64,000 bases of DNA from Eledone cirrhosa (Eukaryota), in NCBI GenBank assembly GCA_964016885.1, contig OZ024759.1:17794001-17858000 (forward strand), written 5' to 3'. Shown here piece by piece: positions 1-64,000 of this stretch. The position numbers were made by a program, and so were the translations under genes. Within the stretch, counting starts at the first letter, position 1. Each line of letters starts with the position of its first letter. The notes beneath the pieces are model-generated. The model ran no database searches, had not been told where the DNA came from, and was given only the letters and a program-made list of their open reading frames with translations.

Positions 1-334
1 ATTCTCTCTCTCTTATTCTCTCTCATTCTCTCTCTCTTATTCTCTCTCATTCTCTCTCTCTCTCATTCTCTCTCTCTCTCATTCTCTCTCATTCTCTCTC
101 TCTCTCATTCTCTCTCTCTCTCTCATTCTCTCTCTCTCTTTCTCTCTCTCTCTTTCTCTCTTATTCTCTCTCTCTCTCATTCTCTCTCTCTCTCATTCTC
201 TCTCTCTCTCATTCTCTCTTATTCTCTCTCATTCTCTCTCATTCTCTCTCTCTCTTATTCTCTCTCTCTCTTATTCTCTCTCATTCTCTCTCATTCTCTC
301 TCATTCTCTCTCATTCTCTCTCATTCTCTCTCAT

Positions 335-367
<33 letters not shown>

Positions 368-661
368 TATTCTCTCTCATTCTCTCTCTCTCTCTCTTAT
401 TCTCTCTCATTCTCTCTCTCTCTTATTCTCTCTCATTCTCTCTCTCTCATATTCTCTCTCATTCTCTCTCTCCCTTATTCTCTCTCATTCTCTCTCTCTC
501 TTATTCTCTCTCTCTCTTATTCTCTCTCTTATTCTCTCTCATTCTCTCTCTCTCTTATTCTCTCTCATTCTCTCTCTCTCTTATTCTCTCTCATTCTCTC
601 TCTCCCTTATTCTCTCTCATTCTCTCTCTCTCCCTTATTCTCTCTCATTCTCTCTCTCTCT

Positions 662-690
<29 letters not shown>
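1..690. repeat. Compound (CT)n/ATT(CT)n microsatellite
   Basis: Continuous attctctctc / ttattctctc units. Confidence 0.95.
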
Positions 691-696
<6 letters not shown>

Positions 697-836
697 ACTC
701 ACTCACTCACTCACTCACTCACTCACTCACTCACTCACTCACTCACTCACTCACTCACTCACTCACTCACTCACTCACTCACTCACTCACTCACTCACTC
801 ACTCACTCACTCACTCACTCACTCACTCACTCTCTC
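691..836. repeat. (TCAC)n tetranucleotide microsatellite
   Basis: Pure tcactcactcac run. Confidence 0.95.
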
Positions 837-1134
837 ACTTACTCTGTCATATTCTCTCTTTCACACTCTCTCTCACTTTCTCTCTCTTTCACACTCTCTC
901 TCACTTCCTCTCTCTCTTTCACACTCTCTTCTCACACATTCTTACTATGCCTCTCTCTCACACACTCTTATTATGTCTCTCTCTCACACACACATACACC
1001 AACATGGTTAAAGGGTTGTATACGTTTGTCTGCTCATATAAACATACATATTTAACTTTTTCGATACCAACCTGGTCAAAAATTGGTTCTGGTTCTATGA
1101 AACATAACTAATTTTAATGGCCATTCATATTTAA

Positions 1135-4100
1135 GAGGAGATGACCAGGACACAACCAAACCCTGCTGTGTGACGGTGGAGCAGAGGAGATGACCAGGAC
1201 AAAACTAAACCCTGCTGTGTGGTAGTGGAGCAGAGGAGATGACCAGGACAAAACTAAACCCTACTGTGTGGCAGTGGAGCAGAGGAGATGACTAGGACAA
1301 AACTAAACCCTGCTGTGTGGCAGTGGAGCAGAGGAGATGACCAGGACAAAACTAAACCCTGCTGTGTGGTAGTGGAGCAGAGGAGATGGCTAGGACAAAA
1401 CCAACTCTGCTGTGTGGTAGTGGAGCAGAGGAGATGACCAGGACAAAACTAAACCCTGCTGTGTAGCAGTGGAGCAGAGGAGATGACCAGGACTAAACTA
1501 AACCCTGCTGTGTGGCAGTGGAGCAGAGGAGATGACCAGGACAAAACTAAACCCTGCTGTGTGGTAGTGGAGCAGAGGAGATGACCAGGACAAAACTAAA
1601 CCCTGCTGTGTGGTAGTGGAGCAGAGGAGATGACCAGGACAAAACTAAACCCTGCTGTGTGGTAGTGGAGCAGAGGAGATGGCTAAGACTAAACTAAACC
1701 CTGCTGTGTGGTAGTAGAGCAGAGGAGATGGCTAGGACTAAACTAAACCCTGCTGTGTGGTAGTGGAGCAGAGGAGATGACCAGGACTAAACTAAACCCT
1801 GCTGTGTGGTAGTGGAGCAGAGGAGATGACCAGGACTAAACTAAACCCTGCTGTGTGGTAGTGGAGCAGAGGAGATGACCAGGACAAAACTAAACACTGC
1901 TGTGTGGTAGTGGAGCAGAGGAGATGACCAGGACAAAACTAAACCCTGCTGTGTGGTAGTGGAGCAGAGGAGATGACCAGGACAAAACTAAACCCTGCTG
2001 TGTGGTAGTGGAGCAGAGGAGATGACCAGGACAAAACTAAACCCTGCTGTGTGGTAGTGGAGCAGAGGAGATGACCAGGACAAAACTAAACACTGCTGTG
2101 TGGTAGTGGAGCAGAGGAGATGACCAGGACAAAACTAAACCCTGCTGTGTGGTAGTGGAGCAGAGGAGATGACCAGGACAAAACTAAACACTGCTGTGTG
2201 GTAGTGGAGCAGAGGAGATGACCAGGACTAAACTAAACCCTGCTGTGTGGCAGTGGAGCAGAGGAGATGACTAGGACAAAACTAAACACTGCTGTGTGGT
2301 AGTGGAGCAGAGGAGATGACCAGGACAAAACTAAACCCTGCTGTGTGGTAGTGGAGCAGAGGAGATGACCAGGACAAAACTAAACCCTGCTGTGTGGTAG
2401 TGGAGCAGAGGAGATGACCAGGACTAAACTAAACCCTGCTGTGTGGTAGTGGAGCAGAGGAGATGACCAGGACAAAACTAAACACTGCTGTGTGGTAGTG
2501 GAGCAGAGGAGATGACCAGGACAAAACTAAACCCTGCTGTGTGGCAGTGGAGCAGAGGAGATGACCAGGACTAAACTAAACCCTGCTGTGTGGTAGTGGA
2601 GCAGAGGAGATGACCAGGACAAAACTAAACCCTGCTGTGTGGCAGTGGAGCAGAGGAGATGACTAGGACAAAACTAAACCCTGCTGTGTGGCAGTGGAGC
2701 AGAGGAGATGGCTAGGACAAAACTAAACCCTGCTGTGTGGCAGTGGAGCAGAGGAGATGACCAGGACAAAACTAAACCCTGCTGTGTGGTAGTGGAGCAG
2801 AGGAGATGACCAGGACAAAACTAAACACTGCTGTGTGGTAGTGGAGCAGAGGAGATGACCAGGACTAAACTAAACCCTGCTGTGTGGTAGTGGAGCAGAG
2901 GAGATGACCAGGACAAAACTAAACCCTGCTGTGTGGTAGTGGAGCAGAGGAGATGACCAGGACAAAACTAAACCCTGCTGTGTGGCAGTGGAGCAGAGGA
3001 GATGACCAGGACAAAACTAAACCCTGCTGTGTGGTAGTGGAGCAGAGGAGATGACCAGGACAAAACTAAACCCTGCTGTGTGGCAGTGGAGCAGAGGAGA
3101 TGACCAGGACAAAACTAAACCCTGCTGTGGAGCAGAGGAGATGACCAGGACAAAACTAAACCCTGCTGTGGAGCAGAGGAGATGACCAGGACAAAACTAA
3201 ACCCTGCTGTGGAGCAGAGGAGATGACCAGGACAAAACTAAACCCTGCTGTGGAGCAGAGGAGATGACCAGGACAAAACTAAACCCTGCTGTGGAGCAGA
3301 GGAGATGACCAGGACAAAACTAAACCCTGCTGTGAAGCAGAGGAGATGACCAGGACAAAACTAAACCCTGCTGTGTGGCAGTGGAGCAGAGGAGATGACC
3401 AGGACAAAACTAAACCCTGCTGTGTGGTAGTGGAGCAGAGGAGATGACCAGGACAAAACTAAACCCTGCTGTGTGGCAGTGGAGCAGAGGAGATGACCAG
3501 GACAAAACCAAACCCTGCTGTGTGGTAGTGGAGCAGAGGAGATGACCAGGACAAAACTAAACCCTGCTGTGTGGTAGTGGAGCAGAGGAGATGACTAGGA
3601 CAAAACCAAACCCTACTGTGTGGTAGTGGAGCAGAGGAGATGACTAGGACAAAACTAAACCCTGCTGTGTAGCAGTGGAGCAGAGGAGATGACCAGGACA
3701 AAACTAAACCCTGCTGTGTGGTAGTGGAGCAGAGGAGATGGCTAGGACAAAACTAAACCCTACTGTGTGGTAGTGGAGCAGAGGAGATGGCCAGGACAAA
3801 ACTAAACCCTACTGTGTGGTAGTGGAGCAGAGGAGATGACCAGGACAAAACTAAACCCTGCTGTGTGGTAGTGGAGCAGAGGAGATGGCTAGGACAAAAC
3901 TAAACCCTGCTGTGTGGTAGTGGAGCAGAGGAGATGACCAGGACAAAACTAAACCCTGCTGTGTGACGGTGGAGCAGAGGAGATGACCAGGACAAAACTA
4001 AACTCTGCTGTGTGACAGTGGAGCAGAGGAGATGACCAGGACAAAACTAAACCCTGCTGTGTGACGGTGGAGCAGAGGAGATGACTAGGACAAAACTAAA

Positions 4101-4551
4101 CCCTGCTGTGTGGCAGTGGAGCAGAGGAGATGACCAGGACAAAACTAAACCCTGCTGTGTGGCAGTGGAGCAGAGGAGATGACCAGGACAAAACTAAACC
4201 CTGCTGTGTAGCAGTGGAGCAGAGGAGATGGCTAGGACAAAACTAAACCCTGCTGTGTGGCAGTGGAGCAGAGGAGATGGCTAGGACAAAACTAAACCCT
4301 GCTGTGTGGTAGTGGAGCAGAGGAGATGACCAGGACAAAACTAAACCCTGCTGTGTGGTAGTGGAGCAGAGGAGATGACCAGGACAAAACTAAACCCTGC
4401 TGTGTGGTAGTGGAGCAGAGGAGATGGCTAGGACAAAACTAAACCCTGCTGTGTGGCAGTGGAGCAGAGGAGATGGCTAGGACAAAACTAAACCCTGCTG
4501 TGTGGCAGTGGAGCAGAGGAGATGGCTAGAACAAAACCAAAATCTGCTACA
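1135..4551. repeat. 49-bp minisatellite, about 70 units
   Basis: Unit GAGGAGATGACCAGGACAAAACTAAACCCTGCTGTGTGGTAGTGGAGCA; starts at 1135, 1184 and onward; six 41-bp deletion units at about 3100-3345. Confidence 0.97.
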
Positions 4552-5096
4552 TGGAGGAAACAAAATGCTGCTTCTTCTTCTTCTTGTCGCCACACTTATA
4601 ACTGCTGCTTGTTGAGGTTGTAGGGTTAGCAGTATCTTATCAATACCCCCAGAGCTGCTGTGTGGACGCTCCTATTTTGACCCCAACCATTTGTTCCAAA
4701 TGTCATATTAATATTTTACTATTTTTTGGCAATATTAGAACATGCCCCTTCCCCCTTCCATATAACAATATCTGTTTCAACACATGATTTCATATCAAAA
4801 CCCTTGCAAAGCAAATACATCGCTGCCATATTTATGATAGAATATTTAATAATAATTCTAGTAAATCACTTGAAATTCTTCAACAATCAATTGAAATGCA
4901 GAAATGTCATTAGAAATATGGTACTGAAAGGATCAAATTCATTTCTCCTTCTAGGGCTCTCTCTCTATGTGTGTGTGAGTGTGTGTATGTATATATTTAT
5001 GGTGTGTGCGTTTATATATCTGTATGTGTGTATGTATATATACGGACTAGGGGAGGAAATACTGTATATATTTTATCTAATAGTTCTTCAGACTTG

Positions 5097-5102
<6 letters not shown>

Positions 5103-5144
<42 letters not shown>

Positions 5145-5380
5145 GTGTGTGTATGTGTATATATATATAAATATAGGTATGTGTATGTATATATATATAT
5201 ATAGGTGTATGTATGTATATATATATATATATATATATATGGGTGTATGTATGTATATATATATATATATATATATAAAATCATATATACATATATATAT
5301 AGGTGTATGTATGTATGTATATGTATACATAAATATAGGTGTGTGTATGCATATATATATATGTGTGTGTGCATATATAT

Positions 5381-5412
<32 letters not shown>

Positions 5413-5548
5413 AAATATATATATATATATATATAAAATATATAGATATATATATATATAAAATATATATATATAAAATATATATATATATAAAATATAT
5501 ATATATATAAAATATATATATATATATAAAATATATATATATATATAT

Positions 5549-5618
<70 letters not shown>

Positions 5619-5636
5619 TATATATATATATATAAA

Positions 5637-5668
<32 letters not shown>

Positions 5669-5705
5669 TATATATATATATATATAAAATATATATATAT
5701 ATATC
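5103..5705. repeat. Compound (TA)n microsatellite
   Basis: Interrupted TA runs; source of the YIYI ORFs. Confidence 0.95.
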
Positions 5706-6092
5706 GAACATGTTTTAATTATACATAAAGGAATATATACTGATAATATCGATTGAGCAACCGGTAGTATTTTGTACATGTGTACAGAACAATTAAGTTG
5801 TAAGAAGCTACACTTACTTTAAGATGGTAAATTTTATATTCCTAATTAGTAGGTCCTAAGAAAAATATAGCTATTTTATTGAGAAACACAATTGTTATAT
5901 ATTTTTATGTATCGATTCAACTTCAGTTTATCACATATATATGTGTGTCTGTCTGTGTCAGTGACATCTCTGATGGTTTCAAAAGAATAAAACATGAAAT
6001 AGAGATGCCTCTACTTTACCAATGTATTGAAAACTTTTTTGGACTGTGGTTAGTTACTCCCTGACACTGACAAAACTCTGAAATCTACACAC

Positions 6093-6164
<72 letters not shown>

Positions 6165-6165
6165 G

Positions 6166-6287
6166 TAACAAAGGAAGTGTGGTAAGGAACCAGGTGGACC
6201 ATAACGCACCAGAGTACTTGATACTTTGGGGAGTAGAGTGGGTAATAGGAAAAGAGTCAGGACCCCAGGTTCTGACTATTTTCCTAT
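6166..6287 (-). mobile_element. PLE-type 3' cassette (family H3) starting at the predicted HHR cleavage site, with a short fold-back arm
   Basis: Homologous to 27249-27348 and 60162-60282; flanked by (TA)n; hairpin ATAGGAAAAGAGTCAGGACC...GGTTCTGACTATTTTCCTAT. Confidence 0.7.
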
Positions 6288-6333
6288 ATATATATATATG
6301 TGTGTGTGTGTGTATATATATATATATGTGTGG

Positions 6334-6367
<34 letters not shown>

Positions 6368-6529
6368 GTGTGGGTGTGTGTGTGTATATATATATATGTG
6401 TGGGTGTGTGTGTGTATATATATATATATGTCTGGGTATGTGTGTGTATATATATGTGTGTGTGTGTGTATATATGTGTATGTGTGGATATATATATATA
6501 TATGTGTATGTATATATATGTATACGCAT

Positions 6530-6800
6530 AGGGAACAGACAAAGTTGATGTTCTTGAAGCTTTTGCTCGTTACCTTATGAGCCTTGAGCACGTACCCTTA
6601 TTATGTAAGCAGCTGTCTGATGAGATCATGGTACTGGTTAGGCGGAATCGCATGGCCACTGTCGTCATTGAAATATGTATCACGGCCTTGTCAATAAAGG
6701 ACTGAAATTAGTTCGCATTTTCTTATTCTAAATACACTCAGCATTCCTCTGTGGAAAAAGTATTTAGAGTGCTTGAATTGAATTGAATTGAATTGAATTG
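6530..6800 (+). mobile_element. PLE 3' end: possible GIY-YIG C-terminus, HHR and AATAAA
   Basis: Frame VLEAFARYLMSLEHVPLLCKQ resembles a PLE endonuclease C-terminus (weak); HHR at 6612-6686; AATAAA at 6693; GAGTGC at 6767; (GAATT)n tail. Confidence 0.55.
6612..6686 (+). ncRNA. Type I hammerhead ribozyme motif, intact core
   Basis: GCTGT-CTGATGA-long stem II-GAAA-TATGT-ATC^-ACGGC; stem I GCTGT/ACGGC; AUC site at 6679-6681. Confidence 0.75.
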
Positions 6801-6849
6801 CATAAATGTTTACCGTAAGGATATATATATATATATATATCAACAGTCG

Positions 6850-7058
6850 ATCAACTTGCGTCAAATCAGACCGAGGAAACTATGTTTCCATTGGTCTTTC
6901 CAATTGCTAATACCACCCATCAGCCGCAACTCCAAGTAGAAGGAGCAACGCGAAATAAAGTGTCTAGCTCAAGGACATAACACATCACCCAGGCCAGGAA
7001 TCGATCTGACTGCCTCACGATAGTGAATCCAATTCTCTAACCACTCAACCATGTGCTT

Positions 7059-7060
<2 letters not shown>
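6850..7060 (-). mobile_element. Diverged tRNA-derived SINE (family S2)
   Basis: Reverse complement resembles the 41069 copy head (gcacatggttgagtggttagag ... ccttgagctagacactttatttc). Confidence 0.6.
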
Positions 7061-7092
<32 letters not shown>

Positions 7093-7956
7093 TATTATTA
7101 TTATTACAAAATATTTTGAAGCAGTGTTTCTATGGAAGATGCTCTCACACATTTATTTATTTCATTTTCAAATATAACTCTTCTTCCATTTCCATAACTT
7201 TCCTGTATATCTGAGTAACCACCATAATGTTGGCCAACATGTCAGTTAAAGTCACCAGCTGGGATAATGAGGCTGTTGTCATTTATTATTGAAGTATCTC
7301 GAAAGAGGTTTCATTTGGCCATCGGCTAATCCTAATGACGTATATTATGTCCAGCATCTCCATTAAAGTCTTCACCCATGTTAACACTTTTGATACCAAC
7401 AGCCCTGGTTTTATGATACACTAATGTTCAAACTTCTATTGAAAGCTTCCATCATAATTTTATTTCAGAAATTTTTGTTAACTAATTTTGCAAACTTCAG
7501 CTTGCTTATGTAAAGAGTAGACCATGAACAAGATGGCTGGAATACATCTATGAGCTCTGCTGATCACACTTGGGGATCAAGCTAGATCAGCTGGAGACAG
7601 TTGCTTGTGACAGGACCTGCTGGAATACATGCTTGACAACTCTACCTCCTATGACCCCCCCCCCCCCCCCCCCCCGCACCCAAGGAATAAGTGGGCAAAT
7701 AAGAAGAATTGATAGACATAGGCAAGGTTAATCTTTTCATTACTGTTTATTATGAAAGACACTGCCTATGGTTTCAAAATAATCAACAATTTGGAAGGAT
7801 TTAATAATTTAATTAAATTTCACATGATTAAGCTGTTGTTTGGAGCATAACATAACAAACTATGTTTCATAAAATGGTGATGGAGGATTTTCAGATAAAT
7901 ATAAACACTTTCACCATTTCATGATCATATTTCTTTTGATAGACAGTTTATGCTTA

Positions 7957-8172
7957 TTAACCCTTTAGCATTTAAACCAGCCGTATCCGGCCAGAATTCT
8001 CTCACCCCTTTCTGTTCAAACCGGTCGTAACTGGCCCCTCATACCGATGTTAAAGTATTGTTCTGAGAATAAATAATATCAAAATCTCATAGATTCAATA
8101 TTATGTGAGATATGTGAGATACAGCCTTTTCTGTGAAAATACAATAGAGTAATGTGAATGCTAAAGGGTTAA
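7957..8172. mobile_element. piggyBac-like MITE, complete
   Basis: TTAA-CCCTTTAGCATT ... AATGCTAAAGGG-TTAA; other copies at 9684-9905, 21099-21327 and 36627-36692 (partial). Confidence 0.85.
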
Positions 8173-8384
8173 ATATTTTTCACATTAATCGAGAATTTGG
8201 AGGGATTTAGTAATATAACTAAATTTCTTGTTATTAAACTGGTGTGTAGAAAATAACAAGCCAATGTTATGACAGAAAATTAACGGTTTTTAGGTAAGCC
8301 ATCTTGTGTTGTTGAACTTGGGGCAATTTCAGACGTTTTTATATTGAAAACGTTAGTCTATTGAGTGGTGAATTGGCAGAGTTG

Positions 8385-8520
8385 TTTGAATATCAGATAG
8401 AATGCTTTGTGTTATTTGTTTCAGCTCTCTGCTGTCTGAGTTCAAATCCTACCAAGGTCAACTTTGCCTTTCATCTATTTGAGGTTGATAAAAAAGGGTA
8501 CCAGTCTAGTACTGGGGTTG
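8385..8520 (+). mobile_element. Diverged SINE (family S1-like)
   Basis: tggcagagt A-box-like, GAGTTCAAATC B box, caactttgcctttcatc core. Confidence 0.65.
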
Positions 8521-9683
8521 ATTCTTCCTCTTTAACTATTTTTCACTTCTATCCTCTCATTCTTTTTGTTCTTCTCTTGAAGAAATCTGCTGTATTTAGA
8601 CCTGGAGAGGAGATGAGCTCTGCCAGGTTTCAAAATGCCCTAGAAATGCAGTATGTCAATGTGGTGCCCCTTCAACTCCCTCAGGAGTTACGGAACCCTC
8701 TAAGTTAGTCTATTACATCATCATGCTCTCCCGCTATCACTACCTCCACTTGCATTACTGTTTAATTCATTACTAAGCTTGTGTTTGGAACATAACTTAA
8801 CAACATTTCTTACAAAGGAACACATTTTTGTTCTTACATGCTCTGTATGCTGGTACGGATGTTTCTATATGTGTATGTATGCATGTATATATAAGTATGT
8901 GTGTATATATCGTTAATACACAGATCTCTGCCATTGTTACCATATAAATGTATATATATATATGTGTGTGTTTATATTGAAGTATGTATTTGTGTGTATG
9001 TATGTATGTATGTATTGTTAATACACAGATCGCAATTGCTACCACAATGAAGTATGCATGTGTGCGTGTATATATATATATATATATATGTGTATGTAAG
9101 AGTATATGTATCATTAATGCACAGATCCCCACCATTGCTATCACAATGATGTGTGCATGTGTGTGCAAGTGTCTGTATCTGTATGTGTGTGTGTGTGTTT
9201 ATATGTATAGGTAATTATGTATGTGCCGTTAATACACAGATTGCTACCACATTGATGTTTGTATGTGTGTGCAAGTGTTTGTATATGTCTGTGTATATGT
9301 ATATGTAAGCATGTATGTACCTTTAATATACAGATCACCACCATCACTACCACAAAGACATATGCCTAGACAATATGTGTGAAAGCTCTCCAACATGCAT
9401 GACACTAAGCACATGCTATTTCAAGGCCCCAGAAGAAAGGATACATAATAGAAGGGGTTTTTCAGATAAATGTAAATACTTCTAAATAAAAGCACTGTAT
9501 TATAGACCTAGGGTCAGTTTCAGGCAGTTTGATATCAAAATGGGTATTGTCAGTTTTTCCAGTTTGGCATATATTGAATTGGTTTGTTTGTCATACAACC
9601 ATATCACTGCCTGTTGTGACAAAATTATAATGAAATGTCTTTAGATAAATATAAACACTTTAACCCTTTTGAGTCTGTATTCC

Positions 9684-9905
9684 TAAACCCTTTAGTATTT
9701 ACATTACTCTATATTTACTATTGTATTTTTATGGTAAAGGCTTTACTTCACATAAATATCTCACACAATATCGAATCTCTGAGATTTTGATATTATTTAT
9801 TTTGAGAACAATACCTTAACATCAGTGTGAGAGGCTGGTTGTGGCCAGTTTGAACAGAAAGAGGTGAGAGAATCCTAGCTGGTCATGGCTGGTTTAAATG
9901 CTAAG
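9684..9905. mobile_element. piggyBac-like MITE copy (opposite orientation to 7957)
   Basis: aaccctttagtatttacattactct ... ggtttaaatgctaag. Confidence 0.75.
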
Positions 9906-10711
9906 AAAGATTCTGTCAATGATTTTGGAGGGATTTAGTAATATAACTAGCTCTCTCATTATTAAGCTGGTATTTGGAACATAACAAAGGTTCTGACATC
10001 TATAATATAATAAAGGGAGGAGTGTGGGACAGCGTCTGTTTTATAATCCTTTATCCCGTTATTAAAATAAGTTGGGTTACATTGAATAAATAATTGTTTC
10101 TACTTTAGACACAAGGCTAGCAATTACCCAGTGTATTACTGGTACTTTATTTTATCGACTCCGTAAGGATGAAAGGCAATTGAATAAATCATGAATGAAT
10201 AGTATGGCAACATGACCCCCCAAAGTATAACAATACAGAATAGTATGTAATTTATCTTCTAAACTTCATAGCTCTTGATTAAACATTAATATTCTTGTAT
10301 ATAAAGTATTGCTTATTTTAAGATTCACTTCTTTAAAATTTTCAAACGTCAACACTGCCGGTTAGCGTCTGTTATATTATAACACTTATTACATCGCTTA
10401 CATAAACGTTCATATATTTGCATCGTTATATAAGGTTAATATTTAGGTCGTTAATTTTCTACTTTTTCATTTTCATAACATTTTAGTTTATTATATATGC
10501 AGTTTATATATAATATCGTCTTTTTTAAAATCTATCATGGATTGCTTTACTGATTACAGAAGAGAGTGTAACACAAAGTTCATTCAATTTCTGTGCATAT
10601 TGTCAATTAAGATTTCATTTGATGTATCATAACTACATGCATATATACTTGCATATAATATCAATATGCACACTGCACACTACACCTTCGGGTGGTTTTC
10701 TGCTAGTAAAA

Positions 10712-10903
10712 TTATAAGTGTTTCTACTTTAGGCACAAGGCCAGCAATTACCCAGTGCATTACTGTTACTTTATTTTATCGACCCCGTAAGGATGAAAGG
10801 CAAAGTCAACCTCGGCGGGATTTGAACTCAGATCATAAAGGGACGTAACTATGCTGGAAAGCATGGCGTCCGACCCTCTACCGATACTGCCAATCCACCA
10901 CCC
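10712..10903 (-). mobile_element. Young tRNA-derived SINE S1 (Nin/Deu-like core) with TSD
   Basis: Minus strand: A box TGGCAGTATCGG, B box GAGTTCAAATC, GCCTTTCATCCTTACGGGGTCGATAAAATAAAGT; TSD TGCTAGTAAAATTATAA at 10701 and 10908. Confidence 0.9.
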
Positions 10904-11659
10904 TTTTTGCTAGTAAAATTATAATGGAAGATTTTTAGATGAATATAAACACTTTAACTTTTTCATGTCTATATTTCTTAAGAAAGACTACCTACGATTT
11001 TCGAATAATATTCAAAACAATTAAAAATTTGGAGGATTTAGTAATATAACTAACTTTCTCATCATTAAGCTGGTATTTGGAACATAACTTGAGAAAGGTT
11101 CTTACATAAAAATTAAGCTGGTATCTGGAACATGGTTTTTACATAAAATTACGATGGAGGGTTTACCCAATCTCATCTTGTTTGTGAAAAGCCATCATCC
11201 TAGTAAAGGACTTCATTATTTCTTTCTTGTCTTGTTTCTCTTATCCCCAGAGTATTAGATAACACCTGCCCCACACCCAATCTCTTTCACATGTTCCAAC
11301 CACCTAACTAATATTTCACTTCTCACATTATATTTTTCAGGTATGTGTTTTTCTCAATTGAGAGCATTTGCAAAATTTTATTATCTTTTCTTGAGTTTGA
11401 GGAATTATGTAAGTTATTTCATCTTTTTTTTTTTAAATACTTTTAAAATAAGTAAAGTTAATAAAAAAATGTATTAACTTACGTGATTGTAGAAAAACTT
11501 CCATGTATTTTCTTTTCTAATATATATTTAACTGTTTTATTTTCATATTTCTAATGAAAAAACGCTGCCTACGATTTTTAACACACTTTGAAAGTACTCA
11601 AGTATTTGGAGGGATTTAGTAATACAAATGATGTAGTTATATAATATGACTGCACTCTC

Positions 11660-11890
11660 CTTCTTTTTCTTCTTCTACATCTTCTTTGCCTTCGTCTTCA
11701 TCTTTGTCTTCTTTGTCTTCTTCTTCTTCTTCTTTTTCTTCTTTGTCTTCTTCTTCTTCTTTTTCTTCTTTGTCTTCTTCTTTGACTTATTTTTCTTCTT
11801 CTTCTTCGCCTACTTCTTCTTCTTCTTCTTTGCCTACTTCTTCTTCTTTGCCTTCTTCTTTCCTTCTTCTTTGCCTTCTTCTTCTTCTGC
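11660..11890. repeat. Degenerate (TTC)n microsatellite
   Basis: ttcttc runs; gives poly-F/S/R ORFs. Confidence 0.9.
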
Positions 11891-13551
11891 AATCATGGGG
11901 ATATGTCACTGGTCATGTATTACCAACAATTGTGATGTCCCCCCCCCCCCCCCACACACACATGCACTTACAGTAAACATGTTGATTAATCAGGATTGCT
12001 TATGTAACTCACCAATCGGTGAATAATGCTGTAATTTGATTTAAGCGCTTAACCTCATGTATTTGTCAGTCAGTGGTGGAGTAAATACAGAATACGGAAA
12101 AATGTGAAGTTTGGTGTAGAAGATTAAATGTTCCTTATCATCAAAGCTGTGATAGATATTTCAGTATCGATCATGACTATGTAATGATTCAATGACACAA
12201 CCAGTTATGCAGTATCATCTGATAATATCTTAGGTTGTGTTTCTGAGGCAATCCAATTTAAAGACAACAGAATGAACAGAAATGTTGTTTTCATTACTGA
12301 AATCTATTCCCTTGAAATGTATATCACAGCTTTTAAATATCTGCTCTGAACTTTGCATTTTCCTTATTCTCTCTCTATATATATAATATGACAACCTCCT
12401 TAATGTCGGTGACCCATATGATAAATGCACCCAGTACACACTGTAAAGTGGTTGCTGACAGGAAGGGCATCCAGGCATAGAAAGCTTGCGAAACAAAGGG
12501 TTGGGAGGACCCTTCAGTTATGTCAAAGACATGATAGCCGTTCTAGTGCTGGTTCCATGATAAAGGAGAACGTGGAACAAAATGTAAGCGAGATGTAGAC
12601 CACTCCCCCCAGCCAGTCTGGATGGTCAGTAGCACCGCTCCAATTCAGACTTTGTCTGTATAAAACTGTCCAACCCTTGCTAGCAGGGGTAGTGGACATT
12701 AAATGATTATATATATATATTTACACACACTCACATATATGGTATCAATGATGTTGACTTGTTCTTCTTTTTGGTAAATATCATCTTGGTTAAGAGAGTG
12801 GGACTGGCTTTGTGCGGTGCCTTTGCTCACTATAAAAGCTTCACGGCACAGGCATTGCTTTATAGCTGGAGATCTATCTGCGCTTGTCATCACATGGTAC
12901 CATGGGCCCAGCTCTATGTGTCAATAATTGTCACAAGTGTAGTGTTTGTACCAGAGTTTTCAAGTCGCTGGCTGGACTAAAAATCACACTCGTTCAGCGC
13001 ATCGGTAGGGGTTCTCCTACATGGATATAAAGTAGTGGCCATACTCGAAAACGAGTTGGCAGCCACCATATATACATATATAAATATTCACATACGTATG
13101 CAAAAAAATATTCAGCTAATTTAAGAAGAAAGTTAGCCTCCTGATTATTCTCATAGCAAGAATTTGTTCTCCCCACTAAACTTACTGATGTTAATTAGAT
13201 ATTTTATTCTCTATGCATACATTTCAACATATCTCAAGAGAACATTTTCACAAGTTACTGTTATGTCTATGTATTTTTTAAAAGCAATATTTGCTCGTAA
13301 TCTTTTCAACATAATAGCATCTGCGTCCATGGATTGATATATCTCAGTTTCAGAAAATCCCACATTAGAGTGAAAGCAGACGTAAAATGATGATGATGGT
13401 GACGATGATGATGATATATGTATATGCATTCGTAAGTGAATAATAATAATATCACAATATTATTGTTGCTATCAGAATAATCAGGAGGCTAACTTTTTTC
13501 TTAAATTAGCTGAATACTTTTTTGCATACATATATGTATATAATCATTTAA

Positions 13552-14683
13552 CTAGAGAAGAAATTCCAAACTTGGAAGCAAGGGTCTCAAAGTCAACCTG
13601 ACAAAGACTAAGGTCCTTGTAAATAGACGAAAAAACAGAACCCAGATCCCCTCAGGGAAATGGCTTTGCTCAGTATGTAGGAAAGGTGTAGGTAGGAACT
13701 CCATTCTCTGCCTCAAATGCAAACAATGGGTACACAAGAGATGTAGTGGGATCTCAGGAAGCTTAACTAAGAATGTAGGCTTCACATGTAGCAGCTGTGC
13801 TGGGACAGCTAGCAGCAAACAGCCACAGGAAAGAAGTACCATCAAACTCTGGGAGGGCTCTGTAGAAACAGTAGACAGCTTCTGCTACCTAGGTGACCGG
13901 ATTTAGCAGCGGAGGTGGATGTTCGGAAAGTACAATAACTAGGGGAAGAACGGGATGGGAGAAGTTCAGGGAGCTACTGCCACTGCTAGCTGCAAAAGGC
14001 TTTTCCCTCAAAATGAAAGGCAGACTGTATGATGCGTGTATACAAACAGCAATGTTACATGGTAGTGAAACCTGGGCGCTGTCTGTGTAAGACTTGCGTA
14101 GATTAGAAAGAAACGAAGCCTGCATGCTCCGATGGATGTGTAATAGTAATATACGCGAACGGCAAAGCATAAACGAATTGAGAGAGAGACACAGCATAAG
14201 AGGAATCAAATGCTGTGTGCAGGAGAGGCGGTTGCGTTGGTATGGACATTTGATGCATATGAAGTTGCTGGAAACCGCGGAGTGGGGAGATCCAAGAAGA
14301 CCTCGGATAAGGTAATAAAAGCCGACCTTAACCAATTACACCTCTCAAAGGCGATGACACACAACCATGACCTCTGGCGTCACGCAGTAATACAGAAGAC
14401 CTGACCCCCCATGGGTTCAAGCTGAAGCTGAAGCATATAGACAATATGCCTCCACACCCTCCCACTGCAAAGTGGTCGTGGAGGTGCCACGGTAAAATAG
14501 CACCCAAGACTCACTGTAAATGAGGTTGGTGTTAGGAACGGCATCCAGCTGTAGAAATCAAGCCAGAATCAGTTCCCGTATGAGCAAAACATGGTCAGCC
14601 GACCGGCTACTTCCCACAACAGGACAACCCGTCTAACCCATGGTAGTGTGGAAGAACGGACATAAAATGGTGATGATGATGAT
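13552..14683 (+). mobile_element. 5'-truncated RTE LINE (family A), disrupted ORF plus 3'UTR
   Basis: LKVNLTKTKV, CSVCRKGVGRNSILCLKCKQWVHKRC, KGRLYDACIQTAMLHGSETW, RRLERNEACMLRWMC, ERRLRWYGH; stops and deletions; (GAT)n tail. Confidence 0.9.
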
Positions 14684-14768
14684 TCGGTTTGCTTACAAGT
14701 AAATCTCATAAAACACCACATGGTAGATGAACAACTTCATCCTTTTCTTCCAGCAATAGCTGAAAGAA

Positions 14769-14812
<44 letters not shown>

Positions 14813-14989
14813 TATATAATATTAAGGATGCTATTTATGGTTATGTATATACTAAAACTGTTTATAGTTATGTATATTTTAAACCCTAAACAGTGAAGGT
14901 CAGTAATTTATTACTACCTTATTACCAGTAAGATAAATAGCTCAATGTAATAACATCAGTTGTTCTACAGAGCAGTTATATAGGATTCT

Positions 14990-15135
14990 ATATATATATA
15001 TATATATTACATAACTAAGCTTCTATATATATATATATATATATATTACATAACTAAGCTTCTATATATATATATATTACATAACTAAGCTTCTATATAT
15101 ATATATATATATATATATATTACATAACTAAGCTC
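14990..15135. repeat. Tandem units (TA)n-TTACATAACTAAGCT x4
   Basis: Four copies of ttacataactaagct separated by TA runs. Confidence 0.85.
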
Positions 15136-15524
15136 TGTTACCTACATAGAGCACTCTTTTTTCCTGGACTTTTCCGACGGAATTACTTCATTCATACATA
15201 TATCTATATATATGGTTCCATAACACCTGATAGAGTCATAGGGGCACTGTATTGACATACACCATTTCTTGGGGATTTTAAGCCTAGCAGAGTCCACCCC
15301 TCTCCGGGCCTGAGTAAAGCAGATTTCTTTCAGAGAAAGATAGAAATTGAGAGAGATGAATAGAGGAAGAATCGACCCCCAGTACTAGACAGATACTTTT
15401 TTTATCAACGTAAGTAGATACAACAGAAACTCCTTTATCAAAGGAGGAGAGGGAAAGTTGAACTCTGCGGGATTTGAACTCAGAGAGCCGGACTGAGACT
15501 TGGACACTGACCAAGAAACTCACT

Positions 15525-15884
15525 CAGATGGTGGATGGGTGCTACACGAGAATGCTGAGGATGGCTCTGAACATTAATCAGTATACACTGAGGATGAAAA
15601 CACAGAGCTGTATGGGCGCCTCCCAAAAGTCAGCTCAAAAGTGACACGGAGGAGACTGAGGTTAGCTGGACATGCTCACCGACATCCAGAGTTGACATTG
15701 CGCTCAGTGCTCCCGTGGGAGCCCCAACATGGACACACTGGAAGAGGAAGACCAAGGTTAACGTATGTTGATGCCCTAAGGACAGACACTGGTCAGTTGG
15801 AGACGCAGGACATGGCAGCGATAATGAGGGACAGAGACCGCTGGAGAGAACTCATCCATGGATCTCGGGAATTTTACCCGCCCT

Positions 15885-15885
<1 letters not shown>
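15525..15885 (+). mobile_element. RTE-like LINE ORF 3' fragment (family D)
   Basis: DGCYTRMLRMALNI...RRRLRLAGHAHRHPE...WEPQHG..GRGRPRLTYVDAL. Confidence 0.8.
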
Positions 15886-15911
<26 letters not shown>

Positions 15912-15918
<7 letters not shown>

Positions 15919-16101
15919 GTTTCTACTTTAGGCACAAGGCCAGCAATTACCAGTGCATTACTGGTACTTTATTTTATCGACCCCGTAAGGATGAAAGGCA
16001 AAGTCAACCTCGGCGGGATTTGAACTCAGATGGTAAAGGGACGTAACTATGCTGGAAAGCATGGCGTCCGACCCTCTACCGATACTGCCAATCCACCGCC
16101 C
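15912..16101 (-). mobile_element. SINE S1, full length
   Basis: Near-identical to 10712 and 16272 copies. Confidence 0.9.
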
Positions 16102-16127
16102 TTATTTCCTTCATTATATATATATAT

Positions 16128-16245
16128 ATAATGAAGGAAATGTGGTAACGAAGCAGATGGACCATAACACACCAAAGTACTCAATACTTAGAATTAGCCG
16201 TCGAAACGGCTTGAGCTCTTCTGTCAGGGTCATACTTGTTCCTAT
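16128..16245. mobile_element. Family H3 cassette, rearranged (minus-strand tail plus plus-strand HHR 3' half)
   Basis: aatgaaggaaatgtggtaa...gtactcaatactta then gaattagccgtcGAAAcggcttgagctc...gttcctat(TA)n. Confidence 0.65.
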
Positions 16246-16271
16246 ATATATATATATATACACACACATAA

Positions 16272-16460
16272 ATAATTGTTTCTACTTTAGGCACAAGGCC
16301 AGCAATTATACAGTGCATTACTGGTACTTTATTTTATCGACCCCGAAAGGATGAAAGGCAAAGTCAACCTCGGCGGGATTTGAACTCAGATCGTAAAGGG
16401 ACGTAACTATGCTGGAAAGCATGGCGTCCGACCCTCTACCGATACTGCCAATCCACCGCC
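16272..16460 (-). mobile_element. SINE S1, full length, with TSD
   Basis: TSD CACATAAATAAT at 16265 and 16461. Confidence 0.9.
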
Positions 16461-16748
16461 CACATAAATAATGAATCAAAACATATCAAATATGTTTAGA
16501 ATTTTGTGTTTCTAAATAAGCAAGCTGGATAGCTCTGCCTCAAGTAATCTCATCCAACCCATGCCAGCATGGAAAACTGGATATAAAAACAATGATGATA
16601 TTATATATATCCCTTGTCATATGCTCTGACTACTTCAATTACTTAGCTAACAATAAATACACCTATGCCACCTACCCCTGCAACCATACACACCCACACA
16701 TCTATATCCACCACCCAGAAGAATGTAACATATACATAAGTATATAGG

Positions 16749-16781
<33 letters not shown>

Positions 16782-16858
16782 ATTATGCATATAGATATGA
16801 ATATATGTGTGGCTATATATATATATATAATATGCATGTATGTATGAATGTATGTGGC

Positions 16859-16889
<31 letters not shown>

Positions 16890-16937
16890 ATGCCTATATG
16901 TGTGTGAATATATATATATATATGCATGTATGTTATG

Positions 16938-16968
<31 letters not shown>

Positions 16969-16998
16969 ATATCTATATAAATATATATAGATACACAC

Positions 16999-17056
<58 letters not shown>

Positions 17057-17090
17057 ATATATATATATGTATATATACATATATGTATGT

Positions 17091-17148
<58 letters not shown>

Positions 17149-17667
17149 GAGCGCACAGGTTTGTGGGGCTGGGTATGTAATTGTCCATAAGTTTCAAATA
17201 TTTCCAATTCCATCTCCTAATATCATCTTATAAGCCTTTCCTCTCTTTCATGTCATTGTGGAGAATTCCTGAATCGGAGAATTCCATATATTGTTTAGAG
17301 TTGCTGTCATTTCTAGCTTTATTTCACATTATCTTCAATATATGTGTGTATGTATGTGTATATATGTGTCTGTATGAGTATATATGTGTCTGTATGAGTA
17401 TATGTGTATGTTTCTGTATATATATATATATGTGTGTTTGTGTATGTGTATTTGTGTGTGTCTGTATGTATAGGTGTTGGCGTATGTGTCTCTGTATTTG
17501 TATGTGTGTCTGTATGTATATGTGTCTGTATGAATGTGGGATGAGTCTCTGTGTATATGTGTGTGGGGGCATGTGTGTCTGTACGTGTATTTCTGTATGT
17601 GTGGACTTGTGTGTTTGTGCGAGTGTGTGAGTAAGCATATTTGTGTGTAGTGTGTTTTTTTCTGTGT

Positions 17668-18178
17668 GCATCATCATCATCATCATCATCACCGTTTTTA
17701 CGCCCGTTCTTCCACGTTAGCATGGGTTGGACGGGTTGTCCTGTTGTGGGCAGTATCCGGTCGGCTCACCTTGTCTTGCTCATACGGGAACTGATTCTGG
17801 CTTGATTTCTACAGCTGGATGCCCTTCCTAACACCAACCTCATTTACAGTGAGTGCTGGGTGCTTTTTTGGCCGTGGCACCTCCACGACCACTTTGCAGT
17901 GGGAGGGTGTGGGGTCATATTGTCTATATGCTTCAGCTTCGGCTTCTACCCGTGGGGGATCGGTTCTTCTGTATTACTGCGTGACGCCAGAGGTGACAGT
18001 CGTGTGTCATCACCTTTGAGAGGTGTAATTAATTAAGGTCGGCTTTTATCACCTCATCCCAGGTCTTCTTGGGTCTCCCCACTCCACAGCTGCCATCGAC
18101 TTCTAGTGCTCTGCACCTTTTTATGCAGCTGTCATCCTTCATATGCATCACATGTCCATACCCACGCAACCTCCTCAT
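17668..18178 (-). mobile_element. RTE LINE family A 3' end
   Basis: RRLRGYGHVMHMKDDSCIKRCRALEVDG..GVGRPKKTWDEVIKADL; (CAT)n tail on plus strand. Confidence 0.88.
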
Positions 18179-18179
18179 A

Positions 18180-19083
18180 TGGGTGTGAATGCATGTGTGT
18201 GTGAGCAAGTGTGTATGTGTGAGAATATTTATGGGTTTATTTCTGTGTATATGCATACATATGAGTGTGTATGTGTGTGAATGTATTGGTGGAGGTGTGT
18301 GTGTAAGTGAATGTGTAATTGAATACATGTTGGTGTGTGTTCATGTGTGTAGTTGTGTGTTTTTCTGTGTGTATGTGTGCATATGAATGTATCGGCATTG
18401 GTGTGTGTGTATGGACCTGTGCAAGTGAATACATAGAGGTGTGTGTTCATGTGTGTGTGTGTGTGTGTGTGTGTGTATCTATATGTGCATATATATGTGT
18501 GTTTCTGTATGTACATGTATGTGTGTGTATGTATCTATATGTGTTTCTGTATGTGCATGTATGTGTGTGTGTCTGTATGTTCATTATATGTGTGTGCCTG
18601 TATGTTCTTGTATGTTTTTGTTCATGTGTGCATGTATGTGTGTGTCTGCATGCATGTGTGTGTGTCTGTATTTTCTTGAATGTAGGTGCTTGTATGTGTG
18701 CATGTACGTGTATGTATGTATGGGTGTGTGTCTGTATTATGGGTGTGTATGGGTGTGTATGTATATGTGTGTGTGTCTGCTTGTATTACGGGTGTGTATG
18801 TATGTGTGTGTGTGTATTATGGGTGTGTATGTATGTGTGTATCTGCCTGTATTATGGGTATGTATGTGCATGTTAGTGCACGTATGTATGATGGGTATGT
18901 ATGCATGTGCATGTATGTATGTGTGTGTGCCTGTATTATGGGTGTGTATTCATGTGCATGTATGTATGTGAGTGTGTATGTATGTGTCTGTGTGTGACTG
19001 TATCTTGTTGTATGTGGGTGTTCATTTGTGTGCATGTATGTGTTTATATGTATGCATATGTATGTGTGTGTATCTACGTGTAA

Positions 19084-19120
<37 letters not shown>
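18180..19120. repeat. Degenerate (TG/TA)n low-complexity tract
   Basis: gtgtgtatgt mosaic. Confidence 0.9.
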
Positions 19121-19429
19121 ATGTAACTGACAGAAACACTGATATCATCTCATATCATCTATTATATAAGCGATATCTCCATATCCGTATATTCCATAAT
19201 TGTATTCTGACTATCTTCCAATATCTTTCAGTTATCAATAGATACACTACAGCTTTATAATGTTTGGATACTACTCAAAGATGTTGTATGTTTGCGCTAT
19301 TGAACACTTATTCCTGTGTGTGTGGGGGGGTTTAGAATCCTTAATCTCACCTTCCAACAAGCCCTGTCGTAAGCAACTGTCTCCAATAGTTCACGTTAGA
19401 TTCCTAAGTCTTCTTCGTGTCGTGTCCAC

Positions 19430-20090
19430 AAGAGTGTCTGTTAAAAAGCTTGGCTAGATGTGGTTCCGCCACAGCTGAACACATTGCTGTCCTTTCTCAT
19501 TAAACTCTGCCTTGTGCAGAGGTGTTCCAGCAGGGGGAATATTAGGAGGTGCTGCATAGTCTGTGGTTCGATGCTGTAGTCACACATAACATCCTCATCC
19601 TTTAAATATCCCCATTTTGCAAGAGTGACTTTTACATGTACAGTACAGTAGTTAGTATTAGTTGCTATCAGACATAGTGTATCTAGGATCTAGGACTATA
19701 TTATCTAATGTACAGTTCTTCTTGTCATGTTCGCAAGTGTGTCAGTTACAAAGTTTGGCTAGATGTGATTCCACCACAGCTGAACGCATTGCTGTCCTTT
19801 CTCATTAAGCTCTGCCTAGTCCAATGCTGTGCAGGGGTGTTCCAGCAGAGGGCATATCATGAGGTGCTGCATAGTTTATCCTGCAGTCACACACAACATC
19901 ACCATCCGTTAAATATCCCCATTTTGCAAGATTGACTTTTGTATGTCCAACACCAGATCTTAGTCTGTTGAGGCATTTCCACACTGCATAGTTTATATCT
20001 TCTCCAGGAAGCAGTGTTTTGCTCGCTTTTAGCTCATGGATGTTATCCATCCGTCTTGCTCAGGATCTACCCATTGGCCTCCTGCTGGTT
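19430..20090 (-). mobile_element. LINE ORF2 C-terminal Cys/His region, partly duplicated in tandem
   Basis: WKCLNRLRSGVGHTKVNLAKWGY...CDC; 19450-19635 duplicates 19755-19945. Confidence 0.7.
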
Positions 20091-21098
20091 GAATATACCT
20101 TTAATTAAGTATGACAATTTTTGGCTTTATTAGCCTAAACTTGAATCACCCTTTGTTGATTTCAACAATGATTGTTCCAGATAGTTTAGGATAGTAGACA
20201 GGTAGGTAGGTAGCTAGATAAGTAAGGGAAAAAACGATGAAAGCTCCAGTTGTTTGTTTGATAAATGGAACAGCCTGCTCATGAAATTGTGTAAGTGGCT
20301 GAGCATTCCACAGATACATGTACACTTAAGGTAATTATGTTCTCTCTATCTTGCCCTTTCCTTTCAATTAACCCCTTGTATTTTAGTGGCTTTTTGCCTT
20401 GCTTGGAATTATATTCACCCTTTCTTGTCCTTCTCTCTTCTCAGTAACCCCTTATATTTTAGTGGCTGTATCAATTTGGGTTTGATTACTAGATACATTT
20501 TAGTACAGGACCAGCTATTTTGGGAGGAAGGGAAAATCTTTGTGGTATTTGTTCAGATTCTCTGTGCTTTGAGTTCAAATTCTTCTGAAGACAACTTTGC
20601 CTTTCATACTTTCGAGGTTGTCAAAAATATTACCAGTTATATACTGGGATCAATTCTTCCTTTATATCTTTTTCTTACTTCCCCACTATCACTCTCTTTC
20701 ACTCTTCCTGAAAAAAAAAAAAAATGGCTGTGTTCAGATCTGGAGACGGAGTGGGCTTCATCAGGATTTAGGGGTCATGCATATGTAATTGACTGGTACA
20801 TTATTTTATCAACTCTGGAAGGATGAAAAACAAAGTTGACCTCAGCAGGATTTGAACTCAGAACCTGTAGGTGCATAACTATACAAGCATTTTGTCTCAT
20901 GCTCTGCTGATTCTGCCAATCCATCATCCTTCTGCAAGTAATAGTATTGATTTCTCAGAACCTATAGGACCATAACTATTCAAAGCATTTTGTCTCATGC
21001 TCTACTGATTCTGCCAATCCATCATCCTTCAGCATTTCGTAGTATTGATTTCTAATTTAGGCACAAGGTCAGCAGATTTTGGAGAAGGGAATAGCTGA

Positions 21099-21327
21099 TT
21101 GACCCTTTAGCATTTACATTACTCTATATATATACTATTGTATTTTTATGGTAAAAGTTTTATTTCACAATTATCTTACATAATATTGAATCTATGAGAT
21201 TTTGATATTATTAATTTTGAGAACAATACCTTAACATCAATATGAGTGTTTGGTTACAGCCAATTTGAACAGAAAGAGCTGAGAGAATTCTGACTGGATA
21301 TGACCGGTTTAAATGCTAAAGGGTTAA
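21099..21327. mobile_element. piggyBac-like MITE copy
   Basis: ttga-ccctttagcatt ... aatgctaaaggg-ttaa. Confidence 0.8.
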
Positions 21328-21721
21328 ATTATTCCCAGTACTTGTCAGGTTCTTTATTTTATTGACATCAGAAGTTGACCTTGGCTGGAAATAAACACAG
21401 AACTATAACTTATGTTTCGACAAGAGATATATTTTTTAAAATGCACAACAATATTACTTGTTTTGATACGTTCTGGCTTCCCTCCCATCTTTCTGCATCA
21501 TTTTGATGTTTAAATTTATTGATATTCTTTTTAAAAACATTTTTATTTGTATTTTCATTTCAAACAAAAGCATGTAATGTTTTTTTTATGAGGAAAAATG
21601 TTAAGATTTTCAAGAAAAGATTATATATAGACGTGAAAAAAAAGAAAAAGAATAGAAGGAAAACTAATGTTGAAAATGACAAAATATAAAAGTATAGATT
21701 TTGGCTTGAATCTTATATATG

Positions 21722-21921
21722 AATGGTGTGTGTGTAGAAGGAAGACACAGTAGAGGAAGACCATGAAAATCATGGGCGTAGATGGTGAAAACTGACCTCA
21801 GATTGCTGAAGCTCACAGATGAGATGACGAAAGACCATGACGAAAGGAGAGATGCTGTGCTGAAGAGGACCCATCCCACCCTTGCAAGCAGGGAAAAGCG
21901 GATGTAAAATGATGATGATGA
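21722..21921 (+). mobile_element. RTE family B 3' end
   Basis: agaggaagacc...gacctcagattgctgaagctcac...cccttgcaagcagggaaaagcggatgtaaaatgatgatg. Confidence 0.75.
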
Positions 21922-22393
21922 TATATAATAATTGTTTCTACTTTTGGCACAAGGCCAGCAAATACCCAGTACATTACTGGTACTTTATTTTATCGATCCT
22001 GTATATATACAAAATAGCTGAAATAGTTTCTTTTTTTCACATCTGCTGGCCAAACTCTGTCTCGTGCACCCTCATCGCAACTCTAGTTCCACCAAATTGG
22101 GTTAGATATGAAAGCAAGAGCTCTGCACTATAACTTCATTGTTTTTCTTAATGTATATATTGCATCATGTGTTAATTTCTCCCTCCCTCTGTCTCTCGAG
22201 ATATCTTCACTTTCTATGAAAGAAACAGCCTTTTTTTCTGAGGTTCCTCTTTATAAATTGTATCAAACTCACAGTGATGATGCATTTTTATTGTGCAAAA
22301 TACATTGCATACGGATCAGCAAATCTTCAGTTGGGACTTTGAAGAAAAAATAGGTATATTTTTGTCTATTATTTCCTCATATTTTGTAATTTG

Positions 22394-22461
<68 letters not shown>

Positions 22462-22514
22462 GTAAGTATGTATGTATACGTACATACATATATGTATACA
22501 GACGTACAGTAGCA

Positions 22515-22554
<40 letters not shown>

Positions 22555-22729
22555 TATACACATATGCATACAGGTACACATACATATATGCACGCATCAG
22601 TTTAGCCTACGTTTATTATAACGCCGGCCGCTTTGTTCGTTTGTTTGTCAACAAAGCGAACAGCCTGAATTTATGCCATACGGTGTTAAGGCAACCACGT
22701 CACCTTTTTGTTCAACACTGACACAGGAA

Positions 22730-22770
22730 CGATGTACTAGTTTCAAGCTTGTTAGCTATCATCAGCACCG
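22730..22770 (-). ncRNA. Minimal type I hammerhead ribozyme motif, intact core
   Basis: Minus strand CGGTG-CTGATGA-T AGCT AACA AGCT T-GAAA-CTA-GTA^-CATCG; palindromic ACTAGT stem III. Confidence 0.8.
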
Positions 22771-23102
22771 TTTACCCATCTGCCAGATAGTTGAACGTTC
22801 GAAAGTATATACTTTCCTTATGAAAATTAACGGCTGAGCAGCCTAATTTGCATATTGAGTGAGTTAAATCGGTCAGGCATACCGAAAACGATATATATAT
22901 ATATATATATATATATAAACATATATACTCATACATGTATGCATGCATAAAAAATAGGTACATTTTTGTCTATTATTTCCTCATATTTTGTAATTTGATA
23001 TGTATGTATATATATATATATAAACATATATACTCATACATGTATGCATGCATAAAAAATAGGTACATTTTTGTCTATTATTTCCTCATATTTTGTAATT
23101 TG

Positions 23103-23154
<52 letters not shown>

Positions 23155-23916
23155 ATATATACTCATACATGTATGACTAGATGTGTGTTTACATTTCTAT
23201 CTAAGCTTATGTCTCATAAATTAGTACTGTGATAAGTAGAAATCAATAATATGAGTATGAAGCTTGGATATAAATGAGTACTGGGGTTAACATGATTGAC
23301 TAAACCCTTTGAAAGTTGTGCCCCAGCATGGACACAGCCCCTTGACTGAAATCAGTAAAAGAATACAGACTCTTAGCTCATTTTCTTTCTTGTTCCTTCT
23401 CCAAATTGAATCTGTTGAATGTATTGATGGAAAATTGGGTGTTCTGTAACAGATAGAAAAAAAATACATGAAGTTCATATATTGTTTTTGTCTAAAGATT
23501 TGCTATTTCTAAGCCTTTCTGTACACTGCTTTCGATACTGGAAGCTTTTGTGCCTGTGGGCAAATCTATGAAAATTTAATAAAGCTTTTCTTTATAAAGG
23601 ACGCAATCTTACAATGTCCAGCTAACAAGAATCATGTGACTTGATGGTGGTAGATGAAGACTTGATGAAACATTATGTACACATGTATACACACACTCAC
23701 ACCCCCACACACATATAGATATATATACGCACATATACAATATACATACACACTGTGCAATCACACTGCACACATCCCGTATATATGCATATATATATAT
23801 ATATATATGCATATATACGGGTGTGTGTGTATGCACTCACACTGCATGCACCTGCATATATGCACAAACCAATACACATATATATATATATATATAGGTT
23901 GTATATCTTCCTGGCA

Positions 23917-23974
<58 letters not shown>

Positions 23975-24239
23975 TGCCAGGAAGATATACAACTTATGAA
24001 TGAAATACTTAAGTGGAAATTATCGATAGTATTACACAAAGAAAATAGACAATAATACATGTTCAATAGAAGCTTTATTGAATGGTAAATCTCTGTTGCG
24101 TTGTGCTATTGGATGATTTCAAGTGTACCATGTGGAATATATTTTTGAAAGGGTCCTTGCTTAACCATTTATTTCTCTACCAACTAACCTCTGTACCAAC
24201 TGACCACTCTACTAACTGATGAAAGGTTCTAAATTCCTT

Positions 24240-24271
<32 letters not shown>

Positions 24272-24476
24272 GATAGTAGTAGTAGTAGCAGCAGCAGTAG
24301 TAGTGAAAGGGTCAAATTTCTAATAGTAGTGGTAGTAGTAGTAGTGAAAGTGTCAAATTCTTAGTAGTAGTAGTAGTAGCAGCAGCAGCAGCGGTAGTGA
24401 AAAGCTCAAGTTCCTTGTAGTAGTAGTAGTAGTGAAAGGGTCAAATTCCTAGTAGTAGTAGCAGCAGTAATAGTAG

Positions 24477-25058
24477 TACTGTGTTTCCCCTATTATAAGA
24501 CAGGCCTTATATTATTTTCCCCTAGAAAACAAAGGGACTAGAGCTAATTTTCAGAGCTAGTGTTTATAATTTTACACAAAAAATAACAGCACAAGAGTTT
24601 TGATAAAAACATCATTATACTGTCAAATTATAAAAATAAAACATTATAGAGCTAAAATCAATAACATTTAAAGAATTTATTATATTAGTAATGAGCAAGA
24701 CTCTAGAAATCTGTGTTTCATATTTTTTATATGAATTTTTCTTGCAAAAATGTACTAGGGTTTATTTTGGGGGTAAGGCCTATATAAGACAACATAAAAA
24801 TCATACTAGGGTTTATTTTGGGGGTAAGGCCTATATAAGACAACATAAAAATGCTACTAGGGTTTATTTTTGGGGTAAGGCTTATATTAGACAACATAAA
24901 AATCATACTAGGGTTTATTTTCGGGGTAAGGCTTATATATAAGACATCATAAAAATCATACTAAGGTTTATTTTGGGGTTAAGGCCTATATAAGACAACA
25001 TAAAAATCATACTAGGGTTTATTTTTGGAGTAGGTCTTACAATAGGGGTGACACAGTA
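24477..25058. mobile_element. pogo/Tigger-like MITE with internal 51-bp tandem repeats
   Basis: TA-CTGTGTTTCCCCTATTATAAGAC ... GTCTTACAATAGGGGTGACACAG-TA; five or more repeats of tactagggtttattttgggggtaaggcctatataagacaacataaaaatca at 24753-25030; inserted in a (TAG)n composite repeat. Confidence 0.8.
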
Positions 25059-25939
25059 GTAGCAGTAGAGAAAGGGTCAAATTCCTAGTAGTAGTAGCAG
25101 CAGTAGCAGTTGTGAAAGGGTCAAATTCCTTGTAGTAGTAGTAGCAGTTGTGAAAGGGTCAAATTCTTTGTAGTAGTAATATTAGTAGTAGTATATTAAT
25201 TTATAATTCTACAAAGTTAACTGTCTTTAATACATAAACATGATCGGGGTATTATGTAAGTTAAAACCAACATTTTTTAGCCAAGTTGGCTTGTATCCTG
25301 CCAAAATGAGATTTTGGCTTAAGTTTAATATGTATATATATATATCATCATCATCACCATCATCATCATACATCCACTTTTCCATGCTTGCAAGGGTGGG
25401 TATATATAAATATATATTATAAAAGAGAAATGGTTTTAAGTGTACATCTATTAATTAAATAATCCTGTTATACGTATTTCAAAGACATTAAAGTGATTGC
25501 ATGACAACCCTTTCACATGTTTTCATCAGACTGCTGCTAAGTTGTAATGATTTTGTGTTTTATATACTCATCACCGTAATCAACATCCTTTCTGTATATA
25601 TTAGCTATGCAAGAAGAAAAGAATACAATACAAAACAAAGACCATCCTTGTGTTCTAACAAAGCAATAGACAAGGACAATGAGAAGTAATCTTACACATT
25701 ATATTCTTATATTCCTATATATATAGGATAACGAGGTATCGTTTAAGGTAATCCAGCTAGAGGTATGAACTGTAATTAAGGTTGAATGACGTAACTTCTA
25801 ACGATCAGCGGCTTTTAGACTCACCTGATTAAAGAAACAATTGTTAATACTGTAAATAAACCCTTTTTTGTACAGCCAACCATGTTATTCTTCATTCTTT
25901 TGCTACATATATATATTATTATATATATATATAAATATT

Positions 25940-25982
<43 letters not shown>

Positions 25983-25992
25983 GTGCGTGTGT

Positions 25993-27054
25993 ATCATCAT
26001 AATCATCCTTGTTGACATCCACTTTCCACGCTAGCATGGGTTAGACGGGAGTTGTCCCACTTGAGGCAAGATTGGTCGGGTGACCGTGCCTCGCTCATAT
26101 AGGACTGTCTGGCAGGTTTTCTATAGCTGGATGCCCTTCCTAACACCAACCACATTTACAGTGTGGAACTGGGAACTTTTTACCGTGTTACCTACACGAG
26201 CACATTACAGCGTGGACTGTGTGTTTTTTCTCGTGACACCTACACGATCTCGATCTCGATCTCATTTATCTCATTTATTTGGACTGGATGTTGTGGTACC
26301 AATTTTATAGAGAGGAGGTGGTGTTGGTGGGAGTTGGAGAATAGGGTAGGGGTAGTGGATTGGGGTGTATATTTGGTTAAGAGGTGCCTACTGACTGTAG
26401 GTTTCGCTTTGTACATAGGCAAGGCGGGTCTTCTGTATTACTGCGTTGCGCCAAAGATCTCGGTCCAGTGACATTGTCTTAGAGAGGTGCAAGTGTGTAA
26501 GATCGGAATTTATCAGATCGTCCCAGGTTTTTCTGGGTCTACCTACTCCGTAACTACCATCAATTTTGATCGTCCTGCACTTTTTTATACAGCTATCGTC
26601 TTTCCTGCACATCACGTGGCCATACCAACGTAGTCTTCTCTCAAGTAAACAGCATCTGATCCCTCTTATTCCTAATTTCTCACTTAGTTCATTTATGCTT
26701 TGCCGTTCACGTATATTACTAGTACACATCCAATGGAGCATGCATGCTTCGTTTCTTTATAGTCTGTGCAGGTCCTCTGCATGTAATGCCCATGTCTCAC
26801 TGCCATGTAGCATTGCTGTTCATATACAGGCATCATACAATCTGCCTTTCATTTTTAGAGAGAAACCTTTTGTGGCCAACATCAGTATAAGCTCTCTGAA
26901 CTTTTTCCATCCCGTTCTGACATCGGCCACATATAAAGTCTATGTTCTTAGATAGTTTACCTGTGATCCCACTACATCTTTTATGTACCCATACTTTGCA
27001 TTTGGGACATAAAATTGAATTTCTGCCTACTCCTTTCCTACACACTGAGCAAGT
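25993..27054 (-). mobile_element. RTE LINE family A2, 5'-truncated
   Basis: CRKGVGRNSILCPKCKVWVHKRC; MLHWMC...LLERRLRWYGHV...GRPRKTWDDLI; 3'UTR and tail. Confidence 0.88.
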
Positions 27055-27133
27055 GTATTTATATATGTATGTGTATATATGTATGTGTGTGTGTATATAT
27101 ATATATAAGAAATATTACTATATATATATATAT

Positions 27134-27348
27134 ATAGGAACGAGTAGGACCCCGACGGCTGAGCTCAAGCCGTTTCGACGGCTAATTCTGGACTAAAATA
27201 ATATTTTAGTCCAGAATTAGCCGTCGTAATGGCTTGAGCTCAGCCGTCGGGGTCCTACTCGTTCCTATTACTCACTCTACTACCCTAAGTATTGAGTACT
27301 TTGGTGCATTATGGTCCATCTGGTTCCTTACCACATTTCCTTCGTTAT
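27134..27348 (+). mobile_element. Family H3 cassette: 67-bp-arm palindrome containing the HHR 3' half plus tail
   Basis: Palindrome centred at 27201; GAAA-CGGCT-TGAGCTC-AGCC-GTC^GGGGTCC on the minus arm; (TA)n flanks. Confidence 0.75.
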
Positions 27349-27488
27349 ATATAAAGCTAATAGCAAATTCCAACTCACTCAACAAACATTAGGAAATATC
27401 TGAGTATATTCCTAGTTAAACGTTCGGGGTGCTAACTATATTGTATTGTGTGGGTAATTGGCTGTATCATTTCATATGAGATATATCA

Positions 27489-28141
27489 AAGCCTGCATGC
27501 TCCGATGGATGTGTAACAGTAATATACGTGAACGACAAAGCATAAAGGAATTGAGAGAGAGACTGAGCATAAGAGGAATCAAATGCTGCGTGCAGGAGAG
27601 GCGGTTACGCTGGTATGGACATGTGATGCGTATGAAGGATGACAGCTGCATAAAAAGGTGCAGAGCACTAGAAGTTGATGGAAACCGCGGAGTGGGGAGA
27701 CCCAAGATGACTTGGGATGAGGTGATAAAAGCCGACCTTACCCAACTACACCTCTCAAAGTCAATGACACACGACCGTGACTTCTGGCGTCACGCAGTAA
27801 TACAGGGTACCCGACCTCCCATGGGTACATGCTGAAGCATATAAACAATATGCCCCCCCCTCCACCGCAAGGTGGCCGTGGAGGTGCCACGGCAAAAAAA
27901 GCACCCAGCCCACACTGTAAAGTGGACGTGTAGGCGCCACGAAAAAGCACCCAGCACTCACTGTAAATGAGGTTGGTGTTAGGAAGGGCATCCAGCTGTA
28001 GAAATCAAGCCAGATCAGTTCCTGTATGAGCAAGGCATGGTCAGCCGACCAGACACTGCCCACAACAGGACAACCCGTCTAACCCATGCTAGCGTGGAAG
28101 AACGGACGTAAAACGGTGATGATGATGATGATGGATGATGA
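27489..28141 (+). mobile_element. RTE family A 3' end, young
   Basis: ACMLRWMC...ERRLRWYGHVMRMKDDSCIKRC...WRHAVIQ; 3'UTR; (GAT)n. Confidence 0.92.
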
Positions 28142-28251
28142 TATCACTTCCCAGACGACTCGTTTCATTATAAGATTTCTACAAGTATTTGTATGTATAT
28201 ATATTATATATATGTATATATATACACATACGTATATATATATATATATAT

Positions 28252-28578
28252 GTAGAAGTTCTATTTAAATTGTTGGGATACAACAAGCAAATATTTTTAT
28301 AACTGATATAAAGCACTCAACAAATTATTGGAGTAAAAATACGATATATTAACAAATGGAAACTATATTTATAAAACCATATTTATTTCATTATACATAT
28401 TTCAAGGACACTTGAAATGGTCACATTCTTTAAGGGTATGTCAATATTTATTTATAAAACTGGTCTATATTATATTTTATCTGATGAAAGCGCACCATAA
28501 TTTGACTTGGTGTCCTTGAACTATGTATAATGAAATAAATATGGTTTTATAAATATAGTTTCCATTTGTTAATATATC
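28252..28578. mobile_element. HHR cassette family H1 with inverted arms
   Basis: Arms 28343-28411 and 28509-28578; plus-strand HHR 28473-28537 (CTGATGA...GAAC; the other arm retains GAAA); homologous to 48625-48797 and 52901-53441. Confidence 0.75.
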
Positions 28579-28880
28579 ATATATATATATATATTGTAAT
28601 ATTTCTATATTCTTATATTTCTCTATTCCTACAATCTTAAATTCCTATATTCCTATATTTTAATAGTCTTATAGTCTTATATTTATATAGTCCTATATTC
28701 TTGAATGTCTATATTCCTGTATTTCTATATTCTTATATTCTGGTGTTTGCTTTAAGCTCCTGATTATCAAGTCTCTCTTTCTGTCTTATGCCCATTTAAT
28801 CAATAATGGTTTTTCTCTTGACTTTTGAAGTGCCATCCCAATTGTTTGTGTATGTAAGAATGTGTATATTTATGCATACA

Positions 28881-28941
<61 letters not shown>

Positions 28942-29261
28942 ACATATATATATATATATATACACATACATATATATACACACACACATATATATCTATA
29001 TATATGTTTGAATATTCAGAAATGTTTGAAATAGCACAATATACATGCATATATAAATATATATATATGCATACATACACATATATATATATGTATATGT
29101 ACGTGTATATACATAAATATATATATGTGTGTATGCATGTATGCATATATATATATATATTTATATATGCATGCATATTGTGCTATTTCAAATATTTTTG
29201 AATATTCAAATAATGACATATAAAGGTATTTGTATGTATATATATTATATATATATACACT

Positions 29262-29296
<35 letters not shown>

Positions 29297-29509
29297 ATGA
29301 TGATCATGATGATATATCCATATCCAATCTTTACCAGTATGGGAAAGAAGCCGGATATATACTGAAGATGACAAAGTTATATATTAAATTTATACACTTG
29401 CGTTTCACTTTGTAATTTTACTTTGTACAATTAAAATACATTTTTAATCTGGAATTCATATTGAAGTTATCTACCTCTTTTCTGCCCTGTATTGAGTATG
29501 TGTGTTCAT

Positions 29510-31962
29510 GCTCACACATGCACACTCACAGCTGTGTCTATGTGTACGCATATTTAATGCAAAACATATACATACGCATACATACATACACTGCTATACA
29601 CGCATACGCACTCATAGCTGTGTCTACGTGTACGCACATTTAATGCAAAACATATACATACGCATACATACATACACTGCTATACACGCATACGCACTCA
29701 TAGCTGTGTCTACGTGTACGCACATTTAATGCAAACATATACATAGGCATACATACTTACATACACTGCTATGCACGCATACGCACTCATAGCTGTGTCT
29801 ACGTGTACGCACATTTAATGCAAACATATACATAGGCATACATACTTACATACACTGCTATACACACATACGCAATCATAGCTGTGTCTACGTGTACGCA
29901 TATTTAATGCAAAACATATACATACGCATACATACTTACACTGCTATACACACACACACGCACTCACAAGTGTATCTACAGGCACGCACATTTAATGAAC
30001 GCATATACATACGCATACATACAGTAATATGCACACATACGCACTCACAAGTGTATCTACAGGCACGCACATTTAATGCAAACTTACATATACATACATA
30101 CATACACATGTAACTACATGCACACACATAAATGCAGATATTCACACACATGCACCCTCATATACACACATACACATTCACAGGTGTGTCTACATGTACG
30201 CACATTTAATGCAAACACATACATACTCATATTCATATACAGATATACACACTCAAAGGTGAGATTAGATGTACACACATCAATATAGACATACACACAC
30301 ACACTCACATACACACACATGCTCACATACTCATTGACTACATGCACACACATCAATGCAAACATACACACACACACACACTCATGTTACTACATGCACA
30401 CACATCAATGCAAACATACACACACACATGTTACTACATGCACACACATCAATGTAAACATACACATACACACATACACACTCATGTTACTACATGCACA
30501 CACATCAATGCAAACACACACACACACATTCATGTGACTACATGCACACACATCAATGTAAACATACACACACGTACACACGTTACTACATGCACACACA
30601 TCAATGTAAACATACACATACACACTCATGTTACTACATGCACACACATCAATGCAAACATACACACACACACACATGTTACTACATGCACACACATCAA
30701 TGTAAACATACACATACACACTCATGTTACTACATGCACACACATCAATGCAAACATACACACACATACACACACACACACTCATGTGACTACATGCACA
30801 CACATCAATGTAAACATACACACACGTACACACATGTTACTACATGCACACACATCAATGTAAACATACACACACACACACACTCATGTTACTACATGCA
30901 CATACACATACACATACACACCGACACACATACATGCACACACATACACGCACACACACACATACACACCCACCCATGTGACTACATGCCTACACCACCC
31001 ACACACTCATACACCTATACCCACCCATCCATCCACAATCACAATCATCACACACACACAGTCCCACAATAACATATACACAGGCACACACACACGGTCA
31101 CCCCCATCACATATTTACACACACACACACACACATGTTGACACAATACAATCACGCCAACGCTTGTACACATACATAGACATTTACCCCATTATTTGTT
31201 CATTCACACACACACACACACACACACGTACACACACACACATATGTATACACACATACACACAGTCACTCCATCATTTGTTCACATACAGATATACACA
31301 CACAGATAAACAGTCGTACCATCACATGTTCACACACACATATGTATACACACACATACACACAGTCACCCCATCTTATGAATACATACACACACACACA
31401 TGTACACACACACACATATGTATACACACACACATACACACAATCACCCCGTCTTATGTACACACACACACACAAATGTACACACCCACACACACGTACA
31501 CATACACACATTCCCACCATCACATGTGCACACATACATACACACACTTTCTCACCCCCACATGTACACACACATACATATATGTACACACACACTCATT
31601 CCCACCTGACACATACACACATGTACACGCACGTTCTCACCTCCACATGTACACACACACATATTCCCACCATCACACATACACACACATATACACACAC
31701 TTTCTCACCTCCACATGTACACACACACACACATTCCCACCATCACACATACACACACATATACACACACTTTCTCACCTCCACATGTACACACACACAC
31801 ACACATTCCCACCATCACACATACACACACACTTTCTCACCTCCACATGTACACACACACATGCACATGCACACATGCACATACACACACACTCTCTCAC
31901 CTCCACATGCACACACACACACACACATATATGTACACACACACACACATACACACACACAC
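29510..31962. repeat. Complex CA-rich minisatellite mosaic
   Basis: Sub-arrays such as gctgtgtctacgtgtacgcacatttaatgcaaa, catgttactacatgcacacacatcaatg and tttctcacctccacatgtac separated by (CA)n. Confidence 0.9.
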
Positions 31963-32035
31963 TTTCAATGCCTAAAATTAATTCTTCAATAATTAACCAT
32001 AGATGCATTTATAAGATTTTGACGAATGTCCATTG

Positions 32036-32075
32036 CCATCATCACCATCACCATCACCATCACCATCATCACCAC

Positions 32076-32110
<35 letters not shown>

Positions 32111-32411
32111 GCATCATCACCATTATCATCATCATAATTACCACCACCATCACCATCACCATCATCATCATAATTACCACCACCATTCTCATCACCACCA
32201 CCATCATCATCATCATCATCATCACCATTATCATCATCATAATTACCACCACCACCACCATCACCATCATCATCATAATTACCACCACCATTCTCATCAC
32301 CACCACCATCATCATCATCATCATCATCACCATTATCATCATCATAATTACCACCACCACCACCATCACCATCATCATCATAATTACCACCACCATTCTC
32401 ATCACCACCAC

Positions 32412-32444
<33 letters not shown>

Positions 32445-32836
32445 AATTACCACCACCACCATCATCATCATCATCACAATCATAATCCTCACTGGCACCA
32501 TCATTATCACCTTCAGCCTCATCATCACCACCATCTTAACCACCACCATCATCTTAACCACCACCATCTTAACCACCATCATCTTAACCACCACCATCTT
32601 AACCACCACAATCTTAACCACCGCCACCATCTTAACCACCATCATTATCTTAACCATCACCATCATCTTAACCGCCATCATCTTAACCACCATCATCTTA
32701 ACCATCATCATCACCTTTATCGTCCTTAGCTCCACCATCATCACCTTTATCATCATCATCATCATCATCATCTTAACTACCACCACACACCATCATCACC
32801 ATCATCATAACTACCATCACCTTCATCATCATCATC
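32036..32836. repeat. (CAT/CAC)n trinucleotide tract
   Basis: Poly-His/Ile/Met ORFs in several frames. Confidence 0.92.
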
Positions 32837-32951
32837 CAATTCTTATTATTGTTGCTGTCATCATCCACATTTGAATTTATTGAAATTGCTAACGATCAAT
32901 AATTATTTAATTATTTTTTTTTATTAGAATTATCATTAATATTATTACCAA

Positions 32952-32983
<32 letters not shown>

Positions 32984-33384
32984 CAACAACAACAACAACA
33001 ATAATAATAATAATTATACAACTACTACAATTATTACTATCATTATTTTTGTAATTATAACAACACCACCACCAACAACAATAGTAACTTCTTAATTAAC
33101 ATAATCCTACCTTGATTTCAATTTCTCTCTCTCTCTCTCTCTCTTTCTCCTCCTCTCTCTCTCACCCCCCCCCCCTCTCTCCTCCACACACATACATGCA
33201 TATTCAAGCAAACATATTCAAACAGACTTATATACACACACATACACACATCCCAAAATATGTGCATGCTCATTTAATTTCTTCAAAATTCTGCAAATTC
33301 CTATTTTTAAACATCAATTTAGGAAACAAGCTAGGATGCATGCATAGAAAAAGTATTTAAAAAATCTTATTCAACAGATGATAG

Positions 33385-34285
33385 TGCAGTAATGTGCCAG
33401 CTTCAGCATTTAATAATCAGACGTAGAGAGGTGGGCATAAAAGCCAAACTTGCTATCTTCAATTCGGGTTTCGTGCCAACCTTACTTATGGTTACAAATC
33501 TTGGATAATGACTGAACGAATACGATCGTGAATGCAAGTAGCTGAAATGGGATTCCTCCGAAGGGTCTTTGGAGTAATGTTACTCAATAAAGTGTGTAGC
33601 TCAGAGATAAGGGAGTCACTCCTGGTTGAGCTGCTACTTCTCCGAATTGAGAGATCACAGCTCCGATACTATGGACATATGGTTAGAATATCTCGTGAAA
33701 GAATCGCTGGAGATATTTTTAGCTCTGAGATTAGAGAGTCACTCCAGGTAGGGCAGCTACTTCTCCGAATTGAGAGATCACGGCTCTGATACTATGGACA
33801 TGTGCTTAGATTATCTCAGGAAAGAATCACTGGAGATATTTGTAGCTCTGAGATCAGAGAGTTACTATAGGTAGAGCTGCTACTTCTCCGCATTGAGAGA
33901 TTACAGCTCCGATACTATGGACATGTGGTTAGAATATTTCAGGAAAGAATCGCTGGAGATATTTGTAGCTCTGAGATCAGAGAGTTACTATAGGTAGAGC
34001 TGCTACTTCTCCGAATTGAGAGATTACAGCTCCGATACTATGGACATGTGGTTAGAATATCTCAGGAAAGAATCTCTGGAGATATTTTATGGGCAAAACC
34101 AACAGGTAGGCAACCCAGGTGTAGACTCTGAGCAAGATGGTTGGATAGCATCCATGAGCTTCTCTGGTCATGCTTGGGGATCCAGCCGGATCAGTTGGAG
34201 ATGGTTGCTTTTGACAGGAGCCACTGGAGGGAGTATTTGAAGACTCTGCCCACAGCCCTCTCAAGAATAATTAGGCGAAGAAGGA
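33385..34285 (+). mobile_element. RTE LINE family C 3' ORF with 4 x 123-bp internal tandem duplication
   Basis: FVPTLTYG..SW, MQVAEMGFLRRV, RIERSQLRYYGH; repeat starts at 33598, 33721, 33844, 33967. Confidence 0.85.
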
Positions 34286-34934
34286 GACACAAATGACAAA
34301 TTATGTAATGTGTGCAATAAAAAAAATTTAAATAATGAAAATAAGTGGAATGGGTGGGAAGAGTGAGTGGTAGATTCTACAACACCCCCTCCCCAGTTTT
34401 AGGTGGTATATATTAAATGGACCCCAATGATAAAATGGCAAAGGCATTGCTGCATGCAAAAAAACAGGAAAAAAAAAAAACAGGCTAGCAAAATCCACTG
34501 CATCAGCCACTCCACCTCTTCCTGAATGTGGAGAATGTGTGGAAGGAAGACGGATTATCCTTCAGTGAACCCAACAGAGGGACCAGCTGTCAACAGCTAT
34601 ATGGTCAGAATATCACTGGACTCCTTCCTTCTTCAGGCAGGATGGACTCCTCTTCCCTGCCTTTCAACGATCTAACAAGTTCAATTGGCAGAGTCTTTAG
34701 AATATTGGACAAAACCCCATGTCTTGTTTGCCCTGCCTCCTTATGGTTTGAGTTCAAATCCTACTTCGGATTGTTAACGTTTTTTACCATGCTTCTCTGT
34801 TAAAGGATTCTAATGATGATTTTCTCATATATTTAACTGGTAGTAGTAGTAGTAGTAATACAACTTATGCCCTTAGGATCATGAGCAGAGCACCCTAATC
34901 ACTGAGACACATGCTTTCTCTTTCTCATATACTT

Positions 34935-35240
34935 AATGCTCCGTTGGATGTGCAATGTCAATGTGCGTGAATGACCAAGCATCAATGAGTTGAGAATGAA
35001 ACTGTGAATAAGAGGGATAGGCTGTAGTGTATGGGAGAGAAGACTGCATTGGTATGGCCATGTGACGTGCATTGAAAATGACTGCTGGGTGAAGAAGTGC
35101 CAAGGAATCCTGGTGGAAGAGGACGCAGTAGAGGAAAATCACAAAAAGCATGGGCGGAGGTGGTGAGAGCTGACCTCAGATCGCTGAAGCTCACAGAGGA
35201 GATGACGAAGGACTGTGATTAATGGAGAGATGTTGTGTTG
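34935..35240 (+). mobile_element. RTE family B fragment
   Basis: atgctccgttggatgtgcaatgtcaatgtg...gacctcagatcgctgaagctcac. Confidence 0.8.
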
Positions 35241-35246
35241 GAGTTT

Positions 35247-35293
35247 ATGGTACTGCTGAAGGGTAATCACCCAGAAACATTAGTGTCTGCCGT
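35247..35293 (+). ncRNA. Hammerhead motif (family H6) with core mutation CTGCTGA
   Basis: ATGGTA-CTGCTGA-A GGGT AATC ACCC A-GAAA-CATTAGT-GTC^-TGCCGT; paralog at 63889. Confidence 0.65.
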
Positions 35294-35623
35294 TCTGTTT
35301 ATATGCCAACACAAGAGCAAGAATGAAGTTGTCATTCTGCAGACATGGCTTAATGAGGCTGTTTGCATAATAGCAAATGAATCGGATATTGTTATTGATA
35401 ATCGAAAAACTCAGATTACATTTATATATATATATATATATTGTTCTTCAGGCATGTTCAGTCCTCCTGCTGCTATGAAGGAATTTAACTATACTATGTA
35501 CATGACCTCCAAGATCGTTGACTGCTCCCTGTAACTGACAAGAAAAACAAGCAATTTTTAGGATTTTTTACTTAGATATTTCTGCTTCTTTTGTTTTGAC
35601 TGCATGCCCATATATGGACTGTA

Positions 35624-35717
35624 CTCCTTGATGAGTTCAGCTAGATTCCTGCCGTTCTACTACTGGTGGCTTAGTTCGGATCTAGCTGTCGAAACGGCCG
35701 GAGCTCAGCCTTCGGGG
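35624..35717 (+). ncRNA. Full-length family H3 hammerhead motif, decayed
   Basis: CTCC-TTGATGA-stem II CAGCTAGAT.../ATCTAGCTG-GAAA-CGGC..GAGCTC.GCC-TTC^-GGGG. Confidence 0.6.
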
Positions 35718-35730
35718 ACCTGACTCTTTT

Positions 35731-35772
<42 letters not shown>

Positions 35773-37345
35773 TACATATACTGCAGTTTACTATAGAGGA
35801 GATTGTATTGGTATGTTCATGTGAAGGACAACAGCTGTATAAAAGGGGACCGTGGCAAATGGAGAGATACTGTGCTGAAGAGGACCCGTCCCAATCTTGC
35901 AAGCAGGGAAAAGCAAACGTAAAATGATGATGATGATGATTAACTGATAGTAGAAGAAGTAATACTACTCATACCCTTAGGATCATGAGCAGAGTACCCT
36001 AACCACTGAGTCACAAGATATCTCTTTCTCATATAAAATAAAATGTGGATGTGTTATGATTTTCAGTAAACAGAGCTATATATATAATAACACTGATATA
36101 ACCTCCCCCCCCCCCCCCCTCAGCAAACCTCATTGCTCGCTTCATTACACAACAGACAGACAATGAACTAATAACTTAACTGGTCCGTTGAAAGCTTCTG
36201 AATTTTATTCACTGCCAAATTGTCTTTAATTATTTCTAAAATTAATTGATTTAGAATTTAAAATTAATTGATTGCTAATTAATTTGTTTATTGCCAATTG
36301 TTTTGTTGACTGAAATATCTCGAAAAGTTAGGTTGTTTATTTGATTTTTTTCGTTATGTTTTTGGTATGTTTTGTTATGTTTTGTTTTGTGCTATTTAGT
36401 TTTATTGTTTGTCACTGTGAGACAAATGTATATGGTGTGAACCATTCATCATTCTTTCTCTTCTCTTAATATCTGTAACTTATATCATTGCTGTCACCAT
36501 TACTACAACTACTATTACTACTACTACTACTACTACTACCATATATACAACTACTACCACTACATCTACTACTGCTACTACTACTACTGCAGCTGCTGCT
36601 ACTACTATTGCCACTGCCACCACCACCGGTTTGAAAAGAAAGAGGTGAGAAAATTCTGGCTGGATACAGCCGGTTTAAATGCTAAAGGGTTAATACATGA
36701 ATCAAACTCATCAGCTTACAATCATCAGCCCAATATCCTAACCACTAGGTTTTGCACCTCCAAGAAAGGCATTTTTATCACTGGCTTCTTCGTAAATTTT
36801 GTTTGCTCTTAAATTATTGACAATGAATCTTTAATGTTTCATATTGTTTATAATAAAAACAGAGAAGTTATCTCCATATGATACTTGTGTGTGTGTGTGT
36901 ACATGTATTTGTGAGTGTGTATGCACATATATTTGTGAGTGTGTGTGAGTGTGAGTGCATGTGTGTATGTGCGTATGTTTGCTTATGTGTATGTGTGTAC
37001 ATTTGTTTGTGTACATGTGTGTGTGTATACATTTGTGTGTGTGTGTATGTGTTTGCATATGTACGCATGTGTGTTTGCATACGTGTATATGTGTGTGCAT
37101 GTTTGCATACTTGTATGTGTGTGTGGGTGTTTGCATGCGTGTATATGTGTGTGTTTGAGTGTGTCTGCATATATTTATTCTATATTTATACTGACATAGT
37201 TTTATCATACACATCAGCTGCTTAGCACACAATGTCTTAATTAATTAACAACATCCCTGCTAATAATATGCAAATTAGTACATCCATGTTGAGATACTAT
37301 TATAAGTGACTTGATTATGTATTTGCTTGTGGTTATTTTAAGGAT

Positions 37346-37395
37346 ATACATAGCTTCTGATGAAAGTCTAAGGCTTGAAAATTGGTTAAATGTAT
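37346..37395 (+). ncRNA. Hammerhead motif candidate, intact core
   Basis: CTGATGA-AAGTC TAA GGCTT-GAAA-ATTGG-TTA^; stem I TT/AA plus ATACA/TGTAT with a bulge. Confidence 0.5.
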
Positions 37396-37432
37396 TTGTC
37401 ATTTATATTTTGAAAACGTGTAAATATATATA

Positions 37433-37787
37433 TAATGTCAGTGTGCATGAACGACCCACTATGAATGTGTTCAGAGAGAAACTGTGTCTGAGAGGGATAG
37501 AATGTAGTGTGCGAGAGAGGAGATTGAAGTGGTATGGACATGTGATGCGCATGGAGGATGACCGATGGGTGAAGAAGTGCCAGGAAATGCCAGTTGAAGG
37601 AAGATGTGGTAGAGGTAGATCACGAAAAACATGGGCGGAGGTGGTGAGAACAGACCTCAGATCGCTGAAGCTCACAGTGGAGATGTCGAAGAACCGTGAC
37701 AAGTGGAGAGATGCTGTGCTGAATAAGACCCGTCCAACCCTTGCAAGCAGGAAAAAGCGGACGTAAAATGATGATGATGATGACGAT
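37433..37787 (+). mobile_element. RTE family B 3' end
   Basis: ERRLKWYGHVMRMEDDRWVKKC...GRGRSRKTWAEVV; (GAT)n tail. Confidence 0.9.
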
Positions 37788-38027
37788 ATATATATAAAAT
37801 TATATGAAATGAAAAGAGCTGTGTGGTTACTAAAAACAAGGTTTAGCATGGTGGTTAGGACGGAACAAGATGAGAAAGGAAGAAAGGAGTTTCCATCGTC
37901 AGCTGTAAATGTTTCCCGATCCGATGTTTTGGCGCTGAATTACAGGACATCGGTGTAGTTCTGGTGCGCCCGAGGCCTTTTATTAATCAAAAGGCCAGGT
38001 GGAAAAGGATATATATATACATATATA

Positions 38028-38675
38028 TCATCATCATCATCATCACCGTTTTACGTCCGTTCTTCCACGCTAGCATGGGTTAGACGGGTTGTCCTGTTGT
38101 GGGCAGTGTCTGGTCGGCTGACCATGCCTTGCTCATACAGGAACTGATCTGGCTTGATTTCTACAGCTGGATGCCCTTCCTAACACTAACCTCATTTACA
38201 GTGAGTGCTGGGTGCTTTTTCGTGGCGCCTACACGTCCACTTTACAGTGTGGGCTGGGTGCTTTTTTGCCGTGGCACCTCCACGACCACCTTGCGGTGGG
38301 GGGGGGGGGCATATTGTTTATATGCTTCAGCATGTACCCATGGGAGGTCGGGTACCCTGTATTACTGCGTGACGCCAGAAGTCACGGTCGTGTGTCATTG
38401 ACTTTGAGAGGTGTAGTTGGGTAAGGTCGGCTTTTATCACCTCATCCCAAGTCATCTTGGGTCTCCCCACTCCGCGGTTTCCATCAACTTCTAGTGCTCT
38501 GCACCTTTTTATGCAGCTGTCATCCTTCATACGCATCACATGTCCATACCAGCGTAACCGCCTCTCCTGCACGCAGCATTTGATTCCTCTTATGCTCAGT
38601 CTCTCTCTCAATTCATTTATGCTTTGTCGTTCACGTATATTACTGTTACACATCCATCGGAGCATGCAGGCTTCG
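38028..38675 (-). mobile_element. RTE family A 3' end, near-identical to the 27489 copy
   Basis: Almost the same C-terminal translation, 3'UTR and truncation point. Confidence 0.92.
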
Positions 38676-38750
38676 TATATATATATATAAATATATAAAT
38701 GCATATGTATATATAAATATATGTTTGTGTGTGTATGTGTGTATATCTAT

Positions 38751-38885
38751 ATATTTAATGTAGAAATGGCTTCTACAGGACTAGAACTGTTTCATTTGAA
38801 GGAAATCATCAGAAAAGACATTTCTATATTAAATATTTATACCCTGCTATGTATTTAGTACCTTACTTACTGTGGTCCCCCCCCC
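38751..38885. mobile_element. HHR cassette family H2 (minus-strand HHR 38770-38816)
   Basis: Minus: TTTT-CTGATGA-TTTCCTTCAAAT-GAAA-CAGTTCTAGTCCT-GTA^GAAG; homologous to 43275-43467 and 47693-47883. Confidence 0.7.
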
Positions 38886-38899
38886 CTCCCCCGACACAC

Positions 38900-38954
<55 letters not shown>

Positions 38955-39031
38955 TTCACTCAGTCTCAGTTACCTCTATTCTGTATTTATACAAATATAA
39001 CTTTATCATATTCTTTGGCTGTTTACCACAA

Positions 39032-39087
<56 letters not shown>

Positions 39088-39149
39088 CATATATGTTTGG
39101 GTATGATAAAAAATGAAAATATAATAAAATACTAAAAATGTCGTAAAAT

Positions 39150-39380
39150 ACGAGAAATTTATGAGACACAGTCAAAGGGAAAAATAAAATATTTTGGATA
39201 TTTCATTAGTGGAAAAAAAGAGAAAATGGCTTACAGAGACTATTAATAGAAAGCAAAATAAATGAGAAGAGAGAACAGAGAACAGAAGATAGATACTGAT
39301 GGATGATATCAAGAATTAGACAGACTTTAAATACAGTGAATGTTTAAAGACTGAGATAGCGATCCACAGTGTACAGTACA
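39150..39380 (+). mobile_element. Highly decayed RTE-like ORF remnant
   Basis: KIKYFG, ENGLQRL, ESKINEKR, DDIK across frameshifts. Confidence 0.45.
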
Positions 39381-39478
39381 CTGAGAGCAAAAATTATCTC
39401 TATCTCTTGATAATAGTGGTATATATATACAGGCTCTCCCCAAAATATATGTTGATAGTTGTAATATATGTATATATA

Positions 39479-39750
39479 TCATCATCATCATCATCATCAT
39501 CAACGTTTAACGTCCGTGTTCCACGCTTGCATGGGTTTGGACGGGGGTAGTCCCACTTGAGGCAAGAGTGATTGTCTTGCTCGCATAGGACTGTCTGGCA
39601 GGTTTTCTAGTTGGATGCCCTTCCTAACACCAACCACATTTACAGTGTGGGTCTGGGAGGTTTTTACCGTGTTGCCTACACGGCCACATTACAGCGTGGA
39701 CTGTGTGTTTTTTTGTCGTGACACCTACACGATCTCATTTGTTTCGGCCA
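39479..39750 (-). mobile_element. RTE A2 3'UTR fragment
   Basis: (CAT)n, ggatgcccttcctaacaccaacc, acagcgtggactgtg. Confidence 0.8.
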
Positions 39751-39820
39751 TATACATACAAGGTCTCCCCAAAATATCTGTTGATAATTATAATATAATA
39801 TATGTATATATATGTGTATA

Positions 39821-39858
<38 letters not shown>

Positions 39859-39869
39859 ACACGGGGTGA

Positions 39870-40925
39870 ACTCCTTGCTCTCTGCTCCTTCCGTGGCCAT
39901 GATGACATTGTCATCAAACCGGCGGACAAGGGAAGCGCCGTGGTGGTGTGGTGCGCTGACCTCTAGCTTCCGACCCCACACCCCTCTACCAACCACAATT
40001 TTCCTCCACCATCCAACACCTCGTCTCCTCCTCCCGCCTACCTCCCACCACTTCGCACCTCATCAACCCCCCCCGCATCCGCACCATCTACTTCCTCCCC
40101 AAGATCCACAAACCCGACCACCCAGGCCGAACACCCCATCGTCTCCGCTTGCAACTGCCCCACCGAACTCATCTCCGCCTTTCTTGACTCCATCCTCCCC
40201 CCCCCCGTCACCGCCCTCCCCTCCCACATCTCCAACACCAGCCACGCCCTTCGCCTCTTCGAGCCCCTCACTTTCGCACCCGCCCAGCACCCCCTCCTCT
40301 TCACCCTAGATGTTGTGTTCCCCACGCCTACAGCCTACGTGCCCTCCGGCACTACCTTGACATTCGTCCCTCCCCCATCCCCTCTACCCCCACCCTTCTT
40401 CGCCTCACCGAGCTGGTCCTCACCCTTAACTGCTTCGCCTTCTCGGGTGAGTTTTACCAACAGGTCACTGGGGTAGCCATGGGCACAAAAATGGGCCCGA
40501 ACTATGCCAACTTTTTCGTTGGCCATATTGAGGCCCAAATCTTTGCCCAGTACACCGGCCCCACGCCCGAACTGTACGGTCGTTACATCGATGACTGCAT
40601 CGGAGCCATGACCCTCACCCGAGAACAGTTCGACGCCTTTCTCTCCCTCTTCTGCTCCTTCCACCCCTCACTCCACTTCAACACCTCTATCTCCACCACC
40701 CCACGTCCACTTCTTGGACATCTCCGTCGCCATCGACCCCTCCCACCGCTCCCTCGTCACATCCGCCTTCTTTAGACCCACCGACTCCCACTCCTACCTC
40801 GACTTCACCTCCTCCCACCCTACATACACCTAACACTCCATTCCCTACTCCCAACTCCTCCAGATCCGCCACCTCTGCAGCTGAGATGCTGACATCGAGT
40901 CCCAGACCCTTTCTCTAGTCAGCCA
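39870..40925 (+). pseudogene. Penelope-like element reverse transcriptase fragment (Neptune-like), frameshifted
   Basis: DDIVIKPADKGSAVVVW; IYFLPKIHKP; PIVS; LFTLDV; YQQVTGVAMGTKMGPNYAN; RYIDD; FLDI; RPTDSHSYLDFTSSHP; SIPYSQ. Confidence 0.9.
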
Positions 40926-41068
40926 TTTCATCTGAATATTGTTATACTTTGGGAGAGTCATGTTGTCAATAAAATCACGTTTTCAGATAATAAATCTCGC
41001 AAAACAAATTCAAAAACGAATTCATATCAACAGATATTTTGAGGAGACCCTGTGTATATATGTATACG

Positions 41069-41412
41069 GAGGTACATGGCTGAGTGGTTAGAGCATTGGC
41101 CTTGCAATCGAAAGGTTGTGAGTTCAATTCTCAGACCGGGTGATGTGTTGTTTCCTTGAGCAAGACACTTTATTTCACATTGCTCCAGTTTACTCAGCCG
41201 TAGAAATGAGATGATAGGGACAGGGGTCCCTATCATTCCACTGCAAAGTGGTCGTGGAGGTGCCACGGCAAAAAAAGCACCCAGCCTGTAAAGTGGACGT
41301 GTAGGCGCCATGGTAAAAAAGCACCCAGCACTCACTGTAAATGAGGTTGGTGTTAGGAAGGGCATCCAGCTGTAGAAATCAAGCCAGAATCAGTTCCCAT
41401 CGCACCCTTGCG
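41069..41412 (+). mobile_element. tRNA-derived SINE S2 with RTE-A 3'UTR body
   Basis: A box TGGCTGAGTGG, B box GAGTTCAATTC, CCTTGAGCAAGACACTT central domain, then ccactgcaaagtggtcgtggagg...gaagggcatccagctg shared with RTE-A. Confidence 0.85.
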
Positions 41413-41835
41413 AGGGTTACGTGTCCGTAAGATTACTTAGATTGGCAGTTCCTGAAGAGGGTCTTGGAGGGCTCAAATGTCTGCTATAAACAAGCATTAC
41501 GCATCTGTCGAGGTTATAGTAAACAAAATCTGCCTATGCATAACAAGATGGCTACTTGTAGGAAATTTAGCTTATGAACATTATTATTCCTTACATTAAA
41601 CTGCAATTAATGTTGACACTCTTTAACTAACGTCTTCCATGTGAATTCTGTGGTCTTGAATATTTCCAGCTCTGTGCACCTAATCTCTGCATGAACCCAG
41701 TTCTCTAGCTGCTTCCCACTGCATATTGCACATTGAGCACATGCCTTTACGCTTTTGGCTTCTAACACCTTCACCAATCTCTCCTCTCCTATCTCCATCT
41801 CTCTATTAAAGGTTGGTTTACTCTTGAACTGTGTG

Positions 41836-41870
<35 letters not shown>

Positions 41871-41910
41871 GGTCTCCCCAAAATATATGTTGATATTTGT
41901 GATATATATA

Positions 41911-42012
41911 TACAGGGTGTCCCTCCAAAAATATATACACACTTCAACAGCATTCTAATATTGCCTGTACAGGTAATCAAAGTGTGCATACATTTTGGTG
42001 GAAAACCCTGTA
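41911..42012. mobile_element. About 100-bp Tc1/mariner-like MITE
   Basis: TA-CAGGGTGTCCCTCCAAAAATATATACACACTT ... AAGTGTGCATACATTTTGGTGGAAAACCCTG-TA. Confidence 0.7.
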
Positions 42013-42633
42013 TATTAACTTCAAAGTGAGGTTTCACATTTAAGTTCTTTATTGATTATATATAGTTACGACCATTTCACGAATGGGTGATTCAGGATCT
42101 ATGTAAATGCTATAAACCCGACTCCAGCTCAAACTGATCATTAGAGTCGTTCGTTAACCAAGCAAAGCCAGATGAGAAATGCTCATAACAGGGTATAATC
42201 GATAAAGATCTTAATATGAAACCTCACTTTGTTTTTCGTATATACACTTTGCCACAGAATGGAGTGTTGATATTAATTCCTCCCCCCAGTAAACCACGAA
42301 TCTACTGAACCACTTATTATATATATATATTTATTTATATATTTATTTATATATATTTATTTATTTATATATTTATTTATATATATATATTTATTTATAT
42401 TTATATATATATATTTATTTATATATATATTTATATATATATATTTATTTATATATATATTTATTTATATATATATTTATATATATATATTTATTTATAT
42501 ATATATTTATATATATATATTTATTTATATATATATTTATTTATATATATATTTATTTATATATATATTTATATATATATATTTATTTATATATATATAT
42601 TTTCCTGCACCTTTCCGACTGAATTACTTCATT

Positions 42634-42670
<37 letters not shown>

Positions 42671-42812
42671 CACAAATTTAAATAATTTTGAAAACCATAC
42701 AATGCACTAGAAAAAATTAAAATTACTAAGATAACAATAGAATCTTAGCTTAGCAAATTTGTTAATATTAAATTTGCTAAGCTAAGATTCTATTATTATC
42801 TTAGTAATTTTA

Positions 42813-42996
42813 GGGTGGTGGATTGGCAGTATCGGTAGAAAGGCGGACACGATACTTTGCAGCATAGTTACGTCCCTTTACGGTCTGAGTTCAAATCCCG
42901 GCGAGGTTAACTTTCATCCTTAAGGGGTCGATAAAATAAAGTACCAGTAATGCACTGGTGTAATTGCTGGCCTTGTGCCAAATGTAGAAACAATTA
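42813..42996 (+). mobile_element. SINE S1 with 13-bp TSD, inserted into a palindrome
   Basis: TSD CTTAGYAATTTTA at 42800 and 42998. Confidence 0.88.
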
Positions 42997-43101
42997 ACTT
43001 AGCAATTTTAATTTTTTCTAATGCATTGTATGGTTTACAAAATTATTTAAATTTGTGTTTCCTATTCAACAATGCTTCAAGCAAATTACAACACTCTGTT
43101 A

Positions 43102-43137
<36 letters not shown>

Positions 43138-43274
43138 AATCAAGAAAGAAGAGTGACATGGTTTGCTATACAATAATACTATCCAATACTCGGAGTACCC
43201 TAACTGGACTACATCTAAGTGGACTACCTATAACAATAATTTGTTATCCCGTATATATATATATATATATATAC

Positions 43275-43467
43275 GTTATTCCGGGTTGAATCGGAGGTAA
43301 CCACAGTAAGTAAGGTACTCAATACATAGCAGAGTATAACAGTTTTAATATAGATGAGATTCTACAGGACTAGAACTGTTTCATTCATTAGAAATCATCA
43401 GGAAACCTGATGATTTCTAATGAATGAAACAGTTCTAGTCCTGTAGAATCTCATCTATATTAAAACT
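43275..43467 (-). mobile_element. HHR cassette family H2 with a perfect 62-bp-arm palindrome carrying HHR cores on both strands
   Basis: Arms 43341-43402 and 43406-43467; minus HHR TTC-CTGATGA-T TTC TAAT GAA T-GAAA-CAG TTCTAGTC CT-GTA^GAA. Confidence 0.8.
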
Positions 43468-44594
43468 ATATATATATATATATATATATATATTTAAAAT
43501 AGAGGGGGCACAGAACAAACACATCAAAACACTTGATAAAAAGTCAAAGAAAGAGGCCAGGAATAGTTTTTAACCAGACTAATATTTCACCAAATCACAG
43601 GTGAGCATTTTAAGGGGAAGCGAAACTGGGTTATCAGCCAAAGGTGGGCATATCGATTATTGGATATAGATTTATTTAGAGTCAAATATTTGTCAAATGT
43701 GCACTTAAAATTACCTGCCCTCTGAAAATATTTATGGAAGGGTAATTTTAGCTACACAAAAATTACTGTGGAAGTATGTCGGTGAGCAGGTTGCAGACAA
43801 TACCACAAAAAATTCGAAACTGGGAAATTAACGATAATTATAACATAAATTTTCTATGTTTTTGAATGATTGTGATGTAATTGGATTCTTTTCAACAAAC
43901 ACACTGTCTCAGATCAGGTCAGCTGGCAGAAAAGTACAGCTCCGAAATTTGAAGATAACATAGTCTTTTATTATACTTTATATATTTTGTAGAAATAGCA
44001 AAAGAAAATTTATAGGTGCCTTAGAATTTTGGACAGTAGTGTATATTATTCAAACATTCACACATAGATGCACATTCACACACACACACACATTCACACA
44101 CACACACACAAACATATATATATATACACACACACACAGAGGTAGAGAAAGAGTGAGGATGAGGGAAAGATGTGGGTGTTTGTGTGTGGGCATATGTGTA
44201 TAGATAAAGCAATTCATATTTGGCATGCTAGAGATAAGGCGACATGACCTTCCAAGCATTGATAATCTGATGTCTTTGAGAAAACTTATTAAGTAAATTT
44301 GGCAAGAAAAAAAAAAAAATGAAAGGGAAGACTTATGTGTGTGTATACATGTGTGTGTGTATACATGTGTGTGTATACATATGTGTGTATATACACACAA
44401 GCTTAAGGAAAATACCTAGGAGTATTATTATGTCTCGCTTGTGTGTGAGTGCATGTATATATGTCTGTATACACACACACACATATATATATATACACAT
44501 ATACATTTGAACATATGCATATACACACACACGTTTTTCTATCTATATATATATATATACATATAAGCATATACATATACATTCATATATAGCA

Positions 44595-44636
<42 letters not shown>

Positions 44637-45299
44637 TATGCATATATGTACACAATGTAGTGATTAGTACTGCAGATTAAATGTGTCGTGATATTCATTT
44701 CTTCTCTCTGTACTCTGAGTTCAAATCCTGCAGGGGTCAACACTGCATGTCATTCTTTGAGGGTCAATAAATGAAGGGCAGATTGTACGACGTGTACGTG
44801 TGTGAATGTGCGTCTATGTGTGAATGTCCAAAATTCTAACGCGCCAATAAACTTTCTCGTCAATTCCTCGTCTAACCCATGCTAGCATGGAAAATAGACG
44901 TTAAACAATGATGATGAGGCTGACAACAACAATTTGATATAAAACCAAATCTCAGATGTCCATCTTAGAGCAGAACTTTCCAGATACAGATCCATAAACG
45001 ACCCCTCCCCCCCCTCGATTCACATGCATGCACATGTGCATACTCATAGACTGGTTGAGTTAACAGAGGCAACAGGGTTTAGTAATTGAATGGAAACAAA
45101 ATGGTGTTTGAGGAGATACTTTAGTCTTATCAAGCATGTGACAACCTCCCTAGCTGCGGCATCATACTGGGTCGCACCCAGCACACTCTGTAAACTTGTA
45201 GTGCTGGTACCATGATATAAAATCCATCCAGTACACTCTGTATAAAATAATAATGCTAATTGTTTCTACTTTTCGGCACAGGGCTAGCAATTACCCAGT

Positions 45300-47545
45300 A
45301 ATGATAATAATGAAATTATTGTGTAAAGTGCTCAGTTGCACTACAGCTCGTCAAAGGTGCATGTATAGTACATAGAATAATATACAAATGTCAGGGAAGT
45401 GAATAGTGTATGAGTCATGATATACATGTGTGTATGTGTATGGAAGGGGAACATTAGGTGTAGTGTTGGCGAATCTCAGGAAGCATGGAGGTTTTAAAGG
45501 ATGCAGTATCTCGACAGCTAACAACTGATGCAGGTAGTTTGTTCCATGGAAGTTTTAAAGGATGCAGTGTCTCGACCGCTAACAACTGATGCAGGTAGTT
45601 TGTTCCATGGAGGTTTTAAAGGATGCAGTGTCTCGACAGCTAACAACTGATGCAGGTAGTTTGTTCCATGGAAGTTTTAAAGGATGCAGTGTCTCGACAG
45701 CTAACAACTGATGCAGGTAGTTTGTTCCATGGAGGTTTTAAAGGATGCAGTGTCTCGACAGCTAACAACTGATGCAGGTAGTTTGTTCCATGGAAGTTTT
45801 AAAGTATGCAGTGTCTCGACAGCTAACAACTGATGCAGGTAGTTTGTTCCATGGAGGTTTTAAAGTATGCAGTGTCTCGACAGCTAACAACTGATGCAGG
45901 TAGTTTGTTCCATGGAGGTTTTAAAGGATGCAGTGTCTCGACAGCTAACAACTGATGCAGGTAGTTTGTTCCATGGAAGTTTTAAAGGATGCAGTGTCTC
46001 GACAGCTAACAACTGATACAGGTAGTTTGTTCCATGGAGGTTTTAAAGTATGCAGTGTCTCGACAGCTAACAACTGATGCAGGTAGTTTGTTCCATGGAG
46101 GTTTTAAAGTATGCAGTGTCTCGACAGCTAACAACTGATGCAGGTAGTTTGTTCCATGGAGGTTTTAAAGGATGCAGTATCTCAACAGCTAACAACTGAT
46201 GCAGGTAGTTTGTTCCATGGAAGTTTTAAAGGATGCAGTGTCTCGACAGCTAACAACTGATGCAGGTAGTTTGTTCCATGGAAGTTTTAAAGGATGCAGT
46301 GTCTCGACAGCTAACAACTGATGCAGGTAGTTTGTTCCATGGAGGTTTTAAAGGATGCAGTGTCTCGACAGCTAACAACTGATGCAGGTAGTTTGTTCCA
46401 TGGAAGTTTTAAAGTATGCAGTGTCTCGACAGCTAACAACTGATGCAGGTAGTTTGTTCCATGGAGGTTTTAAAGTATGCAGTGTCTCGACAGCTAACAA
46501 CTGATGCAGGTAGTTTGTTCCATGGAGGTTTTAAAGGATGCAGTGTCTCGACAGCTAACAACTGATGCAGGTAGTTTGTTCCATGGAAGTTTTAAAGGAT
46601 GCAGTGTCTCGACAGCTAACAACTGATGCAGGTAGTTTGTTCCATGGAAGTTTTAAAGGATGCAGTGTCTCGACAGCTAACAACTGATGCAGGTAGTTTG
46701 TTCCATGGAGGTTTTAAAGGATGCAGTGTCTCGACAGCTAACAACTGATGCAGGTAGTTTGTTCCATGGAAGTTTTAAAGGATGCAGTGTCTCGACAGCT
46801 AACAACTGATGCAGGTAGTTTGTTCCATGGAAGTTTTAAAGGATGCAGTGTCTCGACAGCTAACAACTGATGCAGGTAGTTTGTTCCATGGAAGTTTTAA
46901 AGGATGCAGTGTCTCGACAGCTAACAACTGATGCAGGTAGTTTGTTCCATGGAGGTTTTAAAGGATGCAGTGTCTCGACAGCTAACAACTGATGCAGGTA
47001 GTTTGTTCCATGGAAGTTTTAAAGTATGCAGTGTCTCGACAGCTAACAACTGATGCAGGTAGTTTGTTCCATGGAGGTTTTAAAGTATGCAGTGTCTCGA
47101 CAGCTAACAACTGATGCAGGTAGTTTGTTCCATGGAAGTTTTAAAGGATGCAGTGTCTCGACAGCTAACAACTGATGCAGGTAGTTTGTTCCATGGAGGT
47201 TTTAAAGGATGCAGTGTCTCGACAGCTAACAACTGATGCAGGTAGTTTGTTCCATGGAAGTTTTAAAGGATGCAGTGTCTCGACAGCTAACAACTGATGC
47301 AGGTAGTTTGTTCCATGGAGGTTTTAAAGTATGCAGTGTCCCAACAGCTAACAACTGATGCAGGTAGTTTGTTCCATGGAGGTTTTAAAGTATGCAGTGT
47401 CTCGACAGCTAACAACTGATGCAGGTAGTTTGTTCCATGCTTCAGCAACTCTGAGCGTGAAAAAATGTTTTCGAAAGTCATGGGAATTGTGCTGTTTTCT
47501 GACTTTGTGGGCATGCCCACGTGTGTTAGACACATGGAGGAGTAT
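45300..47545 (-). mobile_element. CR1-like LINE 3' end
   Basis: NTRGHAHKVRKQH..HDFRKHFFTLRVAEAWNKLPASVVSC...FKTSMLPEIRQHYT* followed by 3'UTR. Confidence 0.82.
45484..47439. repeat. 61-bp minisatellite, 32 units, inside the CR1-like ORF
   Basis: CATGGAGGTTTTAAAGGATGCAGTGTCTCGACAGCTAACAACTGATGCAGGTAGTTTGTTC; CATG at 45484 and 47436 (1952 = 32 x 61). Confidence 0.97.
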
Positions 47546-47692
47546 TAGAAAGGACATTCAGATGAGGAAACTATGTCAAACATGGATTGTTATCGGTGAA
47601 AGAAGTTCACTGCAACCTGTCTAATCACAGACCATGACACAACATTTAACCTCATGACAATGATGAGGATGATGATAGTATATATATATATA

Positions 47693-47883
47693 TAATATAG
47701 AAATAGCCTCTACAGGAATAAAAGTGTTTCATTCGGGAGAAATCATCAGGAAACCCTGATGATTTCTTCTGAATGAAACAGTTATAGTCCTGTAGAAGCC
47801 ATTTCCATATTAAATATTTATACTCTGCTATGTATTGAGTACCTTACTTACTGCAGTTACCCCCGATTGATCCTGGAATAAAC
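47693..47883 (+). mobile_element. HHR cassette family H2, inverted arms
   Basis: CTGATGA at 47756, GAAA at 47775, GTA at 47792; inverted diverged copy 47693-47750. Confidence 0.75.
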
Positions 47884-48119
47884 ATATATATATATATGTT
47901 TATATATATATATATATTGTTATACTTGGGGAGGGTCATATTTGTGTAATATTGCCAGAATTAATAACAGAACACACTCACTGTTTGGTTGGTTTTCGCT
48001 TCTGTGTCTTTTATATCGGTAATCTAATTTATTCGGTCCTCAATGTTGCCATTGACTGACCAATGGTAAAAAATAATACAGATACAATATAGACACAAAC
48101 ACATATATATAGTTTATCA

Positions 48120-48600
48120 AAGTTCATTCATTGCACATCTGCAACATCGTCAGTGGTGCTATTGTTTCCTCCCGTTGCATTGTATTTTCTACGCCATCTT
48201 TATTTAGTCTGTTTATATATTTATTTATTTGTTTATTTTATTTTGTCTTCTTTGCGTTTGCGTGTGTGTATAGTGTTTTGTTTGATGTGTGTTCGTGATT
48301 GGGTGACTGTGTATTGGTTAATGTATTCTATCTTTACTAGTGTGTGTTTATATGTGTTTGTTGTTATTGTGCTTGTGAATGTATTTATTTATTTATTTAT
48401 CTATTTATTTATTTATACTTCTTTTAGGTCAGTGTTGTTTGTTTGGTGTTGTTGTTATTCCATTCATTCTTTCTGTTTAGCCTTGGCCTTCTAAGTTCTA
48501 TTTCTGGCCTATCTGCTGGGTCATTTCTATCATTAGATATTATTCTAATTTCTATGTTGTCTATGTTACCGTCGGGTTGTTGTCTGGCATGTTCGTATAG
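48120..48600 (-). mobile_element. PLE 3' remnant: GIY-YIG-like C-terminus plus half HHR
   Basis: LYEH...IEIRIISND...EIELRRPRLNRK; downstream CTGACGA-T-GTTGCA GATG TGCAAT-GAAT at 48153-48126. Confidence 0.5.
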
Positions 48601-48624
48601 TACATATATATATATATATATATG

Positions 48625-48797
48625 CAGAGGTTATATTTAATTTGTTGGGATTCAACAAGCTTAAACATTTTTATAACTGATATAAAGCACTCAACAAGTT
48701 AGTGGAGTAAATATACAATACCTTGGTCGCCCTTAAAATATATATAATAAAATAATTATGGTTTTATAAATATAGTTTCCATTTATTAATATATTGT
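48625..48797. mobile_element. Family H1 cassette, internally deleted
   Basis: Homology to 28252 and 52901 copies; retains ttggt..cctt-AAAA-tatatata-ataaaata. Confidence 0.65.
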
Positions 48798-48814
48798 ATA
48801 TATATATATAATAT

Positions 48815-48878
<64 letters not shown>

Positions 48879-48891
48879 TGTGTAATATATA

Positions 48892-48931
<40 letters not shown>

Positions 48932-49022
48932 TATGAATGTGTAATATATGTATATATATATATAACACATATGTATGTAAATATATATATATATATATAT
49001 TACACATTTATATGCACGTATG

Positions 49023-49064
<42 letters not shown>

Positions 49065-49155
49065 TATGAATGTGTAATATATGTGTATATATATATAACA
49101 CATTTATATGTATGTAAATATATATATATATATTACACATTTATATGCACGTATG

Positions 49156-49190
<35 letters not shown>

Positions 49191-49200
49191 CATATTCATA

Positions 49201-49266
<66 letters not shown>

Positions 49267-49283
49267 TATATTACATATTCATA

Positions 49284-49327
<44 letters not shown>

Positions 49328-49337
49328 TATATTACAC

Positions 49338-49377
<40 letters not shown>

Positions 49378-49420
49378 CACATTTATATGCATATATGTAT
49401 GTATATATATTTATATATAA
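48797..49420. repeat. Compound (TA)n tract
   Basis: TA runs with repeated tacacatt / gaatgtgtaa interruptions. Confidence 0.9.
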
Positions 49421-51278
49421 AACAGGCATATATAAATCAAAATAAAATCTCAATTTTGTTGTTCAATGGAAATTAGATGCAAAAAAAATCATATGCCAGA
49501 TCATACTCACATGTTAATATGTGAGAAGCAACAATAAATATATATTTTTAACACATATGACATGGGATAAAATAATTATACCTATATAGCTGTTTCAAAT
49601 CACATCGAAAAAAAATATACTAATTACCATAGTTTATATAAACATAATAATTAGCCACTAAAAGACATAGCTTTCATCGGTAGGTATGTCTTTTAGTGCT
49701 ACAAAATATAAGTTATCCATTGAAATTACAATTCTAAAATACAGCAGCTCTTCTCCTGTACATAGGTATTGGTTCCAATCTTATGTAGCAGAGTTGTGGA
49801 TTGGCAGGAGCAGTAGAACATTAGGTAACATGCTTTGCAGCATATAGTTATGTCTTTTTATGTTCTGAGTTCAAATCCTGGTGAGGTTACCTTTGCCTGT
49901 CATCCCTACGGGGTCGACAAAATAAAGTACCAGTAATGCACTGGGGTTGATTTAATCGACTTTCCTATTCCCAAAAGTTGATCCAGCGCATAGGTCGATC
50001 CCTAAAATTCTAAGGTGTAACTCAGGTTTAGGCCTATATTCGTGGTATAAGATGACACCCCAAAAATAAGGCAGTACCATCTCCCCAGTCCTAGATGTGT
50101 TTGCCATTGTTTATTTAAAGATGAAATAAAGTACCAGTAATGCACTGGCGTCTATTTAATTGACTTTCCCATTCCCCAAAATTGTTGGCCTTGTGCCTAA
50201 ATCAGAAACCAGTCTTGTGTAACAGGCTAACAGAATTGCTCTCCTTTCTTGTATTTTATCTTTCATTTTGTTTTCAGAGGGTGCTGTAGATTGTGTGAAG
50301 TCTTGTGTAAAATGTAGAAAATAAACAGCATAAAACTAAACACTGGAAAAAAAACAACAAAAAAACAAAAACAAAACAATACAGTATCTTGTTTGAAGGC
50401 TACCACAGTGTGAATTTGATGGTAAATGTTAAAAATATGATGATAACAAAGATGTCAGGATGTTATCATGCAGTTCTTTATAGCCCTATATATTTCGGAA
50501 TAAAAGCCTTCATCAACAGATAGATAGAAAAAAAAAGTATTTCAAAAACCATTTACCATCCGATTCACATAGTGGTAGCTTTCAAACAAAATACTGTTTG
50601 TTTTTTGTCATTTAAAAAAAAAGGTTTTCCCATTTTTTTTTAATGCTTTCTGCTATTTATTTGATAATTTTCCCCCCCACTCATCTCTCTCTTTCTCTCC
50701 CCCTCCCTCCCTTTCTCTCATTTGTATCTTTTGTTTGTTTTACAAGTTTACAAAAGAAATCTTGGTCTTAGCAAAAAAAAAGCTGATACCTTCATAAGTC
50801 TTAGGATGTTTGGAAAGAAAATATAATTCAGCTTTATTAATCAATAGATTTATGTAGAAGTAGAGTTATCAGTTGAAAGAGGAAACTAGATTCTATAGAA
50901 TTTTCTGAAGTAGAAACGAGATTATTATTCATGTCTATACAAAACAGTTCTTCCTTCTTAGTCAACAAAAAGCCCTTTAAGACATTCTCTATATATCTAC
51001 CCTGTTACACAAACTGTTTCATTTTTTTTTTCATTTTTAATTAATTTCTTCCTTTAACCGTTTTGATACCAAACTATATTTCATTTTTACCAGCTGAGTG
51101 TGGGCTGGAGCAATGTAAAATAAAGTGTCTTGTTCAAGACTGCAATGTGCCTCTGGGAATTGAACTCACAATAGAGAAAACAGTAAATATATTGGGTGTT
51201 GCAGCTACCACTATACCACCTCACTCTCTCTCTCTCTCTCATTCCTTCTCTCCTTCCTTCTCTCCCTCCCAATCCCCC

Positions 51279-51314
<36 letters not shown>

Positions 51315-51599
51315 GTTATGTAAACTTCCCCCTTTGTATTTGTCCCCTTCTGTTGTGCCCCTGTGGCTAATAAAGAAACATATCTATCTAGTTATGTCAA
51401 TAGAAAGCTATATATAGAAAAAAAGGTTTTTTGGCAAAGGGTGCCATTATTAGAATTTAACTCAGAGCCTGTTGTTTGAGAAGCAAACTTCATAACCACA
51501 TGACTCTCTCTCTCTCCTTTAACAGAAAGCTATATATATATATATGCTGTGCTGAATAGGATCCGTCCCACCTTTGTAAGCAGGGAAAAGCGGACGTAA

Positions 51600-51781
51600 A
51601 ATAATTGTTTCTACTTTTAGGCACAAGGCCAGCAATTACCCAGTGTATTACTGGTACTTTATTTTATCAACCCCGTAAGGATGAAAGGCAAAGTCAACCT
51701 CGGCGGGATTTGAACTCAGATCGTAAAGGGACGTAACTATGCTGCAAAGCATGGCGTCCGACCATCTACCGATACTGCCAA
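51600..51781 (-). mobile_element. SINE S1
   Basis: Near-identical to 16272 copy; abuts an RTE-B terminal fragment at 51545-51600. Confidence 0.88.
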
Positions 51782-52515
51782 GCCAAATAATGTGTGTGTA
51801 TATGTGTGTTTGGGAGCGTGTCTGTCTTTGTGCCTCTCTGTACGGACAGTGTGTGTGTGCGCGTGACTATGTATATGTCTGTACGTGTTTGTGTATATGA
51901 GTAGATGTATGCGTATGCATGTGTGTGCCCTTGTATGCGTGTGCATGTGTGTGTGCGTGCATGTACGTGCATGTGAGAGCTGATGTTCGAGGGCATGTAG
52001 GCAGGTGCCTGTGGACGCGTATGTTGGGCGTGTGTGTGTGTATGTGAGTGTGTGTGTATATAGGTGTGTATATATACATATGTGTGTATAGATATGTGTA
52101 TGTATATATGTGTGCGCGTGTGTGTGTGTGTCTGTATGTGTGTGTATATGTGTGTATGTGTGTGTGTGAGTGACTTGTGAAATACAAAACCCAGTATGAA
52201 TTCATTGAAGTGTGTCGGACCGAGCGTAGCTGATGGGCAGTATGGCAGCAACTATTGGCCAGAATTTATGATGACATAGAAAAACAACAGCCAACAGCAG
52301 GACAAGCGAGGAAGATGTTTTTTGAAGCTAACTCCCCAGCGAGAAAATTTGTTCCAAAATTATTGCCAGTGTCCGACGAACCTGCAGTTCTAGAATCAGA
52401 CAGATCCATACAATGATCGTGTCTTGAGCTGTCTGCTGGCGAAACAATTGTTACACACAATAAATTTAGTCCAGATGCATCACTGATTTTTCGTTTTATA
52501 TTATATATATATATA

Positions 52516-52808
52516 TATAAAGAAAAAGAGATGAAACCGAAAATGCAACTGGAGTCTTATTTTTTTTTTAAATATATATATTTATTTGGTTCCTTTACCG
52601 GTTTTGCAGTTCTTCTGCTTTTCAAAAGGTGAGTTGAGATGGAGGGTCTGTGGTTTTTCTCACAGAAAAACCACAGACCCTCCATCTCAACTCACCTTTT
52701 GAAAAGCAGAAGAACTGCAAAACCGGTAAAGGAACCAAATAAATATATATATTTAAAAAAAAAATAAGACTCCAGTTGCATTTTCGATTTCATCTCTTTT
52801 TCTTTATA
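52516..52808. repeat. 145-bp-arm near-perfect palindrome containing a decayed minimal HHR
   Basis: Centre CAC 52661-52663; one mismatch seen; CCTT-TTGAAAA-GCAG AAGAA CTGC-AAAA-CCG-GTA^-AAGG at 52695-52732. Confidence 0.85.
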
Positions 52809-52863
52809 CTTTCACTCGTGTAGGACACCTCGGTTATTTTTCATTTTGTAAAAAAAACCTCAC

Positions 52864-52900
<37 letters not shown>

Positions 52901-52902
<2 letters not shown>

Positions 52903-53441
52903 TAGAAGGGATATTTAATTTGTTGGAAATTCAACAAATATAAATGTTTATAAGATTCAGAGCACTCAACAGGTTTCTGGAGTAAGTATTCAATGATATT
53001 AAATAAATGGAAACTATATTTATAAAACCATATTTATTCTATTATATATATTTCAAGGGTACCAAATAAAACTTTGGTACGCTTTCATCAGATAAAATAC
53101 AAAGTATGTTTAATAAATGGAGACATACCCAGGAAAATCATACCTTATCAGTTAAATATTCCCTATACAGGGAATAGGGAATATTTAACTGATAAGGTAT
53201 GATTTTCATACGAAAATCATTTTCATATGAAAATCATACCTTATCAGTTAAATATTCCCTATCCAGGGAATATTTAACTGATAAGGTATGATTTTCCTGG
53301 GGATGTATCCATTTATAAAACAAACTTTGTATTTTATCTGATGGAAGCGTACCAAAGTTTTATTTGGAACCCTTGATATATATATAATAGAATAAATATG
53401 GTTTTATAAATATAGTTTCCATTTATTTAATATCATTGAAT
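52901..53441. mobile_element. Family H1 cassette with long inverted arms and nested hairpins
   Basis: Arms from 52988 to 53441; intact HHR on minus strand, mutated HHR on plus strand (CTGATGG, GATA). Confidence 0.8.
53035..53099 (-). ncRNA. Type I hammerhead ribozyme motif, intact core
   Basis: TATTTTAT-CTGATGA-AAG c GTACCAAA gtttta TTTGGTAC c CTT-GAAA-TATAT-ATA^-ATAGAATA. Confidence 0.8.
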
Positions 53442-53949
53442 TATATATATATGTATGTTTCTTGGTAATGGAGGCCCTTGTATTAGGATTGAACTCAAAA
53501 CCTGTTGTTTCTGAAGCAGATTTATTAACCACATGTCCAAAGCTGTGCCTACATCTGAATATTCTATTTTGTTTGTATATTTATTTAGAAAAATTAATAA
53601 ATTATAATATGACTCTCTTGGTAATAAATATCACTGTTAGCTAGTGACAGTTAGTTTTGTCTCTGTTTGTGTAAGTGTGGAGTAAGTGGGAGCACAGGAG
53701 AGATAAACAGATGTGTGTTTAATGTATTGAGAGTGGAAGGTGGGTAGGAAGGTAGGTAAGTTGGTGGCTGGGTGGAAGAAATAGAAGGGGAGATGAGGTA
53801 AAGCAGAGAGAGGAGAAGAATGAATGTTTTACGAAGAAGAAATAGAAAGAAGGTGTGTGAGGAGGCTAAGGCATAATCGTGTGGGAGTAGGGATGGAGAA
53901 TTTTGAAACATTTATTTACTTTTCGTGTGTGTGTGTGTTTGAGAGAAAG

Positions 53950-54320
53950 AGAGGGGTGGGGTTAGAGAGGGAGTGAAATAGAGAAATGAGGTTAGAGAGG
54001 GAGTGAAGGAGTGAGGTGGGGTTAGAGAGGGAGAGAAAGAGAAATGAGGTTAGAGAGGGAGTGAAAGAGTGAGGTGGGGTTAGAGAAAGAGAGAAATGAG
54101 GTTAGAGAGGGAGTGAAAGAGTGAGGTGGGGTTAGAGAAAGAGAGAAATGAGGTTAGAGAGGGAGTGAAAGGGTGAGGTGGGGTTAGAGAAAGAGAGAAA
54201 TGAGGTTAGAGAGGGAGTGAAAGAGTGAGGTGGGGTTAGAGAAAGAGAGAAATGAGGTTAGAGAGGGAGTGAAAGAGTGAGGTGGGGTGGGAGAGAAAGA
54301 GAGAAATGAGGTTAGAGAGT
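53950..54320. repeat. 52-bp purine-rich minisatellite, about 7 units
   Basis: GAGGTGGGGTTAGAGAAAGAGAGAAATGAGGTTAGAGAGGGAGTGAAAGAGT at 54071, 54123, 54175 and onward. Confidence 0.9.
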
Positions 54321-54378
54321 TATTAAAAGTTTTGAAAGTGAAAGTGAGAAAGGGAGAGAGAGAAGGAAATAGAGTGAA

Positions 54379-54560
54379 AATAATTGTTTCTACTTTAGGC
54401 ACAAGGCCAGCAGTTACCCAGTGCATTACTGGTACTTTATTTTATCGACCCCGTAAGGATGAAAGGCAAAGTCAACCTCGGCGGGATTTGAACTCAGATC
54501 GTAAAGGGACGTAACTATGCTGGAAAGAATGGCGTCCGACTGTCTACCGATACTGCCAAT
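54379..54560 (-). mobile_element. SINE S1
   Basis: Near-identical to other S1 copies. Confidence 0.88.
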
Positions 54561-54840
54561 ATTTATAAACATGGAAAGAAGAGTAAAAGAGAGAGAGTGG
54601 TAAGGTGTATAAAGGTGGTAAGAAGAGAAGGAGAGAAAAATATACATATAGAAGGAGAGATTGTGTTTGTGTGTGAGGCAAAACTGCTGAAGAGAAATTT
54701 GAAGTTTGAGAGAAGGAAATAATAAAATTTGTTAAAGTATATGAATGAGGGAGACAGATGGGGGTTGGTTGTTTTAGAAAGAGATGGAGAGATAGTAAAG
54801 AATGGAGAGACAGAGAGTGATAGATTCAGGGTGGGGGTGT

Positions 54841-55249
54841 TTGCCTATGTACAAAGCGAAACCTACAGTTAGTAGGCACCTCTTAACCAAATATACACCC
54901 GAATCCACTACTCCTGCCCTATCCTCCCACTCCCACCCTCTCTCTGTAAAGTTGATACCACAACATCCAGTCCAAATAAATGAGATAATGAGATCGAGAT
55001 CGTGTAGGTGTCAAAAAAAAACACACACAGTCCACGCTGTAATGTGGCCGTGTAGGTAACACGGTAAAAAGTTCCCAGTTCCACACTGTAAATGTGGTTG
55101 GTGTTAGGAAGGGCATCCAGCCGTAGAAAACCTGCCAGATAGTCCTATATGAGCGAGACACGGTCACCTGACCAACCTTGCCTCAAGTGGGACAACTCCC
55201 GTCTAACCCATGCTAGCGTGGAAGATGGACGTTAAACGATGATGATGAT
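54841..55249 (+). mobile_element. RTE A2 3'UTR
   Basis: Reverse complement of 25993-26422; (GAT)n tail. Confidence 0.85.
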
Positions 55250-55954
55250 GGATAGATAGTAAGGAATGGAAAGACAGAGGGTGATAGATGCAGGGTGGGG
55301 GTGTTTGAGAAAGAGATGGAGAGATAACAGGGGAGGGAGAGAAAGAGGGAGGGATAGATGGGGGAAGGGAGAGAAAGGTGATAGATAGAGGTAGGGTGGC
55401 AGAGAAAGAGATGGATAGACGGGAGGTGTTTGAGAAAGATGGGGTGGGGATTAGTAAAATATAAGTAGTTTTTGTTGTTGTTGTTGGTGTTCTTCTTCTT
55501 CTATAAATAGGTGTAAATACTAAATTATTTGTTTGTATCAGATGCTCCCGCTGCTGTTTCCAGACCCCCTCCACCCCACTACTCCACCCCAGGGGAACAA
55601 AAACAACCGGTAATTAAATATAGATTGTCACTAATGATGATTCTTCATTGGTAGACTTTTAGTTTAGTTGGCAGTACCATATGGTACCAGTTAGATTATT
55701 GTAGATAGCACCATCACTCTAGCCAGTTGCCTCAGGAAAAATTCTGTACACCTTGATGGAATATGTATATGTACGTATATGTGGTGTATGTATGTATGTA
55801 TGTGTGTTTGTGTGTACGTATATGTGGTGTATGTATGTATGTGTTTGTGTGTGTGCGCTTTTTTTCTTTTACCAGAGAGCATTTATGTCTGTTACAAGTG
55901 TATATGTCTATACACACACACACACAGACACCCACAAACATATACTTGCACACT

Positions 55955-56223
55955 ATCATCATCATTATCATCGTCATCGCTTTTATGTTGGTTTTTTTCC
56001 TATTTCCATGGATGAGACGAATCCTCTTCAGTACAGCATCTCGTTGCTTGTTTCTTTCCTTCATCAGGTTTAATTTCTTGAGATCAATTTTAACCACCTC
56101 CGTCCATGTCTTTCCTGGTCTTCCTCTTCCATGGCTTCCTTCCACTTAAAAACCTTTGGCACATTTTCATCCACAGTTATCATCCTCAATCTTCTCTCCT
56201 GCCCACAGCAATAGATTCCTCTT
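55955..56223 (-). mobile_element. RTE-B-like 3' fragment
   Basis: EGSHGRGRPGKTWTEVVKIDL. Confidence 0.7.
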
Positions 56224-56270
56224 ATATATGATATATATATACACATATATATATACATATATATATATAC

Positions 56271-56315
<45 letters not shown>

Positions 56316-56451
56316 CATATATATATATACATTGATGGAGTTATGAGCAAGACATGGTCACCTGACCTGGCATTGCCCACAATAGGACAACTCATCTAAC
56401 CCATGCTAGCGTAGAAGAATGGACGTAAAAAGGTGATGATGATGATGAGGA

Positions 56452-56494
<43 letters not shown>

Positions 56495-56501
56495 TATAAA
56501 A

Positions 56502-56724
56502 AAATATTTACAACAGTGACATAAACAGGTACTTAAGTTACATTGGGTTCTGGAACCCATCTCATTCAGCCTATCATAAGTTTATTCTTATGACAGGCTG
56601 AATGAGTTGGGGTCCAGACCCGACAAAACTTAAGTACCTGTTTATATTACTGTTGTAAATATTTATACTAAACTAGTCCTATAGACTGAGTGCTCTTACC
56701 CTTGGATATTTCTACCAAACTTTT

Positions 56725-56732
<8 letters not shown>
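56502..56732 (+). mobile_element. HHR cassette: palindrome with a CTGAATGA-core hammerhead on both arms
   Basis: ACAGG-CTGAATGA-GTTGGG..CCCGAC-AAAA-CTTAA-GTA^-CCTGT at 56593-56641; the other arm has GTAA; TGAGTGC at 56685. Confidence 0.72.
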
Positions 56733-56762
<30 letters not shown>

Positions 56763-57255
56763 TTAAGTCGTTTGGAAGCCTCGACAATGCAAATGGGTAA
56801 ATCTCCGGGTAACAAGGTCCGGTGGTGGAGAGAGAGATGTAAGTGGGTGTTCGTTGAGATGCGTGGTGTGTATAAGATGTGTGAGATGTGTAGAATGAAG
56901 GGAAGAGTATAAAGGATAAAAATAAAAATAACAACACAAGAGAGAGTTACCTTGGGAGAGATTTAATAGTCCCTATATATTTCGGATTCACATCCATCAA
57001 CTGGGGTTTTTTTCCGGGGTGGGGGAAAAGGTTGTCTGTCGGACAGGTCCGGAACGCGTCTTTCGCTGTTTGTTGTTTTGAATATATATATATATATATA
57101 TATATATTAATTAAAGTAACTGATTAAAGTTAATAAATATTCACTGGGAACAATTTGTCAGCATTTTCTTTTCCTTTTACGAATATATATATATATATAT
57201 ATATGTATAATATGTGTATATATATATATATGTATAATATGTGTATATATAATAT

Positions 57256-57581
57256 GGAGGCACATGGCTTAGTGGTTAGAGAATTGGCCATGCAATCGAA
57301 AGATTGTGAGTCCAATTCTCAGACCGGGTGATGTGTTGTTTCCTTGAGCAAGACACTTTATTTCACATTGCTCCAGTTTACTCAGCTGTAGAAATGAGAT
57401 GATAGGGACCCTAGTCCATATCATTCCACTGCAAAGTGGTTGTGGAGGTGCCACGGCAAAAAAAGCACCCAGTAAATGAGGTTGGTGTTAGGAAGGGCAT
57501 CCAGCTGTAGAAATCAAGCCAGAATCAGTTCCCGTCCCACCCTTGCAAGCAGGGAAAAAGCAGACGTAAAATGAAATGATG
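57256..57581 (+). mobile_element. SINE S2 with RTE-A body and RTE-B terminus
   Basis: Homologous to 41069; ends cccgtcccacccttgcaagcagggaaaaagcagacgtaaaatg. Confidence 0.85.
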
Positions 57582-57608
57582 ATATATATGTATATATATA
57601 TATATATA

Positions 57609-57673
<65 letters not shown>

Positions 57674-58048
57674 TATATATAATATACACATATATATATA
57701 TATATAATATACACATATATATATATATATAATATACACACATATATATATATCTATATATAATATACACACATATATATATATAATATACATATATATA
57801 TAATATACATATACATATATATATAATATACATATACATATATATATAATATACATATACATATATATATAATATACATATACATATATATATAATATAC
57901 ATATATATATAATATACATATACATATATATATAATATACATATACATATATATATAATATACATTTATATATATATATATATAATATACATTTATATAT
58001 ATATATATATATAATATACATTTATATATATATATATATATAATATAC

Positions 58049-58094
<46 letters not shown>

Positions 58095-58132
58095 GTATAT
58101 ATAATATACATATACATATATATATAATATAC

Positions 58133-58178
<46 letters not shown>

Positions 58179-58379
58179 GTATATATAATATACATATACA
58201 TATATATATAATATACATATACATATATATATATATTTATAATATACATTTATATATATTTATAATATACATTTATATATATATATAATATACATTTATA
58301 TATATATATATAATATACATTTATATATATGTATATATATATAATATACATTTATATATATATATATAATATACACATA

Positions 58380-58447
<68 letters not shown>

Positions 58448-58450
58448 TAT
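57582..58450. repeat. Compound (TA)n tract
   Basis: tatataatatacat units. Confidence 0.92.
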
Positions 58451-59054
58451 AAAACAAATCAGTCAATATTTAGTAGTTGATTAATCCATTGTTTTTGAGA
58501 CCAGACAGCAGAATGGATGTGCTTTATTGAAGCTAATGGTATGGGGTTGCATAACTACGAGACATTACTCAACATATTGATATCTTTATGATTTTATTTG
58601 TCTCTGAAATGGTTGTAAAAGAATGGATTAATTAACTACTAAACTTTGTTGTATTTGTTTCATTGCTCAACATTATATATAAATATAAATAAACCATCAT
58701 CAACATGATCATCATCACCGTTTTATGTCCATTTTGCTACGCTAGCATGGGTTAGATGTGCTGTCCTGTTGTGGGCAACACTAGGTCAGGTGACCATGTC
58801 TTATTCATACAGAACTGATTTCGGCTTGGTTTCTACAATATACATACATACATATATAATATATAATATATATATATATATACACACACACCTATAATAG
58901 TAGAATACTGGAGGGTTATATCTGGAGTAGTAGAGCACTCAGTCCATGGGACAAGTTTGGCAGAAGTAGTTCCATTCAGACTGAGCTGAAGATCCACATA
59001 AGGTGAAACATTTGTTCTTGGTATGGTGAATTAACTGCTGTGGAACTACTTATA

Positions 59055-59911
59055 TCATCATCATCATCATCATCATCGTTTAACGTCTATCTTCCACACT
59101 TGCCTGGGTTTGGACGGGAGTTTTCCCACTTGAGGCAAGAGTTGTTGTCTTGCTCGCATAGGACTGTCTGGCGGGTTTTCTACGGCTGGATGCCCTTCTT
59201 AGCACCAACCACGTTTACAGTGTGGACTGGGAGGTTTTTACCGTGTTACCTACACGGCCACATTACAGCGTGGACTGTGTTTTTTTTTGTCGTGACACCT
59301 ACACGACCTCATTTGTTTCGGACTGGATGTTGTGGTACCAACATAACTTTACATTGAAAGGGGTGGTGTGGATGGGGTGGGGGTAGTGGGACGGGGGTGT
59401 ATTTTTATTAGAGGTGCCTACTGACTGTAGTAGGTTTCACTTTGTACTTGGGTAAGGCAGGTCTTCTGTATTACTGTGTAGCACCAGAGATCTCGGTCCA
59501 GTGACATTGTCTTGGAGAGGTGTAAGTGTGTGAGGTCAGAATTTATCAAGTCGTCCCAGGTTTTTCTGGGTCTACCTACTCCGTGGCTACCGTCTATTTT
59601 TATTGCCCTGCACTTTTTTATACAGCTGTCGTCTTTCATGCGCATCACGTGACCATACCAACGTAGTCTTCTCTCGAGTAAACAACATCTGATCCCTCTT
59701 ATTTCTAATTTTTCCCTTAGTTCGTTTATGCTTTGCCGTTCATGTATATTACTATTACACATCCAGCGGAGCATGCAAGCTTCGTTCCTCTCCAGTCTGC
59801 GTATATCCTCTGCACACAATGCCCAGGTCTCACTGCCATGCAACATTGCTGTTCGTATGCAGGCATCATACAGCCTGCTTTTCATTTTTAGAGAGAACCC
59901 TTTAGCGGCTA
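59055..59911 (-). mobile_element. RTE family A2, 5'-truncated
   Basis: 155-aa ORF KSRLYDACIRTAMLHGSETW...ERRLRWYGHVMRM...; 3'UTR; (CAT)n on plus strand. Confidence 0.92.
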
Positions 59912-60129
59912 ATATATATATATATAAGAAAACCCCTTCGGCTGCACTCCAGCAGTTTCAACAGCTAAATCGGAATGGGTCTAGGTGTTGAAACACCGTT
60001 TTCATATAGCTCTTGAAAAGGTTGGAGCTCAGCTGCAAGGCTCCCAAATTTTTCATATTACCCACTTAACTTCCCCAAGTATCGAGTACTCTGGTGAGTA
60101 ATGGTCTAAATGGTATTTACTGCCTCCAT

Positions 60130-60161
<32 letters not shown>

Positions 60162-60165
<4 letters not shown>

Positions 60166-60278
60166 CGAAGGAAATCTGGTAAGGAACCAGATGGACCATA
60201 ATACACCAAAGTACTCAATACTTGGGTAGTAGAGTGGGTAATAGGAACGAGTAGGACCCCAGTGGTCCTACTCGTTCC

Positions 60279-60282
<4 letters not shown>
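60162..60282 (-). mobile_element. Family H3 tail starting at the predicted HHR cleavage site, with fold-back
   Basis: ATAGGAACGAGTAGGACC-ccagt-GGTCCTACTCGTTCCTAT; (TA)n on both sides. Confidence 0.75.
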
Positions 60283-60314
<32 letters not shown>

Positions 60315-60475
60315 TATATAGGTAGGAGAGGTACAAATGAATTGCGTTCACAAGCGGTTTGCTAGGGTGAACACTTGATACTCTTGTGGAGCAGAGTATC
60401 AATGGTAATAATAATAATAATGATAATAATAAAAGGGGACAGAGAATCAGTGTTGCATCATATATATATTTAATT

Positions 60476-60567
60476 ACATATTACATATGTTTCACTGTCG
60501 ATCAGCTCGAGGAACGATCGATCAATGTTCGATCTTGACTCTGGAATCAGGAACTCCTCAGATATGT
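60476..60567 (-). ncRNA. Type I hammerhead motif (CTGAGGA core)
   Basis: ACATAT-CTGAGGA-long irregular stem II-GAAA-CATAT-GTA^-ATATGT; palindromic ACATATGT. Confidence 0.65.
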
Positions 60568-60721
60568 GTTCTCACATGTAGAGACATGTATAACACTTTG
60601 GTTTTGTATTACCAGCAACTTTATAGGGCGTACTGACTGATTGTTTATCATGTGAATCATGTGAATCACCAATAATATATATATATATGTATATATATGT
60701 ATATGTATATATATACATATA

Positions 60722-61133
60722 TGGGCAGCATCTGCAGAGGATATGCGACGGCTGGAGAGAAATGAGGCAAGCATGCTCCGTTGGATGTGCAATGTCAATG
60801 TGCATGAACGACCCAGCATGAATGTGTTGAGAGAGAAACTGTGTCTGAGAGGGATAGAATGTAGTGTGCAAGAGAGGAGACTGAGGTGGTATGGACATGT
60901 GATGTGCATGGAGGATGACCGGTGAGTGAAGAAGTGCCAGGAAATGCCAGTTGAAGAAGACGTGGTAGGGGTAGACCACGAAAAACATGGGCAGAGGGGG
61001 TGAGAACAGACCTCAGATCACTGAAGCTCATGGTGGAGATGACAAGTGGAGAGATGCTGTGCTGAATAAGACCCGTCCCACCCTTGCAAGCAGGGAAAAG
61101 TGGACGTAAAATGATGATGATGATGATGATGAT
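60722..61133 (+). mobile_element. RTE family B 3' end
   Basis: MRRLERNEASMLRWMC...ERRLRWYGHVM; (GAT)n. Confidence 0.9.
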
Positions 61134-63299
61134 ATATATATATCATCATAGGCAATTATAGCAGAGCACTTCATGCAGCAGTGCTTTCTGTGACCTCTCC
61201 AGTGACTAGGTTTCTTTTTGTGTATCTCTCCTTTGTTCTGTCCTACACTATATATATATATATATATATAATTTTTCATATGTATATAAATATATAATTC
61301 TATATATATATATACATTTATATATTTAAATATGTATGTGTATATATGTGTGTGTGTAAGTTTATATATGCATGTATATACATATATATATTTAGTATGG
61401 TTTCACTTAGAAAAATCAGTGTTTGTCTATTTTCATGAAATATATTTATTGTAATTTTGTGAGAAGCTAGTCGTATTTACTGATTTATTGTCACTTTGTT
61501 TTTATTTATCGTTCAACAAGTGATGTTTTCATTGTTGTGTAGTAAAGATTTAACTAGCAGAGCAGTTACATTGCTCTTATTTTTTTGGTCATTGTTTATT
61601 TACTAGTGTTGTTTATTATCTTGATTTCTAATCTCCAGTGTTTTCATCTGTACTTAATCTGTTGTGTCGCAACTTGTTTTCATGCATGCTGTTTGTTATC
61701 CTGAAGTTTGTTGAGTTCGTTAAAATATCTGACACTTCCCACTTGTGCTGTCTGCTTCTCCATATTCTTGCTATAGATTTTTTTTTTGGTGTGTTTTTTG
61801 TCGTTGTTTTTCTCGGTTGTTAACCCCCACAGTACAGTGTTTTCCAATTGTTTTCATACTCACCAAGTAGAGAATTAAATGAAGTCCTTAAAAGAATTAA
61901 TGAATTGTAATGCATAAATCATTAGTAAGATATTGCATAATAAATCTCAAAAGTTTGTGGTTGTGCATAGCCTTGTGGTTAAGTTGTCAGATTAACAACC
62001 ATGAGGTCGTGGATAGGTTTGATTCTCTGACCAGACATTTAGAGTTGCATTGTGTCATTGAGCAAGTGCCTTCATTTCACTCATTCTACTGAAAATGAAT
62101 ACTTGCAACAGCTGAGGGTAACACTGCAAACGACTGTTGTCTTATCATTGCATAACAAATCCCTTTTGACAACTATCTTTCTCCTTAGTCCTGTAAATCC
62201 TAAGGGAGTCAAGAGGGTGCCATATTTACAAACGGTATTTCTAGCTCATTTTTTTACACCTGGTGAAGCCCATCTCCTCTCCAGGTCTGAATACAGCAGA
62301 TTTCTTCCAGAGAAGGATAGAGAGTGAGAGAATGGAAGCAAGAAACAGATATAGAGGAAGAATCAACCCAGTCTGCTATTTTTTGGATTGACCTCAAATG
62401 GATGAAAGGCAAAGATGATCTCAGTGGGATTTAGGAGAGCGGAAACGAATACTGCAAAGCATTCTATCTGAGTTTCTAACAACTGCCAATTTGCTGCCAT
62501 TTTGATAACTATGCAGCTCTTAAATATCTATTTTTCTTATTTAACCCTTTTTATTTTTTCTTCTATTTTGATTCATCCCTCTTTCAAAGGTGAAGCATTC
62601 ATTTGGGTTTTTTTTAATGATCAGAATATATTCAGCTCACCTCACCTCACCACACCTGCATAAACATTCATGTCACCAATGTTGTCCAAGAGAAAAGCAA
62701 GAATCAAACTCACATCTTCTTGATTGCAAGCCCAAGACTCTAACCACTAAGCCATGCTTTTGATACCAGCCCGGCCAAAACCATCTCTGTGTTGATGAAT
62801 GAAACCCCTCATTTCAAAGGGTTTTTACTTTAATTAAACCCTTGCAACTAATTTTATATTAGAACCATTTGTTAAATTATTATATTTGTAATGAAATAAT
62901 TAATAATTTTTGTAAATTCCTTGAAAGTGTTTCATTACCACTTTTGAATCCAACCTGCTGAAAACTGCCTCTGTTTTTATGCAACAATACAATCCATTTT
63001 AACAGGTTTCTACAGAAATTAAAACCTTGCAACATGATTTTATTTCAGAACATTCTGTTCTGTTGCAAATATCATCTTAATGAAACTCAATTTTTCAAAA
63101 TCCTTCTGAAATTCTTCATTAATTAATTAAAATAGAAATGTTTAGAAGTAGTTAGAAATATGGCAGCGAAAAGGTTAAATCAGTTGCTTTTGTTGGTTGA
63201 TGGAGATTTTGCTGTTATTCCTAGCTGGTTGTATGACCATGAAAAGGTCCTCTCATTGGCTCAAGCAAATTTTTTCATATTATATATGCTTGACAAATA

Positions 63300-63525
63300 T
63301 AGGATGTTGGATTGGCAGGATTGGTAATGCATCGGACAAAATGCTTTGTAGTATTTAGTTAGCACTCATTATGTTTTGAGTTCAAATCTTGCTGAGGTTA
63401 ACTTTGCTTTTCATCATTCTGAGATTGATAATATAAAGCCCTAGTCAATCAGTGGAGTTGATCTAATCGGATTTCTCCCGCCCCTCCCCATAGATCGTCG
63501 ACCTACAAATGTTAGAAATCATTCT
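63300..63525 (+). mobile_element. Diverged SINE S1-like
   Basis: ggattggcagga, GAGTTCAAATC, taactttgcttttcatc. Confidence 0.65.
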
Positions 63526-63888
63526 ACGGGGCTTGGCTAAAGACTTCATAGGCTGACGAAGACTAATGTTTCTGGGTATCGAATTGCAAACGAATCGAAT
63601 GTTATTAATATTAAAAAAACTGTGATTACATTTATTGTATTCAGCCATGTAAAGCAAAATTTTCTTTTTTATTTGAATTTGGCAAAGCTGGCCATTTATC
63701 GCTCATTTACAGGAAACTGACTGGCCAGTCTGCTGATATGCAAATCTGGCTGATCAGTGGATCTGCTAATATGCAGATCTGACTGATCAGCCAGTCTGCT
63801 AATATGCAAATCAGGCCGATCAGTCAGTGTGTATTTTTGAAAATAGCATATATTTTCACTAGCTCTGACAGTTTGGTAGGTGAACAGT

Positions 63889-63938
63889 GAGCTGTACTGA
63901 TGAAGAGTGATACCCAGAAACATTAGTGTCTGCAGTTC
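63889..63938 (+). ncRNA. Type I hammerhead motif (family H6), intact core
   Basis: GAGCTGTA-CTGATGA-A GAGT GAT ACCC A-GAAA-CATTAGT-GTC^-TGCAGTTC; 8-bp stem I. Confidence 0.75.
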
Positions 63939-64000
63939 TGTTCACATGCCAACATAAGAGCAAGAATGAAATGTTCATTCTTCTGAATTGAGGCTTGTTT

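Follow-up and report, generated by a model that had tools for sequence, protein, structure and literature searches.

The window analysed here, a whole stretch of 64 kb from a 3.0-Gb host genome that is rich in (TA)n, contains six copies related to the H3 repeat family. We numbered H3 from the first G after the predicted ribozyme cut (GTC^), so that position 0 is window position 27249. The copies and the features beside them, in window coordinates, are as follows.

60163..60260, minus strand: copy 1, tail-bearing arm, from position 0 (GGGGTCC, at 60260) to the +97 end
60261..60263: copy 1, linker of 3 nt, or of 1 nt if the inverted arm is allowed one substitution and so reaches 0
60264..60281, plus strand: copy 1, inverted arm, an 18-nt perfect match to +2..+19, with its outer end in (TA)n
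60135..60162, no strand: target tract of (TA)n bordering the tail of copy 1
60017..60114, plus strand: old, diverged H3-like copy beside copy 1, 72% identity
6166..6266, minus strand: copy 2 (sister subfamily), tail-bearing arm, from position 0 (at 6266) to the +97 end
6267: copy 2, 1-nt linker
6268..6287, plus strand: copy 2, inverted arm of 20 nt, +2..+19, with 2 mismatches
27136..27348, plus strand: typical copy of the major class, arms joined at -44/-45, predicted cut between 27248 and 27249
16124..16245: copy whose two arms do not overlap, a tail arm (+36..+97) on the minus strand and a -36..+19 arm on the plus strand
35617..35735, plus strand: sister-subfamily copy with a whole (mutated) type I hammerhead, ending at +19, no tail

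Copies 1 and 2 are both inserted in (TA)n, with a second (TA)n tract adjoining copy 1 beyond 60281, and the sequence upstream of the predicted cut is absent from both. The first-pass annotation had placed the start of each at the first base after GTC^, and their tail arms do begin there. The two are not products of one DNA duplication: they are identical at 101 of 123 positions, differ in their subfamily diagnostics and linkers, and lie in unrelated flanks. The copy at 27136..27348, which the same annotation had used as its reference, proved to be a fold-back itself and holds only the 3' half of the hammerhead. Two cut-site copies among six is well above the genome-wide rate, and we treat this as luck.

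The H3 hammerhead and its parent element

Long copies of H3 contain a full type I hammerhead with stems I to III and a U3-A8 core. The U3-A8 copies have the three stems, the 3-8 pair, GAAA, the G10.1-C11.1 pair and the NUH triplet of this ribozyme type. Stem pairing across 11 copies was found in 91.3% of cells versus 24-45% in slid controls, figures to which no probability attaches since the sequences are related, and two compensatory changes in stem II separate the subfamilies. Helix III is 5 bp long. About half of the long copies carry a C3.A8 mismatch (1,166 C3.A8 versus 1,197 U3-A8 matches genome-wide), which would be expected to impair catalysis given the conserved 3-8 pair; a literature search gave no direct source for such an effect. 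The mismatch is tied to subfamily, yet the mismatched subfamilies amplified well. The predicted minimum-energy structure differs from the active fold (z = -0.40 and -0.11), a rival hairpin spans the GAAA, and stem III is not predicted to form in an RNA starting near -45. An Rfam scan of the window gave no hammerhead among the 150 rows listed of 246, and its output contained microsatellite and palindrome noise. Self-cleavage at GUC by the H3 hammerhead is a prediction from the ends of genomic copies, and we consider it likely.

Judged by its sequence features, H3 is the terminal repeat and "tail" of a putative Hydra-type Penelope-like element (PLE) with a type I hammerhead. An exact H3 25-mer has 17,570 matches genome-wide, and three subfamily patterns found 22,282 tail-bearing copies (10,917 + 9,867 + 1,498). 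The copies have two fixed 3' ends, +19 and +97, both upstream of the start codon, and long copies extend 1.4 kb upstream of H3 into an open reading frame (ORF). At locus L182 this is a 710-aa open frame lying 1.4 kb upstream of H3, a single ORF with a reverse transcriptase (RT) and a GIY-YIG-type endonuclease (EN). By eye, we read the motifs YRDD, DKT, CxCX5C, YIGLT, CxxC and CxH in its translation. The Hydra-clade features among them, also read by eye, are DKT, the CxCX5C linker, and CxxC plus CxH around a conserved E and N, with no CCHH; RWR stands at a plausible place of the RWK motif, as placed by eye rather than by alignment to reference elements. A Pfam search of the L182 ORF returned no match, nor did a search of it against solved structures; its homolog P0092 matches Pfam RVT_1 (E = 2e-07). 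In L182 and in a tandem copy, about 90 nt of 5' UTR separate +97 from the start codon, and therefore both fixed 3' ends are internal to the RNA.

The pLTRs were seen inverted with a one-sided tail and as tandem units (L131/L184). The latter (L184:1500-2200, L131) comprise three tandem 257-bp units that begin at -44 and end about 23 nt beyond the start codon, with TTT microhomology at the joints, and represent repeated template jumps; this 3-unit tandem was the only one among 94 matches. We considered a non-LTR retrozyme, which forms tandem arrays of short ORF-less hammerhead units, and rejected it because H3 copies are dispersed, head-to-head and tied to an ORF-bearing element. In L186:5660-6980 (L044), an H3 tail arm that ends at -28 runs, without a change of orientation, into a different GIY-YIG-type ORF, of which the 3' part is present together with a UTR; this junction is either a chimera or a related family with a common repeat.

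Ends of H3 copies relative to the predicted cut

We scored by script the ends of a consecutive sample, 94 of the first 100 matches listed on contig C1, and left loci obtained with a query containing upstream sequence out of the end statistics. The furthest reach lay at -49..-34 in 58 of the 94 copies, two or three of which are read-through copies stopped by indels. Only 4 of 94 ended at -1..+1, after three of seven (L125, L141+ and L143) were dropped as one-base indel artefacts. The sample held 6 read-through copies stopped by indels as scored by script and about 12 by eye, and 50 fold-backs were called, with diverged ones missed. Inversion calls beyond about -100 were discarded as spurious alignments. 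Across the whole genome, the -34..-49 zone contains the joint of 10,617 palindromes, and by eye the sister subfamily also tends to stop, at -40/-41. Ends at the cut, which the first-pass annotation had described for copies 1 and 2, are thus the exception in this family, and the dominant stop is -34..-49.

At the dominant stop we found a TTAGT or TCAGT motif with its A at -41, which resembles the initiator consensus. An Inr-like motif is noted in pLTRs in the available text of PMC3846280. The dominant stop is probably the transcript start. An extra cap-derived G at the -41 end, sought by eye, was clear in 4 of 50 listed joints and ambiguous in most, so the start site remains a probable one. In six loci (L005, L009, L013, L039, L093 and L112), the joint at -41..-45 carries as many as about 22 consecutive T or A. 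These represent oligo(A) on the cDNA 3' end, which would have been made either by terminal addition or by telomerase-like slippage on a U run.

A second, minor class of copies ends at the cut. A pattern that allowed symmetric joints anywhere between +8 and -7 matched 837 short fold-backs, of which we analysed the first 80 of 100 listed. Among these 80, 25 tail arms and 25 inverted arms ended at 0, and 25 arms at 0 compared with 10 at -1. Both arms ended exactly at 0 in 18 of 80 and within 1 nt of 0 in 28; at each of -3..-7, none of the 80 had both arms centred, and at each of +2..+9 between 0 and 4 did. The 27 strict cut-site joints differed from copy to copy in their linkers, which were 0 nt long in 7, 1 nt in 7 (all A/T), 2-3 nt in 9 and 5-6 nt in 4. 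One-nucleotide linkers among 50 listed palindromes, read by eye, were A/T in 11 and C/G in 1. Blunt joints of CCCC to GGGG made up 7 of the 27 strict joints and, by eye, 20 of 50 listed; they are ambiguous by one base, as the arms may end 0/0 or be two -1 arms overlapping by CG.

Counting as exact those palindromes with 0-6 nt between the G4 runs, we found 225, 72 and 32 in the three subfamilies, a total of 329 versus 22,282 tail-bearing copies (about 1.5%). By eye, GTC was retained in 8 of 50, 15 of 50 and about 15 of 32 listed palindromes (16-47%), which are hence unclean. By eye, cut-site joints made up about 8 of the 63 matches listed for the sister subfamily, a figure blurred by age. A histogram of truncation points relative to GTC^, the check that the first-pass annotation had proposed, therefore contains a nucleotide-sharp peak at the cut. 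This H3 peak is real, sharp and minor.

Snap-back, two-sided priming and cleavage

The first-pass annotation had explained the fold-backs by an RT snapping back on its own cDNA: a single cDNA on self-cleaved RNA folds and primes itself, a route that the available text of PMC3846280 proposes for PLE palindromes. By this route the inverted arm should fall within the tail arm, and the loop should measure 3 nt or more. Containment holds for both window copies, and the two arms of one copy agree in their subfamily variants in 58 of the 60 copies scored, although such agreement is equally expected from one RNA or one source locus. Against snap-back, among the 50 fold-backs of the consecutive sample, the inverted arm reached further upstream in 17 and the tail arm in 19. 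The 60 long-copy loci included 14 long head-to-head pairs, each with one +19 end and one tail end. The +19 arm was the longer in 7 of these 14, with a difference above 0.9 kb in five of them, and a +19 arm cannot serve as template for the tail arm. Either arm can be the longer by over 1 kb (in one pair the +19 arm spans 1,404 nt versus 38 nt; arms were measured to 1,500 nt at most). Linkers of 0-1 nt, too short for a priming hairpin, occur in 14 of the 27 strict joints. Snap-back also leaves the fixed +19 outer end unexplained, and tail-tail copies, +19/+19 copies and solo +19 arms occur. The arms of the copy at 16124-16245 have no common sequence and would need a later deletion. Across fold-backs, long pairs and this copy, the arrangement of a contained inverted arm with a loop of at least 3 nt was not found to hold. 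Snap-back is largely refuted, barring extensive later deletion, and we hold it to be quite improbable. Two cDNAs primed from both target ends fit better, given the symmetry of arm lengths, the presence of one +19 end and one tail end in each long pair, and the non-overlapping arms.

That tail-bearing arms begin at the cut through head-to-head, two-sided priming on ribozyme-cleaved RNA is our main reading, with a probability of about 0.65. Cleavage at the cut is favoured by the exact position of the ends, by single A/T additions as at run-off, and by a depletion of cut-site palindromes in one subfamily. The single A/T linkers suggest run-off addition of +A at a physical RNA end. Cut-site palindromes account for 0.73% of +6C copies versus 2.06% of +6T copies, a 2.8-fold depletion in +6C (p = 1e-16), and +6C long copies are mostly C3.A8 (19 mismatched versus 6 U3-A8, from 30 loci per core type). 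The +6A subfamily was predicted to lack cut-site copies (C3.A8 in 4 of 4 typed long copies), yet it has 32 of 1498 (2.14%), like +6T (p = 0.85). Trans cleavage or residual activity of C3.A8 could reconcile this result. These rates replace an earlier subfamily enrichment (p = 3e-5), in which the 25-mer anchor under-sampled +6T, biasing the denominator and overstating the effect. The RNA 5' end made by self-cleavage that the first-pass annotation had proposed thus gains from the sharp GTC^ peak and the independence of the copies; it loses from the small size of the class and from the genotype prediction that failed.

We weighed two further explanations for the minor class. Priming could be two-sided and the stop at 0 not made by the ribozyme, being instead an RT pause at the base of stem III, exonuclease trimming to the G4 run or to a protein footprint, or a minor second start. 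A type I hammerhead is cut at the foot of stem III, a possible pause site for an RT; +6A is undepleted despite its mismatched core, the blunt joints can be read as 0/0 or -1/-1, and the active fold is disfavoured in prediction. A pause at a hairpin foot, however, should copy the unpaired -1 base, and the excess of arm ends at 0 over -1 stands against it, the 10 arms at -1 being explicable by overlap with the other arm. The single A/T additions point to run-off, RNA starting near -45 is not predicted to form the expected stem III, and +6C and +6T differ 2.8-fold with the same stem III. We consider a stop made without the ribozyme unlikely. The short copies could also be later collapses of longer (-41) palindromes or duplicates of a few truncated masters. 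Long palindromes are unstable, and microhomology-guided joints are common at +5 and at GTC, both of which speak for collapse. The empty positions from -3 to -7 speak against it, as do linkers that are diverse and untemplated across at least five variants, and the two window copies, which differ in subfamily, linker and flanks. Collapse or duplication is very improbable.

On the main reading, two-sided priming on cleaved RNA, the steps would be as follows. By analogy with an anole element in vitro, the element protein would nick both target strands, one cDNA starting at +97 and one at +19, and each cDNA would extend to the template 5' end. This end would usually lie at about -40 to -45, at the initiator-like motif inside ribozyme stem II, and the usual transcript would lack the ribozyme 5' half. 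In about 1-2% of events the template 5' end would be the cut site, on read-through, tandem or trans-cleaved RNA. The RT would often add an untemplated A, and the ends would then be joined bluntly or via microhomology. In long copies, both cDNAs would have switched from the 5' end to the 3' repeat before continuing into the 3' UTR and ORF.

A reading of the full cycle is more tentative, and we give it somewhat less than even odds. A start inside the 5' hammerhead would disable it, and the cut by the 3' hammerhead would leave an R-like terminal redundancy of about 41 nt. A dimeric enzyme would prime strong-stop-like cDNAs at +19/+97 on both target ends; immediate joining would give mini-palindromes, and transfer to the ribozyme-made 3' end would give long copies. 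If that cycle is correct, the copies with ends at GTC^ would prove that PLE hammerheads cleave germline RNA in vivo. In L1 twin priming, two target-primed cDNAs are joined into an inversion, and in retroviral minus-strand strong-stop synthesis a short cDNA runs off the RNA 5' end and then transfers to the 3' repeat. H3 is unlike both in that its two primings lie at fixed internal sites near the RNA 5' end, and its repeat (about -41..-1) would, unlike the retroviral one, be bounded by the start site and the ribozyme cut.

Related elements and other fold-back families

The comparisons below refer to the available portions of the cited papers. The Hydra clade of C-terminal EN+ PLEs (Craig et al. 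2021, PMC8557442) resembles H3 in having a single ORF with RT and C-terminal GIY-YIG-type EN, DKT, the CxCX5C linker, and CxxC and CxH. It further shares a canonical hammerhead, (TA)n targets and an inverted 5'-truncated copy with a one-sided tail. H3 departs from the clade in its RWR for RWK, in a unit of about 3.8 kb owing to a 1.4-kb 3' UTR (Hydra elements are generally <3 kb), and in a tail of about 78 nt versus 30-40 bp; the likeness to the clade is by description, with motifs read by eye.

The Poseidon element PAc of Anolis (Frangieh et al. 2024, PMC11167929) matches our model for H3 in that, in vitro, both target strands are cut and extended. Like H3, it has AT-rich targets, a hammerhead upstream of the starts, and two internal sites at which RT begins, the tail being the stretch between them; the PAc starts lie inside the ORF, whereas the two 3' ends of H3 lie in the 5' UTR. 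Cleavage was dispensable for PAc in vitro, and its cut coincided with neither the beginning nor the end of any RNA-seq read, in contrast to the minor genomic class of H3 that ends there.

The PLE hammerheads described by Cervera and De la Pena (2014, PMC4209133) are, like that of H3, type I in the pLTR with a long helix II and a short helix I. A U3-A8 covariant core was reported there already for Schistosoma PLEs. The 5-bp helix III of H3 is nearer the fungal and protist monomer-active forms, and H3 differs in the C3.A8 core of about half its long copies. The same source states in vivo evidence for PLE hammerheads to be absent. Junctions of Adineta vaga Penelope elements (Arkhipova et al. 2013, PMC3846280) share with H3 the head-to-head inverted pLTR, one-sided tail, Inr-like motif and microhomology joints; the arm-length symmetry of H3 favours two primed cDNAs over the self-priming model of that paper.

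The insertion layout and the inverted copy with a one-sided tail are thus already known (PMC8557442, PMC3846280). Our literature search, in which coverage of subscription papers was limited, turned up no paper that relates the inner ends of genomic copies to the hammerhead cut. The available text of PMC8557442 holds no mapping of inner ends to the ribozyme, and the phrase "cleavage site" does not appear in that of a 2026 preprint on retrozymes (10.64898/2026.07.22.740005). We add a count over the whole genome, controlled by neighbouring positions, together with the test on long pairs and a genotype test whose outcome is mixed. The hammerhead's role in PLEs is called unclear or without in vivo evidence in the portions of the literature available to us, and hundreds of independent insertions ending at the predicted cut offer a genome-scale, base-exact prediction. 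The arm statistics separate self-priming from two-sided priming and point to the transcript start.

Other repeats in the window also fold back. A second hammerhead-bearing family (43280-43463, 47690-47900 and 38700-38900; L267-L296) has its cut at GTA^GAAGCC and 1,931 matches of one pattern. Its main 5' stop lies at about -44..-46, at the start of stem I and at a distance similar to that in H3, and the two families have a short tail motif in common. Among 15 short fold-backs of this family, 4-5 end near its own cut, and another match set has n = 3; both samples are small. A third fold-back family with a hammerhead-like core lies at 28334-28587 and 52988-53441; its copy at 52988 has nested palindromes with 189-nt arms that are 95% complementary. 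Another repeat, at 52516-52808, is a near-perfect palindrome with 145-nt arms and a 3-nt loop and adjoins (TA)n. Finally, a motif with CTGAAGA ... GAAA spacing followed by (TGA)n recurs at 21860, 35875 and 56031 and is possibly the end of another retroelement.
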